From assembly GCA_964291285.2 (NCBI GenBank), contig OZ219787.1:2016001-2080000 (forward strand): a stretch of DNA of 64,000 bases, given 5' to 3'. This DNA comes from Alphaproteobacteria bacterium (GTDB lineage: Bacteria; Pseudomonadota; Alphaproteobacteria; Bin95). Below the pieces are notes generated by a model. It did not search any database, was not told the DNA's origin, and saw only the letters and a list, made by a program, of their open reading frames with translations. The position numbers and the translations under genes were made by a program. Shown here in pieces: positions 1-64,000 of the stretch (the stretch's first letter is position 1; each line of letters begins with the position of its first letter).

Positions 1-2
1 CG

Positions 3-686
3 GACCTCATCGGCGACCTCTCCGACCCGGAGAGCAGGTTCCGGTTCACCCTGCCGGATGCGGCGCGCTTCGGTGCCGCGATGGGCGCGCTCGGCGTCTC
101 CAACGACAGCGCCGTGGTGGTCTATAGCGGCGGGTCGCCGAACTGGGCGCCGCGGCTCTGGTGGATGCTCAGGGCCTTCGGCCACGACCGGGCGGCAGTG
201 CTGGACGGCGGCTGGGGCAAGTGGAAGGCCGAAGAGCGACCGACTGCCGCCGGGAACGAAACGGTTGCGCCCGCAGTCTTCGAGGCGGAACGCAGGCCCG
301 GTTATTTCGTCGGGCAGGGCGAGGTCGAGGCAGCGCTCGCCGATCCGGGCGCGGTGGTGCTGAACTCGTTGACGGCCGAGCAGCACGCTGGCGGCGCGCC
401 GCATTACGGGCGTCCGGGCCGGATTGCCGGGACGGTCAACGTGTCGAGCCGCGACCTCGTCGATCCGGCGACGGGCGCGATGCTGCCTATGTCCGCGGTC
501 CGGCAGAAGTTCGACGAGGCGGGCGCGCTCGAAGCCGAGCGCGTGGTGACCTATTGCGGCGGCGGCATCGCGGCAAGCCTCGGCGCGATGGCCCTGCACC
601 TGCTGGGGCAGGAGAATGTCGCCGTCTATGACGATTCCCTCCAGGCGTGGGCGCGCGACCCGTCGCTGCCGATGGAGACGGGATGA
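3..686 (+). CDS. Sulfurtransferase (tandem rhodanese, SseA/MST-like), 5' partial
   Basis: Frame is open to the window start (DLIGDLSDPESRFRFTLPD). Motifs: RLWWMLRAFGHDRAAVLDGG, GRIAG, active-site YCGGGIAA, VYDDSLQAW. Confidence 0.9.
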   Translation, partial: DLIGDLSDPESRFRFTLPDAARFGAAMGALGVSNDSAVVVYSGGSPNWAPRLWWMLRAFGHDRAAVLDGGWGKWKAEERPTAAGNETVAPAVFEAERRPGYFVGQGEVEAALADPGAVVLNSLTAEQHAGGAPHYGRPGRIAGTVNVSSRDLVDPATGAMLPMSAVRQKFDEAGALEAERVVTYCGGGIAASLGAMALHLLGQENVAVYDDSLQAWARDPSLPMETG

Positions 687-895
687 GCGCCAACCGCCAC
701 AGGACGGGCCGGCCGACCACGGCAAAGGCTGATATGGCGGCTTACGATGCATTGCCGCCGGGACTGCGGGCGGCGCTCAACGATGCCCCGGAAAACCTGT
801 CGGCGGAGGCGGTGCTGGTCGCGGTGGAAGAGGACGGCCTTGCCGAAACGGAAGCACTGGCCCTGCTTGCGGCGCGGGAGGAGGGGCGGGGATGA
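683..895 (+). CDS. Small hypothetical protein, DUF6525-like
   Basis: ATGA overlaps with both neighbours. MAAYDALPPGLRAAL resembles the DUF6525 core. Confidence 0.55.
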   Translation: MSANRHRTGRPTTAKADMAAYDALPPGLRAALNDAPENLSAEAVLVAVEEDGLAETEALALLAAREEGRG

Positions 896-1686
896 TGCGG
901 CATCTCCTTCTGGCGCTTGCTGCCGCGTCTGTCGTCTGGACGATGCGCCCGGCGCTCGCGCAGGAGGCGGGGGAGCGTTTCCGCGACTGCCCGGAATGCC
1001 CGGAGATGGTCGTGCTGCCGGAAGGCAGCTTCATCATGGGCTCGCCGGCATGGGAGGGCGCGCACCGCGAACATGAAACGCCCGCGCGCCGGATCGGGAT
1101 CGGGCGGCGCATCGCGGTCGGCGTTGGCGAGGTGACCTATGAGGAATGGGATGCCTGCCTCGCCGGCGGCGGCTGCGGCGGCTACAGCCCCTCCGCGCCC
1201 TGGGGCCGGGGCCGGCAGCCCGTCGTCCATGTGTCGTGGCTCGATGCGAAGGCTTATGTCGAATGGCTGGCGCGCCGGACGGGCCGGGACTACCGCCTGC
1301 CGACGGAAGCGGAGTGGGAGTATGCCGCCCGCGCCGGCACGGCGGGGCCGTATCACACCGGCAACCGGCTCGACCCGGACCGGGCGAATTACGGCGGCGG
1401 CGGGACGAAGCCCGCCGGGACCTATCCGCCCAACGCCTTCGGCCTCCACGACATGCTCGGCAATGTGTGGGAGTGGGTCGAGGACTGCTGGAACCCGAGC
1501 CATGCCGGCGCGCCGGCGGACGGGAGCGCGCGGCTTTCGGGCGACTGCAACTGGCGGGTGCTGCGCGGCGGCTCTTGGCTGAACGGTCCCGAATCGCTGC
1601 GCTCCGCCACCCGCTTCAGGACGAGTTCGGAAGAGCGCGCCTATTACATCAACGGTTTCCGCGTCGCGCTTACGCTCGTTCCATAA
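892..1686 (+). CDS. Formylglycine-generating enzyme (FGE/SUMF1) family protein with signal peptide
   Basis: FRDCPECPEMVVLP, RLPTEAEWEYAARAG, NAFGLHDMLGNVWEWVEDCW, RVLRGGSW, GFRVA. Confidence 0.93.
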   Translation: MMRHLLLALAAASVVWTMRPALAQEAGERFRDCPECPEMVVLPEGSFIMGSPAWEGAHREHETPARRIGIGRRIAVGVGEVTYEEWDACLAGGGCGGYSPSAPWGRGRQPVVHVSWLDAKAYVEWLARRTGRDYRLPTEAEWEYAARAGTAGPYHTGNRLDPDRANYGGGGTKPAGTYPPNAFGLHDMLGNVWEWVEDCWNPSHAGAPADGSARLSGDCNWRVLRGGSWLNGPESLRSATRFRTSSEERAYYINGFRVALTLVP

Positions 1687-1817
1687 GCTGTCTCCGCCTG
1701 CATCCCGTCTGTCGCTTCTTCGTCCCGTTTCGTTCCCTCCGTCCCGGTTTACGTCCGGTATGCCTGCGGAGCCCTCCGCCAATGCCGGGGGACGGCCGGG
1801 GGCCCACTCCAATGGAA

Positions 1818-1844
1818 TGTCATGAAGTGTCATGTTTTGTCATG
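1818..1844. repeat. Three TGTCATG heptamers at exact 10-bp spacing (array A)
   Basis: tgtcatg-aag-tgtcatg-ttt-tgtcatg starting at 1818, 1828 and 1838. Confidence 0.9.
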
Positions 1845-2524
1845 CGGCCGGTCTCTGCCCCGGTCGTTTGCGCCGGGCCGAGGGTCGTTCGCAAGGCATC
1901 GCAGCCTCCTTGCCGGTCCGTGGTCCCGGACGCTTCGTTGCCGGAGGCGCGTCCCCCGCCCGCGCATAATGCGCGCCCGGCTGCGCGCGCGTCCGCGTCC
2001 GCGGGGTGGCGGGCAGGACCCCTGCCGGAGTGTCGCGGCATGTCATGATATGTCATGTTTTCGTCATGGAGGCCCGCCGCGGCGTCCTGCTCCTCCCCGC
2101 CGCCGTCTCCGCCTCCGCCGGCCTGTGCGGCCAAGGCCTGTTTCTCCCTCTTCTTCCTCCTCTTCTCCTTCTTCCTCCTCTTCCTCTCGCGCGCTTCGCG
2201 GCGGTCCTGCCGTTGGACCCAGGCGTAGAACTCGGGCGTGTCCCGCCTGCCTGTCCAGACCGCGCCGAGGTAATGGACCTCTTCCTGTTCGGGTTCCGGT
2301 TCGGGCAGGTGCCCGGCGCTCCAGTCGAGCAGGGCGAGGAGCTGTCTGAGATGGGCGAGCCCGGCGCGTGCGGCGCGGTGGTAATCGGCGCGGGCGCGGT
2401 CGTCCTCCGGCGGCGGTCCGGCGTCGATGTCCCCGGCATAGGCAGCAGCGAGGGCTTCGGCGGCCGGGGCAAGCCGCTCCAGCAGCGCCGCCGCCAGTCG
2501 GGGTCGGGGGTCGGTTTCGGTCAT
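1820..2524 (-). CDS. Hypothetical protein. N-terminus resembles small helical ORFs found before large terminases in Rhodospirillales GTA-like clusters; has a basic low-complexity tract
   Basis: RBS GGAAGGAGG at 2530-2538. Sequence MTETDPRPRLAAALLERLAPAAEALAAAY...PPEDDRARADYHRAARAGLAHLRQLLALLDW, then RERKRRKKEKRRKKREK. The 3' end is uncertain. Confidence 0.55.
   Translation of the reverse strand: MTETDPRPRLAAALLERLAPAAEALAAAYAGDIDAGPPPEDDRARADYHRAARAGLAHLRQLLALLDWSAGHLPEPEPEQEEVHYLGAVWTGRRDTPEFYAWVQRQDRREARERKRRKKEKRRKKREKQALAAQAGGGGDGGGEEQDAAAGLHDENMTYHDMPRHSGRGPARHPADADARAAGRALCAGGGRASGNEASGTTDRQGGCDALRTTLGPAQTTGAETGRMTKHDTS
2041..2068. repeat. TGTCATG heptamer array B
   Basis: tgtcatg-ata-tgtcatg-tttt-cgtcatg, with a degenerate tgtcgcg at 2031. 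Confidence 0.85.
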
Positions 2525-2570
2525 CCGTGCCTCCTTCCAGGCCAAGGGCGGGACGGGGTGTCCCTGTTTC

Positions 2571-2755
2571 GCGCGTAATGCGCGGGGGTGTGCGCGGGCG
2601 GGCGGGCGTATCGCGGCGGCGCGGCTCGCGCGCCTGATTGCGCGCGCGAGCCGCAGGGCGCACCTCTCCTGTCCGCTCTCGCCGGGGGTTTTGCGGCCCC
2701 CAGCCATGCTTCCCTGCGCAGAAAAGCGGAAAGGCGGCCCCGGGAGCCGCCTTTC
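2571..2755 (-). other. Conserved structured leader, copy 1 (homologous to 50019-50194)
   Basis: Perfect 13-bp stem 2621-2633/2642-2654 with loop CTGATTGC. Motif gcagggcgcacctctcctgtccgct. Hairpin gaaaggcggc..gccgcctttc at 2729-2755. Confidence 0.75.
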
Positions 2756-3071
2756 TCTCATGCCTATTCTACACCATTTCGCTGAAAGTCAAGCTGATGA
2801 GGGAACAAAAGATGGAAATATCGGGTGATTTTCTTACAACCCGTTGAACAGGCGGGATAATGTCGGTGTTGCCGGATTGCGATCCATGAGGAACAGTGCT
2901 CCACCGTCGCCCCGGCCGCCGCCGTTGCAGAGCGGGCGCGACCGTCGGGGCCGGCGTAACGGCCGCGCTGGACCCCGGCTCTCCGCCGGCGCTCCGGCCG
3001 GGGCGACAAAAAAGAGTGCAAGGGCAAGGAAAGGCGGCGGCGCCGTCGGTTCCGATCGATGACCGCGGGTA

Positions 3072-3539
3072 TCAGTCCCAGAAGCGCTCGCGCTCGGCCC
3101 GGTCCCGGTAGGCGCGGGCGTGGCGGGCGGCGATGCGGGCGGTGCGTTCGGGCGCGAAATCGAGCTGGCCGAGCGCGACGGCGATGTCGAGCAGCTCGTC
3201 ATAGCGCGCGATCAGCCCGTCCCGGAGGCGGAAGCGCGACATGCCCTCGACGACCACCCGGCGCCCGGCGGCGCCCTCCAGCAGCGAGCGGTAGCCGAAC
3301 AGCCAGGACGCATAGCCGGTATCGCCCGCCTCGCAGACATCCCGGAACCGCCAGCGGAAGCCCTCCGCATCGCGCCAGAAACGGTTCTCCAGCATGTCCG
3401 CAATGGCCTCCCGGCCCTCGAACTCGCCGTAGAAGGTGTCGTGGTAAATGCCGTCCTCGGTAAAGCAGGCGGCCAGCGCCCGCCCGTCGCCCGCCTCCAC
3501 GGCGGCCGCGAAGCCGGGCAACAGGGTGTCCAAGGCCAT
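3072..3539 (-). CDS. NTF2/SnoaL-like domain protein
   Basis: LAACFTEDGIYHDTFYGEFEGREAI...GMSRFRLRDGLIARYDE. Confidence 0.88.
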   Translation of the reverse strand: MALDTLLPGFAAAVEAGDGRALAACFTEDGIYHDTFYGEFEGREAIADMLENRFWRDAEGFRWRFRDVCEAGDTGYASWLFGYRSLLEGAAGRRVVVEGMSRFRLRDGLIARYDELLDIAVALGQLDFAPERTARIAARHARAYRDRAERERFWD

Positions 3540-3579
3540 CGCAACTTTCCTTTCCGCGCGGGCTCCGTTCGCCAGGTCC

Positions 3580-5097
3580 CTACATCACCGCGCCGACCTG
3601 CCAGGGGATGAACTCGGCCGCGCCGAGGCCCTGGGCTTCGGACTTGGTGGCTTCGCCGGAGGCGACGGCGAGGAACTTGTCGAAGATCTCGCTGCCGACC
3701 TCCTGGACGCTGGCCGCGCCGTCGGCGATGGCGCCGCAATTGATGTCCATGTCTTCTTCGAGGCGGCGGTACATCTCGGTGTTGGTGGCGAGCTTGATCG
3801 AGGGCACCGGCTTGTTGCCATAGACGGAGCCGCGCCCGGTGGTGAAGCAGACAAGGTTCGCCCCGGACGCCACCTGCCCGGTAATGGAACAGGGGTCGTA
3901 GCCGGGGCTGTCCATGAACACGAAGCCCTTGCGGTCGATGGGCTCGCCGTAGCGGTAAACCCCGGCGAGATTGGTGGTGCCGCCCTTGGCCGCTGCGCCG
4001 AGCGACTTCTCCAGGATGGTCGTGAGCCCGCCCGCCTTGTTGCCGGGGGAGGGGTTGTTGTTCATCTCGCCGCCATTGCGCGCCGTATAGTCCTCCCACC
4101 AGCGGATGCGCTCGATGAGCTTCCGGCCGGTGCGCTCGTCCACGGCGCGGCGGGTGAGCAGGTGCTCCGCGCCGTAGATTTCCGGCGTCTCGGCCAGCAC
4201 GCCGGTGCCGCCGTGGCGGACCAGATTGTCCACGGCCGCGCCCAGCGCCGGGTTCGCAGTGATGCCGGAATAGCCGTCTGAGCCGCCGCATTGCAGCGCG
4301 ACGGTGAGTTCGGACGCCGCGACCGGCCGGCGCCGCGCGCGGTCCGCGTCCGGCAGCATCTCGCGGATGAGGTCGCGGCCCCGCTCCACGGTGCGCCGGA
4401 GGCCGCCGGTCTCCTGGATGTTCATGGTGCTGAGGAAGGGGCCGCGCTCGAGGCCGTAGGCTTCCAGCAGGAAATCGATCTGGTTGACCTCGCAGCCGAG
4501 CCCGACCAGCACGATGCCTGCGAAATTCGGGTGGCGCGCATGGCCCCAGAGCACGCGCTGGAGGTTTTCATAGCCGTCTCCCGCCCCGGCCATGCCGCAG
4601 CCGGTGGAATGGGTGAGCGCCACGACGCCGTCCACATGCGGATAATCGGCCAGGACCCGGTCTTCGACCGCCTCGGCGATGAAGCGCGCGGCGGTGGCGG
4701 AGCAGTTCACGCTGGTCAGAACGCCGATATAGTTCCTTGTGCCGACCCGGCCGTTGTCCCGCAGATAGCCTTGGAAGCTCGCCCGCTCGCCTTCCGGCAC
4801 GAAATCGACCGGCTTCGTCTCCTGCCCGATGGCGTAGTCGCGCTCGAAATCGCCCATGGCGCAGTTGTGGACATGGACATGCGCGCCGGCCTCCACCGGC
4901 TCGCTCGCAAAGCCGATGATCTGGTCGTATTTGCGCACCGGCTCGCCCGCCGCAATCGGGCGCGTGGCGATCTTGTGGCCGGCCGGCACGACGTCCAGCG
5001 CGGTGACGCCCTCGCCGGGAAGCTCCGTTCCGGAGAGGATATCGATGCGCGCGACGACCACATTGTCTTTGGGCGCAAGACGGATGGAGAGGGTCAT
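3580..5097 (-). CDS. UxaA/GarD family dehydratase (SAF plus GD/AH C-terminal domain)
   Basis: PAGHKIA, GTRNYIGVLTSVNCSA, LQCGGSDGYSGITANPALG, NNPSPGNKAGGLTTILEKSLG, FTTGRGS. Confidence 0.93.
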   Translation of the reverse strand: MTLSIRLAPKDNVVVARIDILSGTELPGEGVTALDVVPAGHKIATRPIAAGEPVRKYDQIIGFASEPVEAGAHVHVHNCAMGDFERDYAIGQETKPVDFVPEGERASFQGYLRDNGRVGTRNYIGVLTSVNCSATAARFIAEAVEDRVLADYPHVDGVVALTHSTGCGMAGAGDGYENLQRVLWGHARHPNFAGIVLVGLGCEVNQIDFLLEAYGLERGPFLSTMNIQETGGLRRTVERGRDLIREMLPDADRARRRPVAASELTVALQCGGSDGYSGITANPALGAAVDNLVRHGGTGVLAETPEIYGAEHLLTRRAVDERTGRKLIERIRWWEDYTARNGGEMNNNPSPGNKAGGLTTILEKSLGAAAKGGTTNLAGVYRYGEPIDRKGFVFMDSPGYDPCSITGQVASGANLVCFTTGRGSVYGNKPVPSIKLATNTEMYRRLEEDMDINCGAIADGAASVQEVGSEIFDKFLAVASGEATKSEAQGLGAAEFIPWQVGAVM

Positions 5098-5112
5098 GGG
5101 CGGAAGTGCCTC

Positions 5113-6444
5113 CTAAGCGGCGAGAAGGTTGTGGAGTTCGCCGGCGCGGCCGGGCGTGTCGAAGTCCCAGGCGAGCGCGCTCAGCGCCGCCGCCGCATCG
5201 CCCAGCGCCGGTTCGGCGAACGAGCGGAATTTGGCCTCCAGGTCGGTGCGGGAGAGCGGGTTGCCCGGATTGCCGCGCGCCATGGCCGTTTCGCGCCGGT
5301 CGGTGGCGCCGTCGAACCACTGGACCTCCAGCGCCGCCGAGCGCGTGTCCCGGCCGGGCTCGGCTACCGGCTCGACGCGGGCGAGCACCGAGCGCAGGTC
5401 CGGTTCGGCGAGCGTCCCGGCGGTGAAGTCGCCTTCCACCGCCGCCCGCCCGGCAAGGCCAAGCGCCGTGCAGAAGGCGAGGCTGAACTTGCCTTCGAGC
5501 GGGGTTTGCGGGTCCGCCTTGCCGGCGAGGCGGATCGCGGCGGGATTGACGCGCAGTTCGATGCGCCGGGCCTCGCGGCCGGCCGCGTCGGCCGCGAGCG
5601 ACCGCGCGGCGTCGATGGCCGGGTGGGTCAGCAGGCAGGCGGCATAGGGCTTGACCGTGTTGCGCAGCAACTCCCAGCCGTCATCGAAATCCACTTCGCC
5701 GATGGCCGCCGCGCCGTCCTGCACCAGCGCGCTGCCGAGCCCGCCTTCGGCTTCCAGCAGGGCCTCGGACGCCTCGAAGCCGGCGGCCGCGAGCTCCGCC
5801 GCCAGCACGCCGTTCATCGCCGCCTTGCCGGCGTGGAAGGGCTTGGCGTGGGTGCCGAAGGAGCCGGTCAGGCCGCCGGCCTGGGTGGCGGCGGCGCCGA
5901 GCGCGCGGGCGATGCCGTCCTCGTCGAGCCGCAGCAGCACGGCCGCGGCGACCGCCGCGCCGAGCGCGCCGAAAATGCCGGTGGAATGCCAGCCGCGCAG
6001 GTTGGCGACCCCGCCGATGCCGTTGCCGAGGCGCGCGCCCGCTTCGAACCCGGCGATGAAGGCGGCCGTCATCTCCCGGCCCTCGGCCCCGGTCTGCTGC
6101 CCCACGGCCAGCGCAGCGGACCAGACGGGCGCGGAAAGATGCGCGGTCGCGCCGACATGGGTGTCGTCATAGTCGAGGCAGTGGGCGAAGGTGCCGTTCA
6201 CGAGCGCCGCCCCGGCCGCGCAGGTCGTGCCGCCGAGCGCGATGCGCGCCCTGCCGTCGGCCCGCCAGCCCTCGACGACGCGGCGCACCGCCCGGCCCGC
6301 CGGCTCGCCGAGCGCGCCGAGCGTCACGCCCAGCGTGTCCAGCAGGCAGGCCCTGGCCGCTTCCATGACCTCGGGCGGCCAGTTTCGGCCGGGGGCCGCC
6401 GCCGCCCAGGACGCCACGCGCCGGATCGTTTCGTTTTCGCTCAT
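5113..6444 (-). CDS. MmgE/PrpD family protein
   Basis: AALVNGTFAHCLDYDDTH, GWHSTG, KPFHAG, KPYAACLLTHPAIDA, KFSL. Confidence 0.93.
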   Translation of the reverse strand: MSENETIRRVASWAAAAPGRNWPPEVMEAARACLLDTLGVTLGALGEPAGRAVRRVVEGWRADGRARIALGGTTCAAGAALVNGTFAHCLDYDDTHVGATAHLSAPVWSAALAVGQQTGAEGREMTAAFIAGFEAGARLGNGIGGVANLRGWHSTGIFGALGAAVAAAVLLRLDEDGIARALGAAATQAGGLTGSFGTHAKPFHAGKAAMNGVLAAELAAAGFEASEALLEAEGGLGSALVQDGAAAIGEVDFDDGWELLRNTVKPYAACLLTHPAIDAARSLAADAAGREARRIELRVNPAAIRLAGKADPQTPLEGKFSLAFCTALGLAGRAAVEGDFTAGTLAEPDLRSVLARVEPVAEPGRDTRSAALEVQWFDGATDRRETAMARGNPGNPLSRTDLEAKFRSFAEPALGDAAAALSALAWDFDTPGRAGELHNLLAA

Positions 6445-6484
6445 CTTCCTGTCCACCCTTCCTTGGCACCCCGGTGCGCGCCCG

Positions 6485-6964
6485 TCACGGCCCGCCGCAG
6501 GCGCCCCAGACCTCGCCGCTCTTCAGCCAGCCCTTGTGGCCTTCCTTCGAAACTCTGCACCAGCCCTCGCGGCGTTCGAGCACCGTGACCACCACGCCCG
6601 GCTCCAGCACGGCCACGCCGCGGGCGCCCGTTTCCGGCGACCGCCTGAGCAGCCGGTTGGCGGTCGTCACGATGGCGCGGGGCCAGTCCGCCAGCAGATG
6701 CGCGCTCATCCAGCCCGTCTCGCCTTTGGGGTCCTCGACCTTCCGCCAGTCGAAATGCTCCTTGACGATTCGCACCGGCAGGCCCCGCTCCTCGTAACGC
6801 CAGAGCACGGGATAGTTCGTGCTCGGCCCGACGCGGAGATTGGCCTCGGTGGCGCGGATTGCCGCATATCGCGGCAGCGGCAGGCCGGTGAGCCGTTCGC
6901 CGGCCGCGGCCGCGGCGCTGCAGAAGCACAGGGCCGCGATGACGCTGCTTCGCAATGCCGTCAT
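6485..6964 (-). CDS. Tandem bacterial SH3 domain protein with signal peptide
   Basis: TGLPLPRY, NLRVGPSTNYPVLW, GLPVRIVKEHFDWRKVEDPKGETGWM. ATGA overlap with the MFS stop. Confidence 0.88.
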   Translation of the reverse strand: MTALRSSVIAALCFCSAAAAAGERLTGLPLPRYAAIRATEANLRVGPSTNYPVLWRYEERGLPVRIVKEHFDWRKVEDPKGETGWMSAHLLADWPRAIVTTANRLLRRSPETGARGVAVLEPGVVVTVLERREGWCRVSKEGHKGWLKSGEVWGACGGP

Positions 6965-8172
6965 CGCCTCGCCTCGGGCCAGACGACGAGCGCCAGCGCC
7001 AGAACGACCAGCCCCTCGACGGCGACGACGGTGACGGCCGTGTAGGCGCCCAGCCATTCCGCAAGCAGGCCCATATGCAGGAAGCCGATCGGCCCCGTGC
7101 CGATGCAGATGGTCAGCGCGCCCATGGCGCGGTTGCGCATTTCCGGGCTCGCGCCGAGATAGGTCAGGGTCGCTTGCATGGTCGCGAAACAGGCGCCTCC
7201 GATGCCGGCCGCGACCAGAATTGTGCCAGAAAGCAGGAACCAGGGCGAGGCCGCGAACACGATGGCGGACAGCATGTAGGACGCGACGCCGAAGACATAG
7301 ATGCGCCGGAACCAGACGGCGCGGCCGAACCAGGCGATGCCGAGCGCGCCGAGCAGGGCCCCCAGGCCCTCGGCGCTCTGCAGCACGCCCACCGGGAATG
7401 CGGTGAGGCCGAGCGCTTCCTTCCCGATCACCGGCACCATCGAGGTCATCGGGAAGCCCCAGATATTGTAGATGACGGTGACGGCCAGCGTGGCGACCAG
7501 CGGGCGGTTGGTGCGGATGTAGCGGAAGCCGTCGCGAAGCGCGGTCAGCACGCCGGCGGGCGCCGCCCCCGTCCGGACGTCCGTCCCGACACGGACGCGC
7601 GCCATCAGCAGCAGCGAGAGCAGATTGAGGGCCGCGCCGGCGAAGAACGCCCCGGAGATGCCGATGCCCTCCAGCAGTGCGCCGCCGGCAACGGGCCCGA
7701 GCATCCGGGTCGCATTGTTGGTGGCGGTGTCGAACCCCATTGCCTGGGCCACCTGCCCGTCGCCGGCGATGTCGCCCAGCATGGTGCGCCGGAGCGGCAT
7801 TTCGCCGGACCAGATCATGCCGTTGAGGAACGCGCCCGCCGCGACATGCCAGACCTCCAGCGCGCCGAGCGCGGCCAGGGCGCCCAGCAGCACCGAGTTC
7901 GCGACCAGCACGCAGAGGCCCGCGATCACCAGGACCCGGCGGTCGAACCGCTCGGCCAGCGAGCCGGCGAGCGCGCCGAACAGCATGAGCGGCAGGAACC
8001 GCAGCACGAACATCAGCGTCACGTCGAATGCCGAACCGGTGCGGTCGAACACCCACACGCCGACCGCCAGGATTTCCAGCCAGCGGTTCACATTGGAGAG
8101 CGCGCCCGAAACCCAGACGCGCCGGAACGCGACATTGCCGATAAGTGCGAAGGGACTTATTGTGCCGGTCAT
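6961..8172 (-). CDS. MFS transporter (MFS_3/H+ antiporter-like)
   Basis: About 12 hydrophobic segments and GSLAERFDRR motif A. Confidence 0.9.
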   Translation of the reverse strand: MTGTISPFALIGNVAFRRVWVSGALSNVNRWLEILAVGVWVFDRTGSAFDVTLMFVLRFLPLMLFGALAGSLAERFDRRVLVIAGLCVLVANSVLLGALAALGALEVWHVAAGAFLNGMIWSGEMPLRRTMLGDIAGDGQVAQAMGFDTATNNATRMLGPVAGGALLEGIGISGAFFAGAALNLLSLLLMARVRVGTDVRTGAAPAGVLTALRDGFRYIRTNRPLVATLAVTVIYNIWGFPMTSMVPVIGKEALGLTAFPVGVLQSAEGLGALLGALGIAWFGRAVWFRRIYVFGVASYMLSAIVFAASPWFLLSGTILVAAGIGGACFATMQATLTYLGASPEMRNRAMGALTICIGTGPIGFLHMGLLAEWLGAYTAVTVVAVEGLVVLALALVVWPEARR

Positions 8173-8270
8173 AGGATATGCAAACCCCACCCGCGTTCCG
8201 GGCGCAATCCCGAAAGCCGGCCCGGCCGCCGGATTGCGGGCGCTCCCTGCCCGTATCGGGAAAGGCCGAT

Positions 8271-9488
8271 ATGCTTTACGCGCTTCACGAGATGCAGCGC
8301 CTCGCCTGGGCGCCGGCGCGCATGATGGCCGAGGCCGGCCGGCAGGCGGCGTCCAATCCGCTCCACCCGATGTCCTGGCACCCAGCCGGACGCGCCGTCG
8401 GCGCGGCCTGCGAGCTGTTCGAGCGGGCGAGCCGCAAGCATGGCAAGCCGGAATTCGCCATTCGCCAGGTCCTGAGCGGCGACATTCCGCTTGCCGTGCG
8501 CGAAGAGGTCGTCCTTTCCACGCCGTTCTGCGACCTCCTGCATTTCGCGCGCGAGGGCCGCACGGGGGACCCCGCGGTGCTGGTGGTGGCGCCGCTTTCC
8601 GGCCATTTCGCCACCCTCTTGCGCGACACGGTGCGCGGGCTGCTCGCGGAGCATGACGTCTACATCACCGACTGGCAGGATGCCCGGCAGGTGCCGGCGA
8701 GCCGCGGCCCGTTCACGCTCGACGACTATATCGACACGCTGCTGGACTTTCTTGCGCGGCTCGGGCCGGACGTGCATCTCGTCGCCGTCTGCCAGCCCTC
8801 CGTGCCGGCGCTTGCGGCGACGGCGCTGCTGGCCGCCGCCGGCGAGGGCGCGCCGCGTTCGCTCGTGCTGATGGGCGGGCCGATCGACACCCGCGTCGGC
8901 GTCACGAAGGTCAACGACTTCGCCAAGTCGCACAGCCGGCGCTGGTTCGAGCAGATGCTGGTCCAGACCGTGCCGCCGCCCTATCCGGGCCTCGGGCGTC
9001 GGGTCTATCCGGGCTTCATGCAGCTTTCGGGCTTCATGGGCATGAACCTCGACCGCCATGTCGGCGCGCATCTGCGCATGTTCGAGCATCTGGTGACGGG
9101 GGACGGCGAGAGCGCCGAGGCCCATCGCCGCTTCTACGACGAGTATCTGGCGGTCATGGACATGCCGGCGGAGTACTTTCTGGAGACGGTGGAGCGGGTC
9201 TTCCAGGAACACCACCTGCCGCGCGGCCTGTTCACCCATCGCGGCCTGCCGGTGGATACGGCGGCCATCCGGGGCACGGCGCTCATGACCGTCGAGGGCG
9301 AACGCGACGATATTTCGGGCGTCGGCCAGACGGAGGCCGCACACCGCCTCTGCCCGAACGTGCCGGCGGAACGCCGCCGCCACCGCTTGCAGGCCCGGGT
9401 CGGCCATTACGGTATCTTCAACGGGCGCCGATGGCGGAACGAGATCCTGCCGGATGTCGCCGATTTCATTCGCGCCGCGCGAAGCTGA
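8271..9488 (+). CDS. phaZ: Intracellular polyhydroxyalkanoate depolymerase
   Basis: VAPLSGHFATLLRDTV, AVCQPSVP, GGPIDTR, VYPGFMQL, TVEGERDDISG, VGHYGIFNGRRW. Confidence 0.93.
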   Translation: MLYALHEMQRLAWAPARMMAEAGRQAASNPLHPMSWHPAGRAVGAACELFERASRKHGKPEFAIRQVLSGDIPLAVREEVVLSTPFCDLLHFAREGRTGDPAVLVVAPLSGHFATLLRDTVRGLLAEHDVYITDWQDARQVPASRGPFTLDDYIDTLLDFLARLGPDVHLVAVCQPSVPALAATALLAAAGEGAPRSLVLMGGPIDTRVGVTKVNDFAKSHSRRWFEQMLVQTVPPPYPGLGRRVYPGFMQLSGFMGMNLDRHVGAHLRMFEHLVTGDGESAEAHRRFYDEYLAVMDMPAEYFLETVERVFQEHHLPRGLFTHRGLPVDTAAIRGTALMTVEGERDDISGVGQTEAAHRLCPNVPAERRRHRLQARVGHYGIFNGRRWRNEILPDVADFIRAARS

Positions 9489-9503
9489 GGAGCCCGAACC
9501 CCG

Positions 9504-10427
9504 ATGAACGATGTCCTGCAGACCAACGAGCCGCGGGGCGTTGCGGTGGCAACCCTGACGCCCATGACGCCCGGTCTCGAGCCGGATTTCCAACGTTTCG
9601 CGGCGCATTGCCGGCGCATGCTGGAGTTGGGCGCCGACCTGCTGGCGGTTCTCGGCACGACGGGCGAGGCGAACTCGCTCGGCGTGGACGAGAAGCTGCG
9701 CCTCCTCGACGCCCTCGGCGAGTCGGACATCCCCGGCGAGACCCTGCTGCCCGGCACCGGCACCTGCTCCATCGCTGACACGGTGATCCTGACCCGGAAA
9801 GCGCTGGAAGTCGGCTCCGCCGGCGTCGTCATGCTGCCGCCCTTCTACTACAAGGGCGTGTCGGATGCGGGGCTGCATGCCGCCTACGAGGAAGTCATCC
9901 AGCGCGTGGGCGACCCGCGGCTCAGGATCTATTTCTACAACTTCCCCTTCAATTCCGGCGTGCCGATCTCGCACGGTCTGATCGAGGGCCTGCTTGCGGC
10001 CTATCCGGGCACGATCGCCGGGATCAAGGACAGTTCCGGCGACCTCGACAACATGCTGGCGATGTGCCGGCGCTTCCCCGGCTTCGGCGTGTTTGCGGGC
10101 TCGGAACAGTTCCTGTTGCCGGTGCTGGAGGCGGGCGGCGCCGGCTGCATCTCCGCGACGGCGAACGTCACCATAGGCCTCTGCGCCGAGGTGCTGGCCG
10201 CGGCAAGGGCCGGGGAGGATGCCGGCGCCCTTCAGGATAGGCTCTCCGCCTGGCGCCTCGCGATCCAGTCGCAGCCCCTGATTCCGGCGCTCAAGGCGAT
10301 CGTGGCCCGGGGCGCGGGCGACGATGACTGGCTGGCGCTCCGGCCGCCGCTTACGGCCCTGGATGCGGCGTCCGGCACTGCGCTCGACGAAGCGCTCGAG
10401 GCGGCCGGATTCGGCAGGGCGGCCTGA
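9504..10427 (+). CDS. Dihydrodipicolinate synthase family lyase
   Basis: LGTTGEANSL, MLPPFYYK, YNFP, GIKDSSGD. Confidence 0.9.
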   Translation: MNDVLQTNEPRGVAVATLTPMTPGLEPDFQRFAAHCRRMLELGADLLAVLGTTGEANSLGVDEKLRLLDALGESDIPGETLLPGTGTCSIADTVILTRKALEVGSAGVVMLPPFYYKGVSDAGLHAAYEEVIQRVGDPRLRIYFYNFPFNSGVPISHGLIEGLLAAYPGTIAGIKDSSGDLDNMLAMCRRFPGFGVFAGSEQFLLPVLEAGGAGCISATANVTIGLCAEVLAAARAGEDAGALQDRLSAWRLAIQSQPLIPALKAIVARGAGDDDWLALRPPLTALDAASGTALDEALEAAGFGRAA

Positions 10428-10501
10428 GGCGCGGAACGGGGCGGCGTCCGGCTTGCCGATCTGCGACAAATTGTGCTAGCAGGAAGCGGCTTTCGGCGGA
10501 G

Positions 10502-11458
10502 GTGCGCGTGCCCCTGAAAGGCCTGCTGCTTTGTCTCGCCGCTGCTTTGGCGGCAGCCATGCCGGGGCCTGTCCGGGCCGGTGACGCCTATCCGGACCGC
10601 ACGGTCGAATGGGTGGTCCCGTTCGGGCCGGGCGGCGGGTCGGACCGCTGGGCGCGCATCATGTCCTCGGCAGCCATCGACGCCTTCGGCCAAGCCTGGC
10701 ATGTGCGCAACCGGGGCGGGGAGGAAGGCCGGCTGGGCTGGCGCCACATGCTCGGCCAGCCCCCGGACGGCTACACCATCCTGCAGGGAAGCATGACGCC
10801 CGCCATTGCGGCGCTCAGGGACCCTGATTCCGACCTTGATCCGAAAGACCTGAAGATCGCTGCGTTCATCTCGTCGATCAAGACGCACCTGATCGCCGCG
10901 CCGGACTCGGAGTTCGACAGCTGGGACAAGCTGGCGGCCCGGCCGCCGTCCAGCGCGCCGCCGCGAATCGGCGGAACCTCCGCCGTGCTGCTGGCCGCCG
11001 CCACCGGCCTCGACAGGCTCGGGGTTCCCGCCGCGCTGCACCGCTATTCCGGCACGGGCGAGGCCGTCGAGGCGCTCATGGCCGGGCAGGTCGATATGGC
11101 CGCCGTCAGCACCTCGACCGTGTTTTCGCTCGCGGGGCGGGCGTCCGCCGTCATCAATCTCGGCGCGCGCGACAACACGCCGGCAATCAAGGAGAAGATC
11201 GGCGACGTTCCCTGGATCGGCGCGCTCGGGGCCGTCGGCGTCGGCGTTCCGCGCTGGGTGGGCGTTCACCCGGACACGCCGGATGAAGTGGTCGAACGTA
11301 TCTCCGACGGCGTGGGCAAGGTCCTTGCGGACAAATCCGTCATCAAGCTGATGGCCAAGCTCGGCGAGGAAATCCACTATCTGCCGCGAGACGCCGCCGC
11401 CGCCGCCTATGGTGAGCTGCTGGAACGCATGAAGGAGCTTCTGGACCGCATGCCGTAG
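10502..11458 (+). CDS. Tripartite tricarboxylate transporter substrate-binding protein (Bug/TctC family)
   Basis: Signal peptide, YPDRTVEWVVPFGPGGGSD, PDGYTIL. Confidence 0.85.
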   Translation: MRVPLKGLLLCLAAALAAAMPGPVRAGDAYPDRTVEWVVPFGPGGGSDRWARIMSSAAIDAFGQAWHVRNRGGEEGRLGWRHMLGQPPDGYTILQGSMTPAIAALRDPDSDLDPKDLKIAAFISSIKTHLIAAPDSEFDSWDKLAARPPSSAPPRIGGTSAVLLAAATGLDRLGVPAALHRYSGTGEAVEALMAGQVDMAAVSTSTVFSLAGRASAVINLGARDNTPAIKEKIGDVPWIGALGAVGVGVPRWVGVHPDTPDEVVERISDGVGKVLADKSVIKLMAKLGEEIHYLPRDAAAAAYGELLERMKELLDRMP

Positions 11459-11518
11459 GCGCCCGATTGCGTCTTCGCGCTATGGCGGCGCCGCCGGGTT
11501 TCGGTTAGCATCCGGGGA

Positions 11519-11953
11519 ATGAGCGCGAACGTGGAAGTGCCTCTCGCAGCGGACCTCGGCGAGTTGTCCCGTCTGGCGGAGGCCGTGGAGGATTTCGGCG
11601 GAGCGAACGATTTGCCGCCGGGTGCGGTGTTCAAGCTCAACCTCTGCTTCGACGAACTGATTACCAACGCCATTTCCTATGGTTTCGATGCGCCGGACAA
11701 GGCGGATCTCTCCGTGGCGCTCGCAGTCGAGGGCGGCGCCGTAGTCGCGGTAATTCGCGACAATGGCCGGCCCTTCGATCCGTTCACCGAAGCGCCTGAG
11801 GCCGATACCACCCTGGCAGTCGAGGACCGGCCTGTCGGCGGCCTTGGCGTTTTGCTCGTGCGCGAATCGATGGACGATTTCTCCTATGAGCGCCGCGATG
11901 GCTTCAATGTGGTCACGCTGCGCCTGAAACTCGACGGGCAGGAGACTCCGTGA
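11519..11953 (+). CDS. RsbW-like anti-sigma factor / Ser kinase (HATPase_c_2)
   Basis: DELITNAISYG, DNGRPFDP, RPVGGLGVLLV. Confidence 0.88.
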   Translation: MSANVEVPLAADLGELSRLAEAVEDFGGANDLPPGAVFKLNLCFDELITNAISYGFDAPDKADLSVALAVEGGAVVAVIRDNGRPFDPFTEAPEADTTLAVEDRPVGGLGVLLVRESMDDFSYERRDGFNVVTLRLKLDGQETP

Positions 11954-12795
11954 CGGAGGAACCCCGCCGCTCTTTCTTCAACGAGTCAATCGGCCGCGCC
12001 CCCGGATTCGGCAGGCTCGCCGGCAGGCGAATCCTGGTGGTGGGCGGCGGCCAGCGCGACATCGAGGACCCCGATCCCCCCATCGGCAACGGCCGGGCGG
12101 CCACCATCCTCTATGCCCGCGAAGGCGCCCATGTCGCCTGCGCCGATGTCTCCGGACCGGCCGCCGACGGAACGGTCGCCGCGGTCAAGGAAGAAGGCGG
12201 CCGCGCCTTCGCGATCGAGGCGGATGTCGCGGACCCTTCGGCGGTCGAATCCATGGTGTCGCTCGCCGCGGAGCGGCTGGGCGGGCTGGACGGGCTGCTG
12301 CTGAATGTGGGCGTCAGCGGTCCGCCGCTGGGCCTCGCCGGCGAGTCCCCGGACGAATGGGACCGCGTGATGGCGATCAACCTGCGCAGCCACATGCTGA
12401 CCTGCCGGGCGGCCCTGCCGATATTGGCCGACGGTTCCAGCATCGTGTTCATCGCGTCTGTTTCGGGCATGCGCCCCAATACAGCCAAACCGTCCTACGA
12501 TGCCTCGAAGACGGCGTTGAAGGGGCTTTGCGGCCATGTCGCGCAGGAGGGCCATGGGCGGGGGATCCGCGCCAATATCGTCGCTCCCGGACTGATGGAT
12601 ACCGCGCTGGGGCGCAACGCCAGCCGCCGGCGCCCTGCCCGGAACGCGAAACCCCTGCCGTTCGACCGCCAGGGGACCGGCTGGGAGACCGCTTACGCAT
12701 CCCTGTTCCTGATGTCGCGTGAAAGCGCCTATATCACCGCCCAGACCCTGGTCGTCGATGGCGGCCTGATCGACCTTTGGTGGCGAGCCGGTTGA
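11950..12795 (+). CDS. SDR family oxidoreductase
   Basis: GNGRA glycine-rich region, SYDASK catalytic YxxxK, IRANIVAPG, VVDGG. Confidence 0.9.
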   Translation: MTEEPRRSFFNESIGRAPGFGRLAGRRILVVGGGQRDIEDPDPPIGNGRAATILYAREGAHVACADVSGPAADGTVAAVKEEGGRAFAIEADVADPSAVESMVSLAAERLGGLDGLLLNVGVSGPPLGLAGESPDEWDRVMAINLRSHMLTCRAALPILADGSSIVFIASVSGMRPNTAKPSYDASKTALKGLCGHVAQEGHGRGIRANIVAPGLMDTALGRNASRRRPARNAKPLPFDRQGTGWETAYASLFLMSRESAYITAQTLVVDGGLIDLWWRAG

Positions 12796-12872
12796 CGGCC
12801 AGCGGCGCTGGAGCGCCGGCATGGCGGGTTCTATAAGTAGCTGGCAGATGGCAGGGCGCGGAAGGCGGTAGG

Positions 12873-14141
12873 ATGCTGGACCTCAGGTGGATAAGGGAGA
12901 GCCCGGAGGCGCTCGACCGGGCCTTGGGGCGACGGGGAGAACCTCCCGCCGCGGCGCAGGTGAACGCGCTCGACGCCGAACGGCGCGCCTGCCAGACCCG
13001 CTTCCAGGAATGCCGCCAGCGCCGCAATGCGCTCTCCCGCGAGATCGGCAAGGCCAAGGCGGCCGGTGAGCCGGCCGATGAGTTGATCGCGGAAGTCTCG
13101 CGCCTCAAGGATGAGGAGCGGGACGCCGAAGAGGCCGAGCGCAAGGCGGCTGCGGAACTGGACATGCTGCTTGAGGGCATGCCGAACCCGCCGGACGAGG
13201 ATGTGCCGGACGGTGCGGACGAGGCCGACAATGTAGAGCTCAGCCGGACCGGCGCGCGCCCCGAGTTCGATTTCGCGCCGAAGGACCATGTCGAGCTCGG
13301 CGAGGCGCTCGGCCTGATGGATTTCGAGCGGGCGTCGTTCCTGTCCGGCGCCCGCTTCGTCGTCCTGCGCGGCGCGCTGGCCCGGCTGGAGCGGGCGCTC
13401 GCTCAGTTCATGCTGGACGTGCACACGCAGGAGTTTGGCTACGAGGAGGTATCGCCGCCGACACTGGTCCGCAGCCCGGCGTTGTTCGGCACCGGCCAGT
13501 TGCCGAAATTCGAGCATGACCTCTTCAGGACCGACACCGGCCACTGGCTCATTCCGACGGCGGAGGTGCCGCTCACCAACATGGCGGGGGGGCGCATTCT
13601 GGCGGAGGAGGAATTGCCGCTGCGCTTTACCGCCTTCACGCCGTGCTACCGTTCCGAAGCGGGCTCGGCCGGGCGCGACACGCGCGGCATGATCCGCCAG
13701 CACCAGTTCCAGAAGGTCGAGCTTGTTTCGGTCGCCCATCCGGACACTTCGGCAGAAGAGCATGAGCGGATGACGCGGGCGGCGGAAGCGATTCTGGAAC
13801 GCCTGGAGCTTCCCTGGCGCCGCGTCATCCTCTGCACGGGAGACATGAGCGCGGCTGCGCGCAAGACCTACGATCTGGAAGTCTGGCTGCCGGGGCAGGG
13901 CGCCTACCGCGAAATCTCGAGTTGCTCCAATTGCGGCGACTACCAGGCGCGGCGCATGAATGCGCGCTTCCGCCCGTCCGGAAGCAAGGCAACGCGCTTC
14001 GTGCATACCCTGAACGGGTCCGGGCTGGCCGTAGGCCGGGCGCTAATTGCCCTGCTGGAAAACGGCCAGCAGGGCGACGGGTCGATTGTGCTGCCGCCGG
14101 CGATTCGTCCCTATATGGGCGGATGCGAGCGCCTTGAATAG
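12873..14141 (+). CDS. serS: Serine--tRNA ligase
   Basis: [62 protein letters not shown]. Confidence 0.98.
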
Positions 14142-14841
14142 GAAACGTCGAGGAACCGCGCCGCATGGCGGGGCGGAGGCGCCCCCGACGCCGGGCGCCA
14201 CGCGCGCGCGGCTGCTGATGATGCTGCGCGGGTCCGGCGTTATCGACGAGAAGATACTTGCAGCCATCGAACGCACGCCGCGCGATGCCTTCGTTCCGGC
14301 GATATTCCGCGACCAGGCCTATGAGGACACCGCCTTGCCGATCGGCAACGGCCAGACCATCAGCCGCCCGAGCGTTGTCGCCTTCATGACGGCCATGCTG
14401 GCTCCGGGCCCGCGCATGCGCGTACTGGAAATCGGCACGGGGTCCGGCTACCAGGCTGCTGTGCTCACCTGGCTGTGCCGCAGGGTTTACACGATGGAAC
14501 GGCACCGGCCGCTTCTCTCGGAGGCCGAGGCGCGGTTCGAACGGCTGGGGCTCACCAACATCACCACACGCTGCGGCGACGGCGTGCGCGGCTGGCCCCG
14601 GGCGGGCCAGTTCGACCGTATCCTGGTTACGGCCGCGGCCGACGATGTGCCGACGGCGCTGGTGGAGCAGCTTGCCGATGGCGGCCGGATGCTGGTGCCG
14701 ATCCGCGAGTCCGATGGCGTGCAGCGGCTGGTCTGCCTGTCCCGGACAGAGCATGGCGTCGAGGTCGAGGCCTTGCGCGAAACGTCCTTCGTGCCGCTGG
14801 TCGGAGCCTATGACGAGCCGGCTTCGCAGGAGGCCGCCTGA
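14134..14841 (+). CDS. pcm: Protein-L-isoaspartate O-methyltransferase (start uncertain)
   Basis: [47 protein letters not shown]. Confidence 0.93.
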
Positions 14842-16010
14842 TGCGGGCGGTTGCCCTCCTCGCCGTGCTGCTGCTCTGCGCCTGCGGCTGGGTCGAAGTC
14901 GCCGACCCCGGCAAGCCGGAGGGGGCGCCCAGGGCCTCGGCCCCAAAGAAGGCCGTTGCGGAAGACGGCCGGATCCGGGTGCGGAAGGGAGACAGCGTCT
15001 ATCTCATTGCGAGACGCCACGGCGTTGCGATGCGCGACATAATCGAGCGCAACAGGCTGACGGCGCCCTACCATCTAAGGGAGGGGCAAATGCTGGTCCT
15101 GCCGGCTCCGCGCGAACATGTGGTGGAGGCCGGCGACTCCCTGTGGCTGATTTCGCAGCGATACGACGTGCGGATCGCGGCGCTGGTGCGCGCCAACGGG
15201 CTGAAGGAGCCCTATACGATCTACAGGGGAACGACGCTTCGAATCCCCAGGCGGACGGAACCGTCTCCTGAAGATGTTGCCGAGGCGCGCGAAGAACCGG
15301 CGCCCGGCCGCAAATCCCGAGCAGCAGGGACCGCCGCAAGCGCGCCGCCGGTTCCCAGACCGGCGCCGGTCGCGCTCGCGGAAGCGCCGCCGTCGAATGA
15401 GCCCGGCGCCGCGAGGTCCCGCGATGCCGCGCCCGTTCCAAGGCACGCCCCGGCCTCCGCCTCGACGCCCGCGCCGCGCAAGGAGGCAGCGGCGAAGGCC
15501 GCGCCTGACGCAGTGGTGGCGGCCAGGTCTTCACCCCGCCGGGCGGCAGCGGAGAAACCCGCGCCGCGAACCGTGGCCAAGCCGCCGGCCGCGCCGGTCC
15601 AGACAGCGCTCAAGCCGTTGCCGCCCCGCGCCGGACGGTTCCTGCGCCCCCTGACCGGCCCGGTCGTCACCGGGTTCGGACCGCAGCCGGACGGCCTGCA
15701 CAATGACGGCATCAACATAGCCGCGGCGCGCGGCGCGGCGGTGCATTCGGCGGAGGCCGGGCGGGTGGCCTATGCCGGCAACGAGCTTCCGGGATACGGA
15801 AACCTCCTGCTCATCAGGCATCGCGGCGGCTGGGTCTCGGCATATGCCCACAATGACCGCCTGCTGGTCGCGAGGGGAGACGAGGTCCGGCGCGGACAGA
15901 GAATCGCGCTGGTCGGCAGCAGCGGCCGGGTAACGACCCCGCAGCTCCATTTCGAATTGCGGCGGCAGGGACGCGCCGTCGATCCCGTTCCCCATCTCGC
16001 CGGCGGCTGA
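14841..16010 (+). CDS. nlpD: LysM x2 plus M23 peptidase lipoprotein (NlpD-like)
   Basis: Lipobox-like LLCAC, two LysM repeats, Pro/Ala linker, HNDGINI, YAHN, PQLHFELR. Lies downstream of pcm. Confidence 0.85.
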   Translation: MRAVALLAVLLLCACGWVEVADPGKPEGAPRASAPKKAVAEDGRIRVRKGDSVYLIARRHGVAMRDIIERNRLTAPYHLREGQMLVLPAPREHVVEAGDSLWLISQRYDVRIAALVRANGLKEPYTIYRGTTLRIPRRTEPSPEDVAEAREEPAPGRKSRAAGTAASAPPVPRPAPVALAEAPPSNEPGAARSRDAAPVPRHAPASASTPAPRKEAAAKAAPDAVVAARSSPRRAAAEKPAPRTVAKPPAAPVQTALKPLPPRAGRFLRPLTGPVVTGFGPQPDGLHNDGINIAAARGAAVHSAEAGRVAYAGNELPGYGNLLLIRHRGGWVSAYAHNDRLLVARGDEVRRGQRIALVGSSGRVTTPQLHFELRRQGRAVDPVPHLAGG

Positions 16011-16021
16011 GCGCGAGGAGT

Positions 16022-17170
16022 TCAGGTCCCGGCCAGGAAGTCCCGGATGACGAGCGCTTCGTCGAGCCCGGCTGCCACATAGTCGGGCTCCAGCGGCAGG
16101 GCGCGAGAGGAAAGGCGCACGATCACGACTTCGGCGCGCCGGTCCACATAGAGGTTCTGGCCGTGTATGCCGATGCCGAAGATCAGGGGGCTTTGGCCGC
16201 GCAGCACATAGCATTGCGAACGATAGTGCATCGGCCTGTCCGGAAGGAACGGAGCGAAATCTCCCGCATCCCAGGCCTCCGGGTCGCCATTGCGTTCGAT
16301 ATCGTCGATCCAGCGCTCGGGCAGCACCTGCCGCCCGTCCCGGCGGCCGTTCCCGACGATCAACTGTCCGATGCGGGCGAGGTCGCGGGCGGTGACGCAC
16401 ATGCCGCCGGCCGCGCGCGGCGCGCCCAGCCGGTCCACGGTGATGTAGGCCGGACGCCCGGCCCCGGCCGGGGCCCACAGCAGGCGGCCCATCAGGTCGG
16501 CATAGCGCTCGCCCGTTGCCCGCTCGATGACCCATGCGAGCAGGTCGGTATTGGTCGAGACGTAGTGGAAGCGCTGCCCGTGCAGCCCGTCCGTCCCTGT
16601 CAGTTGCGCATAGAAGGACCGAAGGTCGGAGGGCGGCTCGTCCGGTCCGGGCGGGTTCCAGCCCGTCGCGCGGCGATAGGCGATGATCGGCCCGTCGGCG
16701 GCCATGTAGTCCTCGTCGAAGAGTATGCCCACGCGCATGTCGAGCAGTTGACGCACCGTTGCGCCGCGATAGGCGGTGTCCCGGACCTCGGGCACATAGT
16801 CGGTGACGGGCGCTTCGGTATCGAGACGGCCGGCCTCCGCCAGGATGCCCGCCAGCAGGCCCAGCATGGACTTCGAGACCGACATCAGAATGTGGGGCGT
16901 GCCGGCCGTCATGCCTTCCGCATAGCGTTCCGCCACGATACGGCCGCGATGGAGCGCCAGCAGGGCGTCGCAGCTCCCGGCCATCCTGTCGAAACCCGGC
17001 AGCGCCGTCGGCGCCTCGGGCAGGGGGTGCACCGAGGCCGGGTCGTTCACGATTTCCGCCGAGGGGATCAGCTCCCGCACATGGCTGAAGGCCCAGCGGC
17101 TGAAGGGCGCGGTCCGCCAGTTTGCGAGAGTGACCTGTGCCTCCGGCGGAGGCGGGAAACGGTCCATCAT
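16022..17170 (-). CDS. Serine hydrolase, beta-lactamase family (6-aminohexanoate-dimer hydrolase-like)
   Basis: VTLANWRTAPFSRWAF, MSVSKS (SxxK), FHYVSTNTDLL, GIHGQ. Confidence 0.9.
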   Translation of the reverse strand: MMDRFPPPPEAQVTLANWRTAPFSRWAFSHVRELIPSAEIVNDPASVHPLPEAPTALPGFDRMAGSCDALLALHRGRIVAERYAEGMTAGTPHILMSVSKSMLGLLAGILAEAGRLDTEAPVTDYVPEVRDTAYRGATVRQLLDMRVGILFDEDYMAADGPIIAYRRATGWNPPGPDEPPSDLRSFYAQLTGTDGLHGQRFHYVSTNTDLLAWVIERATGERYADLMGRLLWAPAGAGRPAYITVDRLGAPRAAGGMCVTARDLARIGQLIVGNGRRDGRQVLPERWIDDIERNGDPEAWDAGDFAPFLPDRPMHYRSQCYVLRGQSPLIFGIGIHGQNLYVDRRAEVVIVRLSSRALPLEPDYVAAGLDEALVIRDFLAGT

Positions 17171-17202
17171 GTTTTTTGTCCCCTACAGTCTGGCGGCGCG
17201 GA

Positions 17203-18519
17203 TCATAGCGGGAGGCGCACGCGGACGCCGAGGCCGCCTTCGGGCGAGTTGCCCAGATGAATGTCGCCGCCATGGCTCTGGACCACGTCGCGCGCGATGG
17301 AAAGGCCTAGTCCGATGCCGCCGGGTTTCCCTCCCTGCGGGCGGTCCCGGCGGTAGAAGGGACGAAAGACCTTTTCCCGATCAGTGGCCGGCACGCCCGG
17401 CCCGTCATCGTCGATTCCGATCTCGAACCATTCGCCCTGCTCCCGGCAGGCGATCCAGACCTGGTTGCCGTAGCGCATCGCATTGTCGATCAGGTTGACG
17501 AGGCAGCGCCTGATGGCGGTTGCCTGCACGGGGATTTTCGGCGCGCTTGCGATGCGCAGGTCGATGGAGCCGCCGGCCCGGCGCGCGCCGGTCACAACGT
17601 CCTCGATCAGTTCGCCGAGGTCGGTCTCCACCGCCGCTTCGCCGCCTTCGCCGCGGGCGAACGCCAGATAGGCTTCCAGCATCGCCTCCATTTCGACGAT
17701 ATCGGTCTGCAGGCCGCGCGCGTCGTCGTCCTCCGGCAACAGGGCGAGCGCCACCTTCATGCGCGCCAGCGGCGTTCGCAAGTCGTGCGAGACGCCGGCC
17801 AGCATCTCCGTGCGCTGGTCTATCTGGCGCCGGATACGCTCGCGCATGCGGCGGAAGGCGATGGTCGCGCGGCGCACTTCCGAGGCCCCCGCCAGTTTCG
17901 GGTCCTTGGCCTCCCGCCCCTTGCCATAGGCGTCAGCCGCCTCCGCAAGGCGTCTGACGGGCCGGATCTGGTTGCGCATGAACAGCCCGGCCACCGCGAA
18001 CAGGATCATCGAGGTGCCCACCATCCAGAGCGCCCAGAAGGTCGTCGTCGAGCTGAACAGCCGCCGCCGCGGGGTGACGACATGCAGCACGCTCTCCTTG
18101 AGCTGGACCTTGATGACGATTTCGTCCTCGAAGGTGGTCGTATCGAACTGGAACGGTCGCCGCACGCGGTTGGTCAGCTCCCGCGCCAGCAAGGTGTCGA
18201 GGCCGCCCCTCGGCTCCGGCTGCGGGCGGTTCGGCAGGATGGCGCCCGGCGCGATGGTCGCGCGAAGGTCGGTGCGCTCGGCGAGCAGTACCAGCAGCGC
18301 CCCCTGCGCATCGGCGCCCGGGAACCTGTCCATCGCGTCTATGACAAGGCCGATCTCGCCCGCCACGCCGGCCGCCAGGCGCTTCAAGATGATGTGCCAG
18401 TGCCGTTCGTAGAAGATCCAGGTCGAGACGATCTGCAGCAGGATGAGCGGCATCACGATGATGAGCAGGGAGCGCGCAAACAATGTGCGCGGCAGGAAGC
18501 GGTCCAGACGCCCGGCCAT
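17203..18519 (-). CDS. EnvZ-like sensor histidine kinase
   Basis: Two TM segments, HAMP domain, VSHDLRTPL, NLIDNA, DDDGPG, GIGLGLSIA. Confidence 0.93.
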   Translation of the reverse strand: MAGRLDRFLPRTLFARSLLIIVMPLILLQIVSTWIFYERHWHIILKRLAAGVAGEIGLVIDAMDRFPGADAQGALLVLLAERTDLRATIAPGAILPNRPQPEPRGGLDTLLARELTNRVRRPFQFDTTTFEDEIVIKVQLKESVLHVVTPRRRLFSSTTTFWALWMVGTSMILFAVAGLFMRNQIRPVRRLAEAADAYGKGREAKDPKLAGASEVRRATIAFRRMRERIRRQIDQRTEMLAGVSHDLRTPLARMKVALALLPEDDDARGLQTDIVEMEAMLEAYLAFARGEGGEAAVETDLGELIEDVVTGARRAGGSIDLRIASAPKIPVQATAIRRCLVNLIDNAMRYGNQVWIACREQGEWFEIGIDDDGPGVPATDREKVFRPFYRRDRPQGGKPGGIGLGLSIARDVVQSHGGDIHLGNSPEGGLGVRVRLPL

Positions 18520-19220
18520 CAGTCGGGCCGCAATGCGTAGCCGCGTCCCCAGATCGTGACCAGATAGCGCGGGTGTTTGGGGTCGGGTTCCAACTTGCGG
18601 CGCAGCCGGGCGACCTGCACATCGACGGCCCGCCCGGAGCCGACGCTCATGACGGCGAGTTCCTCGCGCGAGACCGTGCCGCCGCCCCTGAGCGAGAGGG
18701 CGTTCAGCAGCACCGCTTCCGCCGGGGCCAGGCGGCGAACGCTGCCGTCCTCGTGCTCGAGGGACTCGCGCCCGGTGGTCCAGGCGAGCGGGCCGAAGCG
18801 GAGCGTCTCGCGTCTGGCGGTTTCGCGGCGGCGCAGGATCGTGCGGATGCGCAGCACCAGTTCGCGCGGCTCGAACGGCTTGACCATGTAGTCTTCCGCG
18901 CCCGCTTCGAGGCCGCGCACCCGGTCCTCGGGCTCGTCCATCGCCGTCAGCAGCAATATCGGCGTCGCGTTGCCGGATGCGCTCAGCGCCGCGCTGAGTT
19001 CGAGGCCCGACTCACCGGGCAGCATGATGTCCAGCACCACAAGGTCGAAGGCGACGCCGGCCATTGCGCGCCGGGCCGCCTCGGCCTCCTCCATCGCCGT
19101 GACCCTGAAGCCCGACCCTGAGAGGTAGCGCTTCAGGAGCGCGCGCAGCCGCTCGTCGTCGTCCACCAGCAGGATATGGGGAAGGTCCTGCGAATGAGCG
19201 GGCAAAATCGCTTCACGCAT
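18519..19220 (-). CDS. OmpR-family response regulator
   Basis: ILLVDDD, LDIMLPG, KPFEPREL, RAVDVQVARLRRKLE, TIWGRGY. Confidence 0.93.
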   Translation of the reverse strand: MREAILPAHSQDLPHILLVDDDERLRALLKRYLSGSGFRVTAMEEAEAARRAMAGVAFDLVVLDIMLPGESGLELSAALSASGNATPILLLTAMDEPEDRVRGLEAGAEDYMVKPFEPRELVLRIRTILRRRETARRETLRFGPLAWTTGRESLEHEDGSVRRLAPAEAVLLNALSLRGGGTVSREELAVMSVGSGRAVDVQVARLRRKLEPDPKHPRYLVTIWGRGYALRPD

Positions 19221-19296
19221 GGTCAGAAATCCGCCATAAGCTGCAACGCTGCGTTCCGGTATCATATCGTGCCCGAAGAACGAGGAGAAATGCGCG

Positions 19297-20178
19297 ATGG
19301 CGGTGGACCTGCTCCCCTATGACGACCGCGACGGCTATATCTGGCTGGACGGCGCGCTGGTTCCGTGGCGCGACGCCAGGCTGCATGTCATGACCCATGG
19401 CCTGCACTACGCCAGCGCGGTCTTCGAGGGCGAACGTGTCTATGGCGGGCACATCTTCCGTTCGCGCGCCCATACCGAACGCCTGCGCAACTCGGGCCGG
19501 CTCATGGGGTTCGAAATTCCCTACTCGGTAGAAGAGCTGGAGAGCGCCAAACGGGAAGTGCTGCAGGCCAACGGCCTTGAGGACGCCTATGTCCGCCCGG
19601 TGGCATGGCGCGGCGCGGAGATGATGGGCGTGTCGGCCCAGGAGGCCACGATCCATGTCGCGATTGCGGCCTGGTTCTGGGGCGCCTATTTCGGCGACGG
19701 CACGGAGATGTCCGGCATCCGCATGAAGACCGGCCGCTATCGCCGGCCGGGCCCCGAATGCGGTCCCGTGCAGGCCAAGGCGACCGGCCACTACCTGATC
19801 TGCACGCTGAACAAGCACGAGGTCGAGGCCGAGGGCTACCACGATGCCCTGTTCCTCGACACGCGCGGCTTCGTGGCGGAGGGCTCCGGCGCCAATATCT
19901 TCCTGGTCCAGGACGGCAAGCTGCACACGCCGACGCCCGACTCCTTCCTTAACGGCATCACCCGCCAGGCGGTGATCGGCCTTGCGGAGAAACGCCAGAT
20001 CCCGGTGGTCGAGCGCTCGATCCTGCCGGAGGAGTTCGCGAAGACCTCGGAGGTCTTCGTGACCGGCACCGCCGCGGAGGTCACGCCGGTCGCGGAAATC
20101 GACGACTACCGGTTCACCCCGGGCGACATCACCCGCACGCTGATGGAAGATTTCCGCGCCATCACCTCGACCGGATAA
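19297..20178 (+). CDS. ilvE: Branched-chain amino acid aminotransferase
   Basis: THGLHYASAVFEGER, AKATG, EGSGANIF, LNGITR, GTAAEVTPV. Confidence 0.95.
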   Translation: MAVDLLPYDDRDGYIWLDGALVPWRDARLHVMTHGLHYASAVFEGERVYGGHIFRSRAHTERLRNSGRLMGFEIPYSVEELESAKREVLQANGLEDAYVRPVAWRGAEMMGVSAQEATIHVAIAAWFWGAYFGDGTEMSGIRMKTGRYRRPGPECGPVQAKATGHYLICTLNKHEVEAEGYHDALFLDTRGFVAEGSGANIFLVQDGKLHTPTPDSFLNGITRQAVIGLAEKRQIPVVERSILPEEFAKTSEVFVTGTAAEVTPVAEIDDYRFTPGDITRTLMEDFRAITSTG

Positions 20179-20201
20179 CGAAAGCAAGAGGACTGCCACC
20201 C

Positions 20202-21404
20202 ATGCGCGATGCCTATATCTGCGACGCCGTCCGCACCCCCGTCGGCCGCCATTCCGGCGCGCTTGCCGCGGTCAGGGCGGACGATCTCGCCGCCCTGCCG
20301 CTCAAGGCGCTGATGGAGCGCAATCCGGGCCTCGACCCGGAAGCCGTCGAGGATGTGATCTTCGGCTGCGCCAACCAGGCGGGCGAGGACAACCGCAATG
20401 TCGCGCGCATGGCGGTGCTGCTGGCCGGCCTGCCCCAGTCCGTGCCGGGCAGCACGGTGAACCGGCTCTGCGGCTCGTCGCTCGATGCGGTCGGCTCGGC
20501 CGCCCGCGCCGTCAGGCTCGGCGAGGCGGACCTGATGATCGCGGGCGGCGTCGAGAGCATGTCGCGCGCGCCCTATGTGGTGAGCAAGTCCGGCGCGCCC
20601 TGGGGCCGGGACATGCAGATGTTCGACACCTCCATCGGCTGGCGCTTCGTCAACCGCCGGATGGAGGAGGAGTTCGGCACGGACTCCATGCCGCAGACGG
20701 CCGAGAACCTGGCCCAGGAGCGGCAGATCTCGCGCGAGGACCAGGACGCCTTCGCCGCGCGCAGCCAGCAGCGCGCGGTTGCAGCACAGGAAAACGGGCG
20801 GCTCGCGAAGGAGATCGTCGCGGTGACTATCCCGCAGCGGCGCGGCGAGCCGGCGGTCGTGGACAGGGACGAGCATCCGCGCCCCGGCACGACGGCGGAG
20901 AGCCTCGGCAAGCTGCGCTCTCTGCACAGGGACGGCACGGTGACCGCAGGCAACGCCTCGGGCGTGAACGACGGCGCCGGCGCGCTCATCATAGCGAGCG
21001 AGGAGGCGGTGAAGCGCCACGGGCTGACGCCGAGAGCGCGGGTGCTCGGCATGGCGACTGCCGGCGTGCCGCCGAGGATCATGGGCATCGGCCCCGCGCC
21101 GGCCACACGCAAGCTGCTGGAGCGGCTCGGCATCTCGATCGGCGAGATCGACGTGATCGAGCTCAACGAGGCGTTCGCCGCCCAGTCCCTTTCGGTCACG
21201 CGCGACCTCGGCCTTCCCGACGACGCCGAGCATGTGAACCCCAATGGCGGTGCCATCGCGCTCGGCCACCCGCTCGGCATGAGCGGCGTGCGCCTCGCCG
21301 GCGCGGCGACGCAGGAGCTCCAGGAGCGGGACGCCCGCTACGCGCTCTGCACCATGTGCATCGGCGTCGGCCAGGGCATCGCCGCGGTGCTGGAGCGGGT
21401 GTAG
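20202..21404 (+). CDS. pcaF: 3-oxoadipyl-CoA thiolase (PcaF/PaaJ type)
   Basis: CANQAGEDNRNVARMA, NRLCGS, NEAFAAQ, GHPLGMSG, CIGVGQG. Confidence 0.88.
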   Translation: MRDAYICDAVRTPVGRHSGALAAVRADDLAALPLKALMERNPGLDPEAVEDVIFGCANQAGEDNRNVARMAVLLAGLPQSVPGSTVNRLCGSSLDAVGSAARAVRLGEADLMIAGGVESMSRAPYVVSKSGAPWGRDMQMFDTSIGWRFVNRRMEEEFGTDSMPQTAENLAQERQISREDQDAFAARSQQRAVAAQENGRLAKEIVAVTIPQRRGEPAVVDRDEHPRPGTTAESLGKLRSLHRDGTVTAGNASGVNDGAGALIIASEEAVKRHGLTPRARVLGMATAGVPPRIMGIGPAPATRKLLERLGISIGEIDVIELNEAFAAQSLSVTRDLGLPDDAEHVNPNGGAIALGHPLGMSGVRLAGAATQELQERDARYALCTMCIGVGQGIAAVLERV

Positions 21405-21495
21405 CCTTACCGGCAGCCGTATCCGCACCGGCCTGACGCCGGAGCCTTCGGGACAGGGGGCGGCCCGCCCCGCCATTACCGCCGCAAGGGGGCCC

Positions 21496-22821
21496 ATGAC
21501 CGCAACCCGCCAGCTCCGGTTAGGGGCGTTCATGCGCCCGGTCAGCATCCATACGGCGTGGTGGCGCTATCCGGGCAGCGCGCCCGACGCCAATTTCAAC
21601 CTCGGCCATCTGGTCGCGTTCGCCCGGACGCTCGAACGCGGATGCTTCGATGCGTTCTTCATGGCCGATCACCTTGCGGTGCTCAACATGCCGATGGAGG
21701 CGCTCAAGCGCAGCGCCACCGTCACCTCGTTCGATCCGCTCACGCTGCTGCCGGCGCTGGCGATGGTCACCGGGCGCCTCGGCCTCATCGCGACCGCATC
21801 GACCACGTTCGAGCCGCCCTATACGGTCGCCCGGCGGTTCGCATCGCTCGATCACATCAGCAACGGGCGCGCAGGCTGGAATCTCGTCACGACCTCGAAT
21901 CCGGATGCCGCGCTCAACTTCGGCCAGACCGGGCAGATGGCGCACGCCGAGCGTTACCGCCGGGCCCGTGAGTATTACGATGTAGTGACCGGCCTGTGGG
22001 ACAGCTGGGCCGACGACGCCTTCACGCGCGATGTCGGGACGGGGCAGTTCTTCGATCCCGACCGGCTCCACACCCTGGACCATCGCGGCGAGTTCTTCTC
22101 CGTGCGCGGACCGCTGAACATCGCCCGTCCGGTGCAGGGCTGGCCGCTCATCGTGCAGGCCGGCGCGTCGGAGGCGGGCCGGCAGCTCGCAGCGGAAACC
22201 GCGGAGATGGTGTTTACCGGACAGGGCACGCTGGCCGAGGGTCAACGCTTCTACGCCGATGTGAAGGGCCGGATGGAGCGCATCGGGCGCGATCCCGACC
22301 ACATGAAGATCCTGCCCGGCGTCCTTGTCGTCATCGGGGACAGCGTCGAGGAGGCGCGCGAAAAGCGGGCGTATCTCGACAGCCTGGTCAACGAGGACAG
22401 CGCGATCGCGAGCTTGTCCATCGCGCTCGGGCACGACGCTTCGGCCTTCGACCCGGACGGGCCGCTGCCAGAGGTGCCCGAGAGCAATGCGAGCAAGAGC
22501 GGCCGGGAGCGCGCCATTGCGCTCGCACGGCGCGAAGGGCTGACCGTGCGCGAGCTCGCGCGCCGTCTCGGCGGCTATTCGGGGCTCGCCATGGTCGGCA
22601 CGCCGGCCACCATTGCCGATGAGATGGAGCACTGGCTCGAGGCCCGGGGCAGCGACGGCTTCAATGTCATGTTCCCTTACCTGCCCGGCAGCCTGGACGC
22701 CTTTGTGGACCGGGTCGTGCCCGAGTTGCAGCGCCGGGGCCTCTATCGCCGTGCGTATGAGGGCGCCACGCTGCGCGAGAACCTCGGCGTGCCGCGTCCG
22801 CCCAACCGGTTCTTCCGGTAG
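21496..22821 (+). CDS. NtaA/DmoA-family FMN-dependent monooxygenase (LLM class)
   Basis: FDAFFMAD, FASLDHISNGRAGWN, SWADDA, QAGASEAGR, VVPELQRRG. Confidence 0.92.
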   Translation: MTATRQLRLGAFMRPVSIHTAWWRYPGSAPDANFNLGHLVAFARTLERGCFDAFFMADHLAVLNMPMEALKRSATVTSFDPLTLLPALAMVTGRLGLIATASTTFEPPYTVARRFASLDHISNGRAGWNLVTTSNPDAALNFGQTGQMAHAERYRRAREYYDVVTGLWDSWADDAFTRDVGTGQFFDPDRLHTLDHRGEFFSVRGPLNIARPVQGWPLIVQAGASEAGRQLAAETAEMVFTGQGTLAEGQRFYADVKGRMERIGRDPDHMKILPGVLVVIGDSVEEAREKRAYLDSLVNEDSAIASLSIALGHDASAFDPDGPLPEVPESNASKSGRERAIALARREGLTVRELARRLGGYSGLAMVGTPATIADEMEHWLEARGSDGFNVMFPYLPGSLDAFVDRVVPELQRRGLYRRAYEGATLRENLGVPRPPNRFFR

Positions 22822-22971
22822 GATTTCGCAACAACCGCCGAACGCTGCCGCATGACCGCGCCGCACACGCCCCCGACGGAGGGGCGCACAGGTATGACGG
22901 ACAGGAGGGGTGGACCGGGAACACCGCGCGGCCCCGAAAATCCCCGACCGGCCTCGCCCGATGGCTGAACC

Positions 22972-22987
22972 AACCGGACAGCAGTGG
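22972..22987 (+). repeat. 16-bp direct repeat AACCGGACAGCAGTGG (second copy at 24071-24086)
   Basis: Exact match between the two positions. The first copy abuts the REP-like half aagtccgggcatgacg. Confidence 0.75.
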
Positions 22988-23033
22988 AACAAGTCCGGGC
23001 ATGACGGGAAGAGGAGGATGGCGGTATTTTTTC

Positions 23034-23066
23034 TTGACTTTATCCCCGATAGTTCTATATAAGTTC
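23034..23066 (+). promoter_or_regulatory. Sigma70-type promoter overlapped by an alphaproteobacterial LexA (SOS) box
   Basis: TTGACT at 23034-23039. GTTC-TATATAA-GTTC at 23052-23066 is a GTTC-N7-GTTC box covering the -10 region. Confidence 0.75.
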
Positions 23067-23295
23067 CATTCCGGTGCACGGAGAGAGCGAGGGAATGACC
23101 TGACGGGCTATCGGGCCGGACGCATTGCGGCGTCCGTTCCGGCGCGAATTTCGAAGGAAACTGCCGGCGGCCGGGGGCCGGGCGGCAAACCGGCGAGATG
23201 CGCGCGCCGCGATAGCCGGCGATGCGTTTTCAGGCCGTTTGAGTGCGTCGATTGGCAGGTCGGGTTGAACCGGCGGGGACGGAAAGGGGCAAGGC

Positions 23296-23727
23296 GTGGC
23301 GGAAGGGCCGGAAGACGGGTCGGAGAAGTCCGGGCGGGGCCGGGCGGTCGGCATGGCGTTGCGGAGCCGGGCGGTGGCGGCGGTGCTGGAGGAGGGCATG
23401 AGCACCCGGGCGGCGGCGGCGCGGTTCGGGCTGAGCGCGCCGAGTGTCAGCCGCTGGGTGAAGCGTTTCCGCGAGCGCGGACATGCGCGGCCGGATGCGC
23501 GCGGGGGGAGTCTCTCGCGGGTGGAGGCGGAGCGCGACCGGATCGTCCGCATCCTGGAGGCGCGCCCGGAGCTGTCCAGCCGGGCGCTGGGCGAGGCGCT
23601 GGCCGCAGAGGGCGTGCGGTTCGCCGACCGGACCCTGCGCGGGTTCCTCAAGCGCCACCGGATGGAGCGCCGCCGCCGTCTCGCCGTCCGCCGCCAGCGG
23701 AAGCGGTGGAAGGCAAGCGGCGGTTAG
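23296..23727 (+). CDS. Stand-alone HTH protein homologous to the IS630 transposase N-terminus (no DDE domain)
   Basis: LRSRAVAAVLEEGMSTRAAAARFGLSAPSVSRWVKRFRERG, a second HTH ...TLRGFLKRH, and a basic tail. Confidence 0.75.
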   Translation: MAEGPEDGSEKSGRGRAVGMALRSRAVAAVLEEGMSTRAAAARFGLSAPSVSRWVKRFRERGHARPDARGGSLSRVEAERDRIVRILEARPELSSRALGEALAAEGVRFADRTLRGFLKRHRMERRRRLAVRRQRKRWKASGG

Positions 23728-23833
23728 AAGGCACCCGCTGGCCTTGCCGGGTGGGCATCCGCCCTCCATTCGCCGCCCCCGCGCCCCGGCGGGAACCTGC
23801 TCCGAACCGTCACCCCGGACTTGCCTGCCCCAT

Positions 23834-23983
23834 CCCTTATCCTGAGTAGCGACCGCGCCAGCGGGCGCGTATCGAAGGACCGCCCTGAGCCTGTCGAAGG
23901 GGACCGCCCCGAACTGCCGGCAGCCGTCCTTCGATATGCGCCGGCCTTCTCAGGGCGAAGGCCGGCGCTACTCAGGATGAGGG
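23834..23983. repeat. REP/REPIN-like palindromic element
   Basis: Outer arms 23834-23851 and 23966-23983 are 17/18 inverted matches. Inner arms 23865-23880 and 23926-23941 are 15/16. Nested gccctgagcctgtcgaaggg. Confidence 0.8.
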
Positions 23984-24140
23984 ACGCCGGGCGGCCGATC
24001 CGAGCCTCGATTCCGCCGGCCCCTTCGCAACCCGGTTGAACCCGGGCCGTGCGCTCTGTCCGCAAACCTAAACCGGACAGCAGTGGCGTCGATCCGGGTT
24101 CGGGCATGGCGGGCGGCGCGGTTGGGCATTACGCTGCGGC

Positions 24141-25319
24141 ATGATCTCAGCGAAACCGCGCCCGGATGAGCCGCCCTGCATCGCCGGGGCGCGCGCCCTC
24201 GGCGACACGATCCGGGCGCACGCCGAGGCCATCGAGCGCGACCGGCGCCTGCCCGATGCGCTCATGGACCGCCTGCACGAGGCCCGGCTCGCCCGGATGC
24301 TCCTGCCGCGCTCGGCCGGGGGCGACGAGATCGCGCCGGGCGTCTATCTCGACACGCTGATCGAGCTCGCGCGCCATGACGGCTCGGTCGGCTGGAACAT
24401 CTTCGTGGCCAACAGCGCCGCGCTCCTCGCCGCGTTTCTTCCCCTCGACGCCGCGCGCGAAATCTATGCCCGCCCCGACGCCCTGATGGCCTGGGGGCCG
24501 CCCGATTCGCACCAGGCCCGCGCCGTCGAGGGCGGCTACCGGGTGGGCGGCGAGTGGAGCTTCGCCTCGGGCTGCCGCCACGCCACCTGGATGGGCGCGC
24601 ATTGCCAGGTGCTGGAGCCGGACGGGTCGCTGCGCCGCAACAGCGCCGGCCGCCCCGCCATTCGCAGCCTGCTGTTCCCCGCCGGGCAGGCGCAGCTGCT
24701 CGACGACTGGAACCCCATCGGGCTGCGCGGGACCGGGTCGGAAAGCTACCGCGTCGAGGACGTGTTCGTGCCCGAGCGGTTCAGCGCCACGCGGGAGGAG
24801 CCGGCCGAGCGCCGGGAGCCCGGTCCCCTCTACGCCTTTACCCAGCAAAGCCTCTATGCGGTCGGCGTGGCCGGGGTCGCGCTCGGCCTCGCCGATGCCA
24901 TGCTCGATGCCTTCTTGGAACTCGCCCGCGGGAAGACGCCGCGCGGCCTCGCGCGCCATGCCGAGAGCCCCGGGGTCCAGGCGGAGGTCTCCCGCAGCCT
25001 CGCGCGCCTCGGGTCGGCCCGGGCGTGGCTGGTGGAGACCGTCGATGCCGTTTATGACAGCGCGCAGGACATTGCCTGTATCGACGTGCCCACCCGGGCC
25101 CGCGTCAGGCTCGCCTGCAGCCACGCCATCCAGGGCGCGGTGGAAACGGCCGCGGCGCTTTACCGGCTCGCCGGCGTCGACGCCATTTTCCCCGGCAGCG
25201 CTTTCGAGCGGCGCTTTCGCGACATCCACACGCTGTCCCAGCAGATCCAGTCGCGCCCGCAGCATTTCGAGGCCACCGGCCACGTCCTCCTCGGCGGCGC
25301 GCCCGAGGTGTTCTACTAA
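24141..25319 (+). CDS. Acyl-CoA dehydrogenase-fold flavin-dependent hydroxylase (HsaA-like)
   Basis: IERDRRLP, GEWSFASGCRHATW, DDWNPIGLRGTGS, FERRFRDIHT. Confidence 0.88.
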   Translation: MISAKPRPDEPPCIAGARALGDTIRAHAEAIERDRRLPDALMDRLHEARLARMLLPRSAGGDEIAPGVYLDTLIELARHDGSVGWNIFVANSAALLAAFLPLDAAREIYARPDALMAWGPPDSHQARAVEGGYRVGGEWSFASGCRHATWMGAHCQVLEPDGSLRRNSAGRPAIRSLLFPAGQAQLLDDWNPIGLRGTGSESYRVEDVFVPERFSATREEPAERREPGPLYAFTQQSLYAVGVAGVALGLADAMLDAFLELARGKTPRGLARHAESPGVQAEVSRSLARLGSARAWLVETVDAVYDSAQDIACIDVPTRARVRLACSHAIQGAVETAAALYRLAGVDAIFPGSAFERRFRDIHTLSQQIQSRPQHFEATGHVLLGGAPEVFY

Positions 25320-26611
25320 TTCATCCAGGCGGCCACGGCGCCCGGCTTCTGGGCGGCGCGCTCGGCCACCAGCGCCCGGAGTTCGCGCTCGCGCCCGGCC
25401 TGCCTGGCGGCGGCGATCAGGAGCTGCATGAACACATCGCGCTGGGCGTGGCTGCCGCCGAGGCGGTACAGCTCGTAGCGGACCGGCTCCAGCAGCTTGA
25501 AGCAGCGCTCCGGCTCGCCGGCGCCGAAGGCCGCGATGGCCTCGCAAAGCGGCAGCCCGACATCGTCATAGACGGCGTCGGCCGTCGCCTCGCCGCTGCG
25601 GGCGGACATGGCGTCGAGATGGCCCCGCACGCTTTCCGTGTCGCCGGCCATGGCGAGCGCCGCCATGTAATGGGCGTCGAAGAAGGGGAAGATGCCGTCG
25701 GCGAACCGGCCGGCGGCGTGTTCGGCCAGTTCCGCCCAGCGCCCGCCGGCGTCCACGCCCCGGAAATGCAGGCGGAGCAGCATGGAGGCCGCATTCGCGA
25801 TGTCGAGCACGTCGTCGCTCGCGGCGTCGGCCCTGAAACGGTTGTCATAGAGGTCGAGCGCCGCATCCGCCTCGTCCAGCGCCAGGTGGAACAGCGCCTG
25901 GTGCCACCACAGATGGTGGCGGAAATTGTGGACCTTGTGTTCCCAGTGCGCCTCGTTCTCGCGGACCCAGGCGATGCCTTCCCCGGCGCGGCCCTGCATC
26001 TCCATGACATGGGCGACGGAGTGGACCGACCACGCATCGGAGGGGTCTATGGCCACAGCCCGGCGGCCGAAATCCTCGGCCCGGGCGTAGTCGCCGACCT
26101 CCTCCAGCCCGAAGGCGCGCATGCCGAGCACATAGCCGTAGCCGGGCACGCTCTCGTCCCAGGCCGGCAGCACGCGCGCGACGCTGTCCCGGTGCTGGGC
26201 GAGCGCGCCGTGATAGAAATGCAGGTAGTGCGCGAGGCGGATGGCGAGGATGTCGCGCGGGTGGTCCAGCAGGATGTCCTCGAAGCGGAGGACGGCCCCG
26301 GCCGTGTCGCCCGCAGCCCAGCGCGACAGGGCGTCCGCATGGGCGCGTTCGCGCGCCGTCGCCGCCAGCGCGCCTGCCTGTTCGCCGGACTTCGCCGCCC
26401 GCGGGCGGAGCGCGCCCACTCCCATCAGCAGGAAGAAATAGCCCCGGAGGGCATGGGCCATCGGCATCTCGGCATCGGCGTCGAATGCAGCCTTGAGCAG
26501 CGGCCCGGCCTCCCGCCCGAAAGCCAGGAAATCGTCGAGCGCCGCATCCAGCGCGGCCGCCGCCTCGCCGCCGGCTGCGGTCAGTTCCAGACCCCGCTTG
26601 TCCTGAGCCAA
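25316..26611 (-). CDS. TPR protein, TTC38-like
   Basis: HPRDILA, GYVLGMRAFGLEE, DAWSVHSVAHVMEMQG, HLWWHQAL, LGGSHAQRDVF. Confidence 0.9.
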   Translation of the reverse strand: MAQDKRGLELTAAGGEAAAALDAALDDFLAFGREAGPLLKAAFDADAEMPMAHALRGYFFLLMGVGALRPRAAKSGEQAGALAATARERAHADALSRWAAGDTAGAVLRFEDILLDHPRDILAIRLAHYLHFYHGALAQHRDSVARVLPAWDESVPGYGYVLGMRAFGLEEVGDYARAEDFGRRAVAIDPSDAWSVHSVAHVMEMQGRAGEGIAWVRENEAHWEHKVHNFRHHLWWHQALFHLALDEADAALDLYDNRFRADAASDDVLDIANAASMLLRLHFRGVDAGGRWAELAEHAAGRFADGIFPFFDAHYMAALAMAGDTESVRGHLDAMSARSGEATADAVYDDVGLPLCEAIAAFGAGEPERCFKLLEPVRYELYRLGGSHAQRDVFMQLLIAAARQAGRERELRALVAERAAQKPGAVAAWMN

Positions 26612-26745
26612 AGTCAGCCTCCCGAAAATCCGTAGCCGCCGGTCCGTCCGGTTGCTGAGCAGCGTAGAACGGATTTGAACGACGCGCCAAGATGGGAACG
26701 GGCGGCGGCACGCGAATGGCTGCGGGAAGATCGGGAGAGCGCGGG

Positions 26746-27684
26746 ATGGGGAAAGCCTGGGAGATACCGGAACCGGCGGATGTGCTCGAAGTCCCCACCG
26801 CTGACGGAAGCATCATCCATGTCCGCCGTCACGGCGTTCCGCACGGGCCGCGCCTGCTTCTGACCCACGGGAACGGCATGGCCGTGGATGCCTATTTCCC
26901 GTTCTGGGGAGGATTGACGGACCGGTTCGACATCTTCGTCCACGATCTCCGCAACCACGGGTGGAACCCGGTTGGCCGTCTCGAAGACCACCGGATCGCC
27001 AATCTGGTCGACGATGGCGGCCGGGTGGCGGGAGCCATCGAGCGGAATTTCGGCAGCAGGCCCCTGACCGGCGTGTTCCATTCCCTCTCCGGGCTGCTCG
27101 GCCTCTGGCAATCCATCGCGGGCGCAATCCGGTTCGACGCCATCGTGGCGTTCGACCTGCCGCTTGTGCCGCCCGGCCAGACCCGCGGCGACCTCGAAAG
27201 GGTAGGAAAACACCTGGGCCGAATGGCGCGCAAGCGGCGCAGCAGCTACCCGACTCGGGAAGGCTTCGCCCGGCGGCTGGCCCGGATGCCGGTGTTCAAC
27301 CGGCTGCAGGCGAGGGACTTCGACCTGATCGCGCGGACGACGCTGAGGGAACGGGCCGACGGCGGACACGAACTCAGATGCCCGCCGGAGTACGAAGCGC
27401 AGATGTTCGAGGAATACTATTCCTGGTCGAGCATAACCGAGACGAGAGACGCGCCCTGCCCGGTAAAGGCGATTTCCGCGGACCCGACGATAACCGGCAC
27501 CTATCTTCCCGGAGAGGGGATGGAGGAACTGGTGCATGTGGACTACGACTTCGTCCCGGAAACCTCCCATCTGCACCAGATAGAAGCACCGGAGCAATGC
27601 CGCGAGGCGATGCTGGAATTTCTCGACGGGATCGGTTTTCAGGAACAGGCGTCGGCGGACCGGGCGAACTCATGGCCGGAGTAA
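26746..27684 (+). CDS. Alpha/beta hydrolase
   Basis: LLTHGNG, HDLRNHG, atypical nucleophile elbow FHSLSG, SHLHQIEAP. Confidence 0.82.
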   Translation: MGKAWEIPEPADVLEVPTADGSIIHVRRHGVPHGPRLLLTHGNGMAVDAYFPFWGGLTDRFDIFVHDLRNHGWNPVGRLEDHRIANLVDDGGRVAGAIERNFGSRPLTGVFHSLSGLLGLWQSIAGAIRFDAIVAFDLPLVPPGQTRGDLERVGKHLGRMARKRRSSYPTREGFARRLARMPVFNRLQARDFDLIARTTLRERADGGHELRCPPEYEAQMFEEYYSWSSITETRDAPCPVKAISADPTITGTYLPGEGMEELVHVDYDFVPETSHLHQIEAPEQCREAMLEFLDGIGFQEQASADRANSWPE

Positions 27685-29666
27685 CAGGCCGCCGCGATGA
27701 GGCCCGGCGCGAGGCAATCGCCGATCCGCGTCACCGACCGGACGCCGGCGTCCTCCCACTCGTCCCTGCGGGCGGCCAGGCCGTCCCACAGCCCGTCATT
27801 CGGCAGGCGCGAGGTAACCGCGACCAGCGTCCCGCAATCCACCTCCTGCGTCCTGCCGGAATACACGCATTCGACCCGAAGCCGGTCCTTCGACAGCCCG
27901 GCAAGCCCGTGCAGCGGCACGATCTCGACACCCAGCCCGATCAGCCGCTTCTGGATGCGCTCCTGTTCCAGCGTGTTCTCCGACCAGGGGGCGACGATGG
28001 GAGCCGGCGTCACGAATATCGTGCGATGCCCGGCTCCCGCCACCAGCTCCGCCAGAACGCTTGCCATGTAGAACCTGTCATCGTCGAAAAGGACGACCGG
28101 GCCGGGCGCGGTTATCGCGCCAATGCCGCGCGTCATCAGGTCGTCGGAGGTCAGCACGGGTTTGCCGGCCAGGAAGGGCAGGGGCTTCCTGTGTTTCCGG
28201 CCGACCCCGTCCGCGCGCCATGCCGCTCCGGTCGCCAGAACGACATGGGGGCTCCCGTGTTCGAGAATGTCCGCGGTCGTGAGCCGGCTCTCCAGATACA
28301 TCCGGACGCTCGGGGATTGCCGCAATTGTCCGAGCCGCCAGTCGCGCACGCGGGCCCAGGCCGCCAGGCCGGGAAGCCGGCTTTCTCGTGAGACCCGGCC
28401 TCCCCATTCGGATTCTGCTTCAGCCAACACGACTTCCGCGCCGCGCCGGACGAGCGCACGTGCCGCCTCAAGACCTGCCGGACCGCCGCCCACCACCAGA
28501 TACGGTCCCCTGTCCGCGAGCTCGGGGATGGCCTCCGGGTGCCAGCCGCGCCGCCATTCCTCGCCCATTGTCGGGTTCTGGGTGCAGCGTATGGGCACCC
28601 TCGTCCGGTCTCCCGCGACGCAGATATTGCACCCGATGCACTCCCGGATATCGTCGATGCGCCCGTCGCGAATCTTGTTCGGAAGGAACGGGTCGGCAAT
28701 CGAAGGCCGCGCGGCGCCGATGAAGTCCAGGATGCCGTTCCCGACGGTGCGCGCCATGGTGTCGGGCGAGGTATAGCGGCCCACGCCGACGACAGGCTTG
28801 CTCGTCAGGGACTTCACGAAAGCGATGTAGGGCTCCTGGAATCCCTCCTCGGAGAAGCGCGATGTCTGGCTGTCATTGGCCCAGTCGGAGAGGTTGACGT
28901 CCCAGAGGTCAGGTTCGTCCGCGAGCGCCGCCACGATGTCGCGGCCTTCGTCGTCATGGGTTATCCCGTCTTCGCCGAGAAGCTCATCGACGGCCAGCCG
29001 TATGGCGATCCCGCATTTGTCGCCGACGGCTTCCTTCGTGTCGGCAAGCACTTCCCGGAAGAGCCGCAACCGGTTCTCGAACGAGCCGCCATATTCGTCG
29101 GTGCGGTGGTTGTAGCGCTTCAGCAGGAAGTGCTGGAGAAGCGTCAGATCGTGGCCGGCATAGACATAGACGATGTCGAAGCCGATTTCCCTTGCGAGCA
29201 GCGCGGCGTCCCGGTGCCAGCGCCGGAAGTCCGCGATGTCCGCCCGGTCCATCCCGCGGGCCTGCAAGGGGTCGTCGCTGTCCACCACTGCATGAGACGG
29301 CGCCAGCGGGGGAACGCGGCTGTAGCGGTTGTTGGAGTGCAGCCCGTTATGGACGAGTTCGACCGCGGCGAGGCTTCCATGGGCATGGATGGCGTCCACG
29401 GTCAGTCTCAGCGCCGACACCCCGGCCTCGTCCCACAACCGCGCCTGGTTGGAGGGCGAGACGTCGGAGGTCGGGTGGATTTCCGTTTCCTGGGTGGATA
29501 CGACGCCCCATCCGCCCTCGGCCTTGACGCCGCGAAGCGCGGCTTCCGACTCCGGGTAGCGGTGCCCCATGCCGGTGCAGTGCGGCACCTGGTAGAAGCG
29601 GTTGGGCGCCGTTACGGGGCCGATCCGGACAGGCTCGAACAGGATGTCGTATCGGGGGTCCCGCAT
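27639..29666 (-). CDS. Trimethylamine/histamine dehydrogenase-like flavoenzyme (OYE barrel, 4Fe-4S, Rossmann)
   Basis: MRDPRYDILFEPVRIGP..NRFYQVPHC, YVYAGH, RTDEYGGSFENR, ECIGCNIC..RC, GGGPAGLE. Confidence 0.9.
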   Translation of the reverse strand: MRDPRYDILFEPVRIGPVTAPNRFYQVPHCTGMGHRYPESEAALRGVKAEGGWGVVSTQETEIHPTSDVSPSNQARLWDEAGVSALRLTVDAIHAHGSLAAVELVHNGLHSNNRYSRVPPLAPSHAVVDSDDPLQARGMDRADIADFRRWHRDAALLAREIGFDIVYVYAGHDLTLLQHFLLKRYNHRTDEYGGSFENRLRLFREVLADTKEAVGDKCGIAIRLAVDELLGEDGITHDDEGRDIVAALADEPDLWDVNLSDWANDSQTSRFSEEGFQEPYIAFVKSLTSKPVVGVGRYTSPDTMARTVGNGILDFIGAARPSIADPFLPNKIRDGRIDDIRECIGCNICVAGDRTRVPIRCTQNPTMGEEWRRGWHPEAIPELADRGPYLVVGGGPAGLEAARALVRRGAEVVLAEAESEWGGRVSRESRLPGLAAWARVRDWRLGQLRQSPSVRMYLESRLTTADILEHGSPHVVLATGAAWRADGVGRKHRKPLPFLAGKPVLTSDDLMTRGIGAITAPGPVVLFDDDRFYMASVLAELVAGAGHRTIFVTPAPIVAPWSENTLEQERIQKRLIGLGVEIVPLHGLAGLSKDRLRVECVYSGRTQEVDCGTLVAVTSRLPNDGLWDGLAARRDEWEDAGVRSVTRIGDCLAPGLIAAACYSGHEFARSADACS

Positions 29667-29704
29667 GGGCTGATGCCTTTCCCGAAAGCCGCGGGCAATC
29701 CGGC

Positions 29705-30757
29705 CTATCGGAAGTGCGGCGCGATTTCTTCCGTGAAGCGCGTCATCTGGTCCTTGACCTCTTCATGCGGCTTCAGGCCGTAGTTGAAGTAGAGCACGAC
29801 CTCGTCGATGCCGGCCGCCTCCACCGGCTTGAGGTCTTCGACGATCTGCGCCGGTGGGCCGATGAGCACCGAGCGGTTGGTGAGCTTGTCGGGCGACATC
29901 TCGCGCAGCAGGCGGCAGATCTCGACGAAATAGCGGTAGCTCGGCGGCGCGGTCGCCGGGTCGCCGGGGAAGGCGGCCACCAGCGCGTCCTGGAAATAGC
30001 GCACCAGCGCCTCGCGGCCGCGCAGGTCCTCCGCCGGCGTGTCGGCGATATGGATGAAATAGGAGCAGACGGCCCGTCTCGGCGGCCGGGCATGTTCGTC
30101 CTCGCAGGTCCGGCGGTAGATTTCGACCGCTTCGGCGAGCGAGCCGTAAACCATGGCGGCGGCGAAGGGGGCATAGACGACATGCCAGTCGCGCCTGGCC
30201 GCCAGTTCCATGCTGGGGCGGGAGAAACAGGCGACATGCGGCCTCAGCGGCCGTTGCATCGGTTTCGGGCGCACATCGACATTCTCGAAGCGCCAGAACC
30301 GCCCGTCATGGGAGAACGGGCCGGTCTCGGTCCAGGCGCGCCAGACGATGTCCAGCCCTTCGGCGAACGCCTCGGCCGAGTCCTCGAACGGCGCGCCGAA
30401 GGGGCCGTATTCCAGCCGGTCGTAGCCGCGCCCGGCGGCGAAATCGACGCGGCCGCCGGAGAGCAGGTCGAGCGTCGCCCAGTCCTCCGCCACCTGCAGC
30501 GGGTGATGGACCGGCAGCAGCACGACCGCCGGCGCCAGCCGGATGCGCGAGGTGGCGCCGGCAAGCTGCGCCAGCAGCATGTGCGGCGAGGCGTTGACGC
30601 CCAGCAGGTTGAAGTGGTGCTCGCCGATCCAGGCGGAATCGAGGCCGACGGCCTCGGCGTGGAGCGCCTGCTCGTAGATCTCGCGGACCAGCGTCTCGGC
30701 CGAGCGCGTATTGCCGGGATAGCGGTTGTCGGAAAGGGTGAAGTAGCCGAACTTCAC
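29705..30757 (-). CDS. LLM-class flavin-dependent oxidoreductase
   Basis: MKFGYF, WIGEHHF, HPLQVAEDWATLDLLSGGR, PKPMQRP. Confidence 0.9.
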   Translation of the reverse strand: MKFGYFTLSDNRYPGNTRSAETLVREIYEQALHAEAVGLDSAWIGEHHFNLLGVNASPHMLLAQLAGATSRIRLAPAVVLLPVHHPLQVAEDWATLDLLSGGRVDFAAGRGYDRLEYGPFGAPFEDSAEAFAEGLDIVWRAWTETGPFSHDGRFWRFENVDVRPKPMQRPLRPHVACFSRPSMELAARRDWHVVYAPFAAAMVYGSLAEAVEIYRRTCEDEHARPPRRAVCSYFIHIADTPAEDLRGREALVRYFQDALVAAFPGDPATAPPSYRYFVEICRLLREMSPDKLTNRSVLIGPPAQIVEDLKPVEAAGIDEVVLYFNYGLKPHEEVKDQMTRFTEEIAPHFR

Positions 30758-30764
30758 GGGGACG

Positions 30765-31664
30765 CTACGGCGCGCCGGTGCGGGCCCGGATGAAGGCTGC
30801 CGCTTCGTCTATGCCCTCCCTGGCGCGGTCGAGCAGGCGGTCGAACCAGTGCCAGACATGGATCATCTCGTCCGCCACGGTGAGTTGCACTTCAACGCCC
30901 GCCCGGCGGGCCGCTTCCGCCAGCGACACAGAATCGTCGAGGAGCACTTCCTCGCTGCCGACCTGCACCAGCAGCGGCGGCAGGCCCTCAAGGTCGGCGT
31001 AGAGCGGCGACGCCCAGGGATGGCGGCGGTCGGTCTCCGCGCCGAGATAGACGCCCGTCCAGCGTTCGATCTGGTCCTTCTTCACCATCGGGTCCGACTC
31101 TGCTTTGGCGGCGTAAGAGCCGGCTTCCAGGGTCATGTCCGTCCAGGGCGAGATGCAGAGCCCGCCGGCCGGCATGGGCAGCCCGTCGTCGCGCGCCTTG
31201 ACGAGCGTTGCGACCGTCAGGCCGCCGCCCGCCGAGTCGCCGCCGATGACGGCGTGAGCCGGGTCGATGCCGTTCTCCAGCAGCCCCTGCCAGGCTGCCG
31301 CGCCGTCCTCGACGGCGGCCGGGAAGGGATGCTCGGGCGCCAGCCGGTAATCGGCCGAGAAGGCATGGACGCCGGCGCCGGCCGCCAGCGCCGCGACCAT
31401 ATGCCGGTGCGAGCGCGTCGAGCCCAGCACATAGCCGCCGCCGTGGAAGTAGAGCAGCGCGCGGCCCGGGTCCACGCCCTCCGGCCGCAGCCACTCGCCC
31501 GGAACGCCGCCGAGCGTTCCCGGCTCGCGCGCCACGGTCTCCGGCAGCGGGAATATTTCGACCGCGCGGTCGTATTCCTCACGGAGGTCTGCGATGGCGG
31601 CGGTTGCGCCGTCCGGCCGTTCGGCAAGCTTTACCCGCAAAGCGGCGATCGAGCGGTCCTTCAT
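30765..31664 (-). CDS. HSL-family esterase/lactonase
   Basis: YFHGGGY, DYRLAPEHPFPA, GDSAGG, EVLLDDS, MIHVW. Confidence 0.93.
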   Translation of the reverse strand: MKDRSIAALRVKLAERPDGATAAIADLREEYDRAVEIFPLPETVAREPGTLGGVPGEWLRPEGVDPGRALLYFHGGGYVLGSTRSHRHMVAALAAGAGVHAFSADYRLAPEHPFPAAVEDGAAAWQGLLENGIDPAHAVIGGDSAGGGLTVATLVKARDDGLPMPAGGLCISPWTDMTLEAGSYAAKAESDPMVKKDQIERWTGVYLGAETDRRHPWASPLYADLEGLPPLLVQVGSEEVLLDDSVSLAEAARRAGVEVQLTVADEMIHVWHWFDRLLDRAREGIDEAAAFIRARTGAP

Positions 31665-31686
31665 GGGGTCGTTCCCCTCCGTTTCG

Positions 31687-31944
31687 TCAGCCGCCTTCCA
31701 GCTTCGGGATGAAGAACACCTCGCCGCCCGGCGGCACGGGCTGGAAATAGGCGGTCTCGTGCATCATGCCGTCGATAGCGACGGTGGTTTCCTCCACCAG
31801 GCGCTCGCCGAGGCCGGGGAAGCGCTCGTTCATCGCGCGGATCACATCGCGCAGGAGTTTCGCCTCGACCTCGAATTCGCGCACGCCTCCGGTGAAGGCG
31901 CGTGCGAACCCTTCGGTGAACCGCACCTGGACGGTCGGACCCAT
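31687..31944 (-). CDS. MoaD/ThiS family protein
   Basis: 85 aa, beta-grasp pattern, C-terminal GG. Confidence 0.85.
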   Translation of the reverse strand: MGPTVQVRFTEGFARAFTGGVREFEVEAKLLRDVIRAMNERFPGLGERLVEETTVAIDGMMHETAYFQPVPPGGEVFFIPKLEGG

Positions 31945-31962
31945 GAAGTCCCCGCCGCGTCC

Positions 31963-34245
31963 TCAGTCGTCACCGTCCGCCCCGTTCGCATCGATGGCCG
32001 CAAGCAGCCTCGGCGGAGACATCGGCAGTTCGTACATCCGCGTGCCGACCGCCTGGTCGATGGCGTTGGCGATCGCGGCCATGGGCGGGCAGATATTCAC
32101 CTCGCCCACGCCCTTGACGCCGTAGGGGTGGCTCGGATTGGGGACCTCGACCAGCACCGCGTCGATCATCGGCAGGTCGGAGGCCACCGGCACCCGGTAG
32201 TCGAGGAAACCCGCATTCTCCAGCCGGCCCTTGTCGTCGTAGATATATTCCTCGTTCAGCGCCCAGCCGATGCCCTGCACGACGCCGCCCTGGATCTGGC
32301 CCTCGACATAGGAGGGATGGATCGCGCGGCCCACATCCTGCGCTGCGATGAAACGCAGCACCTGGACATGGCCGGTCTCGGGATCGACCTCGATATCGCA
32401 GAACTGGCTGGAGAAGCCCGGAGCCTGGGCGCCGGCATTAGTGGTGCCGGCCGCGCCGATCGGCCCGCCCGTCAGTGCCCGCTTGGCCGCGAGTTCGCCG
32501 ATGGTGAGCGGCTCGAAATCGCCGACATTGGCGCCGGCGGGATGGGCGGCGCCGTCCCGCCATTCCACGGCGTCCACATCGACATCCCAGATCATCGCGG
32601 CGCGCTGGCGCAGGTCGTCGATCACCTTGTTGCAGGCCTGGTGGACGGCGATGCCGGTCGCGAAGGTCACGCGGCTACCGCCGGTGACATGCGTGTAGCC
32701 GACCGACGCCGTGTCGGAGACGACGCAGCGCACCTTGTCGTAATCGACGCCGAAGGTCTCCGCCGCCATCAGCGCCATGCTCGCGCGCGAGCCGCCGACA
32801 TCGACGCTGCCGCTGCCGACGATCACCGTGCCGTCGTCGTTGACATGGACGGTCGCGCTCGATTCGCCGCCGCCGTTGAACCAGAAGCCGGAGGCGACGC
32901 CGCGGCCCTGGTTCGGGCCGATGGGCTTCTTGTAGTCGGGATGCGCCATGAGCGCTTCCAGCGTCTCGACATAGCCGTCATGGCTGAGCTTCGGCCCATA
33001 GACCATCTGGGTGCCCTGGCGGGCGGCGTTCTTCAGGCGGAATTCCACCGGGTCCATGCCGACCTTCTTGGCCAGCATGTCGAGCACGCTCTCGACCCCG
33101 AAGGCCGAGATCGGCGAGCCGGGCGCGCGGTAAGCCGCCGCCTTCGGGCGGTTGCACACCACATCGTAGCCGACCGTGCGCGCGTTCCCGATATCGTAAG
33201 GCGCAAACGCGCACATGCAGGCGTTCATCACCGGCGAGCCGGGGAAGGCGCCCGCCTGGAAGTTGAAGGTGGCGTCGGCGGCCGTGATCTTGCCGTCGCC
33301 GGTGCAGCCGATTTTGACGCTCATCGAGGCGCCGGAGGTCGGGCCGGTCGCCTTGAAGACCTCCTCGCGCGTCATCTGCATGCGCACGGGCTGGCTGCAT
33401 TTCCGCGAAAGCGCGGCCGCCAGCGGCTCCAGATAGACGATGGTCTTGCCGCCGAAGCCGCCGCCGATCTCCAGCGCCGTCGCGCGGATATCGCCGGGGC
33501 TGATGCCGAGCAGCTTGGCGGTCATGGCGCGGACCACGAAGTGGCCCTGGCTCGACGACCAGATCTCGCCCTGCCCGTCGGCGTCGAAGCGCGCCATGCA
33601 GGCATGGGTCTCGATATAGCCCTGGTGGACCGGCGCGGTCTTGAAGCTCTTCTCGACGATGTGGTCGGCGGCGGCAAAGCCCGCTTCGAGGTCGCCGATG
33701 CCGAACTCGAGCCGCTTCGAGATGTTGGACGGCTTTTCGGGAGCCGGCTCGACGCCGCGCGTGGTCATGTCCTCGAACAGAAGCGGCGCGTCCGGCTTCA
33801 TCGCCTCATCGACATCGATCACATGCGGCAGCACCTCGTAATCGACCTCGATGAGCGAGAGCGCCTCCTCGGCGACCGCGGCGCTCCCTGCGGCCACGGC
33901 CGCGACCGCATGGCCTTCATAGAGCACTTTCTCGCGCGCCATGATGTTGCGGGTGATGTGCCAGAAGTTCTGCGCCACCCGCTCCGGGCCGATATAGGCG
34001 AAGGGGTGGTCCGGAAAGTCGGCGGACGTGACCACCGCCCTGACGCCGGGCAGGGCCTCGGCTTTCGAGGTGTCGATGCCCCGGATGCGCGCATGGGCAT
34101 GGGGGCTGCGCAGCACCTTGCCGATCAGCTCGCCGGGCAGCCGGTAATCGGCGCCGTACTGGGCGCGGCCGGTGACTTTCGGCACGCCGTCCGGACGGAC
34201 GGGGCGGGTGCCAACCCACTTGAACTCTTTCGCTTCGGCGCTCAT
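31963..34245 (-). CDS. Xanthine dehydrogenase family molybdopterin-binding subunit
   Basis: KVTGRAQY, LRSPHAHARI, GGGFGGK, AYRAPG, EGQIQGGVVQGIG, KGVGE. Confidence 0.94.
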   Translation of the reverse strand: MSAEAKEFKWVGTRPVRPDGVPKVTGRAQYGADYRLPGELIGKVLRSPHAHARIRGIDTSKAEALPGVRAVVTSADFPDHPFAYIGPERVAQNFWHITRNIMAREKVLYEGHAVAAVAAGSAAVAEEALSLIEVDYEVLPHVIDVDEAMKPDAPLLFEDMTTRGVEPAPEKPSNISKRLEFGIGDLEAGFAAADHIVEKSFKTAPVHQGYIETHACMARFDADGQGEIWSSSQGHFVVRAMTAKLLGISPGDIRATALEIGGGFGGKTIVYLEPLAAALSRKCSQPVRMQMTREEVFKATGPTSGASMSVKIGCTGDGKITAADATFNFQAGAFPGSPVMNACMCAFAPYDIGNARTVGYDVVCNRPKAAAYRAPGSPISAFGVESVLDMLAKKVGMDPVEFRLKNAARQGTQMVYGPKLSHDGYVETLEALMAHPDYKKPIGPNQGRGVASGFWFNGGGESSATVHVNDDGTVIVGSGSVDVGGSRASMALMAAETFGVDYDKVRCVVSDTASVGYTHVTGGSRVTFATGIAVHQACNKVIDDLRQRAAMIWDVDVDAVEWRDGAAHPAGANVGDFEPLTIGELAAKRALTGGPIGAAGTTNAGAQAPGFSSQFCDIEVDPETGHVQVLRFIAAQDVGRAIHPSYVEGQIQGGVVQGIGWALNEEYIYDDKGRLENAGFLDYRVPVASDLPMIDAVLVEVPNPSHPYGVKGVGEVNICPPMAAIANAIDQAVGTRMYELPMSPPRLLAAIDANGADGDD

Positions 34246-34414
34246 CCACAGGGTCTCCAGAATCGGGGCGTAACGGTCCCGCCTATGCAAGCCCATCCGG
34301 CGGCCGCGCGCAAGTGTGCCGGCGCGCGCGGAGGGCAAGGGACTTGCCCCGGCCGGCGGTTTCGGCAAGCTGGCGGAAGGTGACCGTTTTCTTGCACCGG
34401 GGAGGCCGCCGGCG

Positions 34415-35263
34415 TTGCAGATCGTTCCGTTCGATGCCCCGCTTGGCGCAGAGATGCGCGGGCTGGACGCCTCGCAGCCGGTCGGCGCGGCGGATGCGGA
34501 TGCGCTCCGCCGCGCGCTGGACGAACATCTCGTGCTGCTCGCGCGCGGCCAGCGGCTGGACGACCCGGCGCTGATGGCCTTCTCCCGCGTCTTCGGCGAG
34601 TTGGACCCGCCGGGGCCGAATCCCTATGGCGCACCCTTCCTGCCGGAGTTCCCGGAGATCAACGTCATCTCCAATGTGGTCGAGAACGGCCGGCCCATCG
34701 GCAATCTGGGCGCGGGCGAGGCGGTCTGGCATGCGGACATGACCTATATCGAGAAGCCGCCGAAGGCCGCGCTCCTCCATGCGCTGGAGGCGCCGGAGGG
34801 CGAGGGCGACACCTATTTCGCCAACCAGTTCGCCGCGTGGGCGGCGCTTCCCGATGAGGACAAGGCCCGGATCGAGGGGCTCCGCTGCGTCCATGACAGC
34901 GCGCATAACAGCGCCGGCATGCTCCGCCGGGGCTACCGGGAAATCGAGGATGTGCGCGAGACGCCGGGCGCGCGCCAGCCGCTGGTGCGCACCGACCCGG
35001 CGACGGACAGGAAGGCGCTCTTCCTCGGCCGGCGGCCCCATGCCTGGGTCGTCGGGCTTGAGGTGGCGGAGAGCGATGCGCTGCTTGACCGCCTCTGGGC
35101 CCATGCCTCCGACTCGCGCTTCGTGTGGCGCCATCGCTGGCGGCCGGGCGACCTCTTGGTCTGGAACAATCTGGGCGTGCTGCACCGCCGCGACGCCTTC
35201 GACGCCAGGGCCCGCCGGATCATGCACCGCACCCAGATCCGGGGCGAGCGGGAGATCGCCTGA
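34415..35263 (+). CDS. TauD/TfdA family 2-oxoglutarate dioxygenase
   Basis: GGAGG followed by a TTG start, WHADMTY (HxD), WRPGDLLVWNN..LHRR. Confidence 0.9.
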   Translation: MQIVPFDAPLGAEMRGLDASQPVGAADADALRRALDEHLVLLARGQRLDDPALMAFSRVFGELDPPGPNPYGAPFLPEFPEINVISNVVENGRPIGNLGAGEAVWHADMTYIEKPPKAALLHALEAPEGEGDTYFANQFAAWAALPDEDKARIEGLRCVHDSAHNSAGMLRRGYREIEDVRETPGARQPLVRTDPATDRKALFLGRRPHAWVVGLEVAESDALLDRLWAHASDSRFVWRHRWRPGDLLVWNNLGVLHRRDAFDARARRIMHRTQIRGEREIA

Positions 35264-35267
35264 GGCC

Positions 35268-35960
35268 ATGAAACGCTTCTACGAGCAGGCGGAGGCGGTG
35301 CCGCTCGATGCAGGCGGCTACGGCGTCGCGCTGGACGGCCGCCGGGTGCGCACGCCGGCGGGCCGGCCCCTTGCCCTGCCGAGCCGGGCGCTGGCGGCGG
35401 CGGTCGCGGGCGAATGGTCCGAACAGGGTGACAGGGTCGAGCCTCGGACCATGGCGATGATGACGCTGTCGGCAACCGCGCTCGACCGGGTCGCGCCCCG
35501 CGCCGGCGAGGTCGCCGCCGAGATCGCGCACTACGGGGAGACGGACCTGCTCTGCTACCGCGATGCGCCCGGCGGCGAGCTTGCCCAGCGCCAGAATGCG
35601 GCCTGGCAGCCGGTACTGGACTGGCTGGCCGAAGCCCATGGCGCACGTCTCAGGACGGTGGCGGGCGTGATGCCGGCCGCGCAGGAGAAGGGCGCGCTCG
35701 AAGCGCTCCGGCGCGCGGTGGACGCCCACGAGCCGTTCCGCCTGGCGGCGCTGCACACGGCCGTTGCCGCCACCGGCTCCGCGGCGCTCGGCATGGCGCT
35801 CCTCGGCGGCCGGCTGAACGCCTGCCAGGCATGGCGCTGCGCGCGCCTCGACGATGAGTGGCAGGCGGAGCGCTGGGGCGAGGAGGAGGACGCGCGCAGG
35901 CGGGGCGCGGCGCTGTGGGACGAACTCGCCGCCGTCGAGCGCTTCGCGGCGCTGCTATAG
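35268..35960 (+). CDS. ATP12 family chaperone
   Basis: MKRFYE, LDGRRVRTP, AVAGEW, ETDLLCYR, WQAERWG. Confidence 0.92.
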   Translation: MKRFYEQAEAVPLDAGGYGVALDGRRVRTPAGRPLALPSRALAAAVAGEWSEQGDRVEPRTMAMMTLSATALDRVAPRAGEVAAEIAHYGETDLLCYRDAPGGELAQRQNAAWQPVLDWLAEAHGARLRTVAGVMPAAQEKGALEALRRAVDAHEPFRLAALHTAVAATGSAALGMALLGGRLNACQAWRCARLDDEWQAERWGEEEDARRRGAALWDELAAVERFAALL

Positions 35961-35978
35961 ACAGGGAGACCCGAGGCC

Positions 35979-37511
35979 ATGAACGATATCGTGGACATGC
36001 TGGAAGCCAAGCGCGCCCAGGCCCGCCTCGGCGGCGGCGAGAAGCGCATCGAGGCGCAGCACCGGCGCGGCAAGCTGACCGCGCGCGAGCGGCTGGACGT
36101 GCTGCTCGACGAGGGCTCCTTCGAGGAATACGACATGTTCGTGGAGCACCGCTGCGCCGATTTCGGCATGGAGGCGCAGCGCATTCCGGGCGACGGCGTG
36201 GTCACCGGCCACGGCACCGTCAACGGGCGGCTCGTCTTCGTCTTCAGCCAGGACTTCACCGTGTTCGGCGGTTCGCTGTCCGAGGCGCACGCCGAAAAGA
36301 TCTGCAAGGTGATGGACCGGGCGATGAAGGTCGGCGCGCCGGTCGTCGGCCTCAATGATTCGGGCGGCGCGCGCATCCAGGAGGGCGTGGCCTCGCTCGG
36401 CGGCTATGCCGAGGTGTTCCAGCGCAATGTGCTGGCCTCGGGCGTCGTGCCGCAGGTCTCGGTCATCATGGGGCCCTGCGCGGGCGGGGCGGTCTATTCC
36501 CCGGCGATGACCGACTTCATCTTCATGGTGGAGGACACCTCCTTCATGTATGTCACCGGCCCGGACGTGGTGCGCACCGTGACCCACGAGACGGTGACCC
36601 ATGAGGAGCTCGGCGGGGCGCGCACCCACGCCAGGCGCTCCGGCGTCGCCGACCTTGCGCTCGACAACGACATCGAGGCGCTGATGCAGGTCCGGCGGTT
36701 CCTGGGCTTCCTGCCCTCCTCGAACCGCGAGGCGCCGCCGCTGCGCCCCACCGAAGATCCCGTCGACCGCCAGGAGCCGTCGCTCGACAGCCTGGTGCCG
36801 GACAACCCGAACAAGCCCTACGACATCAAGGAACTGATCCGGAAGACGGCGGATGAGGGCGTCTTCTTCGAGCTCCAGCCGGACTGGGCGGCCAACATCG
36901 TCATCGGCTTCGCCCGCTATGGCGGCCAGCCGGTCGGGGTCGTCGCCAACCAGCCCATGGTGCTGGCCGGCTGCCTCGACATCGACAGCGCGCGCAAGGG
37001 CGGGCGGTTCGTGCGATTCTGCGACGCCTTCAACCTGCCGATCGTCACCTTCGTCGATGTGCCGGGCTTCCTTCCGGGCACCGTCCAGGAATATGGCGGC
37101 ATCATCAAGCATGGCGCGAAGCTGCTGTTCGCCTACGCCGAGGCGACGGTGCCGAAGGTCACGCTCATCACCCGCAAGGCCTATGGCGGGGCCTATGACG
37201 TGATGAGCTCGAAGCATCTGCGCGGCGACGTGAACTATGCCTGGCCGCAGGCGGAAATCGCCGTGATGGGCGCCAAGGGCGCGGTCGAGATCATCTTCCG
37301 TCAGGATATCGGCGATGAGGAGAAGATCGCCGGGCGAACGGCGGAGTATGCCCGGAAGTTCGCCAACCCCTTCATCGCCTCGGCGCGCGGCTATATCGAC
37401 GACGTGATCCGCCCCCGCAACACCCGCTTCCGCATCTGCCGGTCGCTGGAGGTGCTGCGCAACAAGCGGTTGGAAAATCCCTGGAAGAAGCACGACAATA
37501 TCCCGCTTTAG
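35979..37511 (+). CDS. pccB: Propionyl-CoA carboxylase beta subunit
   Basis: [55 protein letters not shown]. Confidence 0.93.
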
Positions 37512-37534
37512 GGCGCTTGAGGGGAACGGCACCG

Positions 37535-39073
37535 ATGTACTTCGAGACCTTCGACTGGATCGCGCATAACGCCTCGCGGCGGCCGGAAAAGACCGCGCTG
37601 GTCGATCTCGCGAGCGGCCGGAGCATCGACTATGCGCTGATGGACAGGCGGGTCGGGAGTCTTGCGGGCTTCATGCGCAGCCGCCTTGGAATCGAGCCCG
37701 GCGACCGCGTGGCCCTGCTGGCGGAGAATTCCAGCGACTATCTGGAAATCCAGTTCGCCTGCTTCCGCATCGGCGCGGTGTTCGTGCCGCTCAACTGGCG
37801 GCTGACCGTGCCGGAGCTCTCCTACATCGTGGGCGACGCCGGGCCGAAGGCGATGGTCCACGACCGGGACTTCGCGGAAACGGCCGCGGCCGTGCAGGCC
37901 GAGACCGGCTTCCGGCACCGGCTGGAGACCGCCGCCGACGGCAGCCCGTCCGACTATGAGGCGGCGATTGCGGAGGGGCCCTGCGTGGCGGAGATGGTCC
38001 CGCAGCAGATGTCGGACCTCTCGACCATCATGTACACCTCCGGCACGACCGGCCTGCCCAAGGGCGCGCGCATCACCCACGGCATGACCTTCATCAACAC
38101 GGTGAATATCGGCATGCCGCACCGGGTCACGTCCGATTCGGTGACGCTCACCGTGTTGCCGCTGTTCCACACGGGCGGGCTGAACGCCTACGCCAATCCC
38201 GTGCTGCATGCGGGCGGCACGGCGCTGGTCGCCCGGCGCTTCGACCCCGAGGAATGTCTCGCCCTGCTCGCGGACCCGGCGGTCGGCGTCACCAATTTCC
38301 TCGGCGTGCCGGCCAACTTCCAGTTCATGGCGCAGCTTCCCACCTTCGAGGAGGCGGATTTCAGCCATGTGTCGGTGTTCGGCGTCGGTGCGGCGCCCAC
38401 GCCGCATGCGCTGATCGAGATCTGGGCGGCGCGGAACGCGCCGCTCGCCCAGGCCTACGGGATGACCGAGACCGCGCCGCTGGTGATGGCGCTCGATCCC
38501 GTGGACGCCACGCGCAAGATCGGCTCGGCCGGCAAGCCCGTGCTCTACACCCGCACGCGGGTGATAACCGAGGACGGCCGCCCGGCCGCACCGGGCGAGA
38601 CGGGCGAACTGCAGGTTGCGGGGCCGAATGTGACGCCCGGCTACTGGAACAAGCCGAAGGAAACGGCGGACTCGTTCGACGGGGAATGGCTGAAGACCGG
38701 CGACGCCGTCTGGGTCGATGACGAGGGCTACTACTACATCGTGGACCGCTGGAAGGACATGTACATCTCAGGCGGCGAGAACGTCTATCCGGCGGAGGTG
38801 GAAAACGTGCTCTACCGGCTGGACGGTATCGGGGAAGCCGCCGTGATCGGCATGCCGGACGAGCGCTGGGGCGAGGTCGGCTGCGCGGTGGTCGTCCGCC
38901 GCGAGGGCGCGGCTCTGGAGGCGCAGGACGTGCTCGACCACTGCACGGGCCAGCTCGCCCGCTTCAAGCTGCCGCGCCGGGTCCTGTTCACCGGCGCGCT
39001 CCCCCGCAACGCCACCGGCAAGGTGCTGAAACACGAAATCCGCCGCATGCTGGCGGAGGGGGAATTGGGATAA
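37535..39073 (+). CDS. Acyl-CoA synthetase (AMP-binding)
   Basis: YTSGTTGLPKG, YGMTE, WLKTGD, SGGENVYPAEVE, PRNATGKVLK. Confidence 0.93.
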   Translation: MYFETFDWIAHNASRRPEKTALVDLASGRSIDYALMDRRVGSLAGFMRSRLGIEPGDRVALLAENSSDYLEIQFACFRIGAVFVPLNWRLTVPELSYIVGDAGPKAMVHDRDFAETAAAVQAETGFRHRLETAADGSPSDYEAAIAEGPCVAEMVPQQMSDLSTIMYTSGTTGLPKGARITHGMTFINTVNIGMPHRVTSDSVTLTVLPLFHTGGLNAYANPVLHAGGTALVARRFDPEECLALLADPAVGVTNFLGVPANFQFMAQLPTFEEADFSHVSVFGVGAAPTPHALIEIWAARNAPLAQAYGMTETAPLVMALDPVDATRKIGSAGKPVLYTRTRVITEDGRPAAPGETGELQVAGPNVTPGYWNKPKETADSFDGEWLKTGDAVWVDDEGYYYIVDRWKDMYISGGENVYPAEVENVLYRLDGIGEAAVIGMPDERWGEVGCAVVVRREGAALEAQDVLDHCTGQLARFKLPRRVLFTGALPRNATGKVLKHEIRRMLAEGELG

Positions 39074-39090
39074 ATCGGCGTGGCGTCCGC

Positions 39091-40038
39091 CTATCCCTTC
39101 GGCGCCTTTTCCTGAGCCGCTGCGTCCCATTCGAATTTCGATGCCCGGGCAAGCCGTTCTATGTCCACCACGCCGGTAAGGCGGCGGCCCTCGACGAGCC
39201 ATGTCGGATAGCGCCGGATGTCCTGAATCGTGCAGGCGGCCGTGAGAGGTCCGTTCGGCCCTGAGGGCGCGCATTCGGTATAGGGCAGGCGCTTGGCGGA
39301 GGCGGTGAAGAGCGCCTTCTGCTCCTGGCAGGCACGGCACCAGTAGGCGCCGTAGAAGCGTGCGCCGCTGTCCTGCAGGTGGGTCGCGAGCGCCTTGAGA
39401 TAGGGGTCCTCCGGGCCGGCGGCGGGATCGAATACCCCCTCGAAATGCAGGTGGAGGCCGAGGACCAGCGCGATGGCGGCCCCGACCGGGAACGGCAGGA
39501 CCCTGCGCCACCCCTGTTCGGGAGTCCGCGCAGGGCGGCGCAGGACGACAAGCAGGAGCAGCAGGTTCATCAGCACGAAGGATGCGAGGCAATATTCGCA
39601 GACCGCCCTGATCTCGAAGACCGACACCAGGGTCAGGAACCAGCTCACGCCGGCGCCGATGCACGCGAAGAGCAGCATGGCGCCCCAGGCCGACGGGCGG
39701 GAGCGCAGCCGCCACGCCAGGCCGGCAAGAAGCGCGTAGGTGAGCAGACCCCAGAGCGCCATCGGCAGGCCGAGCAGGGTGGACCACCGGCTCGACTGCA
39801 CGATGTCGCACCCGGAGTCCGCACCGCACCAGGCCGGGTGCTCGCCGAACCAGGCGGTCAGCGTCAGGTAGCCGGTGAGCAGCACGCCGAGACCCGCGAG
39901 GCCGAGGAGCCAGCTGTCGAGGGAATGCTTCGCGTGCGCCGGCGCTCCGGAGCCGGCGGGGGCCCGCTTCGGGGCAGGCGCGCCCGCAGTGCGGCCGCGG
40001 CGGGCGCTGGAGCTCGGTCGTTTGCGCTTTCTGGGCAT
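39091..40038 (-). CDS. VKOR fused to a C-terminal thioredoxin-like domain
   Basis: Loop Cys pair WCGADSGCDIVQSS, CEYC active site, FYGAYWCRAC and YPTW thioredoxin motifs. Confidence 0.88.
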   Translation of the reverse strand: MPRKRKRPSSSARRGRTAGAPAPKRAPAGSGAPAHAKHSLDSWLLGLAGLGVLLTGYLTLTAWFGEHPAWCGADSGCDIVQSSRWSTLLGLPMALWGLLTYALLAGLAWRLRSRPSAWGAMLLFACIGAGVSWFLTLVSVFEIRAVCEYCLASFVLMNLLLLLVVLRRPARTPEQGWRRVLPFPVGAAIALVLGLHLHFEGVFDPAAGPEDPYLKALATHLQDSGARFYGAYWCRACQEQKALFTASAKRLPYTECAPSGPNGPLTAACTIQDIRRYPTWLVEGRRLTGVVDIERLARASKFEWDAAAQEKAPKG

Positions 40039-40197
40039 CGGGCATCCGTTCCGGATATCGGTTCGTTCCGACCCTCGCGAGGAGGGTTTTCGGGGAAGCA
40101 TATTATGGAAACGCCCGTAGTGGCTTCGATACGATCTTACGGATTGGCAATGTCGTTGGCGCTCGACCCGTCCGGCGGGGAAGGGACCGGAGGGTCT

Positions 40198-41202
40198 TCA
40201 GCCCGGTCCCGGCGCCGAGGGGGCCGGAGAGCGGCGGCGGGCGCTTCCGTCGGCAAGCTTCCGTTCGCGCCAGTAGACATAGATGCCGGAGCCGGCGATG
40301 AGCGTGCAGCCGAGCAGCACCCAATGGTCGGGCAGATGGTCGAACACGAGCCAGCCGAGCAGGATGGCGGAGGGCAGCGCGACATATTCGAAGGGCGCCA
40401 GCGTGGCCGCGTCGGCCAGCCTGTAGGCCTGGGTCAGCGAATAGGCGATGAAGCCGGAGAGGCCGCCCAGCAGCACGAACAGCAGCCAGTGTTCCGGCGT
40501 CGGCCATACCCAGGCGCGGAACAGGAACAGCCATGTCCTGTTCTCCATGCCCTCGGCGAAGCGCCCGTCGCCGGCGACGGCGAAGAAGCCGAGGCTGACG
40601 GTAATGAACATGACCTGGATATAGGCCGCCATGGCCGAGGCCGGGGCGCTCGCCCGGAGCTTCCGCGTCAGGATCTGCATGGTGGCGTAGGCCAGCGCCG
40701 CCGCCATCGGCAGCAGCAGGGTCCACCGGTCCGCGGCGTGTTCGAGTTCGCCGGTTCCGGGCCGGAGCATGACCAGCACGCCGAGGAACCCGACCAGCAC
40801 GGCGGAGAGCCGCCGGATGCCGACCTTCTCGCCGAGGAAGGGAACGGACAACAGCGTGATGAGCAGCGGAGCGACGAAGAAGAGCGCCGTCACGTCGGCC
40901 AGCGGCGCCGACGCCAGCGCGCCGAAGAAGGCGAGATTCGCCAGGACCATGCAGAGGCCGCGCGCAATGTGGGCGGCGGGGCGCCCGGTGCGCAGCGCCC
41001 TCAAGCCCCCCTCGAAACGCAGCACGGCGAGGCTGAACAGCAGCGCCACCAACGCGCGCACGAACACGATCTCGTGCAGCGGGTAGCGGTCCGACATCGC
41101 CTTGACGATGGAATCGTTGATGGTGATGACCACCATGCCGAGGCAGATCATGGCGATGCCCAGGCGGGGATCGTTCGCCGGTCGAAACGCTCTGCCAGCC
41201 AT
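40198..41202 (-). CDS. DMT/EamA family transporter
   Basis: About 10 TM segments, LGEKVGIRR, AYRLADAATLAPFEY. Confidence 0.92.
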   Translation of the reverse strand: MAGRAFRPANDPRLGIAMICLGMVVITINDSIVKAMSDRYPLHEIVFVRALVALLFSLAVLRFEGGLRALRTGRPAAHIARGLCMVLANLAFFGALASAPLADVTALFFVAPLLITLLSVPFLGEKVGIRRLSAVLVGFLGVLVMLRPGTGELEHAADRWTLLLPMAAALAYATMQILTRKLRASAPASAMAAYIQVMFITVSLGFFAVAGDGRFAEGMENRTWLFLFRAWVWPTPEHWLLFVLLGGLSGFIAYSLTQAYRLADAATLAPFEYVALPSAILLGWLVFDHLPDHWVLLGCTLIAGSGIYVYWRERKLADGSARRRSPAPSAPGPG

Positions 41203-41323
41203 CGGCGGGAAACCCTCGAACCCCGGACGGAACGCTGCCGCCCGGTCGCGGGAATCATACGGATATCCGGCCGCGCCCGGCAACGGAGAAGTTCGGCGCC
41301 GCTGGCGGCGCGGACGCCGTCCG

Positions 41324-42265
41324 TCAGTCGATATGCAGCACGGCCTTGCCGGGGAAGCGGCGCTCGATCAGGTCGTCGGCAGTGCGCGCGACCTCGCTCC
41401 AGGACGCCTCGCGCTCGATGGCGGTGTCGAGACGGCCCTGCGCCACGAGGCCGAGCAGGCGGGCGAGATGGTCGCGCGGCGGGGCGATCTCGCTCTTGTA
41501 GTAGAGATGGAAGCCGAGGATGCGCGCAAGGCCGCGGGTCATGAAATCCCCGATCGCGACGGAGATCGCGGGCGCGGCGGTGACGCCGTAACAGACCGCG
41601 AGCCCCTCGGGGCCGAGCGCGCGCACGCCGGCCTCGAGGATCGGCCCGGCGACGCTGTCCACCACCAGCCGGTAGGGGCCGGCCGCCTCGATGCCGCTGC
41701 CGTCCGGGCTCACGATGAGCCTGCCGAGGCCCACCCGGTCGGCGAAGGCGCGCTGGTCCTCGCGCCGGATCTGGCTCAGCACCTCCGCCCCGCCGATGCG
41801 CGCGAGCTGGGCCGCGAACAGCCCGACGCCGCCCGTAGCCCCGGTGACCAGCACGCGCGCGCCGATCAGGCAGTCGCCCGCATCGATGGAGTGCAGCGCC
41901 GTCAGGCCCGCGACGGGCAGCGTCGCCGCCGCGGCGTCGCTCACCCCGTCCGGTATCGGGCAGAGATAGCTACCAAGGATCGGCGCGCGTTCGGCCCAGC
42001 CTTCCATGCGCGGCGAGAAGCCCACGACGCGCGCGCCCTCCGGCGGGCTGGAGCCGTCGGCCGCGGCCTTCTCGACGGTGCCCGCAATGTCCCAGCCGAT
42101 GCGGATCGCGCGCTCCGCGCGCTCCGCCCGCCTCACCTCGCCGCGATTGAGCGAGAAGGCGGAGACGCGCACCAGCGCCTCGTTGGAGAAGGGCGGTCGC
42201 TCCTCGACTTCTGCGACTTCAAGCCGGTCCGGGCTTCCGGGAACGGCGCGGACGGCGCGGATCAT
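41324..42265 (-). CDS. Zinc-binding dehydrogenase / quinone oxidoreductase (MDR)
   Basis: FSLNRGE, TLPVAGLTA, VLVTGATGGVG, GKAVL. Confidence 0.9.
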   Translation of the reverse strand: MIRAVRAVPGSPDRLEVAEVEERPPFSNEALVRVSAFSLNRGEVRRAERAERAIRIGWDIAGTVEKAAADGSSPPEGARVVGFSPRMEGWAERAPILGSYLCPIPDGVSDAAAATLPVAGLTALHSIDAGDCLIGARVLVTGATGGVGLFAAQLARIGGAEVLSQIRREDQRAFADRVGLGRLIVSPDGSGIEAAGPYRLVVDSVAGPILEAGVRALGPEGLAVCYGVTAAPAISVAIGDFMTRGLARILGFHLYYKSEIAPPRDHLARLLGLVAQGRLDTAIEREASWSEVARTADDLIERRFPGKAVLHID

Positions 42266-43248
42266 GGCGATACCTCCAGCAGGACCTTGCCCCAGGTGCG
42301 GCGTGAGGCCAGCGCGCGCAGCGCCGCCGGCAGGTCGTCGAATGCGTAGCGGGCGGAGATTACGGGGTCGATCTCGCCGCGCGCGAGCATGGCGTAGCAG
42401 TCCGCGACCACCTCGTGAGTATATTCGGGGTGGCTGCGGAAATAGCCGCCCCATATGGCGCCGACGGCCGAGGCGTTTTTCAGCAGCAGGCGGTTGGCGG
42501 CGATCTGCTGGATGGCGCCGCCGGCAAAGCCGATGATGAGCGCGCGGCCCTCGACCGCAATGACCTTGAGCGCGAGATTGAAGACCTCACCGCCCACGGG
42601 GTCGAAGATGATATCGGCGCCGCGCCCGCCGGTCGCCTCGCGCACGGCCTCGACCCAGCCGTCATCGGTGTAGTCGAGCGCAAGTTCGGCCCCGTGCTCG
42701 CGGCAGACGGCGAGCTTCTCCTCGCTGCCGGCAAGCGCGATGACATGCGCCCCCCAGGCCTTGCCGATCTGGATCGCCGCCAGTCCGGACCCGCCTGCGC
42801 CGGCCGTCACCAGCAGCCATTCGCCGGCCTTGAGCCCGCCGCGCCGGCCGAGCGCGATGTGGCCGGTCGGATAGACCACCGGCACGCAGGCGGCGAGGTC
42901 CATCGCCACGCCGTCCGGGATCGGATTGATCTGCAGGTCATCGACCACCGCATATTCGGCGAAGGCGCCCCAATAGGGCTGGGCGGCGACACGCTGGCCG
43001 ACCCTGCAGTTCGAACCGGGGCCGACGGCCGCGATCTCGCCCGACAGCTCGCAGCCGGGCGTGAACGGGAAGTCCGGCTTCATCTGGTATTTGCCCTGAA
43101 CCATCAGGATGTCGAGGAAGTTGAGCGCGGCCGTATGCACCTTGACCAGCGCCTGGCCCGGCCCTGGCTCCGGGCGCGCCACGGTCTCGAACGCCATGTC
43201 CTCGGGCTCGCAGAATTCACGCACCCGCCATGCCTGCATCTGGTTCAT
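42262..43248 (-). CDS. NADPH:quinone oxidoreductase family protein
   Basis: ALNFLD..GKYQ..PFTPG, TAGAGGSG, DPVGG, IGFAGG, GKVLL. Confidence 0.92.
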   Translation of the reverse strand: MNQMQAWRVREFCEPEDMAFETVARPEPGPGQALVKVHTAALNFLDILMVQGKYQMKPDFPFTPGCELSGEIAAVGPGSNCRVGQRVAAQPYWGAFAEYAVVDDLQINPIPDGVAMDLAACVPVVYPTGHIALGRRGGLKAGEWLLVTAGAGGSGLAAIQIGKAWGAHVIALAGSEEKLAVCREHGAELALDYTDDGWVEAVREATGGRGADIIFDPVGGEVFNLALKVIAVEGRALIIGFAGGAIQQIAANRLLLKNASAVGAIWGGYFRSHPEYTHEVVADCYAMLARGEIDPVISARYAFDDLPAALRALASRRTWGKVLLEVSP

Positions 43249-43317
43249 CCGCTCGGCTCCTGTCGTCTCGGGGACCGGCCCCGCAATCGATACCGCCTTT
43301 GCCGCAAACCCGCCAGT

Positions 43318-44301
43318 TCAGCCGAGCCAGGCGCGGCAGCCGGTCGCCTCCAGAACGGGATCGAGCGCAGCCCGGTCGCCGAGCGCGGCATATTTCTCGC
43401 GCAGCACACGGAGCGAGCGGGCGTGGTAGCGCTGGGGCGCCTGTGTCCAGCGCCCGCCCGCGATACCGACGGTGAAGGCCTCCGCGCCGTCGGCAATGGC
43501 GCGGGAATTGGCATCCGACCAGGGCAGGAAGCGCGCGCCGACTTCCTCGGCGAGCAGCGGCGCCAGGGTCGGCGCGAGCGACTCCCACGCCTCGAACGGG
43601 CCTTCGTTCTCCGGGTCCTGCATCCGCCGGCACCAGTCGCGCGTCAGCGGCGGCACGAGGGTGCTGCCGGTCGGGTCGGTCCAGGCTTCCCAGACTTGGG
43701 CGGCGATGCCGAAATCCGCGAAAGCCGGCCGGGCACCGAACAGGTAACGGCGGCCCTCCAGATGCGCTTCCAGCAGCTCCAGCTGGCGGACGAAGGAGGC
43801 CTCGATGATCGGCGCCGTCCCGGGCGAGGAGCCGACGAAGCTCACCCGCGGCACCATGCGCTCTCGCACGGCCCGCGCGCGCTCGGCCACCGTTTCCTCG
43901 TCGGCGTCCGGCAGCATCGAGCGGGCGATGCGCTCCGCCGCCGAGACCTGGTCGGCCTCGTCGCGCCAGCGATAGTGGAACATGTGCTTGTTGCCCCACT
44001 CGTCGCCATATTCCTCCAGCAGCGCGGAGAGGAAGGCGAGCATCGGGTCCCCGGGCTGGGTCGCGGGCTCGGGGAAGGCCGCCTCGAACCGCTCCATGAT
44101 GGGCGTCGAGTCCTGGATGCCCTCGCCCTCGGGCGTGATGACCAGCGGCACGAGCGGCAGCCGCGCATGAGCCTCGTATTCGGCCCGGTTCTCCGGCGTG
44201 CGCGTCAGCCAGTCATGCGCGATGCCCTTGTAGCGGAACCACGCGCGGACCTTGACCGAATAGGGCGAGAGCTCCGAACCGAAAATGCGATAGCGCGCCA
44301 C
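43318..44301 (-). CDS. Glutathione S-transferase family protein
   Basis: GSELSPYSVKVRAWFRYKGI, VPLV..QDSTPI, EEYGDEW, YLFGARPAFADFG. Confidence 0.9.
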   Translation of the reverse strand: MARYRIFGSELSPYSVKVRAWFRYKGIAHDWLTRTPENRAEYEAHARLPLVPLVITPEGEGIQDSTPIMERFEAAFPEPATQPGDPMLAFLSALLEEYGDEWGNKHMFHYRWRDEADQVSAAERIARSMLPDADEETVAERARAVRERMVPRVSFVGSSPGTAPIIEASFVRQLELLEAHLEGRRYLFGARPAFADFGIAAQVWEAWTDPTGSTLVPPLTRDWCRRMQDPENEGPFEAWESLAPTLAPLLAEEVGARFLPWSDANSRAIADGAEAFTVGIAGGRWTQAPQRYHARSLRVLREKYAALGDRAALDPVLEATGCRAWLG

Positions 44302-44411
44302 GGCCTGCGGCCTCCCTGCTGCGAGGCCCCGACCATGCCAGCGAGTCCCGCCGGGGGGCAAGGCGGGCGGCTTTGTTGTTAACAAAGAGCGTCTTTGTGA
44401 ACAATAAACCG

Positions 44412-44430
44412 GTTTGTTGTTCACGGGTGA
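44412..44430 (+). repeat. 19-bp direct repeat GTTTGTTGTTCACGGGTGA (second copy at 45615-45633) flanking the Fic gene
   Basis: Exact match. The upstream copy is part of the palindrome gtgaacaataaac-cg-gtttgttgttcac. Confidence 0.85.
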
Positions 44431-44460
44431 CGTGCTAGTTTCCTTGTCGATCAAGAAGCG

Positions 44461-45597
44461 GTGTTCCGTGATATGCAAATGCCGTCGCCACCGGCAGGCT
44501 TCTCAATGGATGAGGCGGTTTCCTACCACAGCGGCCGTTTCCCGCCGAAGACACTGGATCACCAGCGGCTGATGCCGGCCGTCAGTCATGCTGCGCTCGC
44601 CATAGGCCGTTACGATTCCCTGCTGAGGACACTCCCGAATCAGGAGCTACTCTTGGCGCCGCTGCGCAGTCGCGAAGCCGTCGCCTCATCGAGAATCGAA
44701 GGCACCGTCGCCACCCTCGAAGAGGTGTTTGCGCTTGAAGAAGCCGACCAGGGCGCAGCCCGTCCGGAAGCGCGGGAGGTATTGTCCTATGTGCGCGCCA
44801 TGGCCCGCGCCGAGCGACTCATGAGCGACGGGCTGCCGATTTGCAGCCGGTTGATCCGTGAGGCCCATGGTGAACTGCTGTTCACGGGGCGCGGGTCGGA
44901 CAAGCGGCCGGGCCAATTCAAGCAGGAGCAGAACTATATCATCGACCGCGCGGCGGGCAGGGTCGTTTTCGTTCCGACTCCCCCTGAGGACCTGGAAGAA
45001 GGTATCCGCCGCTTTGAGAATTTCATGAACACGCCGGGACAGGACCCTCTCATCAGGGCTGCGCTCGGCCATGCCGAGTTCGAAGCGCTGCACCCGTTTG
45101 CGGACGGGAATGGCCGTATCGGCCGGATGCTCGTTACGCTTTCGCTATGGAACGATGACGTGATCTCCCGACCCTGCTTCTACGTAAGCAGCGTGATCGA
45201 GAAGGCCCGCGACGGCTATGTCGACGGGCTCCGGGCTGTATCGGCTAGCAATGCCTGGACCGAGTGGTGCCTTTATTTTCTGGATGTGCTGGCCAGGCAG
45301 GCTGCCGAGAACATCGCTCTCGCGAATCGTATGCTGGACTTTTACAGTGAAACGAAGGAGTCGTTCCCGAGCCTCCTGTCATCGCCATGGGCTGTGCAGG
45401 CCTTGGACGATATGTTCATCAACCCGGTCTTTACCAATCGTTCGTTTTCCAGGCGCACCGGTATCCCGCTGCAGTCCGCATCGCGCTTTACGAGGACGCT
45501 GGTCGAAAACGGCGCACTCGAAATCTATGCCCGGGGTTCCGGGCGCCGGCCGACCTGGTTCGTCTTTCAGCGCTTGCTCGATACCGTACGGCATTGA
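44461..45597 (+). CDS. Fic family protein (N-terminal inhibitory helix, Fic core, C-terminal HTH-like region)
   Basis: EAVASSRIEG (S/TxxxEG) and the intact HPFADGNGRIGR Fic motif. Confidence 0.93.
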   Translation: MFRDMQMPSPPAGFSMDEAVSYHSGRFPPKTLDHQRLMPAVSHAALAIGRYDSLLRTLPNQELLLAPLRSREAVASSRIEGTVATLEEVFALEEADQGAARPEAREVLSYVRAMARAERLMSDGLPICSRLIREAHGELLFTGRGSDKRPGQFKQEQNYIIDRAAGRVVFVPTPPEDLEEGIRRFENFMNTPGQDPLIRAALGHAEFEALHPFADGNGRIGRMLVTLSLWNDDVISRPCFYVSSVIEKARDGYVDGLRAVSASNAWTEWCLYFLDVLARQAAENIALANRMLDFYSETKESFPSLLSSPWAVQALDDMFINPVFTNRSFSRRTGIPLQSASRFTRTLVENGALEIYARGSGRRPTWFVFQRLLDTVRH

Positions 45598-45687
45598 GGC
45601 GGCGGCTCTTCCGAGTTTGTTGTTCACGGGTGAGCGGCAAACGGGCTTATCGTTCACCAAACGGAAAATATGAGCGGCAAACGGCCG

Positions 45688-47049
45688 CTAGCGCCGCTCC
45701 TCCTCCGCATAGGGGTTGGCGGCGGCGCGGAGCAGGATGCGGATGGGCACGCCCGGCAAGTCGAAATCGCGCCGGAGGCCGTTTGCGAGATAGCGGACAT
45801 AGGACTCCGGCACGGAGGAGGGCCGCGAGCCGAAGATCGCCACGGTCGGCGGCCGGCGCTTGATCTGCGCGGCATAGCGCAGCTTGAGGCGCCTGCCCTT
45901 GACGATGGGCGGCGGATGCGCCTCCAGCGCCTCCTGAAGCCAGCGGTTGAGGGCGCCTGTCGGGATGCGCCGGCTCCACACCTCGCGGCTCTCGAACGCG
46001 GTGCGGACCAGCCGGTCCACGCCGCGCCCGGTGGCGGCGGAGACCGTCAGCAGCGGCACGTTGCGCACTTGCGGCAGGGACGCCTCGACCCGGTCGTGCA
46101 GCGCGCCCAGCGCCTCCGGCGCGTCCCGGATGAGGTCCCACTTGTTCGCGGCGAGCAGCAGCGCCCGGCCTTCCTCGATCGTCCGGGCGGCGATGGCGAG
46201 GTCCTGGCGCTCCAGCCCGTCGGCGGCGTCGAGCAGCAACACGACCACTTCGGCGAAGCGGATGGCGCGGTCTGTATCCGCTGCCGAGAGCCGTTCGATC
46301 CGGTCCTGCACGCGGGCGCGGCGGCGCAGGCCGGCCGTATCCACCAGGCGCACGGGCCGGCCCTTCCAGGCCCATTCCACGGCGATGGCGTCGCGCGTCA
46401 CGCCCGGTTCCGGTCCGGTCAGCAGGCGGTCCTCGCCGAGCAGCCGGTTGATGAGCGTCGATTTGCCCACATTCGGCCGGCCGACAATGGCGAGCTTCAG
46501 CGGGCCCGCCGCCTCGTCATCCGCCTCGTCCTCGTCTTCGTCCGGAGGGGACGCTTCGATGAAGGGCGCGAGCGCCTCGTAGAGCCCCGCAAGCCCCTCG
46601 CCATGCTCCGCCGAAATCGCGACCGGCGCGCCGAAGCCGAGCTCATAGGCTTCGAACGCGCCGTCCATGCCGCGCCCGGACTCCGCCTTGTTCGCCGCCA
46701 GCACGACCGGCGCGGGTCCCCGCCTGAGCCAGGCGGCGAAATGGCGGTCCAGCGCCGTCACCCCGGCGCGCGCATCGACCAGGAAGAGCGCAGCATCGGC
46801 ATCGGCGAGCGCCGCTTCGGTCTGGCGGCGCATGGCGGCTTCGAGGTCGCCGGCGGGCGCATCCTCCAGCCCGGCCGTATCGATGACCGTGAACTCTGCG
46901 CCGCCGAGCGAGGCCGCGCCCTCGCGGCGGTCGCGGGTCACGCCCGGCCGGTCGTCCACGATCGCCTCGCGCCGCCCGACAAGGCGGTTGAACAGCGTCG
47001 ATTTGCCGACATTGGGCCGTCCGACAATGGCGATAACGGCGCCTGGCAT
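45688..47049 (-). CDS. der: Ribosome biogenesis GTPase Der/EngA
   Basis: Two GRPNVGKST domains, DTAG twice, acidic linker, KH-like C-terminus. Confidence 0.97.
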
Positions 47050-47054
47050 GGCGG

Positions 47055-48374
47055 TCAGCGATAAGCGGTCAACACACCGTCGTCGTCGAGCAGCAGCAGT
47101 GTCCGGGCCGCGACGACGGGCGCTAGGCGGTGAGGCCGTCCGGCATCGAGCGTTGCGCCCTTCTGTCCGGTCTTCGGGTCGAGGAAGACGATCTCGCCAT
47201 GCGAACCCGCCAGCACCAGCCGCCCGCCTGCCAGCACCGGGCCGGCCCACTCGATGCGGCCCGTGCGGTCCTCCTCGTCCTCATAGCGCGCAAGCGGTAT
47301 GACCCAGCGCACCTTGCCTGTCTCGGCCTCCGCCGCCACGACCTCGCCCCGTTCCGTTACGGCGAACAGGTGGGCGCCGGCGAGCCATGGCATGTGCAGG
47401 CCGCCAAACTCCCCGCTCCAGACCCGGCGGCCGCTCCGCATGTCGATGGCGCCGGCACGGCCGGTATTGCTGAGCGCGAAGAGCCGTCCGTCATGAACCA
47501 CCGGCGCAGCCTGGACATCGGCCAGCGCCGCCACGAAATCCGCCCGGCGGGCCACGGTGAGGTTGTCGGACCAGAGTTCCCGCCCGGTCTCCGTCTTCAG
47601 CGCGACGATCTCGCCCGAGGAATAGGCGGAAACGGCCGCGCCCTGCGCAACTGCCGGGCCCGCGCCGCCGAGGAGCGCGGTCTGCTCCGCCACGGAATCA
47701 TGGGTCCAGAGAGTGCCGCCGTCGCCGGTGTCGAGGGCATGGGTCCTGTTGTCGAGCGTGGCGACGAAGAGCCGGCTGCCTTCGACCGCCGGCGCGCCCC
47801 GCGCCGGTGCCGACAGCGGCCGGCGCCATACAACGGCTCCGGAGGAGGCGTCGATCGCCAGGGCTTCGGCATAGCCTGTAGCCGCGAACAGGCGGCCTCC
47901 GGCAAAGGCCATGCCGCCGCCCGTCGATTCTTCCTCGTCCTCGGGCCGGGTCCCGACCGACCAAAGCTCGCTGCCGTCCTGCAGGCCGTAAGCGCTGACC
48001 GTGCCGACGGCGTCCATGGCATAGACCCGGCCATTGGCGACGACGGGCTGCGCCATCAGGCGGCGGCCCTCGCCGGAGCCGGCGCCGACGGACCGGGACC
48101 ATGCCGGACCGGACACAGAGCCGAGCGCCGGGTGGCCGATGGCGTGAAAGGGCGCGCCGCCGGCCTGCGGCCAGTCGGCATTGGCGACCTGCTCCGGCAG
48201 TTCCATGGGGCGCGCTGCCGTCTCGGGGTCGCCCTTGAGAGCGCGGTCCAGCGAAAGCACGGCGATGCGGTCGCCGGGGAGTGGCGGGTCTTCGGATGCG
48301 CCAAACCAGCCGTCCGACTCGCAGCCGGTGAGCAGGAACGCGCCCCCGACCGCCAGAAGCAGCGCCCGTCTCAT
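47055..48374 (-). CDS. PQQ-repeat beta-propeller lipoprotein (BamB-like)
   Basis: Lipobox LTGC and repeated GxxxW motifs. Lies between the yfgM-like gene and der. Confidence 0.9.
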
Positions 48375-49009
48375 GAGGATTCTCCCAATGCAGCCAGCAT
48401 TTCCGCCGCACGCCGGCGCACGCCGGCAGGGGCCTCCGGGTCATCGGCCAGAGCCTTGAAACCCGCGACCGCCGCCGTCGTTTCGCCGAGCGCGACCCGT
48501 GCCGCCGCTATCGTTTCGGCCGCGGAATGGCGCAGCGCCCCCGAGAGCCCTTCCACCGCCGCGATGGCCGCTTCCGGCCGGCCGGCATCCAGTTCGATCA
48601 TGCCACGGAACAGCCGCGCCAGATCGCGATAGACCGGAGCTGCGTCCTCATCGCCCGCCAGCGCCTCGTAGCGGGCGAGCGCGGACTCGGTGTTGCCCTG
48701 CCGGGCGAGTTCCGCTGCTTCGCCGAACCGCGCCAGGAGGCCGGCCCCACCGCCCTCCGCGGCGAGCGCGGCGAAGGCCGCTATGGCATCCCCCGGCTTG
48801 TCCTCTCCGGCCAGCGAAGCCGCCTGTTCCAGCTGTTGGCTCGCCTCGGCGGCCGCCTCCGCCTCCATATGCTTCCAGAGCTGGAACCCGCCGACCGCCA
48901 GCACGGCCAGCACGGCTGCCCCGACCACGAAGACACCGTATTTCCGCCAAAGCTCCTTGGCGCGCTCGGTGCGGACTTCCTCGTCCACCTCGCGAAAGAT
49001 ATCGGCCAC
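48371..49009 (-). CDS. Membrane-anchored TPR protein (YfgM-like)
   Basis: VADIFREVDEEVR..LWRKYG plus a TM segment. Confidence 0.88.
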   Translation of the reverse strand: MADIFREVDEEVRTERAKELWRKYGVFVVGAAVLAVLAVGGFQLWKHMEAEAAAEASQQLEQAASLAGEDKPGDAIAAFAALAAEGGGAGLLARFGEAAELARQGNTESALARYEALAGDEDAAPVYRDLARLFRGMIELDAGRPEAAIAAVEGLSGALRHSAAETIAAARVALGETTAAVAGFKALADDPEAPAGVRRRAAEMLAALGESS

Positions 49010-49166
49010 TTTGCCTCTCCTGGACGGCCGCCGCGTTATAGCTTCCGCCGGCCCCTGTGCGCAAACACCGTCGGTTGTCACGGGTTCGACATATTTCGTC
49101 TGGACGGGGCGCGGAGTTTCGGGGCAGCATAGCTGTCGCCGTCCAGCGAGGAGGACAGAGGAGGCC

Positions 49167-49502
49167 ATGGGAGAGGTCGTCGCGCTCGAAAACCAATACC
49201 GTCCGGCGAAGCCGGTCTTTTTCGACAAGAGAGAGCTTCGCCACCTGATGAACGTTTATAGCCGGCGCGTGTCGGCAGGGGACTGGCGGGATTACGCGAT
49301 AGACTTCCAACGAGGCGAGGCCGTGTTTTCGATTTTCCGGCACAGCTCCGAAGCGCCCCTCTACAGGGTTGCCAAGACCGGGCACAAGGGCCGGTCCGCG
49401 GCGGAATACTCGGTGAGCGAAGGTCCCCGGCTGCTGAAACGCGGGCAGAACATCCGCGACGTGCTCTCCGTGATCGAACGACGACTCGAACTGGTCACCT
49501 GA
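49167..49502 (+). CDS. DUF2794 family protein
   Basis: RBS GAGGAGG. VFFDKREL..LMNVYSRRVSAGDWRDYAIDF..AVFSIFRHSSEAPLY. Confidence 0.85.
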   Translation: MGEVVALENQYRPAKPVFFDKRELRHLMNVYSRRVSAGDWRDYAIDFQRGEAVFSIFRHSSEAPLYRVAKTGHKGRSAAEYSVSEGPRLLKRGQNIRDVLSVIERRLELVT

Positions 49503-49563
49503 CGGCGCGGTTCCCGGCCCCGTCTCAACCCGGCTAGGCCTCGCCCGCGCCCGTTCTGCGCGG

Positions 49564-49594
49564 CCCTCACCCAACCCTCTCCCCGGGGAGAGGG
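49564..49594 (+). repeat. REP-like element
   Basis: ccctcacccaaccctctccccggggagaggg, containing the hairpin ccctctccc/gggagaggg. Confidence 0.65.
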
Positions 49595-49706
49595 CTTTCT
49601 TTCGATGCAACCGTCCCGCATCCCCATGACTCTCTCCTCGCGCTCGGGGAAGGTCAGCCTTTCCGCGCAGTGCGGCCCTGCCGGGCGCGGATACTCCCTG
49701 GCGCCG

Positions 49707-49733
49707 TGTCATGGAATGTCATGTTTTGTCATG
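49707..49733. repeat. TGTCATG heptamer array C (10-bp spacing)
   Basis: tgtcatg-gaa-tgtcatg-ttt-tgtcatg, nearly identical to 1818-1844. Confidence 0.9.
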
Positions 49734-49954
49734 GTCGGGGGTGAAATCGCCGTCTCCGGGCGCATCGAAGGGGCCGGCCCTCTGGAACCAGTCGAGGCTG
49801 TCCTGCCGGCGCTGTTCGATGTTCTCCGGCGACCAGGGGGCGTGGAGTTCGGCGTCGTTGTTGCGGCGTCTGCGGCGTTGCCCGACGCGGTGCAGTGGCG
49901 GCAGAAGGCTTCCTGGCGGGTGGAGAGGGCGACGGTCGGGTCGATGATAGGCAT
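49709..49954 (-). pseudogene. Terminase small subunit-like gene with apparent internal deletion and frameshift
   Basis: RBS GAAGGAG. LSTRQEAFCRHCTASGNAADAA matches the TerS N-terminal HTH pattern. The rest reads with host-like codons only in another frame (NDAELHAPWSPENIEQRRQDSLDWFQRAG...HDKT*). Confidence 0.6.
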
Positions 49955-50018
49955 GGCGGCTCCTTCATTCCGCTTCGGTTCGACAACCATGCCGTCCCGG
50001 CAGGGAGCGACCCTTATC

Positions 50019-50214
50019 CGCGCGTATCCCGCGCGGGCGCCTGCGCCGGCGCGGGCGCGCCATTGCGCCGGCGCGGTTCGCGCGCCTGATTGCGCGTGCG
50101 CGAGGCGGGCGCAGGACGCACCTCGCCTGTCGGCTGAATCGGGGTCGTTCCGCACCGGGCCGGCGCGGGCGGGAAGCGGCTCCGGATGCCGCTTACCTCG
50201 AACCCATCATATCA
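50019..50214 (-). other. Conserved structured leader, copy 2, with extended -10 promoter
   Basis: Loop CTGATTGC at 50086-50093 in a GC stem. Motif gcaggacgcacctcgcctgtcggct. Hairpin at 50174-50194. TG-A-TATGAT on the minus strand at 50206-50214. Confidence 0.7.
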
Positions 50215-50376
50215 CGGATTTTCCTGCTTTAGACCAAAAATAGAGAAACATTACCTAAATTTAATGAACACATGGTCACATCCCTTCGTTGCCCCCGCAA
50301 AACGGGGCCGTCCCCGGTTCCCGATGCCGCCGCAGGCCGGTGGAGAGCAGGCCGAACCGCCCGGTCCGATATCGCG

Positions 50377-51510
50377 CTACCGGCGGCCCCGGGCGTCCAC
50401 CGGCCAGATCGCTTCCAGCACCTCGCCGCGCATGGCGTGATAGACGTCGTAGAGATTGACCGTCGGGTCGCAATGCGGCGGGTGCAGCTCGACGATGTCC
50501 CCGACCTTGAGCCGCGCGGGGTTGTCTTCGGCATAGTGGACGCGGCCGTGCTCGTCGCCGGCGAAGCTGAAGGTCGCGCCCTCCGGGGCCCCGCGCGCGA
50601 AGAGCGGCATCGGCCCGTCCGTCGCGAGCGCCTTGAGGCCCGCATCGATGATGGCGAACTCGTCTCCCGCCGCGCTCACCACGGTCGCCATCACGAACAT
50701 GGCGGGTGCGAACGGGCCGGAACCGTCCTCCGTCAGCGCCACCCTGCCGTAATCCACGTCCATCACCGCAAAGCTGCCGGCCTGGAGCTCGCCCAGCACG
50801 CCGTGGCGGTAGTCGAGGTCGTGGGTCCCGGTGCCGCCGCCGGTGACCAGCGGCGGGGCGAGGCCTGCGTCCGCCAGCACCGAGGAGACATGGGCGAGCC
50901 GTTCGGACACGGCCGCCACCGCCTCGGCGCGCTCGGCATAGTCGTACACATGCTGGAGATGGCCGGCGTAACCCTGGATACCGGCGAAGACGAGGCCCGG
51001 CGCCTCGTCGATCTGACGCGCCAGCGCCACCGCCGCCTGCGCCGAAAGCACGCCGGTACGCCGCGTGCCGACATCGATATCGACCAGCAGCGAGAGCGGC
51101 TTGCCGGTCGCCGCTTCCGCCAGGGCCGCGACCGCGCCCGGGTCGTCGGCCACCGCCATCAGCCCTTCGGCGGCTTCGTTGAGCGCAACCAGCCGGGCGG
51201 TGCGGCCGGGGCCGACCACCGGCGAGGTAACGAGCACGCCCGGAATGCCCGCGCCCGCCAGCACCTCCGCCTCGCCAAGCGTCGCGCAGCACTGGCCGAC
51301 CGCGCCCGCCGCGATCTGCCGCCGCGCGACCTCGATGCTCTTGTGGGTCTTGGCGTGCGGGCGCAGCGCCTGCCCGGTCCGCCGGCAGTGCGCGGCCATG
51401 CGCGCGATATTGCGGTCGAGCGTGTCGAGGTCGAGCAGGAGAGCCGGCGTGTTGAGCCTGGCGCGCCCCCCGGCCTCGCCGATCAGATGCACATTGGACC
51501 CGGGTTCCAT
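50377..51510 (-). CDS. DSD1/D-threonine aldolase family PLP enzyme
   Basis: TPALLLD, LRPHAKTHKS, GGGTGT, ELQAGS, DAGLKA, GDEHG, HCDPTVNL. Confidence 0.92.
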   Translation of the reverse strand: MEPGSNVHLIGEAGGRARLNTPALLLDLDTLDRNIARMAAHCRRTGQALRPHAKTHKSIEVARRQIAAGAVGQCCATLGEAEVLAGAGIPGVLVTSPVVGPGRTARLVALNEAAEGLMAVADDPGAVAALAEAATGKPLSLLVDIDVGTRRTGVLSAQAAVALARQIDEAPGLVFAGIQGYAGHLQHVYDYAERAEAVAAVSERLAHVSSVLADAGLAPPLVTGGGTGTHDLDYRHGVLGELQAGSFAVMDVDYGRVALTEDGSGPFAPAMFVMATVVSAAGDEFAIIDAGLKALATDGPMPLFARGAPEGATFSFAGDEHGRVHYAEDNPARLKVGDIVELHPPHCDPTVNLYDVYHAMRGEVLEAIWPVDARGRR

Positions 51511-51619
51511 GGCCGTCCCTCCCTTCCGCAGCGGCGGCGTCTGAAGCTGTTACAGTTCGTGCTCGGAAGACCGCCCATTCAATGCGGTCTGAATGTGTTC
51601 GCGTACATCCCTGCCTGTT

Positions 51620-52404
51620 CTAGGTCCTGTGGACGGATTTGATCAAGATGAAGGCAGCGGCGAGTGCGACGAAGGAGCTGAAGTTTGTGGCGGTCTTTTC
51701 GCAGCGCAGGGCGATGCGTTTGAAGCGTTTGAGCTTGCCGACGGCCTGTTCGATGCGCGCCCGTCCTCTGTAGAGCGCGCTTGCGAAGCGCTTTGGCCTG
51801 TTTTTGATGTTCTTCCGGTAGGGAATGACGGTCAGGGCGCCTCTTTTCCGGGCGAGTTGGCGGTTTCCGGCGCTGTCATAGCCCTTGTCGGCGACGATGG
51901 CGCGGGGCCGGACATCGGGGCCGATGTCCATCAGGGTCTCGAAATGCGGACTGTCGGCTGCCTCGCCGCCGGTCAGGTCGAAGGCGATCGGCAGGCCGTC
52001 GAAATCGGTCTTCAGGTGGATTTTGGTGCTGAAACCGCCCCGCGAGCGTCCAAGCGCCTGACCCTGCTGCCCCCTTTTGCGCCGGCCGCCGATACATGCG
52101 CGCGGGTCACGGTCGAATCGAACATCTGAACCAGGTGCGCCGTGCTGCTCAAATCCGCCAGCGTGGCGAAAAAGTCCTCGAACACCCCTGAACGGCTCAG
52201 ACGGTGAAAACGCCGCCATACCGTATTCCAGTGCCCGAACCGCTCCGGCAGCGCCCGCCAGGTGATGTTGTGAACCGCAAAGAAGTGCAGCGCCTCCAGA
52301 AACAGACGGTCGTCCTTCGCCTTCGCACCCCGCCTCGGAAGGCAAAGCCGGAAAACCTCCAGCGCAACCTCCCAGTCTCCATTCGTCATCTTCGTCGACA
52401 TCAA
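51620..52404 (-). CDS. IS5 family transposase, two ORFs joined by a -1 frameshift
   Basis: ORF A: WRALPERFGHWNTVWRRF..DSTVTRAH. Slippery AAAAGGGGG near 52070-52078. ORF B: GRSRGGFSTKIH, ADKGYDS, YRGRARIE. Confidence 0.88.
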
Positions 52405-52497
52405 CGAAACCCCCGAATCGCCGACGCCTCATGATTCAGACAAATCCTCGCACGGGAATCCCTGAACACGCTCCTGAGTCAATACGTCCACAGGGCC
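51623..52497 (-). mobile_element. IS5 family (IS427 group) insertion sequence, apparently complete
   Basis: TIRs ggtcctgtggacggatt / aatacgtccacagggcc, with a TA duplication on both sides. Confidence 0.9.
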
Positions 52498-52942
52498 TAA
52501 TCATGACGTTTCGCTCCCCATTGGCACTTCGGCTATTGTGCGGATAGCCGAACGGTCTTGTCACTGCCTGGTTTCTTCTCGTGAGTGAAGGCTGGACGTG
52601 TAAGGGGGCTCGCGGGGCCCGTCAGGGGCCTCTTGGGCCACCAGGGCGCTGTGGCGCCCGTTCAGGCTCCCGGCTTGCCCGGGGGCCGTCTGTGCGTTGC
52701 GTGCATCAATAAGGCCGGAATCCGGGGCCGCGGCGAGCTCCACGAGGCGCGACCGGATCCCGGCCGGCGGCGACCGGTGGCTCGGCTGTGCGTTTGGCGC
52801 ACAATGCGAGCTCGGCCGGCGACGTCACTTGTGCGGCCGGCCGCATAGAAACGCCCGGCGCTCCATTGGAGGCCGGGCGGTTCGGCTTCGGCGCGCCTGG
52901 TTGGCGCGGCGGTCAATCCATCGGCTGCGCGTTCAGGCGGTG

Positions 52943-53326
52943 TCAGTCGATTTCACACTCGGCGCAAAGCGACGGCGCGGCCTCGTCGAGGCCGGCGCTG
53001 TCGTCGAGCGGGGCGAGACACCGCTTGCATCGCGGGGTCTCGTCCCAGGCGTCGAGGAAGTGGCGGGCGCGGCGCTGCTTCCAGTCGCTTGTGACGGCGT
53101 AGAACTCTATGCCGCACCAGAGGCAGTAGAAGCTGCGGGCGATGTCGGCGTTTCTGCCGCTGTCGTCACATTGAAGGCATGTATTATACCTGCGAGGCTT
53201 GTACGGATAGAGCCGACATTTCAGGGCTCCCTTACGGTTCCAGGTTCCTTCGATATCTCTTATCCGATTGTGTCCCGGTTCCGTTCTGGAGCCCCTATCT
53301 GTCGGCCCGTGCCCATTGCCGAGCAT
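52943..53326 (-). CDS. Hypothetical Cys-rich Zn-ribbon protein (four CxxC)
   Basis: CLQC, CLWC, CKRC, CAEC. Start uncertain. Confidence 0.5.
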   Translation of the reverse strand: MLGNGHGPTDRGSRTEPGHNRIRDIEGTWNRKGALKCRLYPYKPRRYNTCLQCDDSGRNADIARSFYCLWCGIEFYAVTSDWKQRRARHFLDAWDETPRCKRCLAPLDDSAGLDEAAPSLCAECEID

Positions 53327-53560
53327 GCGAGCGGAGCGAGCCTAAGCCTCCGCGCAGCGGAGCCGTAACGCCCGCTTGCGGGCTCTTGCCGCGTAGCGGC
53401 TCGATCTATGCGTCCGGGCATCAGGGAGCGAAACGACCATCTGCCCGGCGCTGGGCCTGGGAGCCAGCGTATAGGGCGAAGCCCGAGTAGCTGGCGGCTA
53501 CCAGGCGCTCCGGCGCTTGCGCCGGGTAAAGGCCTTCGGGGCCGCGCAGCGGACCCGGCC
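53327..53560. other. Dense cluster of GNA-triloop, CTTG and TTCG mini-hairpins
   Basis: ctccgc-gca-gcggag, gcccg-cttg-cgggc, gccgc-gta-gcggc, gggc-gaa-gccc, ccggcg-cttg-cgccgg, ccgc-gca-gcgg. Confidence 0.7.
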
Positions 53561-53564
53561 GCAT

Positions 53565-53921
53565 TGCATGGTATCGAAGGCAGCGTCCACCACGGGCGCG
53601 TCCGGCTCGATGAAATGCCTGCAGGCCGGCGCGTCCCCGAACGCCGCGCGGCCGACCTCGCCCAGCGGCAGTTCCGCCGAGCCCTCGTGGCAGACCAGCG
53701 CCTTCGCCCCGCTGTCGTTCAGCAGATAGGCCATCTCGTCGCGTTTGAGCAGGATGGAGACCGGCAGCACCGTCGCCCCGGCCTTCAGCACGCCGAAATA
53801 GAAGGCCGGGAAGGCAGGCACGTTGGGGCAGGCGAGCGCCACGATGTCGCCCGGCCCGATGCCCCGCCCCGCAAGGTTCGTCGCGGGCGCTGGTCTCCAG
53901 AATCGTGGCGAGCGAAAGCAT
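53565..53921 (-). pseudogene. Long-chain acyl-CoA synthetase N-terminal fragment
   Basis: MLSLATILETSAR is followed out of frame by GIGPGDIVALACPNVPAFPAFYFGVLKAGA..LLKRDEMAYLLNDSGA. It breaks off at FDTMQ, before the YTSGTTG motif. Confidence 0.8.
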
Positions 53922-54038
53922 GAAAGCGGGTCTCCGGTTCGGCCGCCATCCGGGGGCGGCAACTCCCTGCGCTCCAGCCTAAGGCCCCCGGTCCCCGCCG
54001 CCAAGGCGGGACACCCGCTTCCCGTTCCCCGCCCGCCT

Positions 54039-54135
54039 CTATCCGGCGGCATGCATCGTGTAGCTGAAGCCGATGGGCGAAACGCAAATGCGGTCGGTGT
54101 AGACGACCGGTCGGTCGCCCTCCGAGAAATGTTTT
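54039..54135 (-). pseudogene. 3' fragment of the gntR/UTRA gene interrupted by IS1595
   Basis: Removing the IS and one TSD gives in-frame ..LMLSQKH-FSEGDRPVVYTDRICVSPIGFSYTMHAAG*. Confidence 0.8.
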
Positions 54136-54202
54136 CCTGCTTATTCTTGAGAGTCATCTTGTGAGATTGTAGGTTTGGAAGGGTTTCTGTTATCGGGAGG
54201 TC

Positions 54203-55144
54203 ATGGATATGGCATTCAAGGTTGCATCGCGTGTTCGTGGCTTGAGCGACGATGCGTTCCGAGCGTCGTTCGGCACGGAGGATCAGTGCCGGGCGGTGCT
54301 AGCCCGATTGCGCTGGCCGAACGGTTTCGAGTGCGGCTCCTGCGGGCATCGGGGGCACTGCATTCTTGCCGGGCGCAGGCTTTACCAGTGCAACCGCTGC
54401 AAGAAGCAGGTTTCGGTGACGTCGGGGACGATCTTCCACTCGACCAAGCTGCCCCTGACGTTGTGGTTTGCGGCGATCCACCTTGTGGTGACGGCGAAGA
54501 ACGGCATTTCGTCGGTGGAACTCGGTCGCCGCCTCGGGGTCAGGCAGCCGACCGCCTGGAGCATGAAGCAGAAGATCATGGCGGTGATGGCCCGGCGCGA
54601 AGCCGACACGCGGCTCGAAGGACGGGTCGAGATGGACGACGCCTATCTCGGCGGGTCGCGCTCCGGCGGCAAGCGCGGCCGGGGCGCGCCGGGCAAGACG
54701 CCCTTCGTGGCGGCGGTCTCGACCAGCGCCGAAGGGGCTCCGCGCAAGGTCAAGCTCGTCCCGGTCAGGGGCTTCCGCAAGCGCGAGATCGCGCGCGGCG
54801 CCAAACGCTGGCTGGCCCCGGGGACGGAGGTCGTCACCGATGCCCTGCACTGCTGGAACGCCCTCGACGGCATCGCCGCAAGCCACAGCGCCATCCGTAC
54901 CGGCTCAGGCCGCCGGGCAGCCCGCATGGCCCCCTTCAAATGGGTCAACACGACCCTCGGCAACATCAAGAGCGCCATCGCCGGAACCTACCGAAAGCTC
55001 GGTCCCGACCATGCCGAACGCTACCTCGCCAGCTTCGCATGGCGATACAACCGACGATACCAACTCAACTCCATGATCCCACGCTTCCTTCACAGCGCCG
55101 TCAGAACACAACCCATCCCATATCAACTACTCATTGCACCCTGA
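54203..55144 (+). CDS. IS1595 family transposase
   Basis: RWPNGFECGSC..YQCNRC Zn ribbon, GTIFHSTKLPL, VEMDDAYLGG, VVTD, YLASFAWRYNRR. Confidence 0.93.
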   Translation: MDMAFKVASRVRGLSDDAFRASFGTEDQCRAVLARLRWPNGFECGSCGHRGHCILAGRRLYQCNRCKKQVSVTSGTIFHSTKLPLTLWFAAIHLVVTAKNGISSVELGRRLGVRQPTAWSMKQKIMAVMARREADTRLEGRVEMDDAYLGGSRSGGKRGRGAPGKTPFVAAVSTSAEGAPRKVKLVPVRGFRKREIARGAKRWLAPGTEVVTDALHCWNALDGIAASHSAIRTGSGRRAARMAPFKWVNTTLGNIKSAIAGTYRKLGPDHAERYLASFAWRYNRRYQLNSMIPRFLHSAVRTQPIPYQLLIAP

Positions 55145-57061
55145 TCGGCGAGCTGATTTTTTTTGCGGCTGGGTTTTGGCTTTCCTGGAACCGTTGTTGA
55201 GTGTTGCCGCGTTGTTCAGGCGGGCGTCGTCGGGTTTGGTATGGATTGGGAGCGGTCTGGCCGCAGTTTTTGCGACGATCCGGTCTTGATCGGGACTGCC
55301 CGGGCGCGCGTTTTCCTCCGGCGTCGTGCCGGTCGGGTTTTTCGGTGGGACTCCTGGGCGCGGGGATCAGCCGGGCGCGGGCGGCGGCATGGCGAGGTTC
55401 ATCCTGCGGCACGCTGCCATCAGATGGGGGCCGGCGTTGCCGAACACGAGTGTGATCCGGCGGCCATGGTGGACGACCCGGGCGACGAGGTGGATCCACA
55501 TCGCGCGCAGACGCTTCATCCGCGTCCATTGCCACTCCTGCCCGCAGGCGGCGCGTCGCAGCAGCGCCAGCACGTTCATCGCCAGCGCCGCGAGCCACAG
55601 CCAGGCGGCATTCGCGCCGAACCGCCCCGACGGCATCATCCCGCCCGCCAGGTCGGACTTGAGCACCGCATGCACCTCCTCGCCGTGGCCGCAACGGGCA
55701 TGAGCCGCGGCGACCACCTCGAAGCTGTCCATCACCTCCAGCCCGTTCGCCTTCTCCGCCCGGATGGCGTCGGGGGCGGGGAAGTTGGTGACATAGGCTT
55801 TGATCCTGTATGCGGGCTTGCCCCGGGCCGCCGGCAGGTCTCCTTCGTCCAGGCCCAGCTCGCCCGGAAGGGCGCGCCGGGTCACGACATGGCGGACCAC
55901 GTGATGCGGCTTCATCGCCAGGGTGCTTGCCGGGACATAAGGCAGTTCGGCGCATTCCAGCGGCGCCCTGTCCGGCGCCGCGCGCCTGTTGCGTGCGTTC
56001 ACCGGCATCGGGCGCCAGGCGTCTTCCCCGAGCCGCGCCACCTCCGCCATCAGCGGCTCCGAGCGCACCGCGCCGCAGACCAACCCCACCGTGCCGAACC
56101 GACGCGTCTCCTCCCTGCGGAACGCCGGGTCGTTGCAGGCGCGGATCACCTCCTCCTGACAAGCGGCCGCGTCGCTGCGCAGCACTACACGACCCACCTC
56201 GTCAGGAAGCTGCAACAGCGCCTCTTCAAGCCCGCGCCGGTTGTCCAGCTTCGCCGGCACATTGCCATCGCGCATCTCAAGCCACGGGACCATGCCGAGC
56301 TCCGGGCAGAACGCGATCAGCGGCTGATAACCCCGCTCCCCCGGAACCGAACCCGACGCCGCACGGTATGTCGACAGACAGGCCCGCTTGCCCGAAGCGA
56401 TGATTGTCGCGTCGAGGTCGATCGTCACCGCGCCCGCGCCCGACTCCCGCACCCCTGCCGCAACAAGGCGACGGGTAACCTCGCGAAGCAGGCCGTCCCT
56501 CTCGCCCGGCGCCGGGATCAACGCCGTCCCCTTCTTGCGCTCGGCGTCATGAACCCCCGCAACATGAAAACGGTCCAGCCAGTCACGGATCGAGCGCGCC
56601 GACGGAAAGCAACGCTCGCGACCGCCCCGGAACCGACGCGCAAGAGAACCGCGAGAGACCCCGAACAGCTTCGGCTCGAACCGGCGCACCAGAGCGCAAA
56701 GCCCGCGGTCCGCCTCCAGAACCTCAATGTCCGACACACGGTCAAGCCCCGCTATGTTCAGAACCAGAACCGCAAGGATCATCTGGCCGTCGCTCCAGCC
56801 CTGTGACGGACTCCCGGACAGACTCGGAAGACCCGCAAGAACCCGCCTCGCCGCCAGCAACTCGAACACCAGAACCACACCGCCACGCGCCGTCGAGGCC
56901 GCGCCGCCTCGCTCGACTGTAACCCTGACCGCAGAGCGATAACCCCTCACCATTCCTTCACCCGCTCGGTGAAAACCAAAATACGCCCACCAGGACGCTC
57001 AAATCATTGTAGGAAACGCATCGGACAACATGCCACCCATGCCGCAGCTCGCCGATCAGGG
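55139..57061 (-). mobile_element. IS1380 family element
   Basis: Perfect 17-bp TIRs CCCTGATCGGCGAGCTG. 5-bp TSD TTGCA at 55134-55138 and 57062-57066. Confidence 0.92.
55367..56953 (-). CDS. IS1380 family transposase
   Basis: TIDLDAT, GYQPL, RDGNVPA, LRSDAA, RCGHGEEVHAVLKSDLAGGMMPSGRFGANAAW. Confidence 0.88.
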   Translation of the reverse strand: MVRGYRSAVRVTVERGGAASTARGGVVLVFELLAARRVLAGLPSLSGSPSQGWSDGQMILAVLVLNIAGLDRVSDIEVLEADRGLCALVRRFEPKLFGVSRGSLARRFRGGRERCFPSARSIRDWLDRFHVAGVHDAERKKGTALIPAPGERDGLLREVTRRLVAAGVRESGAGAVTIDLDATIIASGKRACLSTYRAASGSVPGERGYQPLIAFCPELGMVPWLEMRDGNVPAKLDNRRGLEEALLQLPDEVGRVVLRSDAAACQEEVIRACNDPAFRREETRRFGTVGLVCGAVRSEPLMAEVARLGEDAWRPMPVNARNRRAAPDRAPLECAELPYVPASTLAMKPHHVVRHVVTRRALPGELGLDEGDLPAARGKPAYRIKAYVTNFPAPDAIRAEKANGLEVMDSFEVVAAAHARCGHGEEVHAVLKSDLAGGMMPSGRFGANAAWLWLAALAMNVLALLRRAACGQEWQWTRMKRLRAMWIHLVARVVHHGRRITLVFGNAGPHLMAACRRMNLAMPPPAPG

Positions 57062-57090
57062 TTGCAGGATGATCCTTGAGAATAAGCAGG

Positions 57091-57784
57091 AATGTTTTTG
57101 CGAGAGCATGAGCAGCGCCCGGTCGCCATCCGCGTTCAACAGCTTCGCCTCGCTGGAATCGGCGTTGGCAGGCTGAATTCTGGTTTCGATCCGACCGATC
57201 CTGAAGCCGAGATTTTCTTCGACCAGAAGCTCCTCGGTAGGCACGCGGTCCAGGGCCGACGTATCGAATTTGGGAAATACGTCCGGAGGAAAGAAACAAC
57301 TCTCCGCCTCCACTGCCTCTTCCCCGATAAACCGCAGCCTTTCCAGAACGAAAACCGGCTCGTCCGACTCTATGTTCAGCGCTCTCGATACATCGGACGG
57401 CGCCTTCTTGCGGCCGAATGCCATCAGCCGGTAAGTGACGTCGTCCTCCTCCGGCGCGGTCCCGTCGGCGAACACCGGCAGACTGTGCATATCGACGCTG
57501 AAATCCGGGGCCGTTGCCTGCCTGCCGTCGGAACGAAACGCCCCGGCGCTGGCGAAGGTGCCTCGGCCGGGAAACCGCTCGATCCAGCCCTCCCATGCCA
57601 GCCGGGACATGGCGAATTGCACCGTCGCCCGGCTGACGCCGAACATGACCGCAATATCGGCTTCTGTGGGAAGCTGTTCTCCGGTTCCGATCCGCCCCTG
57701 CTGAATCCGCTCGCAGAAATGATCGTAGATGCGGGAGTGAGCTGGCGCCGGCTTCTCCAACTTTCCGACCCCCTGGCGTTCCAA
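57091..57784 (-). pseudogene. GntR (HutC/UTRA) regulator, 5' part, interrupted by IS1595
   Basis: QLPTEADIAVMFGVSRATVQFAMSRLAWEGWIERFPGRGTF and UTRA-like LERLRFIGEE. Confidence 0.85.
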
Positions 57785-57850
57785 CCACTTTGTCCGGTAT
57801 CGGAATCTAGGCAAGTCGCACAAAATGACAATGATATTCTCCAATATAAC

Positions 57851-58181
57851 GTAAGCAGTGCCGACGGGACACCCGGCTCTCGGCTTGACGAGGGCCTGAA
57901 GGGAAGCAGCTCGTCGATGCGGCTGTTGGGATGGCCTGCTGCGATGGCTTCGAGAGTGGCCTTGAGCCAGGCATAGGGTTCGACACGGTTCAGCTTCGCG
58001 GTCTCGATGAGCAAGCCGATACGGCCCCAAGAGCGCGCGCCCACACCGTGGCCGGCGAACAGCGCGTTCTTGGCTGTGAGCTTCACCGGCCGGATTCGAT
58101 TTTCGACGAAGTTGCTGCCCATCTCAACGCGCCCGTCGTGCAGGAACACCAGCATCCTGTCCCACTGGTTAGCGATGTATT
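57851..58181 (-). mobile_element. IS66 remnant: TnpC C-terminus and terminal repeat
   Basis: YIANQWDRMLVFLHDGRVEMGSNFVENRIRP..KNALFAG..LIETAKLNRVEPYAWL..IDELLP. GTAAGC end at 57851. Confidence 0.85.
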
Positions 58182-58285
58182 GTGAAATCTCCCCCCGGCA
58201 GCAATAGACTACCCCCTACCGGAATCGACCCGCATGAGCACCATCAGCCGAGCGAACCCAGCATCGCCATGCCAGACTCTCCCCC

Positions 58286-58313
58286 TTGACAATATGCCGG
58301 AGCCCGATACCGT
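58286..58313 (+). promoter_or_regulatory. Putative sigma70 promoter
   Basis: TTGACA-N16-TACCGT upstream of 58351. Confidence 0.4.
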
Positions 58314-58350
58314 CCTTGCTCCGTACCTTCACCATCCGGAGCAAAAGAGA

Positions 58351-59106
58351 ATGAAGTTTGGTTTCCTTTCCATTACCGTGGCGTTCCTTTGCCTTTTCAT
58401 CTCCCCGATATATTCCGCGGAACTGACCGATATGCCGGCGGGCAGCAAGGTTGAGAATGTCGTAGCCATAGGGAAGAGCCAAATCCCTCTGCCCAAGGGA
58501 GAATGGGAACTATTGGCGGCACACAATTGGAGGCGGGGTGGTCTCGGGAAGATTGGGGAAGCTGTCTTGAGCCAGGATTCTGGCGAATCCGGGTTTCATT
58601 TTGCCTTCATTCGAGGCAATGTAGAACTGTCCAGTTGCCGAGGGTGGAAGCGGTGGAACAGGTTGTGCGACCGGAAGGACACGCACCATAATTCATCGGA
58701 CAGAAACTATAATCCCAAGGATGCAAGCTGCTGGAATCTCAATCATCGCGTAATGTCCTCGTACAAAAATCCCAAATCTGAATTTCAGAAAAAAATAAAC
58801 CTTGCAATCAAAGAACGACGAATGGCAGGGGTTACATATATCAGAAATGAATTCTTCAAGTCGAGCAGATGTCATTTTGTCGTGGCCATGTATTATTCCG
58901 ATCCTGAACATTTCGGCTTTCCTCTGGAGAAAAGCGGGTGGACAAACAACGCTTGGCATAGAGACCGCCTCAATGAAGACCCACGGCGTGAAAAATTCGT
59001 CGCCGCGGCTAAAGAGGCCGGCCAGCGTCTGCAGGACGCAGTCGAGAAAGGTTTCGAGCGGGAACTCGACAGTTGGACTTCGGATATAGCGCTGAAATTC
59101 GAATAG
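58351..59106 (+). CDS. Hypothetical secreted protein, low GC
   Basis: Signal peptide MKFGFLSITVAFLCLFISPIYSA, QIPLPKGEW, four mature-chain Cys, AT-rich codons. Confidence 0.75.
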   Translation: MKFGFLSITVAFLCLFISPIYSAELTDMPAGSKVENVVAIGKSQIPLPKGEWELLAAHNWRRGGLGKIGEAVLSQDSGESGFHFAFIRGNVELSSCRGWKRWNRLCDRKDTHHNSSDRNYNPKDASCWNLNHRVMSSYKNPKSEFQKKINLAIKERRMAGVTYIRNEFFKSSRCHFVVAMYYSDPEHFGFPLEKSGWTNNAWHRDRLNEDPRREKFVAAAKEAGQRLQDAVEKGFERELDSWTSDIALKFE

Positions 59107-59461
59107 CGGCTTCACGGAGCCACTCTTCCATCGCGGTTTCCAGCGCGGCGCGCACGAAATCGGCGCGCGGAGCGGAAGGCCCTCCAAGAGGATGGCGACC
59201 CGCTTTCGCCGCCATCCTCGAACACACCGACATCACCACGACCGCGATCTAGGGGTCCGTTCCGGTAGGGGGCGAAATCCTGCGCTCTCATGAGCGCAAT
59301 CGGGTTTCCCGAGCGTGCTGAGCCTATCCCGCCTGGGCGGGACGGTCAAAATGTTGAGCCTGTGCATGGCGCCGGAGACGGCAATCCGAACCGATGGTTG
59401 TCATACTCTCATTCGCGGGTTGGTTACCGCCTGACCTTGTCCGATGCGGGCTTGCCTCTCT

Positions 59462-59620
59462 CTAAGAACGGATATCTGTCCCCACGTACGCCGAGGGTTC
59501 GCTCATCACGCCGGGAGCCAGGAACACGATGGCGACCCAGGATGCCGCGGCCAGAAACACGCTGACCCACCACGGAACCCAAACAAGGAGCTCCAGCAGG
59601 CCCTCTCTCCGCCGTGCCAT
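59462..59620 (-). pseudogene. Truncated membrane-anchor ORF resembling the N-terminus of Mrr-type restriction endonucleases
   Basis: RBS GGAGG. MARRREGLLELLVWVPWWVSVFLAAASWVAI, 52 aa. Confidence 0.4.
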
Positions 59621-61290
59621 CTGCCGAACCTCCACCAGCCCCGCGGATCACGCGACCGCCGCCAGCGCCCGCTCCTTCCGGATCACATACGGGTTCGGGT
59701 CCGCCAGCTCCGCCACGCCAGGCAGCATCCAGTGACGCGCATGCCTCAGACGGAGCACGTCCCGGGGCATGTCCTTCGGCGACGCGATGACGAACTGGTC
59801 GTCCGGACCCATCGACAGGATTTCGTCGGCCGGAACCAGCTGTTCCTTCACCACCGACAGCGACTCCTGGATCGACCCCTGCCCCTCGGGCAGCAATGTC
59901 GCTTCCCTGACCTGCCCCGACCGACTCTCGCTCCGGTTCTCGAAGGTCGCGGCGCCGATCGCCTTGGACAGAACCTCCGCCCCCTCCACATCCATCCGCG
60001 GCCATCCGAGAATCTGGACCACTTCCGCGAGGTGCATCAGCGTCTTCCTGGAATCCCCTCCCCAGGTCTCGTCCAGCGCGGACACCGACTGCGCGAAGGT
60101 CCAGAAATGGACGCCCTTGCCCGCAGCCAGGTTGTAGCCGTCCATCACGGGCTGCAGATGACCCAGCGCCGGCAGCTCGTCGATGACGACGAGCATCTCG
60201 CGCTGCATCGCCCGCCGGGACGCCACCGCATAGGGGATCGAGATCCACAGTCGGAGCCAGCCCTTCACCAGGCCTGTCATCTCGTCCGGCACGACCACGA
60301 ACACGTCCATGTCGCCATTCGCCAGGTCCAGCGGATCGAAACTCGACGAGCTCGTATGCGCCGCGATCTCCGGATAGTTCAGGAACGAGAGCTGGTTGGA
60401 CACCGTGGTGAAGTTCGAGCCGCCTTCCTCCTTGCCCACGCGCCTGGACCGCTCCATCGCAAGATGCATCAGCCCCCCGCAGAACGGGTCGGTCGCTTCC
60501 ACCCGCGCGAAAAACTCGTCCCGCGCATCGTTGCCGAGCGACAGCAGCTCGTAGAGCGTCTTCAGGTTCCGTCGGTCCGGCGGCATCTTGAACCTGACCC
60601 AGGACAGGTAGCCGTTTATCAGCGAGCGCGCGGACTCGTAGAAATGCTTGGAGTTGCCGCCGTCGCTCTTCGGCCGTTCCATCAGCGCCTCGACCAGGAC
60701 GCCGATATCGCGGACCGCCTCGTCACCCTCGCGGATGAAATCCAGCGGGTTGTAGGTATCGCTCTTCCAGACCGGCAGATGCAGCACGGCGCCCTCGCCG
60801 AAATCCGCCTCTCCGCCCTCGAGGCCGCGATGCCGTGCCACCATGCCGAACGGATCGAGCAGGATCGGTCGGCGCCCGAGCGAACGCCGGCGGCGGGCGA
60901 CGATCGGGAACAGCTCGCCCCTCGGATCGATCACCACCGTGGAGCCCGGCCACCCACGCTCCTGCGGAGACAGGTAGTTCAACGCGATCGTCGCGCCCTT
61001 GCCGGTCCTGGGCGGCGCGAACGTCATCGCCGAGCCCTCCAGCGGATAGGCAATCAGCCCGTCACGGCTCTGTCCGAGCATCACCCCCTGGTTCTTCGCC
61101 AGACCCCGAAGCCAGCGCCGCTCCAGGAACTTCGCCTTTCCGAAAAGCTCGGACTCCGCCTTCTTCCGCCCCCTTTCACCGGCAATGCGCTTCACCGTCG
61201 TCCGGGCTGCCTGTCCCAGTATGTTCACCACGACGAAGGCCCCAGCCAAGGGGAGCAGATGGACACAAACCATCTCCCAGCTTTCTCCCA

Positions 61291-62742
61291 GATCGTGCCC
61301 CCGCGGGTGGTGTAAGAGCCTGGCGTCCGTAGCGGTGTCCGGCGGGTAGGGCCGGAACGCTCAGGCTGCCACGGCGGGCAACTTGACGGTTGTATTGTCG
61401 CTCACGGGAGCGATGGATTCCAGCGTCATGTATCTGGCTCTCTGGACTGCCCATTCATCGTTCTGCTCGAGCAGGATTGCGCCGATCAGCCGGGTGATGG
61501 CGTCCTCGTTGGGGAAGATGCCGACGGTGTTTGTGCGCCGCTTGATCTCGCCGTGGAGGCGTTCGAGCGGGTTTGTCGAGTGCAGCTTGGCGCGGTGCGC
61601 GGCCGGGAAGGTCATGTAGGCGAGAACATCGTGCTCGGCCTCGTCCATGATGGCGGCGAGCTTTGGCGCCTTGGGCCTGAGCTGGTCGGCGACCTGGCGC
61701 CACTGGGCGGAGGCGCTGTCTGCATCCTCCTGGGCGAAGGCGGTAGTGACGAAGGCGGAGACGACGCGCCGGCCCTGCTTGCCGGCATGGGCGAGCAGGT
61801 TGCGCATGAAGTGGACGCGGCATCTCTGCCAGGTGGCGCCGAAGATGCGGGTGGCGGCGGCCTTCAGGCCCTTGTGGTCGTCGGAGATCACCAGCTTGAC
61901 GCCGCGCAGGCCGCGGCGGGCGAGCGAGCGCAGGAAGTCGGTCCAGAAGGTCTCGGCCTCGGACGCGCCGATCGCCATGCCGAGCACCTCGCGCCGGCCC
62001 TGATCGTTGACCGCCACCGCGATGGTGACCGCGACCGAGACGACGCGCCCGGCCTCGCGCATCTTCACATAGGTCGCGTCAAGCCAGAGATACGGCCAGT
62101 CGCCCTCCAGCGGCCGGTCGAGGAAGTCGCGGATCTTGTCGTCGATCTCGCCGCACAGCCGCGACACCTGGCTCTTGGAGATGCCCGACATGCCCATCGC
62201 CTGCACCAGGTCGTCCACCGAGCGGGTCGATACGCCCTTGATGTAGGCCTCCTGGATCACCGCCGTCAGCGCCTTCTCCGCCATCCGCCGCGGTTCAAGG
62301 AAGCCCGGGAAGTAGCTCCCCTTGCGCAGCTTCGGGATCTTCAGTTCGACCGTGCCGGCCCGCGTCTCCCAGACCCGGTCCCGGTAGCCGTTGCGCTGCG
62401 TGATCCGGTCCGGCGAGCGCTCGCCGTGCGCGGCGCCCGCAAGGCCCTCAACCTCAAGCGCCATCAGACGCGCGGCCGTGAACCCGATCATCTCGCGAAG
62501 CAGGTCGGCGTCGGAACTCTTCTCCAACAGCGCCCGCAGGGTCATCATGTCGGTGGTGGTCATCGTGGTACTCCTCCGGTCAGGTGGACTGTGACAGCCC
62601 AACCCTAACCGGCACCGCGATGGCCTCCGCTGTGGGTAAGTGGCCCGCCGCCGCCTGACTCCAGACGGTCGCGGCGGCGGGCCACTTACCCACAGCTACC
62701 ACCGGAAGCTTCAGCTCCTACACCACCCCTGGGGACACGACC
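61291..62742 (-). mobile_element. IS256 family element
   Basis: Imperfect TIRs gatcgtgcccccgcgggtggtgtaagagc / gctcctacaccacccctggggacacgacc. 8-bp TSD TTCTCCCA at 61283-61290 and 62743-62750. Confidence 0.92.
61361..62563 (-). CDS. IS256 family transposase
   Basis: [59 protein letters not shown]. Confidence 0.96.
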
Positions 62743-63137
62743 TTCTCCCAGCCTGTCCCAGGCCGCACCGCGAAGCCGGAGGAGTCCTCCCCATATCCGG
62801 GACTCGATCATGTACACCCACGCACCGCCCGACATGACGAACGCCATGCCGAGCCCCAGCCCGAAACTCCGCACCTCGCCGGCACGCGACCGCCCGCAGA
62901 AGCACCAGGCCACCAGCCCGCCAACAAGCACCGCCAGAAGCAGTCTCGCAGCCATGTCCGCTTCCGGCCTTCCCGCAACCAGCCAGACCCCAACGCCAAG
63001 ACCGAGCGCCGTAAAGACGCCCGCCACACCGAAGCCCTTCCACCTGTCGCCCATCAGACGCTCCTTTCAACCCGGTTCCGTTCATCGCCCGGAAGCGCGA
63101 CAATCGGGCCGATCCGCCCGATTCTGGACTAAGCCGC

Positions 63138-63998
63138 CTAGCCCCCGACCGGCCCGCCTGCACCGGGCCTGTTGCGCACACCCGCGCCGAAACGGCTCGG
63201 CGCGACCCCGCCGAGCCGTCCCGTGCTGCCGGTCGCCACCCCGATCATCCGATCGGCCTCGCTCATGCCCGAGGCGCGGCCGCCTATCCAATTCATGACC
63301 GCGTCCGGCAGCATCTCGATCAGCTTCAATGATGCGTTCAGCAGCCCGTAGGCGATCATCACGTAGAGCGCGACAAACACCGCATACTGGATAATTCCGG
63401 GTCCGATCTCGCCGGCGCTCTCCCGCATCTGCGTCAGCCAGATCGCATTGAAGAGCTCGATGACGACGGTGAAGACGAGATAACCGACGATCAGTCCGAA
63501 GATCATCAGCGGCGGCCTCAGAACCACGCCTGCCAGCGTCACCAGGCCCCCGACCGTCGAATTCGTGGTCAGGCCGCTCCCCTCCGTTCGCGCCGTCTGG
63601 GCCGCAAGCCAGACGGTCATGGCGATAAATGCCTCGACCACGGCCAGGATCCAGACCAGCAGTCCGAACAGGAACCGGATGAAGGGCAGCGCCGGTACCA
63701 GATAGGCCAGCACCGCCCCGCCGATCAGAAGGGCCATCAGCACCATCGTCACGATGCCGTCGATCACCGGCCAGGTCGCCTCGAAGAGATCGGCCTTCAG
63801 CGAAAACCCGAGAGCCTGCACGTCGCCCAGGTTCGACACCGCCGCAACACTCATCAACGTGCCCGACGTCACCAGAACGCCGGTCACGAGGTTGTGCCCG
63901 ACCGCCGCCAATTCGGAGATCGGATTGTCCCCCTCCACGTCGAGCACATCCTCGAAGGAGAACATCACCGTGTAGAACAGCTGGCTCAGCATGCTGCC
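63138..63998 (-). CDS. DotA/TraY family membrane protein, C-terminal part (5' partial)
   Basis: GAVLAYLVPALPFIRFLFGLLVWILAVVEAFIA, LRPPLMIFG, LKLIEMLPDAVMNWIGG. Confidence 0.78.
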   Translation of the reverse strand, partial: GSMLSQLFYTVMFSFEDVLDVEGDNPISELAAVGHNLVTGVLVTSGTLMSVAAVSNLGDVQALGFSLKADLFEATWPVIDGIVTMVLMALLIGGAVLAYLVPALPFIRFLFGLLVWILAVVEAFIAMTVWLAAQTARTEGSGLTTNSTVGGLVTLAGVVLRPPLMIFGLIVGYLVFTVVIELFNAIWLTQMRESAGEIGPGIIQYAVFVALYVMIAYGLLNASLKLIEMLPDAVMNWIGGRASGMSEADRMIGVATGSTGRLGGVAPSRFGAGVRNRPGAGGPVGG

Positions 63999-64000
63999 CG

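Follow-up and report, generated by a model that had tools for sequence, protein, structure and literature searches.

Phage satellites of the SaPI/PICI type and the minimalist islands carry their own small terminase and redirect the packaging motor of a helper phage. REP/BIME, RIME, BOX and Correia sequences are mosaic intergenic repeats or MITEs, and REPIN-RAYT systems combine a repeat family with a vertically maintained, lineage-specific cognate protein, an HUH transposase. In phage SPP1, the small terminase TerS binds a pac site that overlaps the promoter, RBS and start of its own gene and represses its own synthesis (excerpted text of PMC6316719).

The window analysed here, a stretch of 64,000 nucleotides from an alphaproteobacterial genome (G000), contains two copies, both decayed, of a modular repeat element 0.4-1.4 kb in length. 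The family to which they belong is lineage-specific, numbers roughly 100 copies and corresponds to no known type of mobile element. The units resemble SaPI/PICI satellites in their logic, a chromosomal element supplying both a TerS and its cognate site, but they measure only 0.4-1.4 kb, have a single ORF, lack integrase, att sites, replication and capsid-remodelling genes, and number ~100 per genome instead of one or few. With REP/BIME, RIME, BOX and Correia they share a high copy number, an intergenic location (preferably between convergent genes), a mosaic build from modules that can stand in tandem, polymorphic insertions and a tendency to attract insertion sequences (IS). Unlike these repeats, they include an ORF with an RBS and a promoter-like zone, their master copies encode conserved proteins that appear to be under purifying selection and, in contrast to MITEs, they have neither terminal inverted repeats nor clear target duplications. 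As in REPIN-RAYT, a repeated cis sequence is paired with a lineage-specific protein, but here the protein is TerS-like, multi-copy and encoded within the repeat unit itself. As in integron cassettes, a variable ORF is followed by a conserved 3' site, occasionally in a tandem ORF-site-ORF-site order; however, this site consists of three direct heptamers rather than an attC-type imperfect palindrome, and the units, each with a promoter-like zone of its own, are dispersed singly. A literature search, with subscription papers and supplements outside its scope, returned no description of the family, the exact array string included. Overall we prefer, with a little more than even credence, to see the units as a family of modular, selfish repeats whose centrepiece is a TerS-like protein together with the array that it probably binds.

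Layout of the two window copies

A sequence-only reading of this DNA had described two minus-strand loci with a common layout (AT-rich promoter zone, short hairpin, homologous block, RBS, short ORF and triple TGTCATG array). Both loci are present, and each part could be located in the sequence:

2763-2830, minus strand: copy 1 AT-rich promoter-like zone, as read from the sequence
2729-2755, minus strand: copy 1 5' GC hairpin with a 12-bp stem
2539-2728, minus strand: copy 1 leader, with a conserved core at 2602-2673 and the hairpin CGCGCGCGCAATCAGGCGCGCG at 2627-2648
2530-2538, minus strand: copy 1 RBS, GGAAGGAGG
2069-2524, minus strand: copy 1 ORF of the second cargo family (MTETDPRP...), ATG at 2524
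2031-2068, minus strand: copy 1 degenerate array, CATGACG-AAAA-CATGACA-TAT-CATGACA-TGC-CGCGACA
1845-2030, minus strand: copy 1 extra module (~190 nt) between both arrays, with its own RBS and the palindrome GCGCGCATTATGCGCG
1818-1844, minus strand: copy 1 perfect triple array, CATGACAAAACATGACACTTCATGACA
1799-1811, minus strand: IS3-type inverted-repeat-like 13-mer, TGGAGTGGGCCCC, 6 nt past the copy 1 array
50203-50272, minus strand: copy 2 AT-rich promoter-like zone, TGTTCATT..., with TGaTATGAT at 50206-50214
50174-50194, minus strand: copy 2 5' GC hairpin, AAGCGGC-ATCCGGA-GCCGCTT
49982-50173, minus strand: copy 2 leader, with its core at 50051-50131 and hairpin at 50079-50096
49967-49981, minus strand: copy 2 LexA-box-like sequence, GAAC-N7-GAAT (one mismatch), immediately 5' of the RBS
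49960-49966, minus strand: copy 2 RBS, GAAGGAG
49709-49954, minus strand: copy 2 remnant of the TerS-like gene, ATG at 49954
49707-49733, minus strand: copy 2 perfect triple array, CATGACAAAACATGACATTCCATGACA

The triple-array pattern, with up to two mismatches allowed, matched three times in the window and not once in 100 shuffles. Copy 1 does end in a triple TGTCATG array as proposed, but it has two arrays rather than the single one described. The extra module between them occurs 15 times in the genome and holds a 19-codon ORF (1899 to 1840) whose stop codon is the first TGA of the second array. The copy 1 ORF lacks ~70 residues of the second-cargo-family consensus, and its frame remains open through the first array down to 1820 (234 aa). 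Upstream, its promoter-like hexamers are TTGTTC (2803-2808), TTGACT (2787-2792) and, after a 15-nt spacer, TAGAAT (2766-2771). Contigs from three independent runs with the same organism label ran through the unique sequence of copy 1, showing 0 differences, and broke at its repeated parts, where word depth was 12-36x higher, indicating that the structure is not an assembly artefact. The genes flanking the window copies encode an FGE-sulfatase, SnoaL_2, an altronate/galactarate dehydratase, DUF2794 and a D-serine dehydratase-like protein. Contrary to the earlier statement that no transposase lies nearby, a DDE_Tnp_1 ORF (51620-52432) flanks copy 2 at a distance of ~1.3 kb, outside the unit.

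A dispersed family with exchangeable cargo

Searching G000 for the CATGACA-N3 triple array gave 120 pattern matches, which merged into 109 arrays distributed over all five contigs, compared with 0 matches for the reversed-pattern control, and nhmmer recovered 95 copies of the leader. An array is present on the same strand within 1.5 kb downstream of 75 of these leaders, and a leader is found upstream of 87 of the 109 arrays. The dispersed family with conserved flanks that had been proposed from two loci is thus real, with leader and array recurring together genome-wide, and it is far larger than first reported. The proposed exchangeability of the cargo also stands, as the ORF between leader and array varies among copies and can be a TerS-like gene, a member of a second conserved family, a short junk ORF or, in one case, an isochorismatase-type gene.

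A full unit comprises, in order, an AT-rich promoter-like zone, a 5' hairpin, a GC-rich leader of ~200 nt, an RBS, one ORF and the array, in which three CATGACA heptamers are spaced at 10 bp (one helical turn) and enclose the stop codon. The AT-rich zone is the left limit of homology between copies, and 7-mer enrichment upstream of it (79/95 units) yielded no left-end motif, only generic GC hairpin words. A hairpin occupies the 5' position in all subfamilies, differing in sequence between them, and the loop of the leader hairpin (CAATCAGG) is invariant across copies. Most copies are internally deleted, as is copy 2, or rearranged, as is copy 1, and at C1:1183962-1184380 three arrays lie in tandem 168-172 nt apart.

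The second cargo protein is conserved, ~200 aa long, unrelated to the TerS-like protein and present in 14 of the 16 other genomes of the genus. No TerS, HTH or GTA similarity was found for the copy 1 ORF using Pfam, PHROGs, Foldseek and VIA-align. For the family, Pfam produced only low-complexity matches in single members (22 members searched), the best PHROG is of unknown function (E 0.003), Atlas scores did not exceed 0.86 and the best Foldseek match had an E-value of 0.88. VIA-align aligned only the N-terminal helical hairpin (Z <=7.7, within noise) and barely covered the C-terminal beta-beta-alpha domain. A motif in this protein, YVGS..PEF.AW, is one that we took to resemble GIY-YIG nucleases; Pfam gave no support for that identity, and G000 has only two GIY-YIG matches, one of them on a 661-aa frame.

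A TerS-like master gene

Ten intact copies of the TerS-like gene, ORFs of 329-336 aa with the stop codon inside the array, were identified in G000 between mutually unrelated flanking genes; the copy at C2:1109924-1110910 is one that encodes a 329-aa protein. The N-terminus of the encoded protein is a Terminase_2 HTH (Pfam E 1.8e-11, residues 11-71) and matches a PHROG terminase small subunit (E 1.7e-12); all 12 Terminase_2 matches in G000 are members of this family. PDB profile matches were confined to SF6/SPP1-like TerS (4zc3, 2cmp, 3zqp), and the best Foldseek matches were 3zqq, 4zc3 (TM 0.85, rmsd 1.5, 56 columns) and 2cmp. The HTH is followed by long helices, predicted at residues 52-106 in an AF2 model of moderate confidence (pLDDT 60) without a catalytic fold, and then by a conserved tail, partly helical and partly disordered. 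Conservation across 24 homologues extends over residues 1-290, and every homologue ends in ..HD(K/I/R)(T/S), residues that are encoded by the array. Median dN/dS was 0.27 (44/45 paralogue pairs), rising from 0.22 over residues 1-110 to 0.29 over residues 111-290, indicating that the paralogues are under purifying selection, an estimate that gene conversion would bias. Gene conversion, instead of recent spread, could also underlie the likeness of copies within the genome.

Similarity to the SF6/SPP1 TerS (G1P) extends over the HTH (41% identity, TM 0.82-0.85 to 4zc3/2cmp) and the long helices behind it. In both cases the gene is preceded by a promoter-like zone and a conserved non-coding segment and is tied to short phased repeats. 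Unlike in SF6/SPP1, no large terminase (three Pfam families, G000) or adjoining morphogenesis genes were found, there are 10 intact and ~100 derivative copies, and a conserved extension of 220 residues has no match to the TerS C-terminus. In addition, the repeats of the unit cover the stop codon at the 3' end, rather than lying at the promoter, RBS and gene start as in the SPP1 pac described in the excerpt of PMC6316719.

The suggestion that both window ORFs resemble DNA-packaging small subunits is correct for the parent of the copy 2 ORF, a genuine Terminase_2/SF6-like small-terminase relative, but fails for copy 1. The copy 2 ORF is itself not a working small subunit but a frameshifted deletion remnant from which codons ~32-258 of the TerS-like gene have been lost. 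Its residues 1-31 are intact (26/31 identical to the TerS-like protein), and the original C-terminus, equivalent to residues 259-305, can be read in another frame (37/47 identical).

Distribution and distant relatives

The repeat family is limited to one genus of sponge-associated bacteria, plus patchy distant relatives. Arrays were detected in 13 of the 16 other genus genomes (13-190 matches per genome) and in none of 24 further relatives, and the TerS-like gene in 12 of the 16 and in 0 of 20 genomes of two sister genera. The sole array-bearing genome without the gene, G008, has mostly degenerate arrays and yet keeps ~47 leader cores, so that the protein is not required for persistence. IMG/VR contained no close relative, only six loci with similarity over the N-terminal 45-70 residues (34-47% identity). 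Against phage genomes and plasmid collections the protein likewise found N-terminal TerS similarity only, and the element DNA was unmatched in the plasmid collections.

Distant relatives in other lineages (45-60% protein identity) have kept the gene with an array downstream of it and LexA-type boxes, the long leader being absent. Among the 18 most distant loci, hand-picked from 80 retained loci, 14 have a forward two-unit array where the ORF ends or beyond it, and in 7 of these it lies exactly at -14 from the stop; the same loci (98.7 kb) contain 0 reverse-orientation arrays and 0 reversed-control matches. The recognition helix and the heptamer are each conserved throughout these 18 loci. These comparisons show that gene and array stay linked even where protein identity has fallen to 45%. 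Distant MAG loci have the gene between mnmE and mnmG (Pfam-confirmed in L158 and L168; mnmG downstream confirmed by Pfam in L156 and L162), and in G000 a unit starts 38 nt after mnmE.

Promoter-like zone, leader and LexA-type box

The promoter assigned to both loci by the sequence-only reading is present as an AT-rich zone with hexamers, but a consensus promoter scan (16-18 nt spacer) called none on the element strand at either window locus. A looser rule identified a -35/-10 pair in only 34 of the 79 copies examined, 24 of these with a TGn extended -10, and "promoter" is therefore a reading and not a result. Such hexamers in many copies, the invariant loop of the leader hairpin and the somewhat better folding of leaders than of their shuffles (z-scores of -2.3 for copy 1 and -3.1 for copy 2) would be expected of a mobile promoter or cis-regulatory RNA, with the leader as a structured riboregulator or sRNA and the units driving or modulating their neighbours. 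We regard this as very improbable. Rfam 15 gave 0 matches in the whole window at gathering thresholds, and at E-values up to 1 the copy 2 leader remained unmatched, a Guanidine-II match (E 0.44) falling outside it. RNAalifold on 74 of the 95 leaders (those with <15% gaps, duplicates removed) produced short GC hairpins only and no convincing covariation. Units also do not point preferentially at downstream genes (36 vs 39 of 75, counted on crude GC3-based gene calls covering ~73% of the genome), and the distant relatives have gene and array without the long leader. In the sole RNA run, a metatranscriptome represented by contigs (word share 0.05), summed depth was somewhat raised at the leader bin (39.5 against <=12.6 elsewhere), a signal that does not establish transcription of this locus.

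The alphaproteobacterial LexA consensus is GAAC-N7-GAAC or GTTC-N7-GTTC (excerpted text of PMC3091678). An exact GAAC-N7-GAAC lies between the -10 and the RBS in 6 of 12 distant loci, and the other 6 have it with one mismatch. In G000 units, a LexA-type box just 5' of the RBS is exact in 11/79 and relaxed in 21/79, lies >200 nt downstream of the promoter-like zone, and in intact copies, as in distant relatives, is an exact GAAC-N7-GAAC at the position of the one-mismatch box of copy 2. These boxes, the location of the gene between mnmE and mnmG in distant MAG loci, the unit next to mnmE in G000 and the apparent purifying selection are what a domesticated host system might display, in which an SOS-inducible TerS-fold protein, ancestrally a single gene by mnmE/mnmG, would act as a regulator or nucleoid organiser on ~100 arrays while the repeats spread passively by recombination. 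Such a system seems to us distinctly unlikely, since ten near-redundant paralogues per genome and many deletion derivatives are a better fit to a selfish element, presence varies among species with three genus genomes devoid of everything, and units are enriched between convergent genes (25/75, or 33%, vs 18% of all gaps, from the same crude gene calls) without bias towards downstream genes.

Insertion sites, element ends and mobility

Units show presence/absence polymorphism between species. At one site the element is present in G000, G007 and G012 and absent from G009 and G004, at another it is present in G000 and absent from G007, and the copy 2 site is empty in eight species. Three empty-site comparisons, in which the junction DNA had diverged, revealed no consistent target duplication: one has a possible GCGCG, which rests on a reconstruction across two replicons, and two have none visible. 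The inserted segments carry differing extra DNA past the promoter zone and past the array and so give no defined element ends. Terminal inverted repeats are absent, the left end (AT-rich zone) being unlike the right end (array), and no inverted array pair within 15 kb forms a unit. Nor is a transposase encoded by the element, as the longest units specify only the TerS-like or the second cargo protein, with no predicted enzyme fold; where a unit does contain a transposase, an IS has inserted secondarily, in either orientation.

The IR-like 13-mer trailing copy 1 was found within 30 nt after 24 of the 109 arrays, as against 12 of 5000 random 30-mers, and two IS3-family types adjoin arrays, an adjacency that recurs at the distant MAG locus L160. 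Units could on these grounds be taken for IS3-derived MITEs moved by IS3-family transposases, which we find scarcely credible: the sequence occurs in inverted orientation on the 5' side of 3/79 units only, so that there is no inverted pair, 85/109 arrays have no IR-like sequence, and ISs targeting the array tail fit the pattern better.

Both window copies lie in scrambled synteny, and two units have undergone an exchange between replicons. In G000 the GC skew is so scrambled that it does not define any origins.

Alternatively, the TerS-like protein and the arrays may be packaging beacons, minimal pac modules that recruit the large terminase of an infecting or induced phage or GTA such that host DNA is packaged from ~100 chromosomal sites, resulting in phage interference or in high-frequency transduction that carries units between cells. 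This would agree with the SF6/SPP1-type fold, with a gene-linked cis site like that of pac phages (excerpted text of PMC6316719), with a 10-bp heptamer phase that would suit a ring of HTH domains, with a LexA-type box consistent with induction alongside prophages, and with the scrambled synteny and inter-replicon exchange. We nevertheless consider it unlikely, because Terminase_3 (PF04466) and TerL_ATPase (PF03354) are each found in 0 of 17 genus genomes and Terminase_6N (PF03237) in two (G016 and G005, not G000), IMG/VR and phage genomes hold no close relative, arrays are without strand or replichore polarity (53/109), and packaging alone leaves new insertions at new loci unexplained.

For the selfish repeat family that we favour, we propose that the phased heptamers closing the TerS-like gene are cis sites, bound by an oligomer of the protein encoded there, the leader hairpin perhaps being a second such site, and that expression of the unit may be coupled to the SOS response via the LexA-type box. 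Spread would rely on nuclease or recombination functions provided in trans, not on an element transposase, and this could account for the lack of inverted repeats and clear target duplications and for the ragged junctions. It is conceivable, although we would not call it likely, that the family represents a new selfish class in which a TerS-type protein and a pac-like phased repeat replace transposase and inverted repeats. The protein would be loaded on ~100 chromosomal arrays upon SOS induction or infection by a phage, a nuclease acting in trans (e.g. the large terminase of a helper) would cut at these arrays, and the ends would seed genome-wide transduction as well as the ragged re-insertion of units elsewhere, at new loci.

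Significance

If the TerS-like protein recognises the arrays, the master gene of this repeat family would encode a packaging-type DNA-binding protein and not a transposase, and we know of no earlier repeat family with a master gene of that kind. The two form a candidate protein-site pair, with a 7-mer repeated three times at a 10-bp phase, and would, if the reading is true, link the specificity of phage packaging with satellite-like hitch-hiking and with the question of how intergenic repeats originate. The family offers an explanation for the synteny breaks at the window loci and for the fragmented short-read assemblies of this lineage, and it marks ~100 sites per genome where inter-replicon recombination can occur. 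Should the family prove to be a new selfish class, the chromosomes of these sponge symbionts would be self-mobilising.

Structure of the two window copies

Two minus-strand loci of the window, copy 1 and copy 2, had been claimed to have a common layout, which on that strand is present as described. A full unit comprises an AT-rich promoter-like zone, a 5' hairpin, a leader, an RBS, an ORF and a triple CATGACA array.

Features of the two copies and their surroundings (window coordinates; copy 1 limits and AT-rich zone read from the sequence)
~2830 to 1799, minus strand: copy 1, whole
start ~2830, minus strand: AT-rich zone of copy 1, TTGACT, 15-nt spacer, TAGAAT
2729-2755, minus strand: GC hairpin of copy 1, stem of 12 bp
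2602-2673, minus strand: leader core of copy 1, containing hairpin CGCGCGCGCAATCAGGCGCGCG
between leader and ORF, minus strand: RBS of copy 1, GGAAGGAGG
start 2524, minus strand: ORF of copy 1
2031-2068, minus strand: degenerate array of copy 1
between degenerate and perfect arrays, minus strand: extra module of copy 1, ~190 nt, including a separate RBS and 19-codon ORF
1818-1844, minus strand: perfect array of copy 1
1799-1811, minus strand: 13-mer of copy 1 resembling an IS3-type inverted repeat, six bases past the perfect array
~50272 to 49707, minus strand: copy 2, whole, in the same order with a single array
51620-52432, minus strand: DDE_Tnp_1 ORF (domain E 5e-20), ~1.3 kb from copy 2 and outside the unit

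The pattern CATGACA-N3-CATGACA-N3-CATGACA has three window matches (≤2 mismatches) against none in 100 shuffles. Over the unique sections of copy 1, contigs from three independent sequencing runs sharing the organism label show 0 differences; they stop at its repeated sections, where word depth is 12-36 fold higher. The copy structure is therefore real. A consensus promoter scan called neither promoter-like zone, owing to the 15-nt spacing between the hexamers. A looser rule recognises a -35/-10 pair in 34 of the 79 units examined, and in 24 of these 34 the -10 is of the TGn extended type.

Both copies are degenerate. The copy 2 ORF is a small-terminase-like (TerS-like) gene with an internal deletion: residues 1-31 share 84% identity with a homologue, and the last 47 codons, in another frame, 79% identity with residues 259-305 of the same homologue. 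Copy 2 is unable to produce the TerS-like protein. Copy 1 codes for a shortened member of a second cargo family, without ~70 residues of the consensus. Directly downstream of copy 2 (49575-49594) is a terminator-like hairpin, CCCTCTCCCCGGGGAGAGGG, followed by a T-rich run, and another hairpin family, GTCACCCCGG...CCGGGG, frequently adjoins units in the window's own genome (G000) and in G008 of the same genus. A weak Guanidine-II riboswitch-like match upstream of the copy 2 promoter-like zone (50303-50343, minus strand; 17.9 bits where the gathering score is 32, E 0.44) is most likely due to chance.

Copy number and distribution

The units form a modular, lineage-restricted and polymorphic repeat family. 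G000 (6.13 Mb, five contigs, G+C 68%) has 120 matches to the array pattern (≤2 mismatches; reversed control 0), which merge into 109 arrays on all contigs and both strands, and a profile search found 95 leader copies. The sequence-only reading had proposed a dispersed family in which leader and array co-occur, and both proposals are borne out: 75 of the 95 leaders have a same-strand array ≤1.5 kb downstream, mostly at 114-700 nt, and 87 of the 109 arrays have a leader ≤1.5 kb upstream. Inter-copy homology begins at a TTGTTC / GAAATAATTC / -35 zone lying ~85-110 nt before the 5' hairpin (79 of 95 leaders, those with a profile match beginning at position ≤15), and mostly ends 0-20 nt past the array. 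The leader matches no Rfam family and its alignment gives no convincing covariation; individual leaders have somewhat more stable folds than shuffled versions (z -3.1 and -2.3).

Arrays are present in 13 of the 16 other genus genomes (13-190 matches each); none occurs in eight genomes from two sister genera or in 16 from other families, and the reversed-pattern control is 0 in all genomes. The TerS-like gene occurs in 12 of the 16 (7-17 matches each), and a search of 20 genomes from the same two sister genera did not find it; the second cargo family occurs in 14 of the 16. Searches for arrays, leader, TerS-like gene and second family found no component in G001 and G003, and the sole family match in G013 is to residues 4-79 of the second cargo family. 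G008 has ~47 leader cores, one second-family copy and mostly degenerate arrays, and no TerS-like gene was found there; this single case is consistent with decay of arrays where the TerS-like protein is absent. Copies are more alike within than between genomes (82-100% identity to the query in G000, all 74-75% in G007). All 108 relatives in a species-representative genome collection are MAGs of uncultured Alphaproteobacteria or Rhodospirillaceae, and sequencing runs sharing words with the window (small shares) are largely labelled sponge or marine metagenomes.

Insertion sites and rearrangement

At one site a unit is present in G000, G007 and G012, with ~21 nt instead in G009 and G004; at another, G007 has 14 nt versus 669 nt in G000. 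The empty-site comparison suggested for locating ends and target duplications yielded empty alleles but no exact termini; the inserted segments carry differing extra DNA outside the promoter zone and array. No inverted repeats were found at unit ends. In eight species the D-serine-dehydratase-like gene beside copy 2 is followed directly by an apparent acyl-CoA-dehydrogenase-like gene, which in G000 lies on another contig behind another unit. The halves of this ancestral site (window 49546-50372 and G000 C2:1068678-1069300) are on different contigs, each adjoining a unit, which points to recombination between two units on different replicons. A candidate target duplication, GCGCG, is possible solely in this reconstructed two-contig case. 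The flanks of copies 1 and 2 are non-syntenic, occupying different map places in every relative examined. By crude GC3-based gene calls, 25 of 75 units sit between convergent genes, an excess over the 18% seen for gaps overall, and units do not preferentially read towards the gene downstream (36 vs 39). Cumulative GC skew is weak and irregular in all five G000 contigs and only ~45-55% of crude gene calls point in the inferred direction of replication, which suggests extensive rearrangement of this genome.

IS elements and other inserted genes

The sequence-only reading saw no transposase nearby, a statement contradicted by the DDE_Tnp_1 ORF beside copy 2. An IS3-type 13-mer follows 24 of the 109 arrays (12 of 5000 random 30-mers), and two different IS3-family elements, with an inverted repeat beginning TGGAGTGGGCCCC, are inserted ~6 nt past CATGACA arrays in G000; the array tail is therefore an IS target, not an IS end, and looks like a preferred IS3 target. 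We considered the unit as an IS3-ended element and rejected this, given these insertions and the near absence of the 13-mer from the 5' side of units. The array/IS3-type adjacency recurs at a distant MAG locus (L160). A 619-aa stop-to-stop frame, which by its N-terminal motif we take to resemble an IS1634/IS4-type transposase, is inserted in both orientations between leader and array of five G000 units outside the window (C1:257755, C1:694048, C3:685823, C3:941136 and C4:199395); further units are interrupted by IS110-like and IS21-like genes.

Many other G000 units hold just short ORFs running into the array. At C3:1747463-1748521 (minus strand) a leader and a perfect array enclose a 225-aa, apparently isochorismatase-type frame, which ends 42 nt short of the array; it has either been captured as cargo or is a gene with a partial unit on each side.

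Encoded proteins

Purifying selection acts on the TerS-fold DNA-binding protein of the master copies, those with an intact TerS-like gene. Ten G000 units have the intact ORF (329-336 aa). Residues 11-71 match Pfam Terminase_2 (E 1.8e-11), and all 12 Terminase_2 matches in G000 are members of this family; the protein also matches PHROG small-terminase families, and the only PDB matches of a 24-homologue profile are SF6/SPP1-like small terminases. The AlphaFold model (pLDDT 60) has an HTH (12-50), long helices (52-106) and more helices (146-199 and 248-288) separated by disordered acidic stretches, with no visible enzyme fold; top Foldseek matches are 3zqq, 4zc3 (TM 0.85) and 2cmp. Median dN/dS among the ten paralogues is 0.27 (44 of 45 pairs, dS > 0.03; TerS-like part 0.22, remainder 0.29), values that gene conversion could distort. 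Conservation among 24 homologues is good over residues 1-290, after which the tail varies. Translation stops at the array's first TGA, so the C-terminus is ..APDHDKT in every species; as read from the sequence, the array period of 10 means that every reading frame meets a TGA within the three heptamers.

The second cargo family (~200-218 aa, 155 homologues) has no Pfam family or name that we could find. In its model (pLDDT 75) a helical hairpin at the N-terminus is followed by two units of beta-hairpin plus helix; the model gave no significant structural match. The suggested resemblance of both window ORFs to DNA-packaging small subunits thus holds for the parent of copy 2 but not for copy 1.

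The most interesting rival reading is the original proposal that units are packaging beacons steering or interfering with phage or GTA packaging. It is weakened by the lack of a resident large terminase (three major Pfam families: none in G000; 0/17, 2/17, G000 not among them, and 0/17 genus genomes) and of related phages, IMG/VR and phage genomes giving only remote N-terminal similarity to the TerS-like protein.

Deep linkage of gene and array

Even at deep divergence the TerS-like gene remains linked to a phased heptamer array. Among 18 of 80 kept loci, picked as most distant (only 45-60% identity, other MAG lineages), 14 have a forward two-unit array at or after the ORF end, seven at exactly the -14 offset from the stop seen in the window family; none has a reverse-orientation array, and a reversed control gave 0 matches in 98.7 kb. 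Of the evidence on conservation, linkage at such identity is the most telling. Several distant lineages have mnmE and mnmG on either side of the gene (both flanks Pfam-confirmed in L158 and L168, downstream mnmG in L156 and L162), and in G000 a unit begins 38 nt after mnmE. A divergent 102-aa GIY-YIG protein (Pfam E 9e-13) is encoded just upstream of the gene in L150 (1822-2130, minus strand), with a similar arrangement in L151; in G000, GIY-YIG matches are limited to one small frame and one of 661 aa.

Distant relatives are without the long GC-rich leader and instead have a GAAC-N7-GAAC box between a -10-like hexamer and the RBS (exact in six of 12, one mismatch in the other six), the alphaproteobacterial LexA consensus in the excerpted text of PMC3091678. 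In G000 the box stands directly before the RBS of TerS-type units, 11 of 79 having the exact form and 21 of 79 a relaxed one; the copy 2 version is GAACCGAAGCGGAAT. Another rival reading is a domesticated DNA-binding system inducible by SOS.

Word searches of the open literature, with subscription papers and supplements outside them, found no description of the family or array string. We file the family with known dispersed mosaic repeats or non-autonomous elements, with the reservation that no described class accommodates its master gene and its lack of transposon hallmarks. In SPP1, the pac sequences bound by TerS overlap the promoter, RBS and start of the TerS gene itself, and TerS represses its own synthesis (excerpted text of PMC6316719). 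By analogy, the TerS-like protein may bind the CATGACA array, and perhaps also the leader hairpin; its expression would be SOS-linked, and units would spread via an activity supplied in trans.
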